Assembly (NCBI GenBank): GCA_009926935.1
Contig: RFNZ01000007.1
Span: 14,200-78,199, forward strand
From: Pseudomonadota bacterium
GTDB taxonomy: Bacteria > Pseudomonadota > Alphaproteobacteria > Micavibrionales > UBA1664
DNA length: 64,000 nucleotides
Direction: 5' to 3'
Below are positions 1-64,000 of the stretch, in pieces. The position numbers and the translations under genes were made by a program. The notes below the pieces were generated by a model. That model worked only from the letters and a program-made list of their open reading frames with translations, had not been told where the DNA came from and did no database searches. Each line of letters starts with the position of its first letter. The first letter of the stretch is position 1.

Positions 1-1212
1 GACAAAGCTATCGACCTTATGGATGAAGCCTGTGCGATTGCACAAAAGAAAGGCGATAAGACACTCCAGAAGACGCATCTCATAGAAGCGCTTTCCGGGA
101 TGACGAATATCCCGATACACTTTTTCTCAGAGAGTGACGAAGAACGCTACGCGAATTTGGGGAAAACTCTCAATCGCCGCGTGCTTGACCAGAGCGATGC
201 TGTTGAGGCGGTAGCCGCTGCCCTTAAAAGGGCGCGCGCTGGCCTCAAGGACCCTGAGACGCCGGTCGGGAACTTCCTGTTCCTTGGGCCAACGGGTGTT
301 GGCAAAACCGAACTCTCCCGCGGGCTTGCCGAGATATTGTTTGGCAGTGCAGACGACTTTTTTGTGCGTTTCGATATGTCGGAATACGCAGATAGGCACG
401 CCGTTTCACGGTTTCTTGGCGGTAACCCGAACTATGTAGGATTTGAGGAAGGCGGGCAGCTTGTCAAAACGCTCCGCTCCAAACCTTTTGGTGTTTACCT
501 CTATGATGAAGCCGAGAAGGCGGACCGTGATGTTTATAACGCGTTGCTGGCTCCGTTCTCGAACGGGGTTGTGACGGATGGCCGCGGTGTTTCTGCCTCA
601 ATGCGTGATGCCGTAAACATTCTTACATCCAACCTTGGTGCGGATGAAGTCCGTGCCGAAGCTGTGAAGCGTAAAATTGATGCAGCCCAAGCCCCGGAAG
701 AGTGGGAGGCAATGGCACGCCCCATCTTTATGGCGGCGGCACAGGGGTATTTCAGGCCCGAGTTTCTTAACCGTATGGATGCGATTGTGCCTTTCAGAAC
801 GCTATCGCAGAAAACCATCGAGCGCCTTGTCAAACGCGAGTTGCAAACGACGGAAGGCCAGCTTCAGGGACGACATGGGCTTGAACTTGAAATTGCGCCC
901 GTCTTCCTTCAGCTTGCAGCCAAGAAAGGTTTTGACCCTCAGAAAGGGGCAAGGCCACTTAAACGGGCTTGGGCTGAAGTGGTCACGACACCGATGGCGG
1001 CGTTTATCCTTGATGAAGGTCCGAGAGCCCGCGCTGCTGCCAAGAAAATCATCATGGAAGTCGATGACGGAAGCTCAATGACTTCCGACATGGCAGCGCC
1101 TATGGCACCTGCGGACTCCACTGTGGTTTCACTCGCAAGTGTAGCCCAAGCGCGCCGTAGACCCGTGTTAGACCTTGATAAAGTCCGGCCGCGTTTCCGC
1201 TATGCCTCGTGA
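1..1212 (+). CDS. Clp/Hsp100-family AAA+ ATPase, C-terminal (second AAA+) module; gene starts upstream of the window
   Basis: Frame 1 is open from base 1 (DKAIDLMDEA...), so the 5' end is cut by the window edge. Walker A GPTGVGKTE, Walker B-like YLYDEAEKA, sensor TSNLG and GARPLKR match the D2 module of ClpA/ClpB/ClpV-type proteins. It is divergent from canonical ClpB and ends in an Ala/Met/Pro-rich tail of about 60 aa. Confidence 0.8.
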   Translation, partial: DKAIDLMDEACAIAQKKGDKTLQKTHLIEALSGMTNIPIHFFSESDEERYANLGKTLNRRVLDQSDAVEAVAAALKRARAGLKDPETPVGNFLFLGPTGVGKTELSRGLAEILFGSADDFFVRFDMSEYADRHAVSRFLGGNPNYVGFEEGGQLVKTLRSKPFGVYLYDEAEKADRDVYNALLAPFSNGVVTDGRGVSASMRDAVNILTSNLGADEVRAEAVKRKIDAAQAPEEWEAMARPIFMAAAQGYFRPEFLNRMDAIVPFRTLSQKTIERLVKRELQTTEGQLQGRHGLELEIAPVFLQLAAKKGFDPQKGARPLKRAWAEVVTTPMAAFILDEGPRARAAAKKIIMEVDDGSSMTSDMAAPMAPADSTVVSLASVAQARRRPVLDLDKVRPRFRYAS

Positions 1213-1281
1213 GAAAGCCTTGGCGTAAGCCTTAAAGCTGGCTAATCTGCCCCTGACACAATTCATGTGAGAGGGATGGTC

Positions 1282-2736
1282 ATGACGCAGCCTGTTTTTC
1301 TGGGTGCTACGCCTGAGGGCGCTAAGCAGTATCTTGATCTCAAGTTTGCCAACCGGCATGGCCTTATTGCAGGGGCTACTGGTACTGGCAAGACCGTATC
1401 CCTGCAAGTACTGGCCGAGGGGTTTTCAAAAGCAGGCGTGCCTGTTTTTATGGCCGATGTGAAAGGTGATTTATCGGGCATGGCGCAGCCAAGCGCCATG
1501 CAGGATTTTTTGACAAAGCGCGCTGAAAAAATTGGTTATACCGATTACGCGCCTGAAGCCTGCCCAGTTGTTTATTGGGATTTGTTTGGCCAAAAAGGCC
1601 ACCCCATGCGTGCGACCATATCCGAAATGGGGCCTTTGCTACTTTCGCGGATGCTTGATTTGAACGACACACAGGAAGGCGTTTTGACCATTGCGTTTAA
1701 GTTGGCGGATGACGAGGGCCTGCTGCTTCTGGACCTTAAGGATATACAGGCCCTTTTGTCCGATATGGCGGAGCGTACCAAAGAAATTTCAGGCAAGTAC
1801 GGTAATGTAACTACGGCATCGATTGGCACCGTGCAGCGCAAACTTTTGATGCTGGACGAGCAGGGTGGCGAGAATTTTTTTGGTGAGCCCGCGCTTGATT
1901 TGGCTGACCTTACGCGCACAAAAGGCACACGCGGGTTTATCAATATTCTGGCGGCTGACAAGCTTGTACAAACACCGCGGCTCTATGCCACGTTTTTACT
2001 CTGGCTGCTTTCGGAGTTGTTTGAGCAACTGCCGGAGGCGGGCGACCTGCCGCAACCAAAACTGGTTTTCTTTTTTGATGAAGCGCATTTGCTGTTTAAT
2101 GATGCGCCTAAGGCATTGCTCGAGAAAATCGAGCAGGTGGTGCGGCTTATCAGGTCTAAAGGTGTCGGCATTTATTTTGTCACACAGAGCCCGACCGATG
2201 TGCCTGAAGTTGTGCTGGCGCAGTTGGGTTGCCGTATCCAGCACGCTTTGCGCGCTTTTACGCCACAGGCGCAAAAGGGCATTAAGGCCGCCGCGCAGTC
2301 CTTCCGTGTTAATCCGGCCATTGATACCGAGACTGTTTTGACAGAGCTTGGGATTGGTGAGGCGCTGGTTTCCACGTTGACTGAGGGCGGCGTGCCTAGT
2401 GTTGTCGAGCGCGTGTTTATAGCGCCGCCTGCATCACGCCTTGGGCCGTGCGAGGATGCGGCGCGCAAGGTAGCTATAGCTCAAAGCCCTGTGGCGGGCG
2501 TTTATGACGCCACTATCGACCGGGTTTCTGCCCATGAAAAATTGAAAAATCGTGCAGAATCCGCCACAGTGGCGGCTGAACATGCGCAGGAAGCGGCAAG
2601 GCCAAAACAGAAGGCTGCTGGTGGGTATCAACGGCAGGGGCTTGCTGAGGCCGCGATCAAGTCGGTCGTTCGAACGATCGGGTCTGAAGTTGGTCGACAA
2701 ATCATCCGCGGGCTATTAGGGTCGATGCGCCGTTAG
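1282..2736 (+). CDS. HerA-like P-loop NTPase of the YjgR/DUF853 family
   Basis: The N-terminus ANRHGLIAGATGTGKTVSLQVLAEGFSKAGVPVFMADVKGDLSG (Walker A) and FFFDEAHLLF (Walker B) resemble E. coli YjgR as I recall it. ATG 1282 is preceded by GAGAGGGA. The ORF-track start at 1267 is a GTG. Confidence 0.75.
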   Translation: MTQPVFLGATPEGAKQYLDLKFANRHGLIAGATGTGKTVSLQVLAEGFSKAGVPVFMADVKGDLSGMAQPSAMQDFLTKRAEKIGYTDYAPEACPVVYWDLFGQKGHPMRATISEMGPLLLSRMLDLNDTQEGVLTIAFKLADDEGLLLLDLKDIQALLSDMAERTKEISGKYGNVTTASIGTVQRKLLMLDEQGGENFFGEPALDLADLTRTKGTRGFINILAADKLVQTPRLYATFLLWLLSELFEQLPEAGDLPQPKLVFFFDEAHLLFNDAPKALLEKIEQVVRLIRSKGVGIYFVTQSPTDVPEVVLAQLGCRIQHALRAFTPQAQKGIKAAAQSFRVNPAIDTETVLTELGIGEALVSTLTEGGVPSVVERVFIAPPASRLGPCEDAARKVAIAQSPVAGVYDATIDRVSAHEKLKNRAESATVAAEHAQEAARPKQKAAGGYQRQGLAEAAIKSVVRTIGSEVGRQIIRGLLGSMRR

Positions 2737-2750
2737 GGAGATATTGAACA

Positions 2751-3767
2751 ATGCCTACAAAACTCAAACCTGCTGCCAATAGTGCCACGCCGGACTTACT
2801 GCTTTCCATGGATCGTAACCTCGCGCTTGAGGTCGTCCGGGTCACGGAAAGTGCGGCTCTGGCTGCTTCACTGCATGTGGGGCGCGGGGATGAAAAGGCC
2901 GCTGACCAAGCGGCAGTTGATGCCATGCGCACTGTTTTGAACAGCCTTTCCATTGATGGCCGCGTTGTGATTGGCGAAGGCGAGCGTGATGAAGCGCCGA
3001 TGCTTTATATCGGCGAGCGTGTGGGCACAGGGCATGGCCCTAAAATCGATATCGCACTCGACCCGCTTGAAGGCACGACAATTTGTGCGACCGGCGGCAT
3101 GAACAGCCTTGCTGTGATTGCCATGACGGAAGAGGGCGGATTTTTAAATGCCCCTGACACCTATATGCAGAAAATCGCCATCGGCCCCGGTTATGACCCA
3201 GATTTTCTTGACATGAACGAACCTGCGGATGATTTCGTGCGCCGTCTCGCTCGTGCCAAAGGTGCGCGGCCAGAGCAGCTTATGATCTGTATCCTTGATC
3301 GTCCGCGCCATGCGGATTTGATTGCAAAGGTGCGTGCTGCCGGCGCGCGTATCACGCTCATTCAGGATGGCGATGTATCGGGCGTTATTGCGACTGCCGA
3401 AGAACACTCGGCCATCGATGCCTATATGGGTACGGGCGGTGCGCCAGAGGGTGTGCTTGCGGCTGCGGCCCTTCAATGCACAGGCGGACAGATGCTGGGG
3501 CGGCTTGTTTTTAGAAATGATGGCGAGAAAGCCCGTGCCGAGCGCATGGGTATTACGGATTTCGGTCGTGTTTACACGCATGACGACATGGCTTACGGCC
3601 CCAACGTGATGTTTGCTGCAACAGGCGTCACAGACGGGGCGATGCTCAAGGGCGTGCGCCGCTATGTTGGCGGTGCCACCACGCATTCCATCATCATGCG
3701 GTCTAAAACGGGCACGATACGCCGCATTGAGGCCACGCATAATTTTAGCAAGAAGCCGCAGGAATGA
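2751..3767 (+). CDS. glpX: Fructose-1,6-bisphosphatase class II
   Basis: MDRNLALEVVRVTESAALAAS, GRGDEKAADQAAVDAMR, LDPLEGTT and GGAPEGV are typical GlpX motifs. A GGGAGA Shine-Dalgarno sits upstream of the ATG. Confidence 0.9.
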   Translation: MPTKLKPAANSATPDLLLSMDRNLALEVVRVTESAALAASLHVGRGDEKAADQAAVDAMRTVLNSLSIDGRVVIGEGERDEAPMLYIGERVGTGHGPKIDIALDPLEGTTICATGGMNSLAVIAMTEEGGFLNAPDTYMQKIAIGPGYDPDFLDMNEPADDFVRRLARAKGARPEQLMICILDRPRHADLIAKVRAAGARITLIQDGDVSGVIATAEEHSAIDAYMGTGGAPEGVLAAAALQCTGGQMLGRLVFRNDGEKARAERMGITDFGRVYTHDDMAYGPNVMFAATGVTDGAMLKGVRRYVGGATTHSIIMRSKTGTIRRIEATHNFSKKPQE

Positions 3768-4657
3768 ACGAGAAACATACCATCGTCGCTTTTTATAAAT
3801 TTACGCCCGTTGCCGATGTTGCGGCGGCGGTTGCTGACGTGAAGGCAAAGCTTGAGGCTTTGGGTATTTACGGCACAATTTTGATTGCGCCCGAGGGCAT
3901 CAACGGCACGATGGCGGGCACGCCCGATGCTGTCGAAGGACTATTGGCTGTATTAAAAACGCGCTTTGGTTTGTGCCGCGCTAATGACCATGTGAAGTTT
4001 TCGTATGCCGATACGAAGCCTTTCAAACGGCTTAAAGTGCGCCCGAAAAAAGAGATTATTACCTTTAAGCAAGAAGGCGCCGACCCCAACAAACTGGCTG
4101 GCCAGTATGTCGAGCCCAAGGACTGGAATGCGCTGATATCAAATCCTGACGTTCTGGTGCTAGATACGCGCAACGATTACGAGACGATGCTTGGCACATA
4201 TCAGGGTGCGGTTGTGCCGCCCATCGAGGTGTTTACCGAATTCGCCAAATACGTGCGCGAGAACCTCGACCCTAAAAAGCACCAGAAAATCGCGATGTTT
4301 TGCACGGGCGGCATACGCTGCGAAAAGGCGTCGGCCTTCATGCTTTCGGAAGGTTTTCCCGAGGTGTATCACCTCAAGGGCGGGATTTTGAAGTATCTTG
4401 AAGACGTGCCTGCCGAAGAAAGCAAATGGCAGGGGGAGTGCTATGTGTTTGACCGCCGCGTGGCCGTCGGGCATGGCCTTAAACCTGCCGAGCTTGGCAT
4501 GTGTTATTCCTGCGGGTATCCGCTGCGCCCTGAGGATGTGAACCATCCGCTTTTCGAGAGGGGCGTCTCCTGCCATCACTGCCATGCCAATACAAATGCC
4601 GAGCAAAAAGCGCGTTTCCGTATGCGGCAATCGCAGCAGCAGGGCGCTGAAGTTTAG
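3764..4657 (+). CDS. trhO: Rhodanese-domain protein of the UPF0176/YceA family (tRNA uridine-34 hydroxylase TrhO-like)
   Basis: Has the AFYKF N-terminus, the rhodanese active-site loop MFCTGGIRCEKAS and a C-terminal Cys/His cluster (CYSCG...CHHCH). Its start overlaps the glpX stop as ATGA. Confidence 0.8.
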   Translation: MNEKHTIVAFYKFTPVADVAAAVADVKAKLEALGIYGTILIAPEGINGTMAGTPDAVEGLLAVLKTRFGLCRANDHVKFSYADTKPFKRLKVRPKKEIITFKQEGADPNKLAGQYVEPKDWNALISNPDVLVLDTRNDYETMLGTYQGAVVPPIEVFTEFAKYVRENLDPKKHQKIAMFCTGGIRCEKASAFMLSEGFPEVYHLKGGILKYLEDVPAEESKWQGECYVFDRRVAVGHGLKPAELGMCYSCGYPLRPEDVNHPLFERGVSCHHCHANTNAEQKARFRMRQSQQQGAEV

Positions 4658-5664
4658 GTGTTTGCTAAAGCGTTCTGCCTTGCGCGGCGGACGCCGACAG
4701 GTTCCTGTCTAAGCAGGGTGGAAACCGCTTCCATATCCCCTTTATCAAGCCCCAGCCTTGTAGAAAGCTGCCTGATACCCTGAACACGTTTTTGATTTAG
4801 GGTGTCTGTGGCTGCTTTGTACTTGTCGGCCGTCTCGCTGTGGTGATCGTGTACGCTGCGGCCGAGATCGTTGACCGCTTTTAAAACCATTCCCAGTTTT
4901 TCTGAAGCTTCTTCCAGTTGCCCTATGTTCATGTAGCTGAAGATTGCGCCAAGCAGTCCGCCATCAAATGCGAGATCGGTCAGAACGTAAAGATTGCCTG
5001 TATCGATCCCGTGCTCGCCGGGTTCCTTGGCGTTTTTCGGGAAGAGGTCCGGATTTGCGTCTGCGTATTCCTTGAAGGATCCTATCGCTTTTGTGACGGC
5101 CTCTATCGCCTCTTTGGCTTCTTCCGTTTCCAGATAGGAAAGCAGGTTGATGCCGGCATTGTTAGACGCCATGTCAAACCACTCCATTGATGTGGCATCG
5201 CTACACTCGCTCAACGCGTTTTCGATGGCGCTGCGAAGTATCTGCACCTGGCCTATGGCCTCACCGTACTTCATGTGTTTGGCATCAGCATGGGTAAAGG
5301 CCTGTTTGGCTGCTGTAATGTCTATCCCTGATTTCGTGAGCAGTGCTGCCTCACTCTCGAGGATCGGATCAAAAGTCTCGATTGTTTTTTGATAGGCGGC
5401 ACTGAGAACATCATCGGCTTTGCTTTTGGCCTGTTTGAAAGCCCTAACGTGCCCGCCCAGCGTTGTTGCCCCATAAAACTTTCGTGCGAGCCAGCTTGTT
5501 TTTGCTGGATTGCGAATATCGAGGGCGATGGCGCGCTCTCTATAAAATTCTCCTATGTAATACGAATAGGCTGGGTGGGATCTTTGAATGTGCCCGCGCC
5601 ATTCATGTATGGCGGCTGGGCTTTGTTTGCGTGCGCGGGCAGCAATGGTCGTTTTGAGGCTCAT
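4654..5664 (-). CDS. Hypothetical protein (predicted helical, no recognised domain)
   Basis: 336-aa ORF with no competing gene on either strand. Its stop overlaps the trhO stop by 4 nt. No motif recognised. Confidence 0.55.
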   Translation of the reverse strand: MSLKTTIAARARKQSPAAIHEWRGHIQRSHPAYSYYIGEFYRERAIALDIRNPAKTSWLARKFYGATTLGGHVRAFKQAKSKADDVLSAAYQKTIETFDPILESEAALLTKSGIDITAAKQAFTHADAKHMKYGEAIGQVQILRSAIENALSECSDATSMEWFDMASNNAGINLLSYLETEEAKEAIEAVTKAIGSFKEYADANPDLFPKNAKEPGEHGIDTGNLYVLTDLAFDGGLLGAIFSYMNIGQLEEASEKLGMVLKAVNDLGRSVHDHHSETADKYKAATDTLNQKRVQGIRQLSTRLGLDKGDMEAVSTLLRQEPVGVRRARQNALANT

Positions 5665-5748
5665 GCTGTATTTTTAATAATATCCGGCTGACTTTGCAAC
5701 AAATTCACTTTATGACTCGGGTTTTCGCGAATCGCATAAGGTCTTGAG

Positions 5749-7587
5749 ATGCTCCAAGCCGTTCAAAACAGGCCGGATACTCCGGGTAGCGGGTATTTTG
5801 CGCCATCGCCGTCCTTCAAGGGGCGGATGTGGAAGTTGCCTGCCTATGACCGTGCGCTTGCGGCCCGTATGGCACAGGCGTATGGCCTGCCCGAAATGGT
5901 GGCGGCGCTGCTGGTTAGCCGCGGCATCGGGTTTGACGGGGTTGAGGGATTTCTTTCCCCCAACATCAAAACGCACTTTCCTGACCCTTTGAAGCTGACC
6001 GCGATGCGGGATGCTGCCGCTGATATTGCCCGTGCCGTGATGGCGGGGGAAAAGGTTGGCATCCTTGCTGATTTTGATGTGGATGGGGCTACATCCAGCG
6101 CTATTCTTACTCGCTTTTTGAAGGCGGCGGGGCAGGCGGATGTGCCGTTGTATATCCCCGACAGGCTATCCGAGGGGTATGGCCCGAATAACAAGGCTTT
6201 TGAATGGCTTAAGGCGGCTGGCTGCAGTTGGGTCTTAATTGCGGACAGCGGCACGACAGCGTTTAGCCAACTCGCGCATGCCACTGATATTGGCCTTAAA
6301 ACTGTTATTATCGACCACCACGAGGCTGAGGATAAACTCCCCGCCGCTACCTACGTCGTCAACCCCAAGCGGCGGGATGATACATCGGGCTACACCATGC
6401 TCGCGGCGTGCGGGGTTTCATTCCTGTTCTGTGTCGCCCTCAATACCGTTTTGCGGACCGAGGGCTGGTACAAAGACCGCCCTGAGCCGGACCTTCGCCA
6501 GTGGCTCGACCTCGTGGCTTTGGGTACGATTTGCGACATGGTGCCTATGACGGGTGCTAACCGACTTTTGGTACGCGCCGGTTTTTCCAAAATGGCGGCG
6601 CGGGCCAACCCAGGTATCGATGCGCTTTTGACCGTCGGTAAAATTACACAAGTGCCGGACCCATCCCATGCTGGTTTTGTTTTGGGGCCGCGTATCAATG
6701 CGGGGTCGCGGGTTCATCAATCGGATTTAGGCGCAAAGCTGCTGGCGACCGACGACCCAGAGGAGGCTTTGCGCCTCGCGTGGCTTCTCGATGACTGCAA
6801 TACCAAGCGCCGCGCCATGCAGAAGGAGATGGTGAGCCACGCTGCTGCCCGTGTAAAGGCGTATGGCTATGAAAACGACCCTGTGATTTTGCTTGATGAT
6901 GATGCCTGGCACCCCGGCTTGGTAGGTTTAGTAGCGGGGGATATGAAAGAACGTTTCGGCAAACCTGCCTGTGTTGTGGGGTATGCGGATGCCGAAAACG
7001 GCACGCGCGAGGGGCGGGGTTCTGGTAGGTCTGTCGTTGGTATCAACATTGCGGAATCATTTATTGCGGCGCGGGCCGAGGGGGTTTTGATAAAAGGCGG
7101 CGGGCACGCCATGGCCGGCGGGTTTACCGTGGCGCCTGACCGTATCAAGGATTTGCGGGAGTTTTTAAAGGCGCATATAGGGGCGCAGGCTGCCAATTTA
7201 CCGCCATGCCCTGAAGCGCCAGTTGATGCCGTGATGTCAGCACGGGCCTTGAGCGTGGATATGGCCAAGTTGGTGCAGGGGGCTGTTGCGCCTTACGGCG
7301 CGGGGCACCCTGAGCCCACCTTTGTGCTGACTGACGTGATTGTTTTGAATGCCGATATTGTTGGTGCAACCCATGTCCGTTGCACCGTGCGGGACCGTGA
7401 CGGCGGGCCATCTGTCAAGGCGGTGGCCTTCAGGGCTGTCGATACGCCTTTGGGTGACTATCTTTTAAAACAAGCGCGAGATGCCGCGGTGCCTTTGCAT
7501 TTGCTGGGGGCCGTGCATCTTAACGTATGGCAGGGCCGCGAAAGCGCCGAGTTTCATATAGCGGACGGGTTTGTAGGGTATGTTTGA
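5749..7587 (+). CDS. recJ: Single-stranded-DNA-specific exonuclease RecJ
   Basis: DHH motifs GILADFDVDGATS and VIIDHHE, plus DHHA1 motif GGGHAMAGG. The N-terminal SFKGRMW...LPEMVAALLVSRGI fits the alphaproteobacterial RecJ N-terminus, supporting the long start. Confidence 0.9.
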   Translation: MLQAVQNRPDTPGSGYFAPSPSFKGRMWKLPAYDRALAARMAQAYGLPEMVAALLVSRGIGFDGVEGFLSPNIKTHFPDPLKLTAMRDAAADIARAVMAGEKVGILADFDVDGATSSAILTRFLKAAGQADVPLYIPDRLSEGYGPNNKAFEWLKAAGCSWVLIADSGTTAFSQLAHATDIGLKTVIIDHHEAEDKLPAATYVVNPKRRDDTSGYTMLAACGVSFLFCVALNTVLRTEGWYKDRPEPDLRQWLDLVALGTICDMVPMTGANRLLVRAGFSKMAARANPGIDALLTVGKITQVPDPSHAGFVLGPRINAGSRVHQSDLGAKLLATDDPEEALRLAWLLDDCNTKRRAMQKEMVSHAAARVKAYGYENDPVILLDDDAWHPGLVGLVAGDMKERFGKPACVVGYADAENGTREGRGSGRSVVGINIAESFIAARAEGVLIKGGGHAMAGGFTVAPDRIKDLREFLKAHIGAQAANLPPCPEAPVDAVMSARALSVDMAKLVQGAVAPYGAGHPEPTFVLTDVIVLNADIVGATHVRCTVRDRDGGPSVKAVAFRAVDTPLGDYLLKQARDAAVPLHLLGAVHLNVWQGRESAEFHIADGFVGYV

Positions 7588-7629
7588 GTTTGCTAGGCTC
7601 TTGTTCTGGTATTTGAATAATGAGGGAAT

Positions 7630-8283
7630 ATGAATTTGAAAATGACGAGTGCCGGCGTAACTATCGTGGCCGGCGCTGCTGCAACGGGGGCTGTGGCCCT
7701 GTGGCTTTTGTTTGCCCAACTGACGAAAACACCGGAAGTAAAGATTCCTAAAGTTGATTCAGATTTTGGTTTTGTTGTTGACGGTGAACCGTCAGCAGAG
7801 CCTGAGGCTCCGGCGGGTGACGATGTCTATTGCATGCTTGCGGGCGGCGAAAAGATATACGGGCGTTTTGTGAGTGTGCGGCGCGGCGGCGTGCAGGAAA
7901 TAATCGGCCTCAAAATCCGTGCCTACGATGCTAAAGCAAGGTTTGCCTTTAGTGCCTATACCCGTATTGTGACACCCGGTATTGCAGCCGAGTATAAAGA
8001 ATGGCGAGAATCTACGGGCGCAAATGTCGAAATGGGCGTTGCCGATATTACAGATTTTGCTCCGCTCAAAGGCGGCGTTATCCCTGATAGAAAGCTAGCC
8101 GCGCGCGCCTTACAGGCGTTTTTGTATTCAGGGGCTTTGGTGCCGGCCGCGCTTACTCATGGTGGTCAGGTTGTTCTATCCGGCAATCAGGGTAATCTAC
8201 ATGAGATGCGTCTCCAGCTTGCGGCCAGCTACCGGATTCCCGTGCAGGGGGCGCCCTGTAAACAGGTACAATCATTGACTTAA
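7630..8283 (+). CDS. Hypothetical membrane-anchored protein
   Basis: The ATG is preceded by GAGGGA. The N-terminal hydrophobic segment VTIVAGAAATGAVALWLLFA is followed by a soluble domain with no recognised motif. Confidence 0.55.
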   Translation: MNLKMTSAGVTIVAGAAATGAVALWLLFAQLTKTPEVKIPKVDSDFGFVVDGEPSAEPEAPAGDDVYCMLAGGEKIYGRFVSVRRGGVQEIIGLKIRAYDAKARFAFSAYTRIVTPGIAAEYKEWRESTGANVEMGVADITDFAPLKGGVIPDRKLAARALQAFLYSGALVPAALTHGGQVVLSGNQGNLHEMRLQLAASYRIPVQGAPCKQVQSLT

Positions 8284-8511
8284 TATTTAAAATACAAGCA
8301 CGGGTTTACCTTCTATTATTGTCTTTGGGTGTAGGCTGGAATGTAGCAGCCTAAAGGCGGGCCCATCTTATGAAGCGCCAGCGTATTACCAAGATTTATA
8401 GGCTCTCCTGTGTATTTCTGAATATGTGGTACGGAGTATGTGCACCGTTTCAGGGCGGAGCGCGGGGGGGCGATGTATGGGATTTACCTGTCGCCCAAGC
8501 TAGGTATTTTT

Positions 8512-8697
8512 ATGAACATGCTAACAAGTTACATCATTCCGGCGGCTTTTGCGGGGACGATGGGTAGCATAGGCCTTGCGTGTGGGTGTGCGGCCTGCGT
8601 CGGCAGTTTTGGTGAGGCTTTGCGGCAGTTTGTAACTGAGAAGCCTTATTCTATGCCTGTCTCATGTATGTTGATTGAGTGGTTACCGAAGGGGTAA
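8512..8697 (+). CDS. Possible small hydrophobic Cys-rich peptide (61 aa)
   Basis: In-frame ATG within ORF 8440..8697, with AGG 7 nt upstream. Product: MNMLTSYIIPAAFAGTMGSIGLACGCAACVGSFGEALRQF... No homology recognised, so this may be non-coding. Confidence 0.2.
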   Translation: MNMLTSYIIPAAFAGTMGSIGLACGCAACVGSFGEALRQFVTEKPYSMPVSCMLIEWLPKG

Positions 8698-8757
8698 ATT
8701 TTTTTTTACACAGCCCTTGCTGTGGTTAAAAACTTTGTTTTGCAGTAGTTTCCGTTT

Positions 8758-10746
8758 ATGCGCGTATCCGTCCTTCCTGCCACGGCTGTCGATAAAGCCT
8801 ATACCTATGCCGTGCCCGCGGGCATGGATGCGCCTGCCGTGGGTACTTATGTTGAAATCCCTTTGGGCCCGCGCAAGATTTTGGGCTGTGTATGGGATGA
8901 TGCGCCGGATGATGTGCCTGCAACCAAGCTTAAAGAAATATTGCAGATATTCGATACTGTGCCGCCAATGGCAGATGCACAGCGTCGGTTTATCGAACGT
9001 GTTGCCGCCTACACGGTTTCTGAGCGTGGCGAAGTACTGAAAATGGCGCTGTCCGCGCCTAAGGCCCTCACTGGCAAGCGCAGTATCAAGAAAATCGTGG
9101 CACCTTGTGCCAACCCCAATATAACCCGCGAGGGGGCTGTATTGACGCCTGAGCAAGCGAGTGCTGCCGAACGGTTATGCGAAGCCGTACGGGCAGGGGC
9201 CTATAGCTGTACGCTGGTGGATGGGGTTACGGGCGCGGGTAAAACCGAGGTGTATTTTGAAGCCGTGGCGGAAGCATTGAAGCACGGCAAACAGGTGTTG
9301 GTGCTATTGCCTGAAATCGCACTTTCTAATTCTTTTCTTGGGCGTTTTTCCGAACGCTTCGGGTGCCTGCCTGCCCTCTGGCACTCGGGCTTGACTGAGG
9401 CTCAGCGCAAAGCCACTTGGAAGGCTGTTGCCACAGGTGACACAAAAGTTGTAATTGGCGCGCGCTCCGCATTGTTTTTACCGTATGCGGATTTAGCCGT
9501 GATTGTGGTTGATGAAGAACATGACGGTGCCTTCAAGCAGGAAGACGGTGTGCGTTACCACGCCCGCGATATGGCCGTATTGCGTGGGCATTTGGCAGGG
9601 CATGCGGTTGTATTGGTCTCAGCCACGCCATCACTCGAGACATTCCACAATGTACGTGGACGGCGGTATGATGTTGTGCATCTGCCTGATCGTTACGGCG
9701 GGGCCCGGTTGCCCGATGTATCGCTGATTGATATGCGCAAAAATCCGCCTGAACGCGGAAACTTCATTTCGCCGCCTTTAAACGCAGCGATTGCCGAGTG
9801 CTTGGCGGCGGGTGAGCAATCACTGCTGTTTTTGAACCGGCGGGGCTATGCGCCTTTAACGCTGTGCCGCGCGTGCGGGCACCGTATCGAATGCGGTCAG
9901 TGTTCGGCTTGGATGGTTGAACACAGGCAATCCAAACGCCTTTCTTGCCACCATTGCGGCACGTCACAGCGCATGCCCGATAAATGCCCCAAATGCGGGG
10001 CGACTGACAGCCTTGTGCCCATCGGCCCCGGCGTTGAACGCATTGCTGAGGAAGTGCGCGATATGTTCCCGCAGGCGCGGACGCTCGTGCTGGCCAGTGA
10101 TACAGCGGGGGATGATGGGGCAGCACTGCACCAAGCCTTGGAGGCCATCCGTAGCCAGTCGGTCGATATCATCATCGGCACGCAGATTATCGCAAAGGGC
10201 CATCACTTCCCCAAGCTGACTTTGGTGGGTGTGGTGGATGCCGATTTGGGCCTTACCGGCGGGGATTTGCGTGCGAGCGAACGCACATGGCAGTTATTGC
10301 ACCAAGTGGCTGGCCGCGCTGGACGGGAGGCCGCGATGGGCCGCGTTTTGTTGCAAACCTTCATGCCTGAAAACCGCGTCATGCAGTCGCTCTGCGTGCA
10401 TGACCGCGATGCGTTTGTAGCCGTGGAACTTGAAGAGCGTGCGCAGGCCCACATGCCGCCTTACGGGCGATTGGCTGCCATTATTTTATCGGGTACAAAC
10501 CCAGCCGTAACCGAGGCCGCCGCAAGGGCCTTGGCGCAAGCCGCGCCGACTGCCGAGGGTCTTAGTATTCTGGGTCCTGCGCAGGCAGCGATTTATAAAC
10601 TACGCAACCACTTCAGGTGGCGGCTGTTGTTGAGCGCGGACAAGGCATTCCCGATGCAGGATTACATCCGTGATTGGCTTTCAAAAACAAAAGTACCGTC
10701 ATCCGTCCGCGTGGCGGTGGATGTTGATCCATATAGATTTCTTTAA
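8758..10746 (+). CDS. priA: Primosomal protein N' (replication restart helicase PriA)
   Basis: Walker A DGVTGAGKTEVY, DEEH box VVDEEHD, and the Cys-rich zinc region CRACGHRIECGQCSAWMVEH...CHHCG...CPKCG. Confidence 0.92.
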   Translation: MRVSVLPATAVDKAYTYAVPAGMDAPAVGTYVEIPLGPRKILGCVWDDAPDDVPATKLKEILQIFDTVPPMADAQRRFIERVAAYTVSERGEVLKMALSAPKALTGKRSIKKIVAPCANPNITREGAVLTPEQASAAERLCEAVRAGAYSCTLVDGVTGAGKTEVYFEAVAEALKHGKQVLVLLPEIALSNSFLGRFSERFGCLPALWHSGLTEAQRKATWKAVATGDTKVVIGARSALFLPYADLAVIVVDEEHDGAFKQEDGVRYHARDMAVLRGHLAGHAVVLVSATPSLETFHNVRGRRYDVVHLPDRYGGARLPDVSLIDMRKNPPERGNFISPPLNAAIAECLAAGEQSLLFLNRRGYAPLTLCRACGHRIECGQCSAWMVEHRQSKRLSCHHCGTSQRMPDKCPKCGATDSLVPIGPGVERIAEEVRDMFPQARTLVLASDTAGDDGAALHQALEAIRSQSVDIIIGTQIIAKGHHFPKLTLVGVVDADLGLTGGDLRASERTWQLLHQVAGRAGREAAMGRVLLQTFMPENRVMQSLCVHDRDAFVAVELEERAQAHMPPYGRLAAIILSGTNPAVTEAAARALAQAAPTAEGLSILGPAQAAIYKLRNHFRWRLLLSADKAFPMQDYIRDWLSKTKVPSSVRVAVDVDPYRFL

Positions 10747-12632
10747 TTGAGTGTACTTGGCACGCGGCGTAGAGTTTCGCGCCACCAGGAGGCTGACTGG
10801 TAGTAGCCTATCGCTTCATCCTCCAGTTTGGTGTTTTCGTTTTTCATGCGTTCTTCCGCAGGCCATGAAAGTTGGTCGATTTTCTTTTTCGGAGAAAGAA
10901 CGGTGATTGTATCGTTTTTAACGAGCGCTACCTTTTGGTAGTTGCTGATGAAGGCGTGGGGTATCTCGTCGTCGTCATGCATCAAATCCTCGCCGTAAAA
11001 TTTGCTGCGATATTTAAAGTTGAGTTGGCCTAGCAAAATGGGAGCCACATCAATCTGGCTTGCGATCGCTTCAAAACGCTTTGGTTTGATAAAGCCAGGG
11101 GCATAGAAAATCATGGGGATGTGGTATTTGTTGGGGGCGAGTTCCACCTTGCCGCCGGCGCCTGCCGTGTGGTCGGCGACAAACACAAAAACCGTATCCT
11201 TGAACCATGGTTTGTTTTTCGCGAATTCTATCAGCTTACCCACGCTGTAGTCGGCGTATTTAACGCCGCCCGTGCGGCCTGTACCTGAGGGGATGTCGAT
11301 ACGGCCATCCGCGTAAGTGTAGGGGCGGTGGTTGGATGTGGTCATGATGAGTTGCATGAAGGGTTTGCCTGCGGCGACGGATTTATCGGCCTCTTTGACT
11401 GCGCGGGCAAATACGTCATCATCGGGGATGCCCCAGACATTGGCAAAGCTGTATTCCGATTTATCGAACGCGGTGCGGTCGATGACGTTGAAACCGTTGC
11501 CAGCAAAAAACGCGTTCATGTTATCGAAGTAGCCGTACCCGCCATACAGGAAGGTCGTATCGTAGCCGCGATCACGGAACACGAAACCTAGCGAGAATAA
11601 GTTTTCATTCCCGGGGCGACGCACGATGGATTGACCCGGCGTTGGCGGTACCGAAAGCGTAACAGCCTCAAGACCCCTTACGGTGCGTGTGCCTGTGGCG
11701 TAGGCGTTGGCAAAAAACAGCCCTTCCTTCGCTAGCCTATCGAGATTGGGGGTAAGATTTTCTTCGTTACCGAAGCTGCCCATGAAATCTGCGCTCATAG
11801 ATTCCATGACAACCAAGATGACGTTTTTATGTTTTTCTGGCCCTTTGGGGTTGATGATGCGGACTAAATCGCCGTTTTCATCCAGCAAATCTTCATTCTC
11901 GTAAAAGAGGCCGCGGGCGATTTTTTTGGCCTGTTCAGGGTCGCGCTGGGCATAGAAGCGATCGTAGCTGATTTCGTTGTGCCAGAAGGCATAAAAGAGG
12001 TTGTAGATGCCGCTCGCGGCAATTTCACCTGCTTCGGCGTTGTCCGAATAGGTGGCCTGTGCGGTTGATGATGCTGCGTAAAGACCGATTGTGAGTAGTG
12101 CATAAATGCCGAAGGCTGCTGCGCGCATTGAAAAACGGCTGTCCGTATCCTGCGTTTGGATTTTGCGCACAGCCCAAGTAAGGGCGGCGGCCACGATACC
12201 GATGGCGGTTAGCAGCGGGGTGAGGGGGTAGGATTCAACGATGTTGCCTATGACTTCCTGCGTATACACAAGGTAATCGACGGCGATGAAGTTGAAGCGG
12301 GTTGAAAACTCGGTCCAGAAAAGATGTTCGGCCACGGCATCGAATAGCATCACGTAAATGAATATGAAGCGCAGCGCGTGTTCGGCAAAGGTGCCCAGGC
12401 GGGTGGCCCAGTACTTCGCTGGCATGGCCAGTATGATGAGAGCGATCGGTATAATGACAAAAGCTGCCGTTACAGCGTCCAGCCACAGGCCACGCGTTAT
12501 GATGTTCAGGATGTCATAGGCCGTGAGGTCTATATCGAAACTGCTGCGGATCATCAGCGTCAGGCGGACGAGAAACTGGATAATCAGGAAAAATGCGGCG
12601 TAAGGGGCCAGTCGGCGAAAGAAGAAGGGCAT
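10743..12632 (-). CDS. LTA synthase / phosphoglycerol-transferase-like membrane sulfatase-family protein
   Basis: Multi-TM N-terminus followed by an alkaline-phosphatase/sulfatase fold (VILVVMESMSADF, TSNHRPY, VFVADHT). Confidence 0.8.
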   Translation of the reverse strand: MPFFFRRLAPYAAFFLIIQFLVRLTLMIRSSFDIDLTAYDILNIITRGLWLDAVTAAFVIIPIALIILAMPAKYWATRLGTFAEHALRFIFIYVMLFDAVAEHLFWTEFSTRFNFIAVDYLVYTQEVIGNIVESYPLTPLLTAIGIVAAALTWAVRKIQTQDTDSRFSMRAAAFGIYALLTIGLYAASSTAQATYSDNAEAGEIAASGIYNLFYAFWHNEISYDRFYAQRDPEQAKKIARGLFYENEDLLDENGDLVRIINPKGPEKHKNVILVVMESMSADFMGSFGNEENLTPNLDRLAKEGLFFANAYATGTRTVRGLEAVTLSVPPTPGQSIVRRPGNENLFSLGFVFRDRGYDTTFLYGGYGYFDNMNAFFAGNGFNVIDRTAFDKSEYSFANVWGIPDDDVFARAVKEADKSVAAGKPFMQLIMTTSNHRPYTYADGRIDIPSGTGRTGGVKYADYSVGKLIEFAKNKPWFKDTVFVFVADHTAGAGGKVELAPNKYHIPMIFYAPGFIKPKRFEAIASQIDVAPILLGQLNFKYRSKFYGEDLMHDDDEIPHAFISNYQKVALVKNDTITVLSPKKKIDQLSWPAEERMKNENTKLEDEAIGYYQSASWWRETLRRVPSTLN

Positions 12633-12730
12633 ATTCGGCTAATCCTACTGTTTCATTCGGGTCATTTAGCAAATGAATTGGGGCGATACAAAGGCAGGGC
12701 CTGTTGACGCCTGCTGCAAACAGTCACACC

Positions 12731-13558
12731 ATGTTTGTCATGGGTGTCGATTTCAAGAACACGGACTGGAAGAATCAGTTGTTCCCAAAGCGGGGTAATC
12801 TGCCAGAGGACCTGACGGCATTCGACATCCTTAAATCTTTTGCCGTCGTGCTTATGATCATTGATCATGTGGGCTGGCTCCTGTTCCAGAATATCGAGTG
12901 GTTTCGCGTGCTGGGGCGCCTCAGCGTACCAATATGGTTTTTCCTGATCGGGTATTCCTATACACGGCAGGTTCCGTGGCGCTGGTATGCGGCGGGGGTT
13001 ATACTGGCTGTTTCCAGCATGGTTGTCGGGCTAGATCCGCTTCCGCTTTCAGTACTCTTTACCATGGCAATTATTAGATATGTGCTGGAGCCTGTCTGGG
13101 CCTTTATGTCTGAAAAGCAGGCGTATTTCTGGTGGTTTGTGCTGCTTTTGGCGTTCTTTGGTTATGTCAGCGACATGTTTATCGAATACGGAACAATGGG
13201 CCTTTTGCTGGCCCTTGTCGGATATTTGTTCAAAAACAGGCACGCTTTGTTTGAGGACGAGGGCGAATCGATCTCCCGGATATTTGCGGTTGTGGCTTTG
13301 GCCGCATTTGGGGGTATGGAGCTACTGAAATTCGGGTTTTCCATGCTGCCGGCCATGGTGCTGGCGGCTGGGCTTATTGGCATCTACTTTGTTCTTGAAG
13401 GGTTTAAGGGCGAGACACTCGCCGGCAGCGCCCAAAAACCCCATGCGCCGCTTCTCAAATTCATGGGACGATACAGCCTTGAAATCTATGTCCTGCACCT
13501 GTTGATTCTTAAGGCAGTTTTTGGCCTGAAAATGCTTGCCGGAGGCCTTATAGGCTGA
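12731..13558 (+). CDS. Polytopic membrane protein, TraX-like / acyltransferase-like
   Basis: Hydrophobic throughout. FDILKSFAVVLMIIDHVG resembles the TraX-family N-terminal signature. The start is uncertain (TTG 12704 versus ATG 12731 or 12740). Confidence 0.45.
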   Translation: MFVMGVDFKNTDWKNQLFPKRGNLPEDLTAFDILKSFAVVLMIIDHVGWLLFQNIEWFRVLGRLSVPIWFFLIGYSYTRQVPWRWYAAGVILAVSSMVVGLDPLPLSVLFTMAIIRYVLEPVWAFMSEKQAYFWWFVLLLAFFGYVSDMFIEYGTMGLLLALVGYLFKNRHALFEDEGESISRIFAVVALAAFGGMELLKFGFSMLPAMVLAAGLIGIYFVLEGFKGETLAGSAQKPHAPLLKFMGRYSLEIYVLHLLILKAVFGLKMLAGGLIG

Positions 13559-13662
13559 ATCCCGAAATAGCCTGAAAAAATACTGTCCAAAAAGGTTGAT
13601 TGCCCAAAGTCCGTATGCTACACGGGGCACGACGAAAAATTGGCAGAGGTAACGGGTTTACG

Positions 13663-14214
13663 ATGGCTGTTGGACAGGTTGCTCAGAGATACGCGAAGGC
13701 TTGGTTGGATGCCGCCCGCGAGAAAAAGGCTCTTGAGGCTGTGGCGTCTGATTGCCAGTCCCTCCTTTCCATGATCAAAAACAGTGCTGATTTTTCAGCC
13801 TTTCTTGCATCTCCGCTGATTTCACAGGCAGATCAGGCCAAGGCCGTTGCCGCTATTGCCAAGCAATCAAAGTTTCATGAGGTCACGGCATCGCTGTTGG
13901 CTGTGCTGGCTGATAACCGTCGTCTTCCGGCTTTGCCTGCCGTGCTTGAGGCTGCAAGGGCCATGTTTGATGCGGCGGCTGGTACCGTTAAGGCTCAGGT
14001 CATTTCAGCGACTGTCCTTGATGAGGGCCGTATTACAGATATCCGTGCCCAATTGAAAAAGAAAATGGGCGTCGAAGTTGCCGTTGAGTCCAAAGTTGAT
14101 CCGTCGATCATTGGTGGGCTTATCGTCCGCGTCGGATCAAAGATGATTGACGATTCAGTAAAAACCAAGTTGGACCGCATGGCACGCCGCCTCTCGGGCC
14201 GTAATGCTGCTTAA
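13663..14214 (+). CDS. atpH: F1 ATP synthase subunit delta (OSCP)
   Basis: The MAVGQVAQRYAKAWLDAA start and ...GGLIVRVGSKMIDDSVKTKL end are typical of AtpH, and it sits directly upstream of atpA. The upstream ORF-track start at 13600 is unlikely. Confidence 0.85.
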   Translation: MAVGQVAQRYAKAWLDAAREKKALEAVASDCQSLLSMIKNSADFSAFLASPLISQADQAKAVAAIAKQSKFHEVTASLLAVLADNRRLPALPAVLEAARAMFDAAAGTVKAQVISATVLDEGRITDIRAQLKKKMGVEVAVESKVDPSIIGGLIVRVGSKMIDDSVKTKLDRMARRLSGRNAA

Positions 14215-14238
14215 AAGATTTTTTGACTGGAGAAGTGT

Positions 14239-15783
14239 ATGGAACTGAAAGCCTCTGAAATCTCGGCAATCCTGAAAGACCAGATTGCAAACTTCAACGC
14301 GATGGCGGATGTAGCCGAAGTCGGCGTCGTTTTGTCCGTCGGTGACGGTGTTGCCCGCGTGTACGGCCTTGACGGCGTTCGTGCTGGCGAGATGGTGGAA
14401 TTTCCCGGCGGTATCAAAGGGATGGCCCTTAACCTTGAAACCGATAACGTGGGCGTTGTTATCTTCGGTTCCGACCGCGATATTAAAGAGGGCGACATTG
14501 TGCGCCGTACCGGCGAGATTGTTTCCGTGCCTGCGGGCCGCGGTATGCTTGGCCGTGTGGTAGACGGCCTTGGTAACCCGATTGACGGCAAAGGCCCTCT
14601 TAAAGACGTAACGATGACCCGCGTCGAGGTGAAAGCCCCCGGCATTACACCCCGCCAGTCAGTTAAAGAACCCATGCAGTCCGGCCTCAAGGCGCTTGAT
14701 GCGCTTGTGCCTGTTGGCCGTGGCCAGCGCGAACTGATCATCGGTGACCGCCAGACGGGTAAAACCGCTGTTGCTCTTGATGCCATCCTTAACCAGAAAA
14801 CGATCAATGCATCGGGCGACGAAAAATCGAAGCTCTATTGCATTTATGTCGCTATCGGCCAAAAACGTTCTACGGTTGCGCAGCTTGTGCGTTCGCTCGA
14901 AGAACGTGGCGCGATGGAATATTCCATCGTTGTTGCGGCGACCGCGTCCGATCCTGCGCCTATGCAGTTTTTGGCCGCCTATACGGGCTGCACGATGGGC
15001 GAGTACTTCCGTGACAACGGCATGCACGCCCTTATTGTATATGACGATTTGTCCAAGCAGGCTGTGGCTTACCGCCAGATGTCCCTGCTGCTGCGCCGCC
15101 CACCGGGCCGCGAGGCTTACCCTGGCGACGTTTTCTACATTCACTCGCGCTTGCTCGAGCGTGCTGCGAAAATGTCCGACGACAAGGGCGGCGGTTCGCT
15201 CACGGCACTTCCTGTCATCGAAACACAAGCCGGTGACGTTTCCGCATACATCCCGACCAACGTGATTTCGATTACGGATGGGCAGATATTCTTGGAAACA
15301 GGTTTGTTCTACAAAGGCATCCGCCCTGCTATTAACGTCGGTCTTTCGGTGTCGCGCGTCGGTTCCGCCGCTCAGATTAAGGCGATGAAGCAGGTTGCAG
15401 GTACCATCAAGCTTGAGCTCGCACAGTACCGCGAAATGGAAGCGTTCTCGCAGTTCGCATCCGATCTCGATGCTTCGACCCAGAAGCTTCTTGCACGCGG
15501 TTCGCGCCTCACGGAACTTCTGAAGCAGCCTCAATACAGCCCGCTTGCGGTTGAAGAACAGGTGCTTGTGATTTTTGCTGGCGTTAAGGGTTACCTTGAT
15601 GCGCTGCCTGTCAAAGGCGTTGGCGCATTCGAGCAAAGTTTGCTGCGCGATGCACGGGCTGGTGGCACGGGTAAGGCTATTCTGGATGAAATCCGGAGCG
15701 CCAAAGCGCTTTCGAAGGACCTTGAAGCCAAGATGCATGAATACCTCAAGGCATTTTCGGCCAGTCAAGCCAAAGCTGCTTAA
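14239..15783 (+). CDS. atpA: F1 ATP synthase subunit alpha
   Basis: Walker A GDRQTGKT and full-length alpha-subunit similarity (ILKDQI..., [23 protein letters not shown]). Confidence 0.97.
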
Positions 15784-15806
15784 GGGAAACGGGAGAGGGT
15801 AGGGCC

Positions 15807-16691
15807 ATGCCCAGCTTGAAGGAATACCGTAACCGCATTGCTTCCGTGAAATCGACACGGAAGATTACGTCGGCCATGAAAATGGTTGCGGCCTCGAAGT
15901 TGCGCCGTGCGCAGGAAAATGCGCAGGCAAGTCAGCCTTATGCCTCGGCCATGTCGGCCATGCTTTCGCGTGTTGCCGCCAATCTTGTTGTATCGCCAAA
16001 CCTGCCCAAGCTTTTGATTGGCACAGGTTCGGAGCAGACTCATTTACTCATCGTCATGACGGCTGATCGCGGCCTTTGCGGCGGGTTCAACGGTAACCTC
16101 GTGCGTTTTGCACGCCAGCAGATCCGTGACCTTACTGCTGCGGGTAAGACCGTGAAAATCGTGACGGTTGGTCGCAAAGCTCGTGACCTTCTGCGCCGCG
16201 ACCACAGAGATAAAATTATTCATTCGGTCACTGACCTTGGCACCAAAGGCAAAATCGCCTTTGGAGAAGCCGATACAGTTACTGCCTACGTGCTCAGCCA
16301 GTTTGATGCGGGCTCGTTTGATGTGTGCACGCTGATTTACAACGAATTTAAAAACGTGCTGGTACAGAAACCTTCGGCGGCGCAGCTTGTGCCGTTCCGT
16401 CTGCCCGAGGTTGGCGCCAACGACAATTTGCCAAAAGTTCCGTACGAGTTTGAGCCTGAGGAAGACGCGCTTCTGGCACGCCTTCTGCCGCAAAACCTTT
16501 CGGTACAGATCTACCGCGCCATGCTGGACAGCGCGGCCGGTGAGCAGGCCGCCCGTATGACGGCGATGGACAACGCAACACGCAACGCAGGCGACATGAT
16601 CAAGAAACTGTCGCTCTCGTACAACCGTGCGCGTCAGGCGTTTATTACCAAGGAGCTCATCGAGATTATCTCGGGGGCTGAGGCAGTTTAA
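15807..16691 (+). CDS. atpG: F1 ATP synthase subunit gamma
   Basis: [37 protein letters not shown]-terminus and [15 protein letters not shown]-terminus. Confidence 0.95.
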
Positions 16692-16706
16692 TGAAAAAGG
16701 GATTCA

Positions 16707-18240
<1,534 letters not shown>

Positions 18241-18245
18241 TCATC

Positions 18246-18644
18246 ATGGCTCAAACCTTCAAATTCGAACTTGTATCACCTGAGGAAAAACTAATTTCCG
18301 AAGATGTCGCTATGGTGACTGTACCGGGTGAAGAGGGCGTGTTTGGTGTGCTTGCAGGCCATTCACCTTTGTTGTCATCATTGAACATGGGTGTTGTTGA
18401 GATGCGCCGCGATGAGGCTTCGCAGCCTCGTCGTATTTTTGTCTCCGGCGGGTTTGCCGATGTGGGGCCTAAGCACTGCACCGTGTTGGCGCAGGATGCA
18501 ACAGACCTCACTCTTGTCGATGTCACGAAGCTTGAAGCCGAGATTACGAAACTTCAGTCTGATGCGCTTGCCGCCGAAGGGTTTGAAAAAACCCGTTTAG
18601 AGGCCCGACTTGCCGTAGCACAGGCTAAGCGCGCGGCGCTTTAA
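18246..18644 (+). CDS. atpC: F1 ATP synthase subunit epsilon
   Basis: 132 aa, with an FKFELVSPE...VPGEEGVFGVLAGHSPL N-terminal beta-sandwich, directly after atpD. Confidence 0.9.
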   Translation: MAQTFKFELVSPEEKLISEDVAMVTVPGEEGVFGVLAGHSPLLSSLNMGVVEMRRDEASQPRRIFVSGGFADVGPKHCTVLAQDATDLTLVDVTKLEAEITKLQSDALAAEGFEKTRLEARLAVAQAKRAAL

Positions 18645-18698
18645 TTTTAACGTTTTTCATAAATTGAATTTTATTTTGCGGATCTGTATAAGGCCCGT

Positions 18699-19523
18699 AT
18701 GTCACTCCATGCAAAATTTGATGATCGTGTTTATGCGTGCACCGAGCATTTCGGTGTGTTCGATCTGGATGAGACACTTTTTCGGCACTGGGATGGGCTT
18801 GATGACAATATCGGGGCTGTGGTTCGTGATGTTTTGGCCTTAGAGCTTAAAGAACGTGGCATCACGGTTCGAGAATCCGAGATTGAGGATATTACCGAGG
18901 AGTCCTATGCGCATCATGGGCTTCCCATGTGGCTGGCTTCGCAGCGATGGGGTATTGACCACGCCATTTTGCATCGCCGGTATCATGTGGTCACTCTTGA
19001 TCGCCATGTTCTGCCAGAGCTCCCCGAGCGTATAGAAGAAAAGGCGGATTTTTATAGAACCCTGCGCGAGCAGCTTCAGGAAGCTGTTTCTCTCGATATG
19101 AAGTTTGGTGTGCTCACCCATGGTTGCGATACATGGGGCCGGGTCATTCCGGAGGCGCTTGATATAGCCAAGTACATGACCCTTATGCGCGGGATTGATA
19201 ATTACGGTAGCCGCCGCAAATGCACGAATCCATGCCTTTACCGTGATTTCCTAGGGGATGCCGGGTTTGCCGGGCATATAGCGGGGAATACGTTCATGGC
19301 TGAAGATAGGGCCAAAAATCTAATCGTGCCTGCCCGTATGGGCATGGTGCCGTATCTGGTTGGCGACAAGAGGCCTGACTATGCCGCAGAATACGGCATT
19401 ATCCATTATCCGGATGTCAACTATGTGCTGGCTGAGCAGATACGTTTCCGCCGTCAATGGCTCAGGGTTGTGGAGATGCAAGATAAGATACGTCTTTTTG
19501 TTCCGCCACGCTTCGCCATTTGA
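18699..19523 (+). CDS. HAD-superfamily hydrolase (pyrimidine 5'-nucleotidase-like)
   Basis: HAD motif I is VFDLDETLF. Later GVLTHG and AEDRAKN segments are consistent with motifs II and III. Confidence 0.6.
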
Positions 19524-19555
19524 CAGTTGGGCTGCGGCAGCGCATATCACTGTTT

Positions 19556-20542
19556 ATGAGAGATTTACAGGCCATTCGGGCGCAGCTTGGGTCCCAGTAT
19601 TCCGATACGGTGTGGGAGGGGCTTGCGCCGTACATCGAAAGCATTAATCGCCTCAAGCGCGAACGCAATGCCGTCGTTCTCGCGCATAACTACATGACGC
19701 CTGATATTTACTACGGCGTGGCCGATATTGTAGGCGATAGCCTGAAGCTGGCCGTTGAGGCGGCCAAAACAGATGCGGCCGTGATTGTGCAAGCGGGCGT
19801 GTACTTTATGGCCGAGACATCAAAAATTCTTTGTCCCAATAAAACCGTGCTGATGCCGGATATGGATGCGGGTTGCTCGCTCTCGGAATCCATTACAGGG
19901 GCTGATGTGCGGCTGCTGAAAGAGAAATTCCCCGGTGTGCCTGTGGTAACTTACGTTAACACCAGCGCCGAGGTTAAGGCGGAGAGTGACGTGTGCTGCA
20001 CATCGGGCAATGCCGTGAAAATTATCAAGGCGCTTGCGGCCGAGGGGCATAAGACGGTCTTGATGATCCCTGATGAGTATCTGGCCATGAACACGCAGGC
20101 GCAGGTGCCGGAAGTCAAAATCCTGACATGGCGCGGCAAGTGCGAAGTACATGAGAGGTATACGGCAGAGGATGTTGCGGATATCAAATCCCGCTATAAG
20201 GGCGATATTTACGTGATAGCCCACCCTGAATGCCATCCCGACGTTATTGCCATGTCTGATTACAGCGGGTCCACCGCCCAGCTTCAAAACGTGATTGAAA
20301 CCAAGCAGCCGCGCCGTGTGCTTTTGATTACCGAGTGTTCGATGGGCGATAACCTGCAAACGGCCAACCCCAAGGTTGAATTTGTAAGGTCATGCTTTTT
20401 GTGCCCGCATATGAAGCGCATCAGTTTGCCCAAAATCCTCAAATCCCTTCAAACCATGACGACGGAAGTAACCGTATCTGGGGAAATCATCGTCCGTGCG
20501 CGTCGATCGGTTGACCGGATGCTGGAGTATAGCCGCGCATGA
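19556..20542 (+). CDS. nadA: Quinolinate synthase
   Basis: Contains [21 protein letters not shown] and HPECH motifs. The ATG at 19556 is favoured over the TTG at 19520, which overlaps the upstream gene. Confidence 0.9.
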
Positions 20543-21369
20543 TTACGGGGATCCCTGATTTTTCCGCGCTTCTGAATCTCGCGCTGGCTGAGGATATTGG
20601 CGCGGGCGATGTTACCAGCCTTGCGACTATCCCCGCGGCGGCGGTGGCCAAAGCCGATATGGTCTTCAGGGGTTCGGGCGTTGTTTGTGGGTTGCCGCTC
20701 GTTGAGGCTGCCTTTAAGGCTGTTGACCCTGCCCTTGAAATAACTTTTTACGCCAAAGACGGCGATAGGGTTTTAAGCGGCGCGCGCGTGCTTCGCGTGG
20801 CTGGCAATGCGCGGCCGATTCTGGCCGCTGAGCGCACGGCGCTTAACTTTATCCAACGGCTTTCTGGTGTTGCCACTGAAACACGCAAGCTTGTTGATGT
20901 GATTGCCGATACCAAAGCTCGGCTGACCGATACACGTAAGACAACCCCTGGTTGGCGCGCGCTTGAGAAATACGCCGTGCGCTGCGGGGGTGGAGTTAAT
21001 CACCGCATGGGGCTTTATGATGCCGTCCTTATCAAGGACAACCATGTGGCTGTGGCTGGCGGTGTTGGACTAGCGCTTGCGGCGTGCCGCGAAACCCCCG
21101 GAAAAATCGAGATTGAAGTCGATACGCTTGAACAATTGCGTGAAGCCTTGGGGGCAGGGGCCAAATATATCCTGCTCGACAATATGCCACCTGCAGTTTT
21201 GAAAGAGGCGGTTGCCATCAATGCCGGAAGGGCTGAGCTTGAGGCATCGGGCGGAATAACACCGGCCACCATAAAGGCTGTGGCCGAGGCCGGCGTTGAT
21301 GTGATCTCGGTCGGATGGATAACGCACTCGGTGCCTGCGCTGGATATCGGACTTGATATCGATCTGTGA
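20539..21369 (+). CDS. nadC: Nicotinate-nucleotide diphosphorylase (carboxylating)
   Basis: [43 protein letters not shown] overlap with nadA. Confidence 0.92.
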
Positions 21370-21538
21370 ATGGTGTTGCAGGTTATCAACAAAAAGTTTC
21401 CTTTCTGATGTGCATTTTGCATTTTTGTCATTGTCTAAAATCAAAAATGTGAGAGGCTTATAAGTGTACGCGGTTCAAGTCTGACTCGTCCCTTGAGTTC
21501 TAGAGCCGCGTGTAGAAAGGCTTCTTTAATTTATCGTC

Positions 21539-22867
21539 ATGTATCCTAGGCCGCCCTTTGAAGTGGGAAACAAGCCGCAAAACAGCGAAAATGCTGAGGT
21601 TATGGCCTATGGCGGGAATGCCGATTCTGCTGTCTCTTCTACTTACTCAGCCAAAGAAGCTCCGCTGAAGGTTCGCGGGATCAAGCCTGCAAACACCGAA
21701 TCACTCAAGAAACCGGTCAACAGATTCCCCCTTTCGGATACGTCCAAAGCCTTCCTGAAGAAGTTTTATCCCGATGCCACCGTTGCCGATTGGAATGATT
21801 GGAAGTGGCAGGTCCGTAACCGTATCCGCAAGGCCGATACGCTCGGCAAGATTTTAAATCTCTCGGAGGATGAGAAGGCGAGCATTGACCGCCGGACCAA
21901 CAACCTGCCGATTGCCATTACGCCTTATTACGCCTCACTTTTGTCTGTTGATGATCCAAAGCAGCCGCTGCGCATGACCCATGTGCCTGTAGGCGGCGAG
22001 TTTGTAAGAGGCAAGGGGGAGGATCCCGACCCGCTGGGCGAGGATCACGATATGTCCGTGCCGGGTCTTGTTCACCGTTATCCGGACCGTGTTCTGTTTT
22101 TAACGACTGGTTTTTGCTCGACCTACTGCCGGTATTGCACGCGTTCACGCATGGTGGGGGAGACCAATGGCGAATATAGCTTTTCCATTAGCCAATGGGA
22201 GAAAGCGATTGAATATATTGCGGCTAATCCGCAAATCAGGGATTGCCTGCTTTCGGGCGGCGATCCGCTTAGTATTGGTGACGACAAGCTGGAATGGCTG
22301 CTTTCGCGCCTTCGTGCCATCCCGCATCTGGAATTCATCCGTATCGGGACCAAGATCCCCATCGTTATGCCGCAGCGCATCACGAAAAACCTTACAAAGA
22401 TGCTGAAAAAGTATCACCCGCTATGGATGTCCGTGAATATCACGCACCCGGACGAAATCACGCCTGAAAGTCGTGAGGCTTTCGCCCGGTTGGCTGATGC
22501 CGGTATCCCGCTTGGTGGCCAGACCGTACTTTTGAAAGACATCAACGATAACGTTGCAACCATGAAGAGCCTTATGCATAAAATGCTGACGGCCCGTGTG
22601 AAGCCTTATTACCTGTATCAGTGTGATCCTGTCTCAGGTTCAGCTCACATGAGAACACCTGTTTCTAAAGGTCTTGAAATCATTGAAGGTTTACGCGGGC
22701 ATACAACCGGCTATGCCGTTCCTCAGCTGGTTATTGATGCGCCGGGCGGGGGTGGAAAAATTCCCATACTTCCAAATTATGTTGAGGGGCGTGACGGTGA
22801 TTTCCTTGTCCTTCGGAATTTCGAAGGCAATACCTACCGCTACCCCGATCCTTTAGGCAAAGGTTAG
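21539..22867 (+). CDS. kamA: Lysine 2,3-aminomutase (KamA/AblA-type radical SAM enzyme)
   Basis: Radical-SAM CSTYCRYCTR, plus DWNDWKWQVRNR, PGLVHRYPDRVLFL, LLSGGDPL, YHPLWM and DAPGGGGK, colinear with clostridial KamA as I recall it. It carries an extra N-terminal stretch of about 85 aa, so the start is uncertain. Confidence 0.85.
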   Translation: MYPRPPFEVGNKPQNSENAEVMAYGGNADSAVSSTYSAKEAPLKVRGIKPANTESLKKPVNRFPLSDTSKAFLKKFYPDATVADWNDWKWQVRNRIRKADTLGKILNLSEDEKASIDRRTNNLPIAITPYYASLLSVDDPKQPLRMTHVPVGGEFVRGKGEDPDPLGEDHDMSVPGLVHRYPDRVLFLTTGFCSTYCRYCTRSRMVGETNGEYSFSISQWEKAIEYIAANPQIRDCLLSGGDPLSIGDDKLEWLLSRLRAIPHLEFIRIGTKIPIVMPQRITKNLTKMLKKYHPLWMSVNITHPDEITPESREAFARLADAGIPLGGQTVLLKDINDNVATMKSLMHKMLTARVKPYYLYQCDPVSGSAHMRTPVSKGLEIIEGLRGHTTGYAVPQLVIDAPGGGGKIPILPNYVEGRDGDFLVLRNFEGNTYRYPDPLGKG

Positions 22868-22871
22868 AGCC

Positions 22872-23885
22872 GTGCATATCGGCCTTGTTTACGATCTCAT
22901 CGATGACTATCTGGCCGAAGGATACTCCGAGGAAGAGGCTGCGGAGTTCGATGTCCTTTTCACAATCGAGTCGATTGAGGCCGCGCTTAAAGCCAACGGC
23001 CATACTGTCGAGCGTGTGGGCGGTCTTAAAAAGCTGATTGCGGCGCTTGCCATAGGTAAACGCTGGGATATGGTTTTCAATATAGCTGAGGGTATGTATG
23101 GCCTAGGGCGCGAGGCCCAGGTTCCCGCCGTTCTTGACGCCTATTGCATCCCGTACACGTTTTCGCCCACGGATGTCATGGTTACGACCATGAACAAGGC
23201 TTTGACCAAAACCGTGGTCCGTGATGCCGGTATCCCGACACCGGATTTTGCCGTTGTTTCCTGTGCATCGGATGCCAAGGCGGTTAGGTTGCCCTATCCG
23301 CTTTTTGTCAAACCCGTTGCGGAGGGTACGAGCAAAGGCGTTTCCGAGAATTCGCGCGTTACCAATGGGGCAGAGCTTGCGGCCCGTGCGGCTGAAATCA
23401 ACAAGCAGTTTCGCCAGCCCGCCCTTGTAGAGACTTTTTTGCCTGGCCGGGAGTTTACTGTCGGGATACTGGGGTCAGGCAAGCGGGCCCGCGTGATTGG
23501 CGTCATGGAAATTACCTTTAAGGAAACGGGCGATCAGAGCTGCTATTCCTATCGCAATAAAATCGATGCGCATGAGGTCATGACCCTTGTCGATGACGAT
23601 GATTCAAAGCGGGCCGGTGAGATGGCTCTTCGGGCCTGGCGTGCCCTTGGTTGCTGCGATGCTGGGCGGGTGGATACGCGGCTTGATGCCAATGGCGTTC
23701 CCAACTTTATCGAGGCTAATCCTTTGGCCGGGCTCCGGCCTGAGTACTCCGAGCTTACGGTTCTGGCGTTGCAGGCTGGCCTTTCCTATGAGGCATTGAT
23801 CGGCGGTATTGTTGATGAGGCCGCCAAGCGCTACAAACATCTGTTGCCTAAAAAAGTACGCGCAGAAGACCGTTGCCCGGCCTAG
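22872..23885 (+). CDS. ATP-grasp ligase, D-alanine--D-alanine ligase-like (copy 1)
   Basis: GTG start giving (M)HIGLVYDL. Ddl-like features are PLFVKPVAEGTSKGV, REFTVGILG and GRVDTRLDANGVPNFIEANPLAGL. Confidence 0.75.
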   Translation: MHIGLVYDLIDDYLAEGYSEEEAAEFDVLFTIESIEAALKANGHTVERVGGLKKLIAALAIGKRWDMVFNIAEGMYGLGREAQVPAVLDAYCIPYTFSPTDVMVTTMNKALTKTVVRDAGIPTPDFAVVSCASDAKAVRLPYPLFVKPVAEGTSKGVSENSRVTNGAELAARAAEINKQFRQPALVETFLPGREFTVGILGSGKRARVIGVMEITFKETGDQSCYSYRNKIDAHEVMTLVDDDDSKRAGEMALRAWRALGCCDAGRVDTRLDANGVPNFIEANPLAGLRPEYSELTVLALQAGLSYEALIGGIVDEAAKRYKHLLPKKVRAEDRCPA

Positions 23886-23917
23886 GCCCAATGGTCATTT
23901 TATAAAGAAAGCAGAAC

Positions 23918-24904
23918 ATGGGACTGGTGATCGTATTGCATGACGGCAGCGTGGGTGATGCCAATACGCTGGAAACAGGTAATGCCGTTGCGCAGGCCGA
24001 GGAAAGCGCAGGTTTGCTGCGCGAGGCTGGTTTTGAAACGCGTATTATTGATTACAGCCAGAACGGCCAGCAGGCGCTGCTGCCTTTTAAGGGGCGGGGC
24101 GATGTCGTGATCCTTAATCTGGTCGAGTCGATTGACCGCCGTGATGATCTCGCCTGGCAATGCCCGCAGTGGCTTTTTGAAAATGGTTTTGCATTTACGG
24201 GTGCCTCGGCCAGTGCCTTGCGCCTTGGTGACAACAAGATCGTTGCCAAAAAACTGATGACCCAAAACGGCATCCCGACTGCACCTTGGCACGAGATAGA
24301 AGCATTGCCTGCTCTGGTCGCCACAGGAGAAAAGTGGATTTTGAAGGCCGCCTGCTTCCATGCCTCGCTTGGTATTGATGAGGAAAACGTCACCACAAGC
24401 TTTGCCGCGCTCCATGGCCTTGCAAAGAAGCGGAAGGATACATTTGGCGGTGACTGGTTTATAGAAAAATATATTGATGGCCGCGAGTTCAATATGGGGA
24501 TGATGGGGCGTTTTGGCGGTGAGCCCGACATCCTGCCTGCGGCCGAAATGGTGTTCGCCGACGAGGTTTATGCCGGGCGCGAGCAAAAAATCATCGGTTA
24601 CAAATCCAAATGGGATGAAAGTGCTCCTGAGTATAATGGGGCGAGCGCGCGTTATGCCTTTGATTCCGGTGATCAGGCGCTGCTTGCCAGTATTCAGGCC
24701 ATTTGCCGGCAGTGCTGGCAGGTGTTTGGGCTTGGGGGCTATGCGCGTGTGGATTTCAGGGTAGATCCTGAAGGGCGGCCTTATGTATTGGAGGTCAATA
24801 CCAATCCGTGCCTTGCCGTTGGTGCCGGGTTTATGAATGCCAATGCGCAGCGTGGGCTGACAGCTGTGCAGGTCATGGAAAAGCTGGTGTTACTTGCGAG
24901 ATAA
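23918..24904 (+). CDS. ATP-grasp ligase, D-alanine--D-alanine ligase-like (copy 2)
   Basis: REFNMGMMG and ARVDFRVDPEGRPYVLEVNTNPCL form the ATP-grasp Mg/ATP C-terminal motif. Distinct from copy 1. Confidence 0.75.
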   Translation: MGLVIVLHDGSVGDANTLETGNAVAQAEESAGLLREAGFETRIIDYSQNGQQALLPFKGRGDVVILNLVESIDRRDDLAWQCPQWLFENGFAFTGASASALRLGDNKIVAKKLMTQNGIPTAPWHEIEALPALVATGEKWILKAACFHASLGIDEENVTTSFAALHGLAKKRKDTFGGDWFIEKYIDGREFNMGMMGRFGGEPDILPAAEMVFADEVYAGREQKIIGYKSKWDESAPEYNGASARYAFDSGDQALLASIQAICRQCWQVFGLGGYARVDFRVDPEGRPYVLEVNTNPCLAVGAGFMNANAQRGLTAVQVMEKLVLLAR

Positions 24905-25408
24905 ATGGGTGTTGTGATGGCGGTAGATACAGAGAACCTTTTTCTTTCAGAAATTCCCCTGGATTCGGACGTGCAGGCAGTGATGTCGCTTGTGAGCAAG
25001 CTGAGCGTTTTTAGCGATACCGAGATTGCTGTTGCCGGTGACCTTGTTGCCGAGGCTATTTCAGGCGAGGAAGAGTATTTTTTTGTTTTCTATCGCACGC
25101 CGGATCGCCAGATTGCAGGGTATAGCTGCTATGGCACTATCCCACTTACCAAATCGGCCTACGACCTCTACTGGATTGCAATCGATCCGGCCTATCGCGG
25201 CATCGGCCTTGCCGACAAGATTATAAAACTGACGCATGAGCGTATCCGCCAAGGTAACGGTGATCAGGTTTACGCCGAGACATCATCGCTGCCCCAGTAC
25301 GAAGCCGCACGGAAATTTTACCTCAGGCAGGGCTATACCGAGATTGCGCGGTATAAAAACTTCTACAAACCGGGCGACGACAAACTGGTTTATCGAAAAG
25401 AACTATAG
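24905..25408 (+). CDS. GNAT-family N-acetyltransferase
   Basis: YWIAIDPAYRGIGLADKII (acetyl-CoA-binding R-x-x-G-x-G/A) and AARKFYLRQGY. The start abuts the stop of the preceding ATP-grasp gene. Confidence 0.7.
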   Translation: MGVVMAVDTENLFLSEIPLDSDVQAVMSLVSKLSVFSDTEIAVAGDLVAEAISGEEEYFFVFYRTPDRQIAGYSCYGTIPLTKSAYDLYWIAIDPAYRGIGLADKIIKLTHERIRQGNGDQVYAETSSLPQYEAARKFYLRQGYTEIARYKNFYKPGDDKLVYRKEL

Positions 25409-25519
25409 TTTTTCTTTTCATATATTTATTAACTTCAAAAAATCTGAAATTTTTTTTTATGACTCTCAAGAGGCAGAAATCTGACTCCTTGTTAACTTTT
25501 ATTATACATAATATGTTTA

Positions 25520-25630
25520 CTATTGTTAACATTATGTCTTGTCGCTACGCAGCTTAAGACCGCATTAAAGAATAGAGCTGTATCTTCTAGGCGCTGGTGT
25601 TGGAGCCAGTTATTTATTAGTTAACAATAG
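25520..25630. promoter_or_regulatory. Perfect 11-bp inverted repeat CTATTGTTAAC ... GTTAACAATAG in the AT-rich region upstream of the flagellin gene
   Basis: Arms lie at 25520-25530 and 25620-25630, 89 nt apart. The right arm ends 19 nt before the flagellin ATG. A third GTTAAC lies at 25491-25496. Confidence 0.35.
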
Positions 25631-25649
25631 GTTACTTGGGGAAGTTTAT

Positions 25650-27338
25650 ATGGTTAGCGAAGTCATCCTGGGCGCTGGGCTCAGGGCGAACCTGTTGTCG
25701 CTACAGCGGACGCAGGTCCAGATTGATCAGGTTCAAAATATTCTGTCTACGGGTCTTCGGGTCAACTCTGCCCTCGATAACCCGCAGAATTTTTTTCAGG
25801 CACAATCTCTACGTAGCTCATCCAATGATCTCTTACGCTTACTGGATGGGGTTGGGCAATCCATCCAAACAGTCAAGGCAGCTGATGCGGCCGTCGAAGC
25901 AATATCGTCTCTATTGAACCAGGCCGATTCGATTGTCGAATCAGCGCGCGAGGCCCTTGCGGCAGGGCAGTTACAGGCATCCATTACCGGTAACGTCAAT
26001 CTTGCGGGTAAATCGAGTCTCACCACTATCTCTGGCATCTCTAACACGGATGACGTGTATTTCGAGTATTACAACACGAGCGGTGTTCTTCAGACGGCCA
26101 GCATCGATATTGCTACGGGCGAGTCTACTGACGATTTTATTGCTGAAATTAAGGATATCGGCGGTGGGGGCTATTTTAATGCTGAATTGACATCCGAGGG
26201 CTTCCTCAAGATCACCGAAATCCGCGGTGGCAATTTTACCGTCAACTTTACCGCAGATAACAACGCCGCTGCCTCTAACGCGGCTGATACATCGCTGGCT
26301 TCAGCCCTTGGTTTTGGTAATCAAATCAACGCGACCACAAGAAACGGTGGTGCTGCCACCAACGCAAACGCTGAAATTACGGCTCTTGCCACAACAAAAC
26401 TGAAATCCGGCGCTTTTTATGAAACAGTCGCGGGCCAAGGTTTTGCAGAGGCATCAGACCTTTTGACAGGCGTTGCAGCAACAGATGGCGGCGCTGCAAG
26501 ATTTGCTGCTGCGGGCGCGCCAAACATCACTTTCCGGATTAACGGCACAACGACATCGGCCAATATTGCCGTGAGTGGCACGACCATTCAGGGACTTGTC
26601 GACGCCATTAATACCGATGTGAACGTGGGTAATTTGATTGATGCGAGCTACGATGCCACGACCGGTCAGTTGAGTATTTCAGCTATTGATTCGTCCGTAA
26701 AAACCATCACGGTCACTTCCACCAACACAGCGGCGGTTGCAAGCACGGTAGATTTTGATTTCGGTACGGATACGTCATTCCAGCCGGGTGCTGCGATTGG
26801 CGATGCCGAGGGTGAGACCTTCACGCTAGCGTCTGCTACGGCGACTCTCGGTAGCCTTGAAAGTGACTATAATTCGATATTGACGCAGATTGACAGCCTT
26901 GTAGAGGATGCCAAATTCCAAGGCGTCAACCTGCTTGAAAACGGCACGCTAAACACGTTTTTCAATAAAGAGCGAACCAACAAACTAACGACGCAGGGCG
27001 CCAATTTAAGCTCGTCCGGCCTTGGACTTACGGCGGCCAATTTTACGACAACGGTCAATATTGATGATGCATCAAGTAAAGTGGCAGCAGCAAAAACAAC
27101 GCTTCAGAATTTTGGAGCGTCTATCTCTAATTCACTCACGATCATCCAAACACGGGAAACGTTTATCAACGACCTTGTTGAAACAAACAACGAGGGCGCG
27201 GACAAACTCACCCTTGCGGACCAAAATGAAGAAGGTGCAAAACTGTTGGCGCTTCAGACCCGCCAGCAACTTGGTGTAACGGCGCTTTCGCTGGCTGCGC
27301 AAGGGCAGCAGTCTGTCTTGAGACTGTTTGCCAGCTAA
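25650..27338 (+). CDS. Flagellin-family protein (562 aa)
   Basis: N-terminal flagellin helix LSTGLRVNSALDNPQNFFQAQSLRS...VKAADAAVEAISSLLNQ and C-terminal helix LLALQTRQQLGVTALSLAAQGQQSVLRLF flank a Cys-free variable domain of about 350 aa rich in T, A, N and G. Confidence 0.8.
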   Translation: MVSEVILGAGLRANLLSLQRTQVQIDQVQNILSTGLRVNSALDNPQNFFQAQSLRSSSNDLLRLLDGVGQSIQTVKAADAAVEAISSLLNQADSIVESAREALAAGQLQASITGNVNLAGKSSLTTISGISNTDDVYFEYYNTSGVLQTASIDIATGESTDDFIAEIKDIGGGGYFNAELTSEGFLKITEIRGGNFTVNFTADNNAAASNAADTSLASALGFGNQINATTRNGGAATNANAEITALATTKLKSGAFYETVAGQGFAEASDLLTGVAATDGGAARFAAAGAPNITFRINGTTTSANIAVSGTTIQGLVDAINTDVNVGNLIDASYDATTGQLSISAIDSSVKTITVTSTNTAAVASTVDFDFGTDTSFQPGAAIGDAEGETFTLASATATLGSLESDYNSILTQIDSLVEDAKFQGVNLLENGTLNTFFNKERTNKLTTQGANLSSSGLGLTAANFTTTVNIDDASSKVAAAKTTLQNFGASISNSLTIIQTRETFINDLVETNNEGADKLTLADQNEEGAKLLALQTRQQLGVTALSLAAQGQQSVLRLFAS

Positions 27339-27378
27339 TTAACCGAAATTTCAAATTACCATGAGCTTTCCCAAGGTT

Positions 27379-27402
27379 GTAGGCGTGTGAAAACACGCCT
27401 AC
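27379..27402. terminator. Perfect 10-bp stem / GAAA-loop hairpin between convergent flagellin and agmatinase genes
   Basis: GTAGGCGTGT-GAAA-ACACGCCTAC, followed on the plus strand by TTCCTGTT. Its position fits a shared terminator, but there is no long T-tract. Confidence 0.55.
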
Positions 27403-27408
27403 TTCCTG

Positions 27409-28299
27409 TTAGCACTTGGGACGCAGACCCATAGAATACGACAGGATTTTGTAGACCAGTTTGGCCGCTAAAAAATCGCAGGCGTGAAGGCCCTTTTCGG
27501 GCGCAAGTTCTACCACATCGGCACCGACGACTTTGCATTTTTCGGTGGCTGCCTCCAGTACATCCATCACTTCATCCCAGAAAAGGCCGCCGGGTTCGGG
27601 CGTGCCGGTTGCCGGTATCAAGCTTGAATCAAAACCGTCTATATCGAATGTAATATAAACGCGGCCTGTGCCGACGGCTTTTGCGACATCGGCGGGCGTC
27701 CATTTCTTTTTGTCCTTGGCCCAGAAGATTTCGATCCGGTCTTTGTATTTTTCGAGGATTGGCAGTTCGGAGGCCGAGATGTTGCGGATGCCGACCGATA
27801 CAAGCCGCACGTTGGGGTTATCAAGGCAGCGGCACATGGCGGCGGCGTGGCTGTAATGTACGCCGTCATAGCCATCGCGCAAATCGGCATGGGCATCGAA
27901 TTGGAGGATGGTGAGCGGTTCGTTTACAAAGGGCCTGATGGCACCTGGGGTGAGCGAGTGCTCACCGCCCAAAACAAGCGGGAATTTACCGGCTTTCAAA
28001 ACATCGGCCACGATGCCTTGGAGTTGCGTTAAAGCATCCTCCAGTTTCTCTGCGATTTTTGGTTCTTTTAAGGTCGCGATGCCGTAGTGACGGAAGGCTT
28101 CTGTCCATAGAACCTCATCAAAAAACTCAAGGTTTGGGGAGGCATCGAGGATCGCCTGCGGGCCTTTTGCCGTGCCGCCGCTATAGGATACGCTTTTTTC
28201 GAGGCCAAAGGGGATCAGCACCGTTTTGCAGTTTTCGGGTGCAATCGCATCTTCTTGCGGGAGGTGCATAAAAGCTTTGTCGTGCGGCAGGTAATCCAT
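27409..28299 (-). CDS. speB: Agmatinase (arginase-fold ureohydrolase)
   Basis: Mn-ligand motifs LGGEHS, QFDAHADLRD and ITFDIDGFD. The ATG at 28299 (MDYLPHD) is favoured over the TTG at 28326. Confidence 0.85.
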   Translation of the reverse strand: MDYLPHDKAFMHLPQEDAIAPENCKTVLIPFGLEKSVSYSGGTAKGPQAILDASPNLEFFDEVLWTEAFRHYGIATLKEPKIAEKLEDALTQLQGIVADVLKAGKFPLVLGGEHSLTPGAIRPFVNEPLTILQFDAHADLRDGYDGVHYSHAAAMCRCLDNPNVRLVSVGIRNISASELPILEKYKDRIEIFWAKDKKKWTPADVAKAVGTGRVYITFDIDGFDSSLIPATGTPEPGGLFWDEVMDVLEAATEKCKVVGADVVELAPEKGLHACDFLAAKLVYKILSYSMGLRPKC

Positions 28300-28310
28300 A
28301 TGATGTTCCC

Positions 28311-28823
28311 ATGAAAATCGGTTCAAAATGCTTTACGTTGATTAGCGTAAATGACGACAATTTGGAAGAATATCTGGCACTTTTTGCGCTAATCTTTCCT
28401 GCGGACGACTATACGACGAATACCGTCATCGCCGAGCATTACGAGCGTTGGATTGTTAGCGATGCTGGCCAAGCCTTGGGCATTTGCGGTCTTTATGGGC
28501 TGCGGGGGCATCCGGGCGATGTCTGGTTGGATTGGTACGGTTTGGTGCCGGAGCGGCGTGAGCAAGGCTATGAGCAGCCCCTTTTGAACGAGATGATGGC
28601 GCGCGCGCGGGCACGTGGCGGGCGGCGCTTTTTGCTATGGACGACATGGCGCGAGCTTGAGGGCACTAGACTTGCGGCTTTTTACAAGGCAAACGGGTTC
28701 AAAAAAACCGCTTGGATGTTGCACTACAACGATTCATTCGTCTTTACCTTTGACAGGCTTTTGGGGGATGCGCAGGGGCATTGCCCTGTTATGCGCCTTC
28801 ATCCGGATGATTGGTTGCATTAA
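28311..28823 (+). CDS. GNAT-like acetyltransferase
   Basis: 170 aa. GLVPERREQGYEQPLL and RLAAFYKANGF resemble GNAT motifs A and B. Divergent from speB across an 11-bp gap. Confidence 0.55.
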   Translation: MKIGSKCFTLISVNDDNLEEYLALFALIFPADDYTTNTVIAEHYERWIVSDAGQALGICGLYGLRGHPGDVWLDWYGLVPERREQGYEQPLLNEMMARARARGGRRFLLWTTWRELEGTRLAAFYKANGFKKTAWMLHYNDSFVFTFDRLLGDAQGHCPVMRLHPDDWLH

Positions 28824-28824
28824 A

Positions 28825-28977
28825 TATGGCGTTCAGCCGCCACGCGCTCGCTCCGCTCGCCTTGGCTTCGCTCGCATTGGAGCAGTTTTTCACGGCAAAT
28901 AGGTTCCCTATTCGCCTAAACGGCTCCGGCTCGCGGGGGCGCTTGCGCCCCTTAAGTCCTATGGCGTTCAGCCGCCA
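28825..28977. repeat. 18-bp perfect direct repeat TATGGCGTTCAGCCGCCA bracketing a 117-bp GC-rich segment
   Basis: Copies lie at 28825-28842 and 28960-28977. The second copy contains the nspC stop codon. The segment between them holds GCTCGC-type low complexity and the hairpin GGGGCGC-TT-GCGCCCC (28936-28951). Confidence 0.8.
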
Positions 28978-30134
28978 ACGCGGCGCAAAAAGTCAGCGTA
29001 GCCGAAGGTTTGCACCACTTCATAACGGCCATCTTCGTGCAGTATGGCCATATCGGGCAGCGGGGTCCCGTTGAAGGTGGTGTCTTTCACGAAGCTATAT
29101 TGCATTTGGTCCGTGAAGATAATTTTATCGCCGGTTTTAAGGGGGGCTTTAAAGCCGTACGCGGTTGGAATAAAGTCGCCGGTCATGCAGGTTTTGCCGC
29201 CCATCAGGTAGTGGTGCGGATAGGTTTTATTGTTTAAGTCGCGTGTGGCACCCGCAATATCGGGGGTGAATTCAAAATTGGTTTCGATGACATCCGGCAT
29301 GTGGCAAGACACGGAGCTATCGAGGATGGCGATTTTCGTATCGCCGTTTTTGTGGATGTCGATGACCGACGTCACAAGGTAGCCTGCGTTGTAAACAAGT
29401 GTGCCGCCAGGTTCTAAAACCACTTCAACGCCGTATTTTTCACGGAAGGCTTTGATGCGGGTAATCATGGGTTCGATGTCGAAGCCTGCATCGTTGAAAA
29501 AGTGCCCGCCGCCAAGGTTTACGGCCTTTACCCGTTTTACGTACTGGCCGAAATTGGTATCGAGTGTGTCGAGCAAGCCTACGGTGCCTACATGTGTGCG
29601 GCTTTCGCATAGCACATGGGCGTGGAGGGTGTGGATGTGTTCCCATGGCAGGGCGTCCAGTTCGTCTTTTCGGGTGCCGAAACGGGAGCACGGGGCACAG
29701 GGGTTATACAAATCGCCGCCCACGGTGCTGACCGAGAATTCAGGGTTGATGCGGATGCCGATTTTTTTGTCCTTGATGCGCGGCAGAAAGCGGTCCAGCT
29801 GGGATGGAGAATTAAAATAGATGTGATCGGTTAGTTTGGCCAAGCCTTCCAATTCGGCATCTGTATAGGCGGGGGCGTAGACATGGATTTCTTTGCCGAA
29901 ATGGTCTGCGCCCATTTGGGCTTCATATAGGCCGCTGGCGGTTGTGCCGTCCAGATATTCGCGCATCATCGGGAAGAGGGCTGGGAAGGCAAATGCCTTA
30001 GTGGCCAGCAGCATTTTGCAGCCCGCGCGTTTTTTGATGTCGGCGGCGCGTTCAAGATTTTTACGGATAGCGCCCACGTCCGCTACATAGGCGGGCGTAC
30101 GCATTTTATTTAAGGGCAGTTTTGTCGCGTTCAC
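28968..30134 (-). CDS. nspC: Carboxynorspermidine/carboxyspermidine decarboxylase
   Basis: 388-aa PLP fold-type III protein (MRTPAYVADVGAIRKNL, NLGGGHFF). It lies immediately downstream of the saccharopine-dehydrogenase-like gene, the canonical pairing. Confidence 0.85.
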   Translation of the reverse strand: MNATKLPLNKMRTPAYVADVGAIRKNLERAADIKKRAGCKMLLATKAFAFPALFPMMREYLDGTTASGLYEAQMGADHFGKEIHVYAPAYTDAELEGLAKLTDHIYFNSPSQLDRFLPRIKDKKIGIRINPEFSVSTVGGDLYNPCAPCSRFGTRKDELDALPWEHIHTLHAHVLCESRTHVGTVGLLDTLDTNFGQYVKRVKAVNLGGGHFFNDAGFDIEPMITRIKAFREKYGVEVVLEPGGTLVYNAGYLVTSVIDIHKNGDTKIAILDSSVSCHMPDVIETNFEFTPDIAGATRDLNNKTYPHHYLMGGKTCMTGDFIPTAYGFKAPLKTGDKIIFTDQMQYSFVKDTTFNGTPLPDMAILHEDGRYEVVQTFGYADFLRRVGG

Positions 30135-31361
30135 TTAAGCCGCTTTGAGCTGTTTTGCGCCTTTAAGCTCGGCTTCCGTTTTGGCGTCGAGGTCTTTGAC
30201 GTGCCATGGCAGGCCTTGCTTTGCCACTTCTTCCATGAAGGGTTCTGGCGGCAGTTGCTCGACGTTAAAGACGCCCGTGCCGCGCCATAGCCCTTTGAAC
30301 ATCATCATCGCGCCGGTAACCGCTGGAACACCAGTCGTGTAAGACACGGCCTGCGCGCCCAATTCGGCATTTGTTTTGGCGTGGTCGCAGACGTTGTAGA
30401 TGAACTTTTTCACGGTTTTGCCATTCTTAATACCTTCAAAGATGCAACCGATGGATGTCTTGCCTGTGTAATTTTCGGCCAAGCTCGATGGTTCTGGCAG
30501 CAAGGCCTTCAGGAATTGCAGCGGGATGATTTCAACGCCGTTGTAAATCACGGGGTCAATGCGGGTCATGCCCACGTTTTGCAGGACATCAAGGTGTTTG
30601 ATGTAGTTGTCGGAGAACGTCATCCAGAAGCGGATTTGCTTGAGGCCCTTGATGTTTTTCACCAGCGATTCTTCTTCCTCGTGGTAAATGAGGTACGACT
30701 TTTTAGGCCCGACTTCAGGGTAATCCACCATGCAGGCGATGCTGAGGGGGTCGATTTCAATCCATTGTCCGTCTTTCCAGTATTTGCCGCGCTGGGTTAC
30801 TTCACGGATGTTGATTTCTGGGTTGAAGTTGGTCGCGAAAGCGTGGCCATGGTCACCGGCGTTGCAGTCCACGATATCGATTGTGTGGATTTCATCGAAC
30901 AGCTGGTTTTGGGCGTAGGCGCAGTAGATGTTGCTCATGCCCGGGTCAAAGCCGCAGCCAAGCACGCCCATGATGCCTTTTTCCTTGAACTTGTCGTGGT
31001 ACGGCCACTGCCATTTGTACGAAAACTTGGCTTCGTCTTTGGGTTCGTAGTTGGCCGTGTCCATGTAGTGGACGCCCGTGGCCAAGCACGCATCCATGAT
31101 TGTGAGGTCCTGGTAGGGCAGGGCCATGTTGATGAGAAGGTCGGGTTTAACCTTTTCAATCAGCTTGATGACGGCTTGCGTATCATCAGCATCGACCTGA
31201 CTTGTCGTCACTTCGCCCTGACATTCCTTTGCGATGGCCTCGCATTTGGAAAGTGTGCGGGATGCCAGGTGGATTTTTTTGAATACGTCGCGGTTCATCG
31301 CGCATTTTTTTGCCACAACCGAGCCCGCGCCACCGGCGCCGATGATAAGTACGCTATCCAT
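30135..31361 (-). CDS. Carboxynorspermidine/carboxyspermidine synthase (saccharopine-dehydrogenase-like, CASDH)
   Basis: Rossmann motif LIIGAGGAGSVVA, 408 aa, paired with nspC. Confidence 0.85.
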   Translation of the reverse strand: MDSVLIIGAGGAGSVVAKKCAMNRDVFKKIHLASRTLSKCEAIAKECQGEVTTSQVDADDTQAVIKLIEKVKPDLLINMALPYQDLTIMDACLATGVHYMDTANYEPKDEAKFSYKWQWPYHDKFKEKGIMGVLGCGFDPGMSNIYCAYAQNQLFDEIHTIDIVDCNAGDHGHAFATNFNPEINIREVTQRGKYWKDGQWIEIDPLSIACMVDYPEVGPKKSYLIYHEEEESLVKNIKGLKQIRFWMTFSDNYIKHLDVLQNVGMTRIDPVIYNGVEIIPLQFLKALLPEPSSLAENYTGKTSIGCIFEGIKNGKTVKKFIYNVCDHAKTNAELGAQAVSYTTGVPAVTGAMMMFKGLWRGTGVFNVEQLPPEPFMEEVAKQGLPWHVKDLDAKTEAELKGAKQLKAA

Positions 31362-31378
31362 TGTTTTCTCCTTGTAAA

Positions 31379-32578
31379 TTAGCGCTTCATGATGATCTGG
31401 CCAGAGTGGCCGAAATCGTTGAAGTTTGATCGCAATGCCTGAGAATAGGCTCCCATGGTCTGGATTTCAATCCAGTCTCCAGCCACGATGTCGGAGGGCA
31501 GCATGAAAGGCCCCTTCATCATGTCCAGCGAATCGCAGGTGGGCCCCGCGAAGCGGTATGGCGTCAGGTCCTGTTCGCGGCGCTGCATACCGTTGAACGA
31601 GATAGCCTTGGTAGCATAGCGGGCGCGGACCTGCGCACCGGCGTCAAAGAGGCCGGCATAGGTGCCGTCGTTGATGTGGAGCAGGTTGCCTTTGCGGGCT
31701 TCCACGCGCACGACCAGCGACATGGCGGTGGCCACAAGGGCGCGGCCAGGTTCGCACATCAGCGGGATTGCATCCATTTTCTCCGCCTTCAGGGTGCTGG
31801 TAATGACATCCACAAAGTCAGAGAAGGGCGGAAGAGGCTGCGAGCCAGGATACTCGACCGGGAAACCGCCGCCAACATCCAGAACATCAATGTTGACCTT
31901 TGAGGCACGAAGCACCTTCGAGGCAACCTTGATCGCGCGCTTGTAAGCGATTGGGTCCGTGCATTGCGTGCCGACATGCAGGCAAAGGCCGAGACGCGTT
32001 GCCACTGGGCGGCAAGCTTTGAGTAGTTCCGATGCGTCGTAAGGCAGGGCGCCAAACTTGGTCGAGAAGTCGATTTGTGCCTTGCTGTTTTTTGGCAGCG
32101 CCATGCGTACGAACAGTTCAAGGTCCTGCGCCAAATCAGTTGCGCGCATGATCTTGTAAAGCTCGTCCATGCTGTCCAGCACGAAAGAGCGAACGCCGTG
32201 GCGTTTATACGCTTCCGCAATCGCCTCGGGCGATTTTACGGTGTGCATGAAGTACAGTTTTGCCTTTGGAGCCAGTTTCCGAACCATGCGCACTTCGCCA
32301 ATCGAGGCTACGTCAAAAGCGCGTACGCCGGCGCGGTACAGGGTCTGGATAATGGTTTTATCCGGGTTGCATTTGGTCGCGTAAACCGTTTCGCCCGGGA
32401 ACTGGGTCAGGAACATTTTTGCGCAGTCTGCCACGCGCTCAGGCCACAAAAGGTAGAGCGGATCGACGGGGGCGATTTCGCGCACAACGTCGGCAACCTC
32501 GCCCGAATAGGCGTGGTTAGGCGCTACAAAACCGCGAGCGCGGGCGGCAAATGATTTGGGGGTGATAACGTTTGTCAT
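31379..32578 (-). CDS. Group IV PLP-dependent decarboxylase (ornithine/arginine/lysine decarboxylase-like)
   Basis: PLP-lysine motif VYATKCNPD, plus LDVGGGFP and AGPTCDSLD. First gene of the three-gene polyamine operon. Confidence 0.85.
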   Translation of the reverse strand: MTNVITPKSFAARARGFVAPNHAYSGEVADVVREIAPVDPLYLLWPERVADCAKMFLTQFPGETVYATKCNPDKTIIQTLYRAGVRAFDVASIGEVRMVRKLAPKAKLYFMHTVKSPEAIAEAYKRHGVRSFVLDSMDELYKIMRATDLAQDLELFVRMALPKNSKAQIDFSTKFGALPYDASELLKACRPVATRLGLCLHVGTQCTDPIAYKRAIKVASKVLRASKVNIDVLDVGGGFPVEYPGSQPLPPFSDFVDVITSTLKAEKMDAIPLMCEPGRALVATAMSLVVRVEARKGNLLHINDGTYAGLFDAGAQVRARYATKAISFNGMQRREQDLTPYRFAGPTCDSLDMMKGPFMLPSDIVAGDWIEIQTMGAYSQALRSNFNDFGHSGQIIMKR

Positions 32579-32663
32579 GGCTCACATCTCCGTCGTGGAA
32601 ATAGCGGATATAGCTTCGCGCCCGCGGCCATCTTAAAAGCCGCAGGGTTAAAGCTTTGTCCGT

Positions 32664-32783
32664 TTATCCGTTAAGACGGGTCGATGCGTGCAAAAGCACG
32701 CCGTGCCCAATCAGGTGAGTGGAAGAACCAAATTCCATTCCTATGGGGGGCGTGTGGCCCCAGGCAGTTGTAAAAGTGATCAT
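32664..32783 (-). CDS. Candidate 39-aa upstream ORF in the leader of the decarboxylase operon
   Basis: Hand translation: MITFTTAWGHTPPIGMEFGSSTHLIGHGVLLHASTRLNG. AAGG lies 9 nt upstream of the ATG, and the ORF ends 85 nt before the decarboxylase ATG. It is below the ORF-track cutoff and has no homology support. Confidence 0.2.
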   Translation of the reverse strand: MITFTTAWGHTPPIGMEFGSSTHLIGHGVLLHASTRLNG

Positions 32784-32964
32784 GACATAAAACCTTAATT
32801 AAAAGTTATGGGGCTTGGTCCCCAACTAACCCAAGTTTTACGCCGTTACATAAACCACTATTTCAGGCCAGAGGCACGTACGTGATGACTCCATTATGAG
32901 TCAATTGACGTGTAGATACAAATATTTTTTCAAGCGTGTCAAATAAAAAAGGAAGCCGCGACTT

Positions 32965-33102
32965 TTAGCTGAGTACGAGAGTGCCTGGGCAGGTATAGCA
33001 ATCACCGTAAGTGCGGTACTCTTCAGGGTCCTGCTGAGCGTGTGCCCAGCGGTTATTAAAGATGGCCATAAGGTCATCAGGTGAAAAGTGAGATAATTTC
33101 AT
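32965..33102 (-). CDS. Candidate 45-aa small ORF with a CxxC motif
   Basis: Hand translation: MKLSHFSPDDLMAIFNNRWAHAQQDPEEYRTYGDCYTCPGTLVLS. It lies 133 nt downstream of the helicase stop, with a weak SD (GGAA). Confidence 0.2.
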   Translation of the reverse strand: MKLSHFSPDDLMAIFNNRWAHAQQDPEEYRTYGDCYTCPGTLVLS

Positions 33103-33235
33103 TTCCAAACCAAACATCACGCAACTCCATAACATCCAGCTCTGCGAGCGAAAGAATCAAACGCCCTTTTGTTACCAGTAAAAAGTTTGAGGCAAGTTTT
33201 TTAAAGGCACAATAGTTTTTTTTGCAAGCCAAAAA

Positions 33236-36022
33236 TTATGCAGCTTTTTCTTGCGGCAATTTTGAAGATAGAAAATCTCGCGTGATGCCTATGGCTTCAT
33301 CAAGGCTGACGCGCTGGATTGTTACCCCTTCAGGAAAACTGTCTTCAAGGCGGCTTGGAAATGCGCTATCGAGCATCACAAATACGCCGTGATCGGCGGG
33401 TGTGCGGACAAGGCGGCCATAAGCCTGCCGCAGTTTCATACGAGTTAGCATCTCCTCATAGGCTTTACCGCCAAAGGTTTTTTTACGTTCACGGTGCAGG
33501 ATAGTGGGGCGCGGCCACGGTACGCGGTCAAAGACAATTAGCCGCAGGCTACGACCGGGGACATCTACGCCGTCGCGCGCGGCGTCGGTGCCCAGAAGGC
33601 ACGCGTCTTCTTCCGCCCTGAAGATATCGACGAGCGTGCCGATATCGATGTTATCGACGTGCTGCGCATATACTGGGATGCCTTTGGCTTCAAGTGCGGG
33701 CGCCAGCCTTGCATGGGCAGCGCGTAGCCTGTGAATGGCGGTGAAAAGCCCAAGCGCGCCGCCGCGTGCTGCCGCAAAAAGTCCTTCGTAGGCTTTGGCA
33801 AGCAGCGTGTTATCGGTTTTTGAGACATCCCTCACTATAAGCACGCGTGTCTGCTCCCTGTAATTGAAGGGGGAGGGGATCGCGACCCGCACCGGTGCCA
33901 GTGGCGATAGCGCGGCCATGCCTGTCATGCGGTCTGTCTCCATCCAGGAGGTCTCGCTTGTATCGCGCGTGGCCTTGAGAGTTGCCGATGTGACCAAGAC
34001 GCCGTGGGCATGCGGTTTGAGCTCGGTTGCAAAAGGCACAGCGGGGTCGCGATGATGGCGCAGAAAGCCGACATCGTAGTCTTTGCCGTCGATCCGTTCG
34101 ATCTCAAACCAGTCTATGACGCTTTTAGGTGATTGGTCCTTGAGACTGGCAAGCATGTCTATCCAAGCGCCAACCGTATTTGTGGCCCGGTTTTCAATAC
34201 CTTTTGAAAGGGCATCAAGCCGCGCTCTGAAATCGGGGTTTAACAAATCATACTCATCGACCAGTTTTTTTCGTAAGGCTCCGGCAAGTGCCATGAGAGG
34301 GCGATGGAGCTGGCGCAAGGCCGCCATGCATTTGGGGGCGATGGCCATGACATCGGGGTCAAGAGGGTGCACGTCACACTCGATCGTCCACCCGGAGGTT
34401 GGGTCCTGGGCGCGGGCTTTGACCTGTCTGTAAATGGCGAGAAGCAGTTCTTCGACAGAGCCTTTTGGTGTGCCTGCGCTCATGTTTTTGCGCCAGTTGG
34501 ATACAGGCAGGGCGCGGGCGGCGTGCAAAGCTTCATCAAGGTATCTCTGGGCCTCATCACCTTCGGGCATCAGTCCTTCGAGTCTCTTCTTGAGCCCTTT
34601 TGAGCGTCGCATACGGCGGCTTGCGTTGTCGTCTTCCGGCCCTAGAAGCCATCGCCTGAAATCGGCGCTTTCGGCACCGGTTAGGTGTATCGCGAATGTG
34701 CTGTCCGCGGCGTCAAAGAGATGATGCCCTTCATCAAAGATGTAGCGCGTGGGGACTGCTTCGCGCGAGTCCGACATGGCAAGGTTGTACATGGCAAGCG
34801 CATGGTTGCCGACAATGATGCGGGCACGTTTGGCTTTGCGCTGCGCTTTTTCGATGAAGCAGCGGTGATAGTGATCACAGGCGGCGTAAACACACTCTCC
34901 TCTTCTGTCGGCTAGCCCCGTTGTATTTTCAATTTTCAAGAGTCCTGCGAGCCAACCCGGAAAATCAGCACCTGTCATGTCGCCGTCGCGGGTTGCCGAA
35001 ATCCACCGCGCCATGAGCCCCGCTGCTATGACCGTGCGCGGGTCGCGCGCCATGCTTGCGGCGCCTGCGAGGTCTTCGTAGTTGAGGAGGCAGAGGTAAT
35101 TTTCACGGCCTTTACGGATAACTGTTTTTAGCGCGCGTTCGGAGGCGTCGGGATAGAGGGTCGAGAGTTCGGAATCAATCTGGCGCTGGAGATTGCGCGT
35201 ATATGTCGATATCCAGACAGCGCCCTCGTTCCGCTCGGCCCAGAGTTGCGCGGGCGCGAGGTATCCCAGTGTTTTCCCGACACCTGTGCCGGCCTCTGCC
35301 GTTACGACGTTGGGTTCGTTTTCATCCTGTCGTGCTGCAAAGGTGGCAATGATGCGGGTTGCATAGTTTTCTTGCTCCTGCCGCATTTCACCTTCGCGGC
35401 CAGCGCCTTTACGGCGGGTTACGAGATCGTGTAGGTGGTTCCGTGCTTCTTCACCGGTAACGGGCAGGGCTGAAGGTGCTGGTTGCGGGGCATCCTCGGC
35501 CCATTCAGGCAGATTGCTCCATACATTCAGGGCTTCGCGTGATTTGGTGGGTTTGTTGGGGTCGTATACGCCGCCAAGGGTTTCGATCACGCATTGCGCC
35601 CAGCCCCAGCCTTGGCCTTGCTGGCCCATGGCTTCGGCGATGGTGATCAGTTTTGGACGGTCTTTTTCAGGAGTTTCCGAGAGTTCTCTCAGGAGATCTT
35701 TTGTCAGTACCGGTAAAGCCAGTGCCGCATCCTCCGCATTTTGCGGAACAGGATGGCCAAGGGCTGTTGCTACGCCGCCAATTGTGGGTACGCAGAATGC
35801 CGCGGGTTTTACGAAGGCAAAAAGTTCAAGGATGTCGATCGCTGGGGCAGGCAGGTTTATGCGCGTAGAAACGTATGGAAGATGGCATACAAGAAAAACT
35901 GCATTTTTTGGCATGTTTTTTGTTTCAGAAAGCGCACCGCCAAGCAATTCGCCATCGGGAGTAAGCGCTGCCCAGCCTGCGTGGATCGCGAGTGCCGTTG
36001 CGTATGGTAAAGCTGCATCCAT
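33236..36022 (-). CDS. DinG/Rad3-family ATP-dependent DNA helicase (928 aa)
   Basis: Walker A AEAGTGVGKTLGYL, DEAH-like IFDEGHHLFD, Cys cluster C...CDHYHRC (Fe-S-like) and VTSATL. The N-terminal DILELFAFVKPAAFCVPT domain is common in alphaproteobacterial homologues. Confidence 0.8.
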   Translation of the reverse strand: MDAALPYATALAIHAGWAALTPDGELLGGALSETKNMPKNAVFLVCHLPYVSTRINLPAPAIDILELFAFVKPAAFCVPTIGGVATALGHPVPQNAEDAALALPVLTKDLLRELSETPEKDRPKLITIAEAMGQQGQGWGWAQCVIETLGGVYDPNKPTKSREALNVWSNLPEWAEDAPQPAPSALPVTGEEARNHLHDLVTRRKGAGREGEMRQEQENYATRIIATFAARQDENEPNVVTAEAGTGVGKTLGYLAPAQLWAERNEGAVWISTYTRNLQRQIDSELSTLYPDASERALKTVIRKGRENYLCLLNYEDLAGAASMARDPRTVIAAGLMARWISATRDGDMTGADFPGWLAGLLKIENTTGLADRRGECVYAACDHYHRCFIEKAQRKAKRARIIVGNHALAMYNLAMSDSREAVPTRYIFDEGHHLFDAADSTFAIHLTGAESADFRRWLLGPEDDNASRRMRRSKGLKKRLEGLMPEGDEAQRYLDEALHAARALPVSNWRKNMSAGTPKGSVEELLLAIYRQVKARAQDPTSGWTIECDVHPLDPDVMAIAPKCMAALRQLHRPLMALAGALRKKLVDEYDLLNPDFRARLDALSKGIENRATNTVGAWIDMLASLKDQSPKSVIDWFEIERIDGKDYDVGFLRHHRDPAVPFATELKPHAHGVLVTSATLKATRDTSETSWMETDRMTGMAALSPLAPVRVAIPSPFNYREQTRVLIVRDVSKTDNTLLAKAYEGLFAAARGGALGLFTAIHRLRAAHARLAPALEAKGIPVYAQHVDNIDIGTLVDIFRAEEDACLLGTDAARDGVDVPGRSLRLIVFDRVPWPRPTILHRERKKTFGGKAYEEMLTRMKLRQAYGRLVRTPADHGVFVMLDSAFPSRLEDSFPEGVTIQRVSLDEAIGITRDFLSSKLPQEKAA

Positions 36023-36139
36023 GTGTACGGTGTACCCTATCTGGATTCAATGTGCGTCAAAATGTCTTTTATTGATAATGGTCAAAACCTTGTATTCTGG
36101 GCGCTGTAAGATAGATCACGTAAACAAAAGGAGTTTTTC

Positions 36140-36412
36140 ATGACTGTCGAGCACCATGCATTAATCAATGATCTGCCCGAGTATAAAGATGCCATTCACA
36201 CTCTCAAAGTGTCCGATGCGCGCTTTGCACGAATGATGGATGATTACCACAAGCTGACGCGCGAAGTGGAGCGTATCGAGAACGCGGGCAATAGTGTTTC
36301 TGATGAAATTGAGAACGCACTTAAGTCACGCCGAGTCAAATTGAAGGATGAACTGATGCAGATGCTCGTTGCCCAGAAAGGTAAATGCAGCCAAGACTGC
36401 GGCTGCAGCTAA
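36140..36412 (+). CDS. DUF465 / YdcH-family small protein
   Basis: HHALINDLPEYKDAIHTLKVSDARFARMMDDYHKLTREVERIE is the DUF465 pattern. Confidence 0.75.
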   Translation: MTVEHHALINDLPEYKDAIHTLKVSDARFARMMDDYHKLTREVERIENAGNSVSDEIENALKSRRVKLKDELMQMLVAQKGKCSQDCGCS

Positions 36413-36419
36413 TTTTTCT

Positions 36420-36510
36420 GTCATTCCTGCGAAGGCAGGAATCCACAGTGAAGAATGACGAATATATGTTTTTTTGATAGCAGTGGGCCCCGGCCTGCGC
36501 TGGGGTGACG
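36420..36510. repeat. REP/MITE-like palindromic element, copy A (two inverted ~25-nt units)
   Basis: The forward unit GTCATTCCTGCGAAGGCAGGAATCCAC (36420-36446) contains the internal hairpin TCCTGC-GAAG-GCAGGA. The reverse unit CCCCGGCCTGCGCTGGGGTGACG (36488-36510) is a diverged inverse copy. A near-identical unit recurs at 56940. Confidence 0.75.
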
Positions 36511-36517
36511 CATTTTT

Positions 36518-38995
36518 TCATTCATGCCTCCGGCGGGGGTGGTTCCCTGCCGTTTTTTTGCGGTCGTTTTGTGCTTTTGTTTTGTACCAGCTGGCGCTTG
36601 CGCTCTGCCATTTGGCGGCATTTTTGCCAAAGACTCTCTGCTGTGCTTCTGCGCGTGGAGCCCAACTGCTGACCTGTCCGCACTCGTGGCATAAAAATGC
36701 GTTGGCGAGACCCCATTTCCAGAGAATGGAGTCGGCGAAGTCCGTATCCGTGAGGTCAAGGATATCGTACATGTTTACGAATTTCATGCGTAGGTTGCGG
36801 CGGCGCGGGTAGCGCGTGAGCATGAACGGGTATACGCGCTGCGGCATCAAATCGACCATTGTAAAAAAGCTCTCGCCCATGGGTGCCACGCGGGCAAGTT
36901 CTACATCAAACTGCTCGGCTATATAGGCGCGAGCTTCGTCAATGGTAGTGATTGTTGCGGGCAGGGGCAGGGTTGGTAGATTCATCATCGGCCCTTCCTG
37001 ACCAAAACGGGAGGGTACGGGCAGCTCTTTAAAATCAAAACCGACCAAAGTGTTACCCTGAAAATCTTCAGTCAGGGGCATGATGGCTGCGATGTTCATC
37101 ATATCCGATTGCGGGCAGGCGAAGTCCATATCGTGAGCGCTGATCCCCCTGATGCTGCCGCCTATGTGCCCTTGTTCGACAAAGGACGAGCGCAGGGTCC
37201 TGATCTGGCCTGCACGGCCTCTGATGGGTTTGAAAGCCCCTGATACGTATTTCCATTTTCCGCCGTCTTTACCCAGTGTCAGCATTGTGCCGTAGGGTTT
37301 GCGGGTGCCCGGTTTTTCGGGTTTCTGTTTCAGGATTTTCTGGGCGCGGGTCAGTTGGTCTTCCGGTGGCGGGTCGTAAGAGAGCGGTACTGCTTCATGC
37401 AGCCATGGGGTTACTTTGATGCCGCGCTTTTTCATGAGCGCCTGCATCTGGATATCCAGCCATGCGCTTGGCAAAAAGCCGGCACCCGTTGCGCGCAATA
37501 TATCCTGCGCATCGTAAACGCGCAGGTTTAGCTGGTCTTGCGGGCCTATGGCTCTCGGGCCGCTGAACTGGGGCGGCTGGATGTTGATGAAGAGTGTTTC
37601 AAAACGCTCATCGATAAGGGCTGGAGAAGGGTAGCCCTTCGGCCCGTCTTCAAACCCTTTGCCGTGCATGGGCATGAGACCGAATTTCTGGGTCATGAGG
37701 CGCGCGACTGCTGCCAAGCTTGCGTGGTCAAATCCCTCGAGGTCGTAAGCGGGCAGGGACGGCGCTGCCACAATATGCCCTGACCAGCGCTTGCCATCGA
37801 GATTGTTGCGCGAGCGGGGCGAGATGTTGGCCAGCTGCATTTCGGCATCTGCTTTTAAAATAACCTTGAGGCGGCCCGATGCGTCGATGAAATAGGGAAT
37901 GATATCCGTTCGCGGCATGGCACGGCTGACAACATCCATCACCTCGCCGCTGCGCTCATCACGGACGGACTGGATTTCCAGTGTCTGCGCCTGTGTTTGT
38001 GAGGGGCGGAGTTCCTCCAGCCGAAGGGTGCGGCCTTGCGGTATCTTTTGCGCGACGACGATATGCCCTGTCGGCATATAGCCGCGTGTTTTTCCTTCGT
38101 CGGTATATAATCTGAACGAGCCGTCATAGTGTGTGCGGATGATATGTGCCTCGCGTTGTGGCGCTACGTGCAGGATGCGCGCGCCGATACTGCGGCCGAG
38201 AATGCGGTCAAAATCATTTTCGCTGAGGCATGTGTACTGATGCCCGATATTGGCTTTGAATTTGCGAATGTTCTGCTTGCGGATAATAAACTCTGAGGCC
38301 CATTTGGAAGGCAGCCTGAAGAGCCGTGTATACGGCACATGGGGCGGGAGTTCTTCGAGGTAAAAGCCTTTGATGGCATCGCGTGCCCGTGCGTTTTCTG
38401 AAAACCACTGGAGGAGTTCTATCTCGCGTTCGCCCTGTGTTTTGCCGATGGGCGTGCCGTAGAGCCTGAAATGCCGTGGGTCGCGTACAGGGACCGGGAA
38501 TTCAATTTGTAAAAACTCGTCGTCCGGTGGCATTGCAAAGTCGTGGATTACCATCACGCCTTCAGGTTTCAGAACCTTGAAGAGCTGCGCCAGCGTATCG
38601 CCGATGCGGGTTTCATCGTAGTTGCTGCGCGTGTAAACGGAGCCCATGACGCGTGCGGCTATCATTGCATCTATGCTGTCATCGGGTCTGCGCAGGTTTG
38701 TAATATCTCCGACTTCGAAGGCAAGGTTATCGGGCAGGGTGTTTTTAAAGCGGGCGCGGGCGCGCATGATGAGCTGGCGGTTGCGGTCGATCCCTATGAA
38801 TTTCAGGCGCGGGTTCATGGCGGCCATGGCTGCCGTGAGGGTTCCGCCTTCGCATTCCAGATCAAGGACGGTCGCGCCATCCGGCAATAGCATGCGTGAG
38901 ACGATGTTTTTTGCGCGCATGACCACATCGTGCGGCAGGGTTTTTAGAAAACCATCCGGCTCCGGCAAGAGAGGTGTTTCGCTTTTGTCGTCCAT
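36518..38995 (-). CDS. Large multidomain protein: N-terminal class I SAM methyltransferase plus ~600-aa uncharacterised C-terminal region
   Basis: Methyltransferase motif I is VLDLECEGGTLTAAMA, followed by FIGIDRN and DAMIAARV. No motif was recognised in the remainder. Confidence 0.7.
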   Translation of the reverse strand: MDDKSETPLLPEPDGFLKTLPHDVVMRAKNIVSRMLLPDGATVLDLECEGGTLTAAMAAMNPRLKFIGIDRNRQLIMRARARFKNTLPDNLAFEVGDITNLRRPDDSIDAMIAARVMGSVYTRSNYDETRIGDTLAQLFKVLKPEGVMVIHDFAMPPDDEFLQIEFPVPVRDPRHFRLYGTPIGKTQGEREIELLQWFSENARARDAIKGFYLEELPPHVPYTRLFRLPSKWASEFIIRKQNIRKFKANIGHQYTCLSENDFDRILGRSIGARILHVAPQREAHIIRTHYDGSFRLYTDEGKTRGYMPTGHIVVAQKIPQGRTLRLEELRPSQTQAQTLEIQSVRDERSGEVMDVVSRAMPRTDIIPYFIDASGRLKVILKADAEMQLANISPRSRNNLDGKRWSGHIVAAPSLPAYDLEGFDHASLAAVARLMTQKFGLMPMHGKGFEDGPKGYPSPALIDERFETLFINIQPPQFSGPRAIGPQDQLNLRVYDAQDILRATGAGFLPSAWLDIQMQALMKKRGIKVTPWLHEAVPLSYDPPPEDQLTRAQKILKQKPEKPGTRKPYGTMLTLGKDGGKWKYVSGAFKPIRGRAGQIRTLRSSFVEQGHIGGSIRGISAHDMDFACPQSDMMNIAAIMPLTEDFQGNTLVGFDFKELPVPSRFGQEGPMMNLPTLPLPATITTIDEARAYIAEQFDVELARVAPMGESFFTMVDLMPQRVYPFMLTRYPRRRNLRMKFVNMYDILDLTDTDFADSILWKWGLANAFLCHECGQVSSWAPRAEAQQRVFGKNAAKWQSASASWYKTKAQNDRKKTAGNHPRRRHE

Positions 38996-39016
38996 TTGCT
39001 AGGACGTATATAGCCC

Positions 39017-39772
39017 ATGCCAGCCCCACTTGCCAAAAACATCGTATCCATGGCCCAAAAAGGGCTAGATCTGCTCTTGCCGCCCCTGTGCCCGGCCACG
39101 GGTGTTGAGGTGGATGCGCATGGCACGGTTGCCGCCGATTACTGGGTATCCCTGCGCTTTATACGTAAACCTTTTTGCGAGCAGTGCGCGCTGCCTTTCC
39201 CGCATGATCTGGGAGGGGCTTCCGGCCCGCTTTTATGCGGCAGCTGTATCGAGAACCCGCCCAGTTTCAGGCGGGCACGCTCTGCCCTTATTTATGACGA
39301 TGCCAGCCGGTCCATCATTACGCGCTTTAAGTATGGGGATCAGCTGCAGGCCATCCGTTCGCTCGTGCCGTGGCTCAAGGAGGCTGGCGCTGAAATTTTG
39401 GTTGAAGCCGATGTTCTGGTGCCTGTGCCTCTTCATCGCTGGCGGTTACTGAAGCGGCGTTATAACCAATCCGCTCTTTTGGTACGGGCGCTGGGCGCTG
39501 CTACGGGCAAGGTTACTGTGCTTGATGGCCTTCAGCGCATTAGGCCGACACCTACACAAGGCCGTCTTACCCGCAAGGAGCGGGAAGAGAATATGAAGGG
39601 TGCGTTTGCCGTGCGTGATGGGGCAAAAGACGCTTTTTTAGGCAAAAACATCGTGCTGGTGGATGATGTGTTTACGACGGGCGCAACCCTTAATGCCTGC
39701 GCCAAAGCCCTTTACGATGCCGGAGCGCTATCTGTTGACGCTCTTACGATTGCCCGCGTGCCTAAAGACTAG
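39017..39772 (+). CDS. comF: ComF-family protein (double zinc ribbon plus phosphoribosyltransferase domain)
   Basis: N-terminal Cys pairs (LCPATG...CEQC...CGSC) and the PRTase motif IVLVDDVFTTGATL. The start could also be the in-frame ATG at 39050. Confidence 0.8.
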   Translation: MPAPLAKNIVSMAQKGLDLLLPPLCPATGVEVDAHGTVAADYWVSLRFIRKPFCEQCALPFPHDLGGASGPLLCGSCIENPPSFRRARSALIYDDASRSIITRFKYGDQLQAIRSLVPWLKEAGAEILVEADVLVPVPLHRWRLLKRRYNQSALLVRALGAATGKVTVLDGLQRIRPTPTQGRLTRKEREENMKGAFAVRDGAKDAFLGKNIVLVDDVFTTGATLNACAKALYDAGALSVDALTIARVPKD

Positions 39773-40482
39773 CGCGCGTATAGCACCTGATAAAAGTAGT
39801 TATCATCGCTGCCGTAACCGCCCGTGCGGTTGATGCAACCGGCTGTTTTGCGCTGGATTTGTGTTGCTACATCGCCAATTTCGTCCGTTGCGTTATTGGG
39901 GCCAGTAAAGGCGCCCGTGTAGACCGTGGCGCCTGCCCAGGAATCAGAAGGTGGAGCGTTTGAAGGGTTGGTGATTTTCAAAGCATTGTTGATTTGCATG
40001 CAGGTGTTTTGGTCGAGAATGGCGATCATCAAGACAAGATCATGGGCTGTTGAGCCGACGCCATTGACTTTAAGGGCATAGACAACGCCGTGGCCGCTCT
40101 GGACATCCGTAGCGATGGGAGAGGATACGGAGACAGCCGGAAAGGTTTTAGCCTCAAGCCCGCCGCCCGAGACATCAAAGATTTTGCAGGCACTGCTTGT
40201 GCAGGCGGCGTTTGCGCCCATCACGTTTGTGCCGTTAAAAAGCTTCCAGATGGTGTTTTCAAAGCTGATGGCGTTTTCGGAATTGTCGCTTGAGAGCATG
40301 CGGCCTACAGCCTTCTCCATTGATGAGCCGTAGGACATGTAGTCCGTGGCGCTTATCGTGCCGCGTTCGCGGTCCATACTGGTTGTTCCGCGGGTCGAAT
40401 TGCTGATGGCATAGGTGAGTGCCGCAAAGAGCATAATAGCGATCAGGATGATAAAGAGGACGTTACCCTTCTGTTTCAGCAT
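39769..40482 (-). CDS. Hypothetical protein with a pilin/pseudopilin-like N-terminal hydrophobic helix
   Basis: MLKQKGNVLFIILIAIMLFAALTYAISNS resembles a prepilin leader plus helix, but it lacks the canonical G/F cleavage site and Glu5. Confidence 0.5.
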   Translation of the reverse strand: MLKQKGNVLFIILIAIMLFAALTYAISNSTRGTTSMDRERGTISATDYMSYGSSMEKAVGRMLSSDNSENAISFENTIWKLFNGTNVMGANAACTSSACKIFDVSGGGLEAKTFPAVSVSSPIATDVQSGHGVVYALKVNGVGSTAHDLVLMIAILDQNTCMQINNALKITNPSNAPPSDSWAGATVYTGAFTGPNNATDEIGDVATQIQRKTAGCINRTGGYGSDDNYFYQVLYAR

Positions 40483-40545
40483 GGACGTAACCTATCTGTT
40501 TGTTATAAAACTGCACGAAGTCTATTCGAACCCTTGTGAAATGTC

Positions 40546-42054
40546 ATGTCAAAAACCGTTGCAGTACCCACGACCGACCAACCACTGACCGACCCGCGCG
40601 TGGCACGGCAGGCCAAGCTACAGACCGTGCGGGATGCGGGCGGGAACCCTTATGCTTACACCTACGACCGCACGCACGAGGCGGGGGCGCTTCAGGCCAA
40701 GTATGCGGAACTGCCAGTGGGGACGGAAACCGAGGATGAAGTATCGGTAGCGGGCCGCATTATGGCCATGCGCAATAACGGTATGTTTATCGACCTTCAC
40801 GACCCTTCGGGCAAAATTCAGGTGTTCTGCCACAAGGACAGCATGAACGAGGACGAGCTAGCGAAGCTCGAGACGCTTGATCTAGGCGATATTATAGGGG
40901 CCAAGGGTAAAATCCGCCGCACGCCGCGGGGTGAACTTTCGGTGCGTGTGTCGCACATCCAGCTTTTGACCAAGTGTCTGTTGCCGCTGCCTGAAAAATA
41001 TCATGGCCTCACGGATATCGAGCAGCGTTATCGGCAGCGTTATGTTGACTTGATCGTGAACGAGGAAAGCCGCGATACGCTACGCAAGCGTTCTCTTATT
41101 ACGACCGCCATGCGTGATTATCTTACAAAACAGTGGGGCGGTATAGAAGTTGAAACGCCGATGTTGCACCCGATTTTGGGTGGTGCGACGGCTAAACCGT
41201 TTGTCACGCATCACAACACGCTCGATACCGATTTCTTTATGCGCGTGGCGCCAGAGCTATACCTTAAACGCCTTATCGTTGGTGGTCTTGCGGATTGTGT
41301 GTTTGAAATTAATCGTTGCTTCCGCAACGAAGGCATTAGCCCCAAGCACAATCCTGAATTTACATCTGCTGAGCTTTACAAGGCTTTTACTGATGTAAAC
41401 GACATGATGGATTTGACGGAAGGTCTGGTGCAGTACATCGCGCAAACGGTGTTCGGCACACTTGAATTCAAGTACGGCGATAATGTCATTAACCTAGGCG
41501 GCAAGTGGCCGCGTAAATCCATGTGCGGGCTTGTGATGGATGCGACGGGCGTCGATTTCATGACGATATTCGATGCGGCTGAAGCCCGCGCGGCTGCCAA
41601 AAAACTTGGTGTGCATGTGGAGCCCACGGCCAAGTGGGGCGAGGTTGTGGCCGCTGTGTTTGAAGAAAAGGTTGAAGATACGCTTATACAGCCCACGCAT
41701 ATTACGGACTTCCCGCTCGATATATCACCGCTTGCCAAAGTACATCGCGACAACCCACGCCTGACAGAACGTACTGAAACATACGTGAACGGCTGGGAGA
41801 TTGCGAACATGTTCACTGAGCTCAACGATCCTGCTGATCAGCAGGCGCGGTTTGAAGAACAGGTGAAAGCCCGTGAAGCCGGTAACGATGAAGCGCAGAT
41901 GCTTGATGCCGATTACGTGACAGCCCTTGAATACGGCTTGCCACCCTGCGGCGGCTGGGGGTTGGGCGTTGACAGGCTTACCATGATTTTGACTGGTTCG
42001 CCCAATATCCGTGATGTCATTTGCTTCCCGACCTTGAAGCCGATCAAGGTGTAA
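40546..42054 (+). CDS. lysS: Lysine--tRNA ligase, class II
   Basis: OB-fold N-domain, motif 2 [17 protein letters not shown], motif 3 [13 protein letters not shown]. Confidence 0.95.
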
Positions 42055-42056
42055 AT

Positions 42057-43715
42057 ATGCCGACCGATCTTGAGATAGCCCGCAGCGTTAAACCCAAAGC
42101 TATTGCGGAGGTTGCACGGGAGGCGGGCGTGTCTACCGATGCGCTGATCCCTTACGGGCGTATCAAAGCCAAAATCGATCTTGACTGGTGTCAGACGCAG
42201 ATCAAAAAGAACAAACGCGGCAAGCTGATACTAGTGACCGCCACCAACCCCACGCCTGCGGGTGAGGGCAAGACAACGACGACGATTGGTCTTGCCGATG
42301 CCTTACGCCAGCAGGGTCATAAGACCATGATTGCTCTGCGTGAGCCCTCGCTCGGCCCGTGTTTTGGGCGCAAAGGCGGGGCTACGGGCGGCGGGCATGC
42401 GCAGATCGTGCCGATGGAGGATATCAATCTCCATTTCAATGGCGATTTTCATGCAATCACGGCTGCCCACAACCTGCTTGCAGCCATGATCGATAACCAC
42501 CTGCATTTCGGCAATGCGCTCGATATTGATCCAGCGACTATCACATGGGGCCGTGTCCTGGATACAAACGACCGCGCGCTGCGTGCCATAGAAGTGGGTT
42601 CGAAGCCTGAAACGCGGCATGCATCACGGTTTGATATTACGGTTGCGTCTGAGGTGATGGCGATTTTCTGTTTGGCTGAAAGCCTTGAGGATTTAGCCGC
42701 GCGTCTCTCGCGCATCATCGTTGCCTATGACCGTAGGGGAAATGCCGTAACGCCGGTACACCTTAAAGCCGTCGGCTCCATGGTTGTGCTTTTGCGTGAT
42801 GCCATGGCACCCAATCTCGTGCAGTCGCTTGAGGGTACGCCTGCCATCGTCCATGGCGGGCCGTTTGCCAATATCGCGCATGGCTGCAACAGTGTGATTG
42901 CAACACGCACCGCACTTGCCCTTGGCGATTACGCCGTAACAGAAGCTGGTTTTGGTGCTGACCTCGGCGCCGAGAAATTTCTGGATATCAAATGCCGCCA
43001 GTCGGGCCTGTGGCCGGATGCTGCGGTGATCGTAGCTACGGTTCGCGCTCTCAAGATGCATGGCGGTGTTGCCAAGGCCGATTTAGGGCTTGAGAACGTT
43101 GACGCTCTTAAAAAGGGTTTTGCCAATCTGCAACGCCATATCAGCAACATGAAATCTTTTGGGGTTCCGGTTGTTGTGGGCATCAACCACTTTACATCCG
43201 ATACCGATGCCGAATGGCAGACCCTCAAGAGCCTCGTTGAGGCGGAAGGTGTGCCCGTAGCCCTTTGCCGTCATTGGGCTGATGGCGGGCGCGGCACTCA
43301 GGAGCTGGCGCGGATTGTCACGAACATCTGCAAATCCAACCCGCCACAATATGTGTATAGCGATGATTATAATCCGTCCGATAAAATAAGGGCGGTCGCG
43401 GAAAAAATTTATGGCGCTGCCGATGTGACGTTTTCTGATGCGGCACGCAACAAGCTTGATGGTTTTATAAAAGCAGGTTTTGGCAAGTTGCCCGTGTGTA
43501 TGGCCAAAACACAGGAGAGCTTTGCGGCTGACCCGGCCATGCTGGGCGCACCTAGCGGCCATACCGTCCATGTGCGCGATGTGCGTTTATCGGCGGGGGC
43601 CGGGTTTATTGTGGCGCTTTGCGGTACCATCAATACCATGCCGGGCTTGCCGCGTATGCCTGCGGCTGAGGCCATCGGTCTTGACGAGAACGGCAATATC
43701 GTAGGGCTTTTTTAA
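42057..43715 (+). CDS. fhs: Formate--tetrahydrofolate ligase
   Basis: [16 protein letters not shown]-loop and an [11 protein letters not shown]-terminus. The ATG at 42057 lies 2 nt after the lysS stop. The ORF-track start at 42021 overlaps lysS. Confidence 0.95.
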
Positions 43716-44206
43716 GCGTAAGCGAGTTGCGCTGCGCGGTTGATTTTCTCGGCGGGTAGGGATGTACGGGCGCGTTTCTCAAAGATGTCACTGACATTGG
43801 ATAAAAAGCGCGTGCGCATAGTGCGCATCGTTTCCGGCATCATATCCAGTGTCGGTGCTACGGCCTCATGCTTGAAACTGACGCCCAGATAGGCGGCATC
43901 GTTGTTCCAATTCACATGCTTGTTGCGCTTGAAGCCGTTGACCGTTTGCTCCAGATCCATCACGGCTTCAAATACGAGGTCGGAGAGGCCGGTTAGAAGA
44001 TAATTCGTTACGGCAGTATCTACGCCTCTTCTTTCAAGCTCCTGACGCGCTTCCGCGAGGCTGCGATAGCGTGGTGCTGTTGCAGGTACCGGTTCAGGTT
44101 TCTGGCCCCAAAGAGCACCAATTACGCTTGTGCGCGGGCGTGCCTCGGCAATAGGGTCAAACAGGATTGCCGTGATCACTTCGGCGGGGCTTTGTGTGTT
44201 TTTCAT
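43712..44206 (-). CDS. Hypothetical protein
   Basis: 164-aa ORF in a lower-GC block, with a 4-nt stop-stop overlap with fhs. No motif recognised. Confidence 0.5.
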
Positions 44207-44252
44207 GGACTCAGGGATAATCCCAAAAAATACTTCAGTAAAGGTGTATTTT

Positions 44253-44561
44253 TCAGAAAATCTTCAAACGTTCGATGTCCCAGCGTGGTGGGGCCATCTC
44301 CCGAATTTCCAAACCGTGTCTTTCGGCGATGTCGTTCGATAGTAACTCGGCCGTGCGGTCGGCGGCATAGGCCATTACCATGAGGCCCAGGCCTAGGGCC
44401 GTGATTTCAGGGTTGGCGAGGCCAATAAACTTAAACGCAAGGTTGCCGCCCTGGATTGTGAGCCCGCCTGCCGATGCGCCAGCCGAGCCTGCCCACGCCA
44501 AGCCTACAGCCTTGCCGCGCCACGTGTAGTCCAGCACCAGAAATGGTTTTTCTTTTGACAT
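44253..44561 (-). CDS. Hypothetical small protein with a Gly/Ala-rich hydrophobic core
   Basis: 102 aa. GLAWAGSAGASAGGLTIQGG...ALGLGLMVMAYAA suggests membrane association. Confidence 0.45.
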   Translation of the reverse strand: MSKEKPFLVLDYTWRGKAVGLAWAGSAGASAGGLTIQGGNLAFKFIGLANPEITALGLGLMVMAYAADRTAELLSNDIAERHGLEIREMAPPRWDIERLKIF

Positions 44562-44626
44562 AGTTACTTCTGATACGCGGAGAGCTTAGACGCTGTCAAA
44601 AGAAAACAGAATTGTTGCGCCCATCA

Positions 44627-45952
44627 CTATGTGGGCGTGAACATTTTTTTATGAAAGAAATTGCGTTGGCCATCTACGACGTTGCTGTATTTATCCTGCA
44701 AGTCTTCGTAGCTTAAGTTTCCGTGGCCACGCTTGTTGTCGAGGGCGAGCGCTTCCTCCATGAAAGTGCCACGCAGTGCTTTTAAATCAGCAAGAGCCTG
44801 AGCGGCAGTTATTGCAGGTGCGCCAGGCGTAACAATCGCAGGTAATTTGCCTGTAAGTAATGTCAGGTCTTCTGCCAGCTGTTGGTAATTAGCCATTCCG
44901 ACACCACGGAACCGAAACAACCAGTCTGCAACTGGTTGGCTTGTACCGTTATCAGCATTAAATTTTTGGTTTGCAGTAAGGAAATCAGAGATGGTCGAAA
45001 TCTCGTTATAAGGGCCTTCACGGCCAGATTTTTTGTCTTCAATAAACTTTTCAAGAAATCCGCGGATACGTTTGACGGCAAGTTTTTCACCACTCGTGCG
45101 CATGGACGCATCTAGAGCTTCAAGCATGTTTCCTTGAAGAATTTCCTCAATTGTAGGTTCGCGCCTGATTTCGGGGCGGGCCAAGCCTGCCAGTATGTTT
45201 GTTACAGCTGCCTGATTTTTTTCTGCGTAGTCGATAGCTTCAGATAGCAATAGATCGGGTTTGCCTAATTCTTGTGCCAAATGGTTGAATAGATGCTTTA
45301 TACCCTCTGAAGGGTTGAATGCCTTGAAAAATTCGTCTTTGGTCAGATCAGGAGCTGCATAAGGCAAACGGTTTTTTTGTCTGCGGGGGCCACGCGCACC
45401 GAGATTGACTTGTTCTCCTCGGATATCACGTTCTTCATTGCGACCAAGGCCGCCAGTTACGTTTGTTGTTCCAGAGATATTGCTTAAATCGACTTGGGCA
45501 AGGCCGCCAGGCGCTCTTCTTTGTCTTTCTTCTGCGGCTTCAAATAAATTCTCGATTACCTGCCAGTCAGGATGAGTTATTTCAAACCCGCCGTCATGGA
45601 TCACGGTATTATCCGTACTTACACCTAGTACATGGCGCCTGCTAGCGACGCCACTTGAAGAAGGTATGATGACAAATTCTTCATTTCCCGGCAGTCCGGC
45701 TCCTTGATTGTCGGTTACCTTTATGCCCGAGATATTCGGATAGTATTGTGCAGCTTGGTCGCGTGTAAGGAGAGGGCAGAGATTTATATCGTGGCCTTCA
45801 TCGTAGGCATCGGCACCGCCAAAGGGGGGCAATACCAGTGCACGAACCATTTCCTGGCCATGTTCCGGTTTGCCAGTCAAAGCCCTGAGAGGTACCTTTA
45901 CGATATCTCTCTCTTTTAACTGTGCTACTGAAATTAAGCCTTTTGCGCGCAT
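44627..45952 (-). CDS. Hypothetical protein (441 aa from the preferred start)
   Basis: The ATG at 45952 (MRAKGLISV...) is preceded by AAGAGG at 5-nt spacing. The ORF-track start at 45991 has no SD. No domain recognised, and the gene is visibly AT-richer than its neighbours. Confidence 0.55.
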   Translation of the reverse strand: MRAKGLISVAQLKERDIVKVPLRALTGKPEHGQEMVRALVLPPFGGADAYDEGHDINLCPLLTRDQAAQYYPNISGIKVTDNQGAGLPGNEEFVIIPSSSGVASRRHVLGVSTDNTVIHDGGFEITHPDWQVIENLFEAAEERQRRAPGGLAQVDLSNISGTTNVTGGLGRNEERDIRGEQVNLGARGPRRQKNRLPYAAPDLTKDEFFKAFNPSEGIKHLFNHLAQELGKPDLLLSEAIDYAEKNQAAVTNILAGLARPEIRREPTIEEILQGNMLEALDASMRTSGEKLAVKRIRGFLEKFIEDKKSGREGPYNEISTISDFLTANQKFNADNGTSQPVADWLFRFRGVGMANYQQLAEDLTLLTGKLPAIVTPGAPAITAAQALADLKALRGTFMEEALALDNKRGHGNLSYEDLQDKYSNVVDGQRNFFHKKMFTPT

Positions 45953-46036
45953 ACGACCTCTTAGCGGATCATATGCGAAAATTATTAACATAATATAAAT
46001 TTGATTTATTCCCTGCGAAGGCCTAGATTTCCGGCC

Positions 46037-46309
46037 ATGAAAGCGCTTCAGAAATTTGCTGAAATTACCGCGGGTGTTGATCCAGCGACAGGCCGCTATG
46101 TTGTGCTTGCCACAAATATCAACGAAAGCCCTCGCGTTGCTGGCCTTCCGTCTGTAAGCGCGGATTCATTTGAAGCGTTTATGAGAGTGGCAGCGCAGGC
46201 TGTTGTCGAGAGATCTCTTGATGCCGAAACATTAAGAATTACCCATCCTGAGGGGGAAGTTGTCTCGATTGATCTACGCTTCGAAGTAGGACGACTGAGA
46301 GTTGCCTAA
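46037..46309 (+). CDS. Hypothetical small protein
   Basis: 90 aa from the ATG at 46037 (MKALQKFAEI...). The upstream part of the ORF-track ORF translates a degenerate repeat unit (IYSLRRPRF). Confidence 0.35.
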   Translation: MKALQKFAEITAGVDPATGRYVVLATNINESPRVAGLPSVSADSFEAFMRVAAQAVVERSLDAETLRITHPEGEVVSIDLRFEVGRLRVA

Positions 46310-46336
46310 CCGCCCTTGACGTTCTAGTTTCCTCTC

Positions 46337-48403
46337 ATGGAAACGGCGCTATTAAAACCTTTCAACCTTGTATCCGACTTCAAGCCCGCGGGTGATCAAC
46401 CTCAGGCGATTGCGGAGCTTTTGGAAGGTATCGCTGCGGGCGAGCGTGACCAAGTGCTGCTTGGCGTAACAGGCTCCGGTAAAACATTCACGATGGCCCA
46501 TGTGATAGCAAAGCTTGGCCGCCCCACTCTTATCATGGCGCCTAACAAAACGCTGGCTGCGCAGTTGTATGGGGAGATGAAATCTTTCTTCCCTGATAAT
46601 GCGGTCGAATATTTTGTGTCGTACTACGACTATTACCAGCCCGAAGCCTATGTACCGCGCAGCGATACTTACATTGAAAAAGAATCCACCATCAACGAAC
46701 AGATTGACCGTATGCGCCATGCGGCCACGCGCGCGCTGTTTGAGCGGCGGGATGTCATTATCGTAGCGTCCGTTTCATGCATTTACGGTATTGGCTCCAA
46801 GGAAGATTATCAGGCGATGGTGCTGGATATCGCCAAAGGCCAGAGTATCAGCCGTGAGGAGCTGATACGCCAGTTCATCAAGCTGCAATATGACCGCAAC
46901 GATATCGATTTTTCGCGCGGCGCATTCCGCGCACGTGGTGATAGTGTCGATTTGTTTCCCGCCCACTTTGAAGATCGCGCATGGCGATTTTCGTTTTTCG
47001 GGGACGAGATCGAAGAAATTTCTGAATTCGATCCGCTTACGGGCCATGTGGCGGTAAAGATGAACGATGTGCGCGTGTTTGCAAACTCGCACTACGTTAC
47101 GCCCGGGCCTACAATGCAGCAGGCCATCAAGAATATAAAAAACGAGCTTAAGGCAAGGCTTGAGGAGTATCGCCAACAGGGCAAGCTCCTGGAGGCGCAG
47201 CGTATCGAGCAGCGCACGACGTTTGATTTGGAAATGCTGGCAGCTACCGGTTTTTGTCAGGGGATAGAAAACTATTCACGATACCTTACGGGCCGTGCGC
47301 CCGGCGAGCCGCCGCCGACTTTGCTTGAGTATCTGCCAAAAGACGCGCTGCTGATTTTGGATGAGAGCCACGTGATGGTGCCGCAACTTAACGGCATGTA
47401 TGGGGGTGACCGTAGCCGCAAAAGTACGCTTTCGGACTATGGCTTCAGGTTGCCTTCCTGCCTTGATAACCGTCCGCTTAAGTTTGAAGAGTGGAATGCA
47501 TTGAGGCCGCAAACGGTCTTTGTCTCGGCAACGCCAGGCCCGTGGGAGATGGAGCAGACTAAAGGCGTGTTTACCGAACAGGTGGTCAGACCCACTGGTC
47601 TTATCGACCCGCCGGTCGAGATCAGGCCTACCAAGCACCAGATCGATGACCTCATGGAAGAATGCCGCCGCGTTATTGCGGCCGGTATGCGTGTGTTGGT
47701 CACAACCCTAACAAAGCGCATGGCCGAGGATTTGACCGAGTATCTCACCGAAAACGGGATGAAGGTGCGTTACGTGCACTCGGATGTTGATACGCTTGAA
47801 CGTATCGAAATCATCCGCGATTTGCGTTTGGGTGCGTATGATATCCTTATCGGTATCAACCTTTTGCGCGAAGGTTTGGATATACCTGAATGCGGGTTGG
47901 TTGCGATACTCGATGCCGATAAGGAAGGGTATTTGCGCTCTAAAACATCGCTGATCCAGACCATTGGGCGCGCCGCGCGTAACGTGGATGGCAAAGCCGT
48001 CTTGTACGCCGATGTCATGACAAAAAGCATGGCGGCCGCAATTGAAGAAACATCGCGCCGCCGCGAAAAACAGCTTGCCTGGAACGCGGCCAACGGCATT
48101 ACGCCTGAGAGCATCAAAAAGAATATCAGCAACGTGATGGAAAGCGTTTACGAGCGCGGCGATCATTTGACCGTCAGCCAAGCGGGTGCCGAGGAACTGG
48201 GCATGAGCCCGGCCGAACTTGCGAAGCATATCCAGAAGCTTGAAGCCAAAATGCAGAAAGCGGCAGCAGACCTTGAATTCGAGGAGGCGGCATCCATTCG
48301 TGACGAAATCAAGCGGCTTGAGGCGATTGATCTCGGGCTTACCGTGCCCGCGATAGGTGGGGCAGCTCCCAAGCCTTCCAAAAAACAGGCTCGTCGCCGA
48401 TAA
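46337..48403 (+). CDS. uvrB: Excinuclease ABC subunit B
   Basis: [16 protein letters not shown] box and the C-terminal UVR domain [17 protein letters not shown]. Confidence 0.97.
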
Positions 48404-48495
48404 ATCCCTTAAGTTATGCAAAAGTGCTTGCAAACTGACCTATAGAGTCGCATGAATTCAATAATAATTAAAAAAACGTCTAACAGGGTTGCGCT

Positions 48496-49842
48496 ATGCG
48501 CTTTTTCGACAACGTCCAGATTACCGTTCTAGATAACGGTTTTATCGTTGCTACGGATCATTTTCCTGGCCACGCAAGAACGGCTGCGACGATACTCACT
48601 GCTTCGGGCGGGTTTCATGATCCGGATGGCAAATCTGGCTGTGCGCATTTGGTTGAGCACATGTTCACACACGCGCATCCGAGCATAACCCAAAAGGATT
48701 TTCATAGGCTGATAAGCAGGCGTGCCATCAAGGCAAATATTACAACTAGCCGCGATCATACGCAGGCCCATGCCTTCGGCCTGACGGGCAGCGTAATGGA
48801 AGTACTGGATAACGCTGCAATGATGGTTGTTGCACGGAAGATCAACGATTTTGATAGACTTAACCACGAACGTCGCGTTGTTGGAAAAGAGCAGTTCGAC
48901 GAACTCAGCGACAGGGAAGGTGCCTATCGATACAAGCGTCTGGCATCCATTTTTGGCCCGCAGTCGAAAACAGTTCGCCCTGAAGGCGGTATCCCTGAAG
49001 AAATCGAAAAGCTAAGCCGTGATGATCTGTTGCATTTCTGGCACGACAATATTGTTGGCTCCAACATGATGTTTGTCAGTGCCGGTGGGCTTTCACATGT
49101 GGATGCCATTAGGTTTTGCCGCAAGCATTTTGGGCGTTTGCCTATTGGTTACAGACGTGATCGTTTTGGCGATGAGTTGCGCATGACAGACGTGAGTTTC
49201 AGGCAAAACGAGTATCAGGATGTGTTGTTCTGGGCGCGTGCTCGATTTGAAGCTTCCTCTCTTTTTGCAGACCCAAAAACTTCAAGCCGTCTGGATTTGA
49301 TGGAAATGTTCCTCACGCAGGCATTGCACGATGCTTTGCGACTTGATGACGGAACGCTGTATGGCGGGGCTAAGGCCGCTTTTACACAGGCATCCACCGG
49401 CAAGGGGTTCTTTACCATCCATGCCGAATGCACACCTGAGAACTATAAACCCGTATATTCCAGAATTGCAGAGACGTTGAATGGTATAGCCAGCGGCCTT
49501 CCGGAATACGCAGACCTTTTTGAAAATACACGAGAGTCCGTCAGCCATATTTTTGCGGAGCACGGTGCAGACCTCATGGAAAACATGCTTATGCGTCGTG
49601 TCCGTATTGTTGACGCTCTGTTGCAGTCTTCAATCATGCCTGATGTCGCGAAGGAAAAGAGGTTGTTGGAAACAACTTCTTACCAGCAGGCAGCGGCCAT
49701 ACTTCGCCGGGTTCTGGCTAGCCATGCGCCAACTACCGAATATTGGGGGCATATCGGCCCTGAGCAGATGAACGGTAGGCAAATGGCAGCTTTTTTCAAG
49801 CGGTCCGGCGCATCAGGCGTGCCAATTGCGGCTGTAGCCTAA
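48496..49842 (+). CDS. M16 (pitrilysin/insulinase) family peptidase-like protein
   Basis: Inverted zinc motif HxxEH in CAHLVEHMFTH. At 448 aa it has the two-lobe M16 length. Confidence 0.7.
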   Translation: MRFFDNVQITVLDNGFIVATDHFPGHARTAATILTASGGFHDPDGKSGCAHLVEHMFTHAHPSITQKDFHRLISRRAIKANITTSRDHTQAHAFGLTGSVMEVLDNAAMMVVARKINDFDRLNHERRVVGKEQFDELSDREGAYRYKRLASIFGPQSKTVRPEGGIPEEIEKLSRDDLLHFWHDNIVGSNMMFVSAGGLSHVDAIRFCRKHFGRLPIGYRRDRFGDELRMTDVSFRQNEYQDVLFWARARFEASSLFADPKTSSRLDLMEMFLTQALHDALRLDDGTLYGGAKAAFTQASTGKGFFTIHAECTPENYKPVYSRIAETLNGIASGLPEYADLFENTRESVSHIFAEHGADLMENMLMRRVRIVDALLQSSIMPDVAKEKRLLETTSYQQAAAILRRVLASHAPTTEYWGHIGPEQMNGRQMAAFFKRSGASGVPIAAVA

Positions 49843-49871
49843 ATTCTGCAAATCAGGGATAATGTCCATTG

Positions 49872-57740: not shown

Positions 57741-58549
57741 TCCGAATACGGAGGGAAGTGCAGGTTTTTGGGGCTGAGGGTGAATATCTCGTACCCTGTT
57801 TCGGTGACACCAATCGTGTGTTCGAACTGGGCTGAAAGGGAGCGGTCTTTTGTGACCGCCGTCCAGCCATCGGGCTTCACCTTCGTGCGCCAGTCGCCCA
57901 AATTAATCATGGGTTCGATGGTGAACAGCATGCCCGCTTCCAGCACGGGGCCGGTATTGGGTTCGCCGTAATGAAGGACCGAAGGTGTGTCGTGGAACAC
58001 TTGGCCCAAGCCGTGGCCGCAGAAGTCACGGACGACGGAGCAATGCTCGCGCTCGGCCAGCGTCTGGATGGCGTGGCCGATATCGCCCAGTGTGGCACCG
58101 GGTTTTACTACTTCGATACCCGCCATCATGGAACGGTAGGTAACATCGGTCAGGCGTTTGGCCTTGATGGGGATTTCATTGCCCGCCCAGTACATGCGCG
58201 ATGTATCGCCGTACCAGCCATCTAAAATCACGGTGACATCGATGTTGAGGATGTCGCCATCCTTCAGCGCGCGGTCTTCGGGGATGCCGTGGCACACGAC
58301 CTCGTTGATCGAGGTGCAGATGGATTTGGGGTAGCCCTTGTAGTTCAGCGGGGCGGGGATGGCGCCGTGCTTTGTAATAAAATCGTGGCACAGGCGGTCG
58401 AGCTCGTTGGTCGTGACGCCAACTTTGACAAAGGGGGTGATGTAATCCAGCGTCTCGGCTGCGAGCCTGCCTGCCGCGCGCATGGATGCAAACGCATTAG
58501 CCCCGTGAAGGGGGATGCCGTCTTTTGAGCGTTTCTGTACGTCTTTCAT
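57737..58549 (-). CDS. map: Methionine aminopeptidase type I
   Basis: VCHGIP, DILNIDVT, GHGLG and FTIEPM metal-ligand contexts. ATGA overlap with radC. Confidence 0.95.
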   Translation of the reverse strand: MKDVQKRSKDGIPLHGANAFASMRAAGRLAAETLDYITPFVKVGVTTNELDRLCHDFITKHGAIPAPLNYKGYPKSICTSINEVVCHGIPEDRALKDGDILNIDVTVILDGWYGDTSRMYWAGNEIPIKAKRLTDVTYRSMMAGIEVVKPGATLGDIGHAIQTLAEREHCSVVRDFCGHGLGQVFHDTPSVLHYGEPNTGPVLEAGMLFTIEPMINLGDWRTKVKPDGWTAVTKDRSLSAQFEHTIGVTETGYEIFTLSPKNLHFPPYSE

Positions 58550-58586
58550 GGTTTGACAGATTAGCCGTTTGGCCTAGATTTGTGAA

Positions 58587-59342
58587 ATGCAAAAAACAAT
58601 CACCGCAGCCGTCTTGATAATCGGGGATGAAATACTTTCCGGCCGGACGCTTGATACCAATGTACAGACGATTGCCAAAATGCTGGGCGAGCGGGGCATA
58701 CAGGTGCGCGAAGTGCGCATGGTGCCTGATGTGATTGATACGATTATCGAGGCTGTGAATGTTTTGCGCCGCCAGCATGATTATGTGTTTACGACAGGCG
58801 GCATCGGCCCCACGCATGACGACAAGACAGCCGAGGCCATAGCAAAAGCGTTTGGCATGAAACTTGAGCGTAACGCCGATGCATGGGCGCGGCTTGTAGT
58901 GCATTATGCAGGCGAGGAAAACATCAACCCCGGACGCGCCAAAATGGCGGAGATACCTGTAGGTGCTGCACTGATAGACAACCCTGTTTCAACAGCCCCC
59001 GGTTTTATACTGGAGAATGTATATGTGATGGCCGGCGTGCCTAAAATAATGACCGCAATGATGGAAGGTGTTTTACCGAGACTTCAGGGCGGGGCCATTT
59101 TGCATTCCCGCCAGGTTGCGGCTGATGTGCCAGAAAGCGTGATTGCCGGGGGGCTTGCCGAGATTGAGGCCCGATACGCGGGTATTACCGTAGGCTCATA
59201 CCCCAAATTTACGCCCAATCAAAAACCCCACACAACGTTGGTTGTGCGGGGCACTGATTTGAAGATTGTAGAACAAGCCGTGGCCGATGTGGCTGCGCTT
59301 ATCCGTCAGGCAGGCTTTGAAGTAGGTATGGAATCTGCCTGA
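58587..59342 (+). CDS. Molybdopterin-binding (MoCF) domain protein, CinA N-terminal-like
   Basis: AAVLIIGDEILSGRTLDTN and TTGGIGPTHDD motifs. The 251-aa short form is common in alphaproteobacteria. Confidence 0.75.
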   Translation: MQKTITAAVLIIGDEILSGRTLDTNVQTIAKMLGERGIQVREVRMVPDVIDTIIEAVNVLRRQHDYVFTTGGIGPTHDDKTAEAIAKAFGMKLERNADAWARLVVHYAGEENINPGRAKMAEIPVGAALIDNPVSTAPGFILENVYVMAGVPKIMTAMMEGVLPRLQGGAILHSRQVAADVPESVIAGGLAEIEARYAGITVGSYPKFTPNQKPHTTLVVRGTDLKIVEQAVADVAALIRQAGFEVGMESA

Positions 59343-61747
59343 GGTTTAGGCTGGGACGCCCTCACTTTTTGAAAGGTGTTGTAGTCGTATAAAATCCGCA
59401 GACCTTTTGTATTTTGTTCGGTTGGTGTCACGGATATGGCGTTGAGCTTGATGGGGCGCAGCCTTTCCAGCGTTTCAATATCCGTTGCGTGATCGCCGCA
59501 CAAATCTATCTGAATGTTTGGCTTTACTGCTCGCGCCTTTGCAACGGCATCCACGATTTTATCCTGTACCTGCGGGTAGAGCCTGAGAAATGGGTCCATT
59601 TCTTCGCCGGAGGCCACCATCAAATCATGGCGTTTTTGGTAATCACCACGGTCGCAGCCCAGTACTTCGGATGTAAGGTCATTGCTGCCGATGCTGAGGA
59701 ATGCGCAGTGTTTGGCTATGTCTGCAATATTGTCGCAGGACCCGGTTGTTTCAAGCATCGAGCCAAAGCGGTAGGCCGAGTGATCGAAGCCGTATTCGGC
59801 TGCTATGCGGCGTGTCAGGGATTTTACAAATAGAAGCTCATCAACCGTACGAACGGTTGGAACCATAATTTCTATCGTGGGCACCCACGACTCTTTTTCT
59901 TCATCAAACCCGTTGATATATGATTCACGTCGTTTGAAGCCATCGCGCATGCTGCTGAAAATGCCTCTAAGCTGGGCTTCATAGAGGGCGGGCAGTTGCT
60001 GCGCCAATTGGACGCCCCGTGCGTTTTCGATGCCGAATTGGGCTTCGATCTGGTGTAATTCCTGTTTGCTGAAAATTTCATCGGGCGGAAGATCTGCCAG
60101 ACGGATGCGGATTGGTGTGCCTCTTGATGGTCTGAAGATGATGTTGTCCAGTTGCGCTTCAAGTATGCGGGTGAGCGTTGCAGGTGCTGACGCATCCCCA
60201 TTCAAGAGGAGGGCTTTGTAGGCTTTTCTGGCTTCCTTGGATTCCAGAATCATGTGCTCGGTCCGCATGAGGCCGATGCCGCTGTCTGACATGGATACAA
60301 CGTGATCCGTATCGACCGTCATTTTGATTTTGAGTTGAGGGATTTTATTTTCTTCATGCCATTCGGTAAGCATGTACGGAATATCGTACATCCAGTTGTT
60401 ATAGGATTCCCACGAGCCGCCGATGATGCCGATTTTGAACGGCCAGACAGTGGCGTATGACCTCTGGATATCTAGCGTAACGGGGCTACCGAATTTGAGG
60501 CGGCTAAGGGGTTTGAATTTGCGCAGGCTTACCTTCAGCTTCGGGATTTTTCTTTCAATCGCTCTGTAGCTTGTGGTTGCAGGAAACTGGTCTTCAAAAT
60601 TGCCGCGATGATATCTTGCTGCTTCTTCCAGTGCTTCCTGACGGTCTTCGAGGACGCGGCTTTTTCCTGTGCCAGAGACATCGATGCCATAGCGGATACG
60701 GCGGCCTTGCGTGTCGTGTAAAAAGAGGGGCAACTGCCTTGTGCCAAGGGCGCCTGCCACGTTATGCGCGTTTAGAAGCATGCGCATGTGCCCTGTGCTT
60801 CTGCTGCTTGTAAGGATTACGCCGCTGATTTTATCGAGATGCTCGATGAAATCTGGCGAATAGCGGCGCATAACAAGAACCGCTTTTTTACCTTCACGGG
60901 CAAGCTGTTCTACCTGACTGATAGTAAAGGCGATGTAGCCGCCAGCTGATTGACCGGCAGCTTCAAGGAAATGCATGGCAAGATCGCGCTTATTGCGTTC
61001 AACTCTGCGACGCTTCATGCGCTTGAATAAGGATTCATAGTTAAATCCTGATGAAAAACGTGATGGCTCATCCATTTCGCGGCGATTGACACGAGGAGAG
61101 AGTTCGGTTGCGGCAATGTTTCTGGCTTCCGGGCCCAATATTTCCAAAGCCTCGTCGCGGTTGAATTTACCTTTGCGGACAAAATCCACCAGATCTTTTG
61201 ATGAGTACTGGCGGCGGGCGAGTTGCCACGCCTCGATTTCTTCTTCAGTAATCGGGAGTTTGTGATCTGTAGTTTTGGCTAGAAACTCGCGGAAATCCGT
61301 ATCCTGATAGAATTTGGACCTTGGAACCTCGCCTTTGGCGAGTTCAGCTGCGAGATCCATTTCACCTTTATCAAATACATAAAGCTGGAATGTATTTTCG
61401 ATGCCTTCTTCTTTCAAAAATCTTTCAACGGCGCGGCGGCAGCGTTTGGCGCGATCCCGGTCTGCTGAGGTAAAAAGAAAGTGGCGCGGTGTTTTATCCG
61501 GTGCGTTGTCACGGTACCATTTGATGGTTTCTATGATGTTGTCAGCGCCCCAGCCTTCATCGCCGCCGTCTGTGGCATCCGTGATAATGGCATGGGGGTG
61601 GTTGCCTTCAGCGTATGCTTCCAGCATCGCTTCAGTACTGGCAAAGGCGAGGACGTTTTTTTCACCAAAAATGGCCTCAAGGTTACGTGTGCCCATACCA
61701 CGGGCGTGGTCATCAATGTAGAAAACAGTACTGACTTTTTGCGACAT
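59306..61747 (-). CDS. PEP-utilising-enzyme-like protein: receiver-like N-terminus, phosphohistidine swivel domain and PEP/pyruvate-binding TIM barrel
   Basis: The swivel domain AVLVMRRYSPDFIEHLDKISGVILTSSRSTGHMRMLLNAHNVAGALG matches the PPDK ILVR.ETSPEDI...GGMTSHAAVVARGMG pattern. PEP-domain motifs are GIGLMRTEHM, IRIRLADLPPDE, MLETTG, FLSIGSNDLT and LCGDH. The N-terminus has the DD...D...T/S...K spacing of receiver domains. Confidence 0.7.
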   Translation of the reverse strand: MSQKVSTVFYIDDHARGMGTRNLEAIFGEKNVLAFASTEAMLEAYAEGNHPHAIITDATDGGDEGWGADNIIETIKWYRDNAPDKTPRHFLFTSADRDRAKRCRRAVERFLKEEGIENTFQLYVFDKGEMDLAAELAKGEVPRSKFYQDTDFREFLAKTTDHKLPITEEEIEAWQLARRQYSSKDLVDFVRKGKFNRDEALEILGPEARNIAATELSPRVNRREMDEPSRFSSGFNYESLFKRMKRRRVERNKRDLAMHFLEAAGQSAGGYIAFTISQVEQLAREGKKAVLVMRRYSPDFIEHLDKISGVILTSSRSTGHMRMLLNAHNVAGALGTRQLPLFLHDTQGRRIRYGIDVSGTGKSRVLEDRQEALEEAARYHRGNFEDQFPATTSYRAIERKIPKLKVSLRKFKPLSRLKFGSPVTLDIQRSYATVWPFKIGIIGGSWESYNNWMYDIPYMLTEWHEENKIPQLKIKMTVDTDHVVSMSDSGIGLMRTEHMILESKEARKAYKALLLNGDASAPATLTRILEAQLDNIIFRPSRGTPIRIRLADLPPDEIFSKQELHQIEAQFGIENARGVQLAQQLPALYEAQLRGIFSSMRDGFKRRESYINGFDEEKESWVPTIEIMVPTVRTVDELLFVKSLTRRIAAEYGFDHSAYRFGSMLETTGSCDNIADIAKHCAFLSIGSNDLTSEVLGCDRGDYQKRHDLMVASGEEMDPFLRLYPQVQDKIVDAVAKARAVKPNIQIDLCGDHATDIETLERLRPIKLNAISVTPTEQNTKGLRILYDYNTFQKVRASQPKPQADSIPTSKPA

Positions 61748-61839
61748 AGGGCCTCTTGGTTTGGACGGAGGCTAGCAAAGCGGTTTACATTATGTCAATA
61801 AATATGCTAGAGGCTTTTCCATTGGTTTTTTGATTGCGG

Positions 61840-62481
61840 ATGAGGGTGTGTATGCAACGTGTTTCGCCTGAGGCTTTGGCCGTTAAATTTGTATCCCTCG
61901 CGCGTATTGAAGACGGCGTGCTGGTGGCCAAGCGTGTGCAGGGCGGCAATGTGCGCATACCGGTTGAGCGTGTTGAGGATATGGTCAGTATCCAACCCTG
62001 GGATATAGCGCCGCCCCATTTTTTCATGGGCAAGACGGTTTTGCGCAACAATGCCTCGCCGTGGTTTTTGTATGTGAATGTTGAAGCCGATGTGCTGAAG
62101 GCGGTAATAGGGCGCGATGTGCCCGTGCATGCCCGTACCATGAATTACGCGGACCATGTTGAAGCTATGTACGGTAAATCGGTACGGATTTTACAGGGGC
62201 TCGATTCACGTACCCGCAACACGCTGTACCTTTGCGGCTTTGATACGATTGAGCAGGTGATGGAGATGTCGGACTACGACATGCTGACGCAGGTGCCTGA
62301 TCTTGGTGTGCAGGGGCTTGGTACTTTGAGAGCGAGCGTGCTTATGACGCCGCCGGATGCGCCTATCCCCGACGAGCTGCCGCCGTTTTGCGCCCGTGTA
62401 CGGGGCATCAAAGGGTTTGCGAATGTAACTGGCAGCACCTTCCCCCGGGGGCGGGGCAATTTACCGCCCAGGCCATTTTAA
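61840..62481 (+). CDS. Hypothetical protein with a C-terminal helix-hairpin-helix resembling the RpoA CTD
   Basis: RNTLYLCGFDTIEQVMEMSDYDMLTQVPDLGVQGLGTLR resembles the RNA polymerase alpha CTD HhH. The start is uncertain (TTG 61834, ATG 61840 or 61852). Confidence 0.45.
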   Translation: MRVCMQRVSPEALAVKFVSLARIEDGVLVAKRVQGGNVRIPVERVEDMVSIQPWDIAPPHFFMGKTVLRNNASPWFLYVNVEADVLKAVIGRDVPVHARTMNYADHVEAMYGKSVRILQGLDSRTRNTLYLCGFDTIEQVMEMSDYDMLTQVPDLGVQGLGTLRASVLMTPPDAPIPDELPPFCARVRGIKGFANVTGSTFPRGRGNLPPRPF

Positions 62482-62945
62482 TTAACAAGCTTTGGAATAC
62501 GCCCGTCTTTAATCATGACCTGGTTGTTGATGATAAGGCAGCCGTACTGACGCAGGTAGCGGGGGACAAAGTTCCAGCGTGTGAGGTCGAGAGTGGCTTG
62601 ATACTCGCCCGTTTTACGGTAGTTGAACTCAATGCCTAGCATGGCGGGGCATTTTGCCGGGCGTGTTTCAGCTGTGTAGATGACGTAGCTTGGTGCATCC
62701 TCCAATTTCAGGCCCGTGGGGTTTCTATCGGCGGCGGTGTAGTCGACAACAAAGGCCGAGAGTTTGGCATCGCGTACGATAGCTTTGATGCCCTGATGAT
62801 CACCAGCTGATGAAATAATGGGGATCCCGTTATCGTATTCGAGCACTTGAACGCCTGCGGGCACGGGCAGTTTATCCTGTGCGAGCGCGTTGAACGGAAA
62901 TGATGCGGCTATGAGCGCCGCGGCCCCAATGATTGTTCTTTTCAT
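62478..62945 (-). CDS. Hypothetical secreted protein
   Basis: Signal peptide MKRTIIGAAALIAASFPFNALA followed by QD. 155 aa, no motif recognised. Confidence 0.55.
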   Translation of the reverse strand: MKRTIIGAAALIAASFPFNALAQDKLPVPAGVQVLEYDNGIPIISSAGDHQGIKAIVRDAKLSAFVVDYTAADRNPTGLKLEDAPSYVIYTAETRPAKCPAMLGIEFNYRKTGEYQATLDLTRWNFVPRYLRQYGCLIINNQVMIKDGRIPKLVN

Positions 62946-63094
62946 GACACACCCAGTTGTTTTTTTGTTTTGCTTGAATTATGCGTGAAAAATTAGGGTT
63001 CAAACCCTTTAAACGCAAGGTTTTTATGGTTGCGCAAATGGTTTACGCGGTTGACGCCGCCGTAATATATCGTATCTTGCACGCGTATTTTTAA

Positions 63095-63181
63095 GGCCCC
63101 GTGGCGGAACTGGTAGACGCACACGACTTAAAATCGTGAGTCCGAAAGGGCGTGCCGGTTCAATTCCGGCCGGGGCCACCA
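63095..63181 (+). tRNA. tRNA-Leu (anticodon UAA), type II with long variable arm, encoded CCA
   Basis: Acceptor GGCCCCG/CGGGGCC, anticodon stem-loop CACGA-CTTAAAA-TCGTG, T-arm GCCGG-TTCAATT-CCGGC, discriminator A plus CCA, followed by a T-run. Confidence 0.9.
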
Positions 63182-63204
63182 CTTTTTTTATATTTTGCGC
63201 GTGG

Positions 63205-63810
63205 TTAAGCCACCGCCCGCAGGCATATTGCGCGAAGTTCGGCCATAAAGTTTGCCGGCATCTCGCTGCGCGGGTACATCCTGTCACCGATCACGACGGT
63301 CGTATCAAGAATGGCGATGCGCTTTGGCAGGCCCATCAGAACCACGGGCGGGCCAGAAAACAGCGCAACCTTACTATCCAGCTCAAAAATGTTGCGGCCT
63401 GTCCGTGCCTCGATAAAGGGGAGGCTGAACGCGGACGTGCAGGAGAATATGCAGTTATCGATTACGGCGCCGGATATGAGCGTTGCCGCAAAGCTTGCGT
63501 TGGTGAAATCGGTATCGATGAGGCGGCTTTCGCAGAGGCAGGTTGTTGTGAGATCCGTGCTTCTTAGATTGGCGTGGCTCAAATCAGCCTCGGAGAGGTT
63601 GGCGCCCGTCAGGGATGCGTTTTCAAGGGAGGCGTTTGTGAAATCGCCACCGTCCAGCGTTGCGTTATCAAGCCGTGCCCTACGCAAATCTGCACACGAC
63701 AGTGATATTTTTTGGGATACTGCCGTCTCCACCGCGTGACGCATGGACTTAAAGGAACCGCTGAAGATGACGGCATTTGTCGTGCGGTTTCTGATAGATA
63801 TATTTTTCAT
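63205..63810 (-). CDS. Pentapeptide-repeat protein
   Basis: Tandem A(D/N)LXX repeats: ADLRRARLDNATLDGGDFTNASLENASLTGANLSEADLSHANLRSTDL. Confidence 0.8.
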   Translation of the reverse strand: MKNISIRNRTTNAVIFSGSFKSMRHAVETAVSQKISLSCADLRRARLDNATLDGGDFTNASLENASLTGANLSEADLSHANLRSTDLTTTCLCESRLIDTDFTNASFAATLISGAVIDNCIFSCTSAFSLPFIEARTGRNIFELDSKVALFSGPPVVLMGLPKRIAILDTTVVIGDRMYPRSEMPANFMAELRAICLRAVA

Positions 63811-63830
63811 TGAAACCTCCTGTTCATTAG

Positions 63831-63961
63831 ATAGGAATAATTACCTTTAGTGATACAGTCAATAGGGTTGTTTATAGGATAATTCCTATTATAAATGTTG
63901 AATATGTTCTGAAAACAGGGTACAAACTGTATAAAATATGAAAACATAGGATTATGCCTAT
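63831..63961. promoter_or_regulatory. Three ATAGGA-containing sites, two of them dyads (ATAGGA-N4-TCCTAT, ATAGG-N6-CCTAT), in the AT-rich region upstream of the pentapeptide gene
   Basis: ATAGGAATAATTACCT lies at 63831-63846, ATAGGATAATTCCTAT at 63874-63889, and ATAGGATTATGCCTAT at 63946-63961. Confidence 0.35.
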
Positions 63962-64000
63962 AAGAATGCATATAAACCTATGATAGAAAAAACTAACTTA

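Follow-up and report, generated by a model that had tools for sequence, protein, structure and literature searches.

The four co-directional genes at positions 21539 to 25408 form one operon which, on balance, appears to encode a pathway to an N-acetylated, amide-linked conjugate of beta-lysine that may serve as a solute or a polycation. The combination of an aminomutase and an acetylase has precedent in known beta-lysine pathways, but the two ligases inserted between them set this cassette apart. No description of the cassette or its product was found in the literature, which agrees with the initial annotation that no product has been characterised for the arrangement. The features are as follows.

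21370..21538, + strand, intergenic leader of 169 nt from nadC to kamA, read from the sequence
21539..22867, + strand, KamA-family radical-SAM/PLP aminomutase of the lysine-2,3-aminomutase type (442 aa, ATG start; Pfam Radical_SAM and LAM_C)
22872..23885, + strand, AG1, a Ddl-fold ATP-grasp amide ligase distinct from housekeeping Ddl (337 aa, GTG start; Pfam Dala_Dala_lig_C, E 4e-28)
23918..24904, + strand, AG2, a second and more divergent Ddl-fold ATP-grasp amide ligase (328 aa; Pfam Dala_Dala_lig_C, E 2e-15)
24905..25408, + strand, small RimI-like GNAT N-acetyltransferase (167 aa; Pfam Acetyltransf_7, _1 and _10)

The open reading frames are spaced by 4, 32 and 0 nt, exactly as first described. 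AG1, AG2 and the GNAT are identical to the deposited proteins NBX66544-66546, from a 795-kb MAG contig, and thus are not chance reading frames. In the leader, no Rfam family reached its gathering score and no riboswitch or sigma-54 consensus was found, while promoter-like and terminator-like sites were not in excess over shuffle expectation. The absence of an epmA or efp neighbour held up as well: the 10 kb to each side of the cassette contain no gene with a Pfam EF-P or class-II tRNA-synthetase match, and tblastn with E. coli EF-P gave no match in the window (the whole 64-kb stretch of DNA that was analysed) or in the loci compared with it (L001-L084). No match to a defence system was found.

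The cassette is widespread. A survey of species-representative genomes gave at least 595 candidate stretches, from about ten bacterial phyla, in which the four genes follow the same order. Of the 54 loci covered in full, 46 have the order KamA-AG1-AG2-GNAT, again across about ten phyla, and 69 of the 73 loci with enough sequence have KamA immediately upstream of AG1. Flanking genes vary from locus to locus. An adjacent KamA is missing at two loci (L029 and L031), and a third (L016) retains only an N-terminal KamA fragment. The two ligases are always paired and are sometimes fused, as in P0257, whose N-terminal half shares 50% identity with AG1 and whose C-terminal half resembles AG2. Among the 150 highest-ranking representative clusters, at least 20 have the length of an AG2-GNAT fusion (about 480-545 aa), and three were verified by Pfam. 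The interpretation given in the initial annotation is supported, as both computational attempts at refuting it went its way: the genes are co-conserved and fused elsewhere, and the aminomutase falls on the lysine 2,3-aminomutase side, rather than with EpmB, by model score, identity and conserved residues.

Residues 76-439 of KamA align to residues 8-369 of the C. subterminale lysine 2,3-aminomutase (2A5H) with 52% identity (E 7e-133) and a single 2-residue gap, bearing out the claimed colinearity with clostridial KamA, whereas identity to E. coli EpmB is 35%. Among the curated NCBIfam models AblA scores best (480.9 bits, under its cut-off of 525.4) and EpmB reaches 249.7 bits against a cut-off of 369.3; the cut-off of TIGR00238 (199.2) is exceeded at 358.5 bits. 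The translation contains all three quoted motifs, CSTYCRYCTR, DWNDWKWQVRNR and DAPGGGGK. C193, C197, C200, R202, D363, D400 and K407 correspond to C125, C129, C132, R134, D293, D330 and K337 of 2A5H, so that KamA retains the cysteines of the Fe-S cluster, the lysine that binds PLP and the two aspartates that bind the substrate lysine. In a 10-sequence KamA family alignment, the Fe-S cysteines and the equivalents of Arg134, Asp293, Asp330 and Lys337 are invariant.

The label of a bona fide lysine 2,3-aminomutase rather than an EpmB was therefore right in direction but slightly too strong, since KamA scores under the AblA cut-off, lacks the C-terminal zinc-cysteine region and has Asn in place of Cys268. 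Absence of the clostridial C-terminal region is a feature shared with EpmB, which is likewise short in E. coli (342 aa). The unusual N-terminal extension is real and measures approximately 75 aa ahead of the core (about 85 aa had been claimed); it contains a conserved E-P-P-[GS] motif. The ATG at 21539 is kept in the two closest relatives, while the automatic gene caller starts KamA at a GTG at 21563 (434 aa). KamA belongs to a distinct subfamily, marked by the extension, the missing zinc region and the score under the AblA cut-off.

These same properties could reflect a substrate other than free L-lysine, such as ornithine or arginine, or a lysine-containing dipeptide formed once the ligases have acted. 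KamA also scores under the cut-offs of the glutamate (411 against 650) and arginine (387 against 600) aminomutase models. Because it falls under all of the lysine, glutamate and arginine equivalog cut-offs, we infer its substrate from the four conserved residues. The lysine model nevertheless gives the best score, and the epsilon-ammonium-binding aspartates and the alpha-carboxylate-binding arginine of 2A5H are invariant, making another substrate quite unlikely. Glutamate 2,3-aminomutases reportedly carry Lys and Asn instead of these two aspartates. An enzyme of the clostridial type begins lysine fermentation, but catabolism of lysine is an extremely unlikely role here: genes for beta-lysine 5,6-aminomutase, 3,5-diaminohexanoate dehydrogenase and the 3-keto-5-aminohexanoate cleavage enzyme are absent from the window flanks and the conserved neighbours, and the partners of KamA in the cassette are ATP-consuming ligases.

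The presence of two distinct ATP-grasp ligases between kamA and the GNAT gene, as originally proposed, is confirmed by the Dala_Dala_lig_C domain and Ddl fold of both. AlphaFold models (pLDDT 92 for AG1 and 94 for AG2) retrieve Ddl as top Foldseek matches (TM 0.76-0.8 for AG1, about 0.75-0.8 for the fold overall), and the top PDB matches are all Ddl or Van ligases. Both proteins are far under the cut-off of the best Ddl model (149 bits for AG1 and 69.8 bits for AG2, against 243). Relative to E. coli DdlB, the equivalents of K97, K144, E180, E187, K215, R255, D257, E270 and N272 are invariant in AG1, and the catalytic residues of AG2 are invariant or nearly so. In contrast, residues of the D-Ala pocket differ. 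AG1 has H63 changed to E, Y216 to E or I, and L282 to D or E; AG2 has Y216 changed to W and L282 to G in all members, G276 to C in all but one, and S150 to A as well. AG1 and AG2 have the fold of D-Ala-D-Ala ligase and keep its ATP/Mg catalytic residues intact, with altered residues in the substrate pocket, and they are encoded in an aminomutase operon rather than among cell-wall genes. AG1 is the better conserved ligase, on par with KamA, and has thousands of significant relatives, of which the best 120 listed are all at least 57% identical; AG2 is matched by 628 clusters (50% identity) at E <= 1e-30.

Two Ddl-fold ligases that always occur together and are sometimes fused might also build a chain. 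Iterative synthesis of oligo- or poly-(beta-lysine) would give a cyanophycin-like polymer that stores nitrogen or acts as a polycation, its charge or chain end being set by acetylation and deacetylation. Cyanophycin synthetase elongates iteratively by means of an ATP-grasp domain, the acidic substitutions in the AG1 pocket suit a cationic substrate, and the acetylase and deacetylase are fused in some genomes. However, Ddl-type enzymes form single dipeptide bonds, domains for primer binding or of the Mur-ligase type are lacking, and the neighbourhood has no conserved depolymerase gene, so a polyamide is distinctly improbable.

The GNAT contains the acetyl-CoA motif R-G-I-G-L-A, and its sole match among curated families is rimI, at 37.6 bits under a cut-off of 86.4. 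The structure 2R7H, which has no assigned function, is of the same family (E 8e-27). In an Oleidesulfovibrio MAG (L028), the cassette GNAT matches 2R7H across all 150 residues (E 1e-69; about three quarters identical by eye), identifying 2R7H as the Oleidesulfovibrio orthologue of the cassette GNAT. Homology to AblB was ruled out, as its model, TIGR03827, gave no match even at E <= 5. The methanogen AblA/AblB system, in which a lysine-2,3-aminomutase-type enzyme is likewise followed by a GNAT in one operon, is thus a precedent by analogy, not homology, at the acetylation step.

In methanogens and some bacteria, KamA and an acetyltransferase are the minimal route to N-epsilon-acetyl-beta-lysine. 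It is very unlikely that the cassette makes this compound alone, with the ligases serving an unrelated purpose such as cell-wall dipeptide supply: in addition to the differences in the GNAT and in the D-Ala pocket, almost every locus has the ligases between kamA and the GNAT gene, and in many genomes they are fused with one another or with the GNAT.

For the favoured pathway to an acetylated conjugate, we infer that beta-lysine is what is ligated and acetylated. In the first step, which is well supported, KamA would convert free L-lysine to beta-lysine (3,6-diaminohexanoate). AG1 and AG2 would then form one amide bond each by the Ddl mechanism, in which an acyl phosphate is made from a carboxylate and attacked by an amine. 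The substrate of AG1 is most likely beta-lysine itself, given that AG1 is as conserved as KamA and that its nucleophile pocket has gained acidic residues, and AG2, with its greater variability and enlarged pocket, would probably lengthen or modify what AG1 makes. Before or after the ligases act, the RimI-like GNAT would cap a free amine from acetyl-CoA, neutralising its charge or protecting one of two amines.

By analogy with N-epsilon-acetyl-beta-lysine and N-acetylglutaminylglutamine amide (NAGGN), the product is likely to be a cytoplasmic solute, a stress protectant or a polyamine-like cation. NAGGN is reportedly made by the Ngg/AsnO pathway, where a GNAT and an ATP-grasp peptide ligase yield an N-acetylated dipeptide solute and are fused, much as AG2 and the GNAT are here in many genomes. 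That pathway uses other amino-acid building blocks and no aminomutase, and the ATP-grasp of Ngg is of another clade; the likeness is one of logic. The source environments of cassette genomes, taken from titles, include peat, groundwater, sediment, digester and marine sites with no obvious salinity bias, which weakens a purely osmolyte role.

Protein or peptide modification is an unlikely alternative. Beta-lysine or a beta-lysyl peptide would be attached to a translation factor or ribosomal protein and then acetylated, deacetylated or methylated (compare EpmA/EpmB, RimK and RimI). Proteins of the GNAT, SET and HDAC families typically modify protein lysines too, which counts against a small-molecule product; RimI is the only curated match of the GNAT, HDAC-family and SET-domain proteins accompany some cassettes, and the E-P-P-[GS] motif of KamA could serve as a docking peptide. 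On the other hand, SET genes occur at 2 loci only, no conserved target candidate was seen, efp and epmA are absent from the window and from L001-L084, and KamA is nearer to lysine 2,3-aminomutase than to EpmB. AG1 and AG2 are Ddl-clade ATP-grasps, unlike the LysRS paralogue EpmA, and to our knowledge every characterised member of that clade ligates small molecules.

Absent from this window, an accessory GNAT-HDAC gene is found in 18 of 80 loci (about a quarter) from six or more phyla. Its product has a complete Hist_deacetyl domain (E 1e-70 to 1e-75), which carries the catalytic motifs PPGHHA, DxDxHHGNG and GGY, as in acetylpolyamine amidohydrolases and other HDAC-like enzymes, but a GNAT-like domain precedes it at the N-terminus and, in some genomes, the cassette GNAT follows at the C-terminus. 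For the conjugate pathway, this active-looking amidohydrolase would be an optional step, and its attachment to the cassette implies that the product bears a removable N-acetyl group on an aliphatic amine. A fused acetylase and deacetylase is an odd fit for a simple linear pathway; such HDAC-GNAT fusions are present in Leisingera thetidis and at one further locus (L075).

The kamA gene of the window heads a cassette of four co-directional genes, in which it is followed by the genes for two Ddl-like ATP-grasp ligases (AG1 and AG2) and for a GNAT-family N-acetyltransferase. The ORF coordinates bear out the gaps of 4, 32 and 0 nt described in the initial annotation, and the deposited proteins NBX66544-66546 are exact matches to AG1, AG2 and GNAT. 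The cassette and the polyamine genes downstream of it are arranged as follows.

21539-22867, + strand: KamA, radical-SAM/PLP aminomutase, 442 aa; Pfam Radical_SAM and LAM_C
22872-23885, + strand: AG1, 337 aa, GTG start; Pfam Dala_Dala_lig_C
23918-24904, + strand: AG2, 328 aa; Pfam Dala_Dala_lig_C
24905-25408, + strand: GNAT, 167 aa; Pfam GNAT domains
27409-32578, - strand: polyamine-biosynthesis cluster, convergent to the cassette
28311-28823, + strand: small unclassified GNAT gene, divergent, overlapping the agmatinase ORF when that ORF is taken from the first ATG/GTG/TTG

The four genes travel together well beyond this contig. In a word-indexed search AG1 has thousands of significant relatives, the best 120 of them at least 57% identical, and proteins of the AG2 type fall into 628 clusters at 50% identity (E <= 1e-30). 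No AG1 homologue was found on plasmids at E <= 1e-40. When a single genome of each GTDB species was scanned by pattern, at least 600 stretches matched and at least 595 were confirmed, from which 80 loci were kept for comparison. They belong to Desulfobacterota (many orders), Bacteroidota, Planctomycetota, Acidobacteriota, Actinomycetota, KSB1, WOR-3, Neomarinimicrobiota and Alpha- and Gammaproteobacteria, a spread of about ten bacterial phyla. The four window proteins served as tblastn queries to establish gene order. AG1 has KamA immediately upstream in 69 of the 73 loci with room for it (L029 and L031 are exceptions that lack an adjacent KamA), AG2 lies downstream in 62 of 69 and GNAT in 52 of 57. 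All four genes are in order in 46/54 loci, so the set is indeed co-conserved elsewhere. Median identities to the window proteins are 61% for KamA, 53% for AG1, 37% for GNAT and 34% for AG2. Since the flanking genes vary between lineages, the conserved unit is the cassette itself.

Gene fusions reinforce the link among the cassette genes. AG1-AG2 fusions of approximately 640-730 aa occur, including the protein P0257, whose N-terminal half is 50% identical to AG1 and whose C-terminal half is AG2-like. AG2-GNAT fusions of approximately 480-545 aa account, by length, for at least 20 of the best 150 representative clusters, and three of them are confirmed by Pfam. The complete genome of Leisingera thetidis encodes a 750-aa fusion of GNAT to a deacetylase of the HDAC family. 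Synteny and fusions of this kind are direct observations, as is the conservation of catalytic and lysine-binding residues.

KamA residues 76-439 align with residues 8-369 of the Clostridium subterminale lysine 2,3-aminomutase structure 2A5H (E 7e-133, 52% identity) with a single 2-residue gap, in keeping with the colinearity noted earlier. The cysteines of the CxxxCxxC motif that binds [4Fe-4S]/SAM (C193, C197 and C200) correspond to C125, C129 and C132 of 2A5H, and the PLP lysine, K407, sits in the expected DAPGGGGK motif and corresponds to K337. KamA R202, D363 and D400 correspond to Arg134, Asp293 and Asp330. All of these residues are invariant in a family alignment of 10 sequences. We take Arg134 to be the alpha-carboxylate contact of 2A5H and Asp293 and Asp330 to be its lysine epsilon-ammonium contacts (Lepore et al. 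2005). The only NCBIfam model that KamA passes is the generic KamA-family model TIGR00238 (358.5 bits, cut-off 199.2). It falls below the cut-offs for AblA (TIGR03820; 480.9 bits, cut-off 525.4), glutamate 2,3-aminomutase (411, cut-off 650), arginine 2,3-aminomutase (387, cut-off 600) and EpmB (TIGR03821; 249.7, cut-off 369.3). The low EpmB score, together with only 35% identity to E. coli EpmB (from NC_000913.3), agrees with the earlier exclusion of the EpmB type. On the strength of similarity, model scores and conserved functional residues, KamA is assigned to the lysine-2,3-aminomutase type and is predicted to convert L-lysine to beta-lysine. As an alternative, the aminomutase might act on another substrate, or the steps might run in reverse order; the conserved lysine contacts and the higher AblA score favor lysine, and the ligases and fusions, discussed below, weigh against most of the alternatives to the preferred pathway.

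The earlier description of KamA as a bona fide lysine 2,3-aminomutase holds for the Fe-S cysteines, PLP lysine and substrate residues but not for the AblA cut-off or the zinc region. KamA stops 3 residues past its counterpart of residue 369 in the 2A5H chain of 416 aa, as do other family members, and thus has no C-terminal zinc-cysteine region (C375, C377 and C380 of the clostridial enzyme); C268, also a zinc-binding cysteine there, is replaced by N338. At the other end it has an extension that had been put at about 85 aa and called unusual. The extension is real, but it is approximately 75 aa long and is a trait common to family orthologues. KamA therefore represents a distinct subfamily, marked by the N-terminal extension and the missing zinc region. 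Close to their N-terminus, about 70 of 73 cassette KamA orthologues (loci L005-L084) have an acidic E-x-x-[ED]-P-P-[GS] motif that precedes a variable linker and could act as a docking peptide. The motif is degenerate in the window KamA (N-terminus, window 21539-21760) and its two closest relatives (SENAEV, SENAGV). Those two relatives keep the ATG at 21539 and the initial residues; the automatic gene caller placed the start at a GTG at 21563. In a Bacteroidales MAG, all that lies of KamA directly upstream of HDAC-AG1-AG2 is a 152-aa ORF that resembles the extension (L016:3755-4213, +; DDEEPPS ... NWHWQI), either the remnant of a pseudogene or an N-terminal module that stands alone.

Both ligases share with Ddl the ATP-grasp fold and the ATP/Mg/catalytic residues but not the D-Ala pocket residues or the family score (149 bits for AG1 and 69.8 bits for AG2 against the Ddl model NF002378, both far below the cut-off of 243). 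When 83 AG1 and 68 AG2 sequences were aligned to E. coli DdlB (identical in sequence to 1IOV/2DLN), the equivalents of K97, K144, E180, E187, K215, R255, D257, E270 and N272 were all invariant in AG1. The same nine residues were invariant in AG2 except for R255 (67/68) and E270 (64 E, 4 D). This conservation predicts that AG1 and AG2 are competent ligases. The D-Ala pocket residues S150, Y216, S281 and L282 are not kept as a set in either ligase, and the two differ from each other at several positions.

Pocket positions of AG1 and AG2 (E. coli DdlB numbering)
H63: AG1, E, invariant; AG2, variable, mostly D
S150: AG1, T (few S); AG2, A
Y216: AG1, E or I; AG2, W, invariant
G276: AG1, G; AG2, C (67/68)
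L282: AG1, D or E, always acidic; AG2, G, invariant

The AG1 pocket is thus more acidic, which would suit a diamino acid or another cationic partner, and that of AG2 is larger. Foldseek searches with the AlphaFold models (pLDDT 92 for AG1 and 94 for AG2) matched Ddl and Van structures only (TM ~0.75-0.8) and gave no clue to the substrates. That both ligases belong to the Ddl clade, and that cassette genes are fused to one another, argues against most of the five alternatives considered, among them a pathway to plain N-acetyl-beta-lysine to which the ligases are unrelated.

The GNAT carries the acetyl-CoA motif R-G-I-G-L-A. Its sole NCBIfam match is RimI, the ribosomal protein S18 N-acetyltransferase (TIGR01575; 37.6 bits, cut-off 86.4), which was rejected as an identity since the score reflects general GNAT resemblance only. 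Among PDB entries it is closest to 2R7H, which comes from structural genomics and is titled 'putative D-alanine N-acetyltransferase'. Over all 150 residues, 2R7H matches the GNAT encoded in the cassette of an Oleidesulfovibrio MAG (E 1e-69, about three quarters identical by eye). One cassette component already has a structure. The source organism of 2R7H is presumably strain G20 (Oleidesulfovibrio alaskensis).

A protein of approximately 590 aa is encoded between AG2 and GNAT, or just after GNAT, in 18/80 loci and is absent from the 64-kb window. It combines a weak N-terminal GNAT-like domain with a full HDAC/acetylpolyamine-amidohydrolase domain (Pfam E ~1e-72) whose catalytic motifs are intact. 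This recurrent partner suggests that the acetyl group is placed on an aliphatic amine and is removable, which would serve as a protect/deprotect step or a charge switch. At L089:9983-12235 (Leisingera thetidis CP109787.1) and L075:7879-10287, one polypeptide joins the HDAC-family deacetylase to the cassette GNAT, two nominally opposing activities. Small SET-domain (lysine methyltransferase-type) genes sit within the cassette or at its end in only two alphaproteobacterial loci (L004:6472-6855 and 9023-9409; L075:10291-10737) and were rejected as regular partners, though they hint at N-methylated product variants. A 115-aa multi-pass membrane protein with no NCBIfam match is encoded between AG2 and GNAT in Smithella loci (L034:8007-8354, L073:2326-2673) and might function as an exporter. 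The genes for LysA, PhoU and Pit that lie downstream of the cassette were discounted because they occur only in Smithella and Syntrophales loci.

To our knowledge, the roles of beta-lysine in bacteria and archaea are few: osmolyte precursor in the AblA/AblB system, EF-P modification, lysine fermentation and a few antibiotics. The EF-P system has an EpmB equivalog associated with efp/epmA, whereas the cassette has neither. As noted at the outset, there is no such neighbor: Pfam found no efp or epmA gene within 10 kb, and a tblastn search of the 64-kb window and of loci L001-L084 found no EF-P match. A protein-modification system and lysine catabolism were also weighed as explanations, and the lack of any efp, epmA or conserved target gene stands against most of the alternatives. 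The AblA/AblB precedent, proposed in the initial annotation, fits in part. AblA is the best-scoring specific model for KamA, but the GNAT has no match to the AblB model (TIGR03827) even at E <= 5. In addition, ablA and ablB are adjacent, whereas in the window and nearly all loci two ATP-grasp genes do separate kamA from the GNAT gene.

The best-supported reading, and the most likely one judging from sequence, is a short biosynthetic pathway. KamA would convert L-lysine to beta-lysine, AG1 and AG2 would form two successive ATP-dependent amide bonds through acyl-phosphate intermediates, and GNAT would then N-acetylate the product. The ligation partners, the step order and the physiological role in this pathway are what we infer. 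A similar logic is seen in AblA/AblB, which make N-epsilon-acetyl-beta-lysine, and in the GNAT plus ATP-grasp enzyme that makes N-acetylglutaminylglutamine amide. By analogy with these two compounds, the most plausible product class would be a neutralised solute or polyamine-like cation. An iterative polyamide was considered as well. Tentatively, and with somewhat more doubt than confidence, the product is proposed to be a beta-lysine-based, N-acetyl-capped oligoamide (a defined di-/tripeptide or short polyamide) of a class not described before, with its charge tuned by a dedicated acetylase/deacetylase pair, a widespread metabolite that would act as a solute or polyamine-like cation.

The enzyme families are familiar; we rate the conserved architecture without an assigned product as what is new. 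As the initial annotation supposed, the four-gene arrangement is not known to have a characterised product; the literature search found no study of this cassette and, apart from unrelated papers, only AblA/AblB-type reports. The amidoligase survey of Iyer et al. 2009 may predict such neighborhoods, so an earlier in silico mention is possible. None of AG1, AG2 and GNAT has a model of its own in NCBIfam (June 2026), where KamA falls in a generic family only. That the four genes keep their order in Desulfobacterota, Bacteroidota, Planctomycetota, Acidobacteriota, Actinomycetota, KSB1, WOR-3 and Alpha- and Gammaproteobacteria points to one more common way of using beta-lysine. The product could turn out to be a new compatible solute or polycation among bacteria of anaerobic sediment and soil. 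Its identification would supply a function for thousands of genes annotated as 'D-alanine--D-alanine ligase', 'KamA family radical SAM protein' and 'N-acetyltransferase', and for the orphan crystal structure 2R7H. Leisingera thetidis and Leisingera sp. JC1, both cultured, carry the cassette, making it directly testable in Leisingera, and it is probably testable in Oleidesulfovibrio alaskensis.

The other genes of the window have closest matches in Alphaproteobacteria. Upstream of the cassette lie ATP synthase genes, an unannotated gene, nadA and nadC; downstream lies a flagellin gene and then the opposite-strand polyamine cluster. That cluster encodes an agmatinase (Arginase family), a carboxynorspermidine decarboxylase (396.6 bits with the nspC model, slightly below the cut-off of 409), a saccharopine/carboxynorspermidine dehydrogenase-family protein and an Orn/Arg decarboxylase. 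Polyamine genes (CN_hydrolase, PAD_porph, decarboxylase) directly adjoin the cassette in the relative L088. Polyamine genes are not among the conserved neighbors of the cassette in other phyla, and their convergent placement in this lineage is therefore treated as local synteny; a polyamine link was rejected. The unannotated gene (18699-19523, +, 274 aa), between atpC and nadA, has no recorded Pfam match and resembles pyrimidine 5'-nucleotidase (HAD-like) only weakly, below threshold; its position is kept in the relatives L086 and L087. The solitary flagellin gene (25650-27338, +, 562 aa), for which Pfam records Flagellin_N only, has no counterpart at the equivalent place in L088.

No defense system was matched by PADLOC, and a scan for sigma-70 promoters and terminators gave nothing beyond shuffle expectation. 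A consensus sigma-54 promoter lies upstream of kamA in 5/69 loci versus 1/69 in the reverse-complement control, and the window has none there. Genes for NtrC-type regulators lie upstream of the cassette in 13 loci and look like lineage synteny. A few Desulfobacterota loci (L020, L028, L050 and L064) have near-consensus sigma-54 promoters (TGGCAC-N5-TTGC) ahead of kamA. Rfam searches of the window and 11 diverse loci at the gathering threshold returned tRNAs only; the window has a tRNA gene at 63095-63178 (+).
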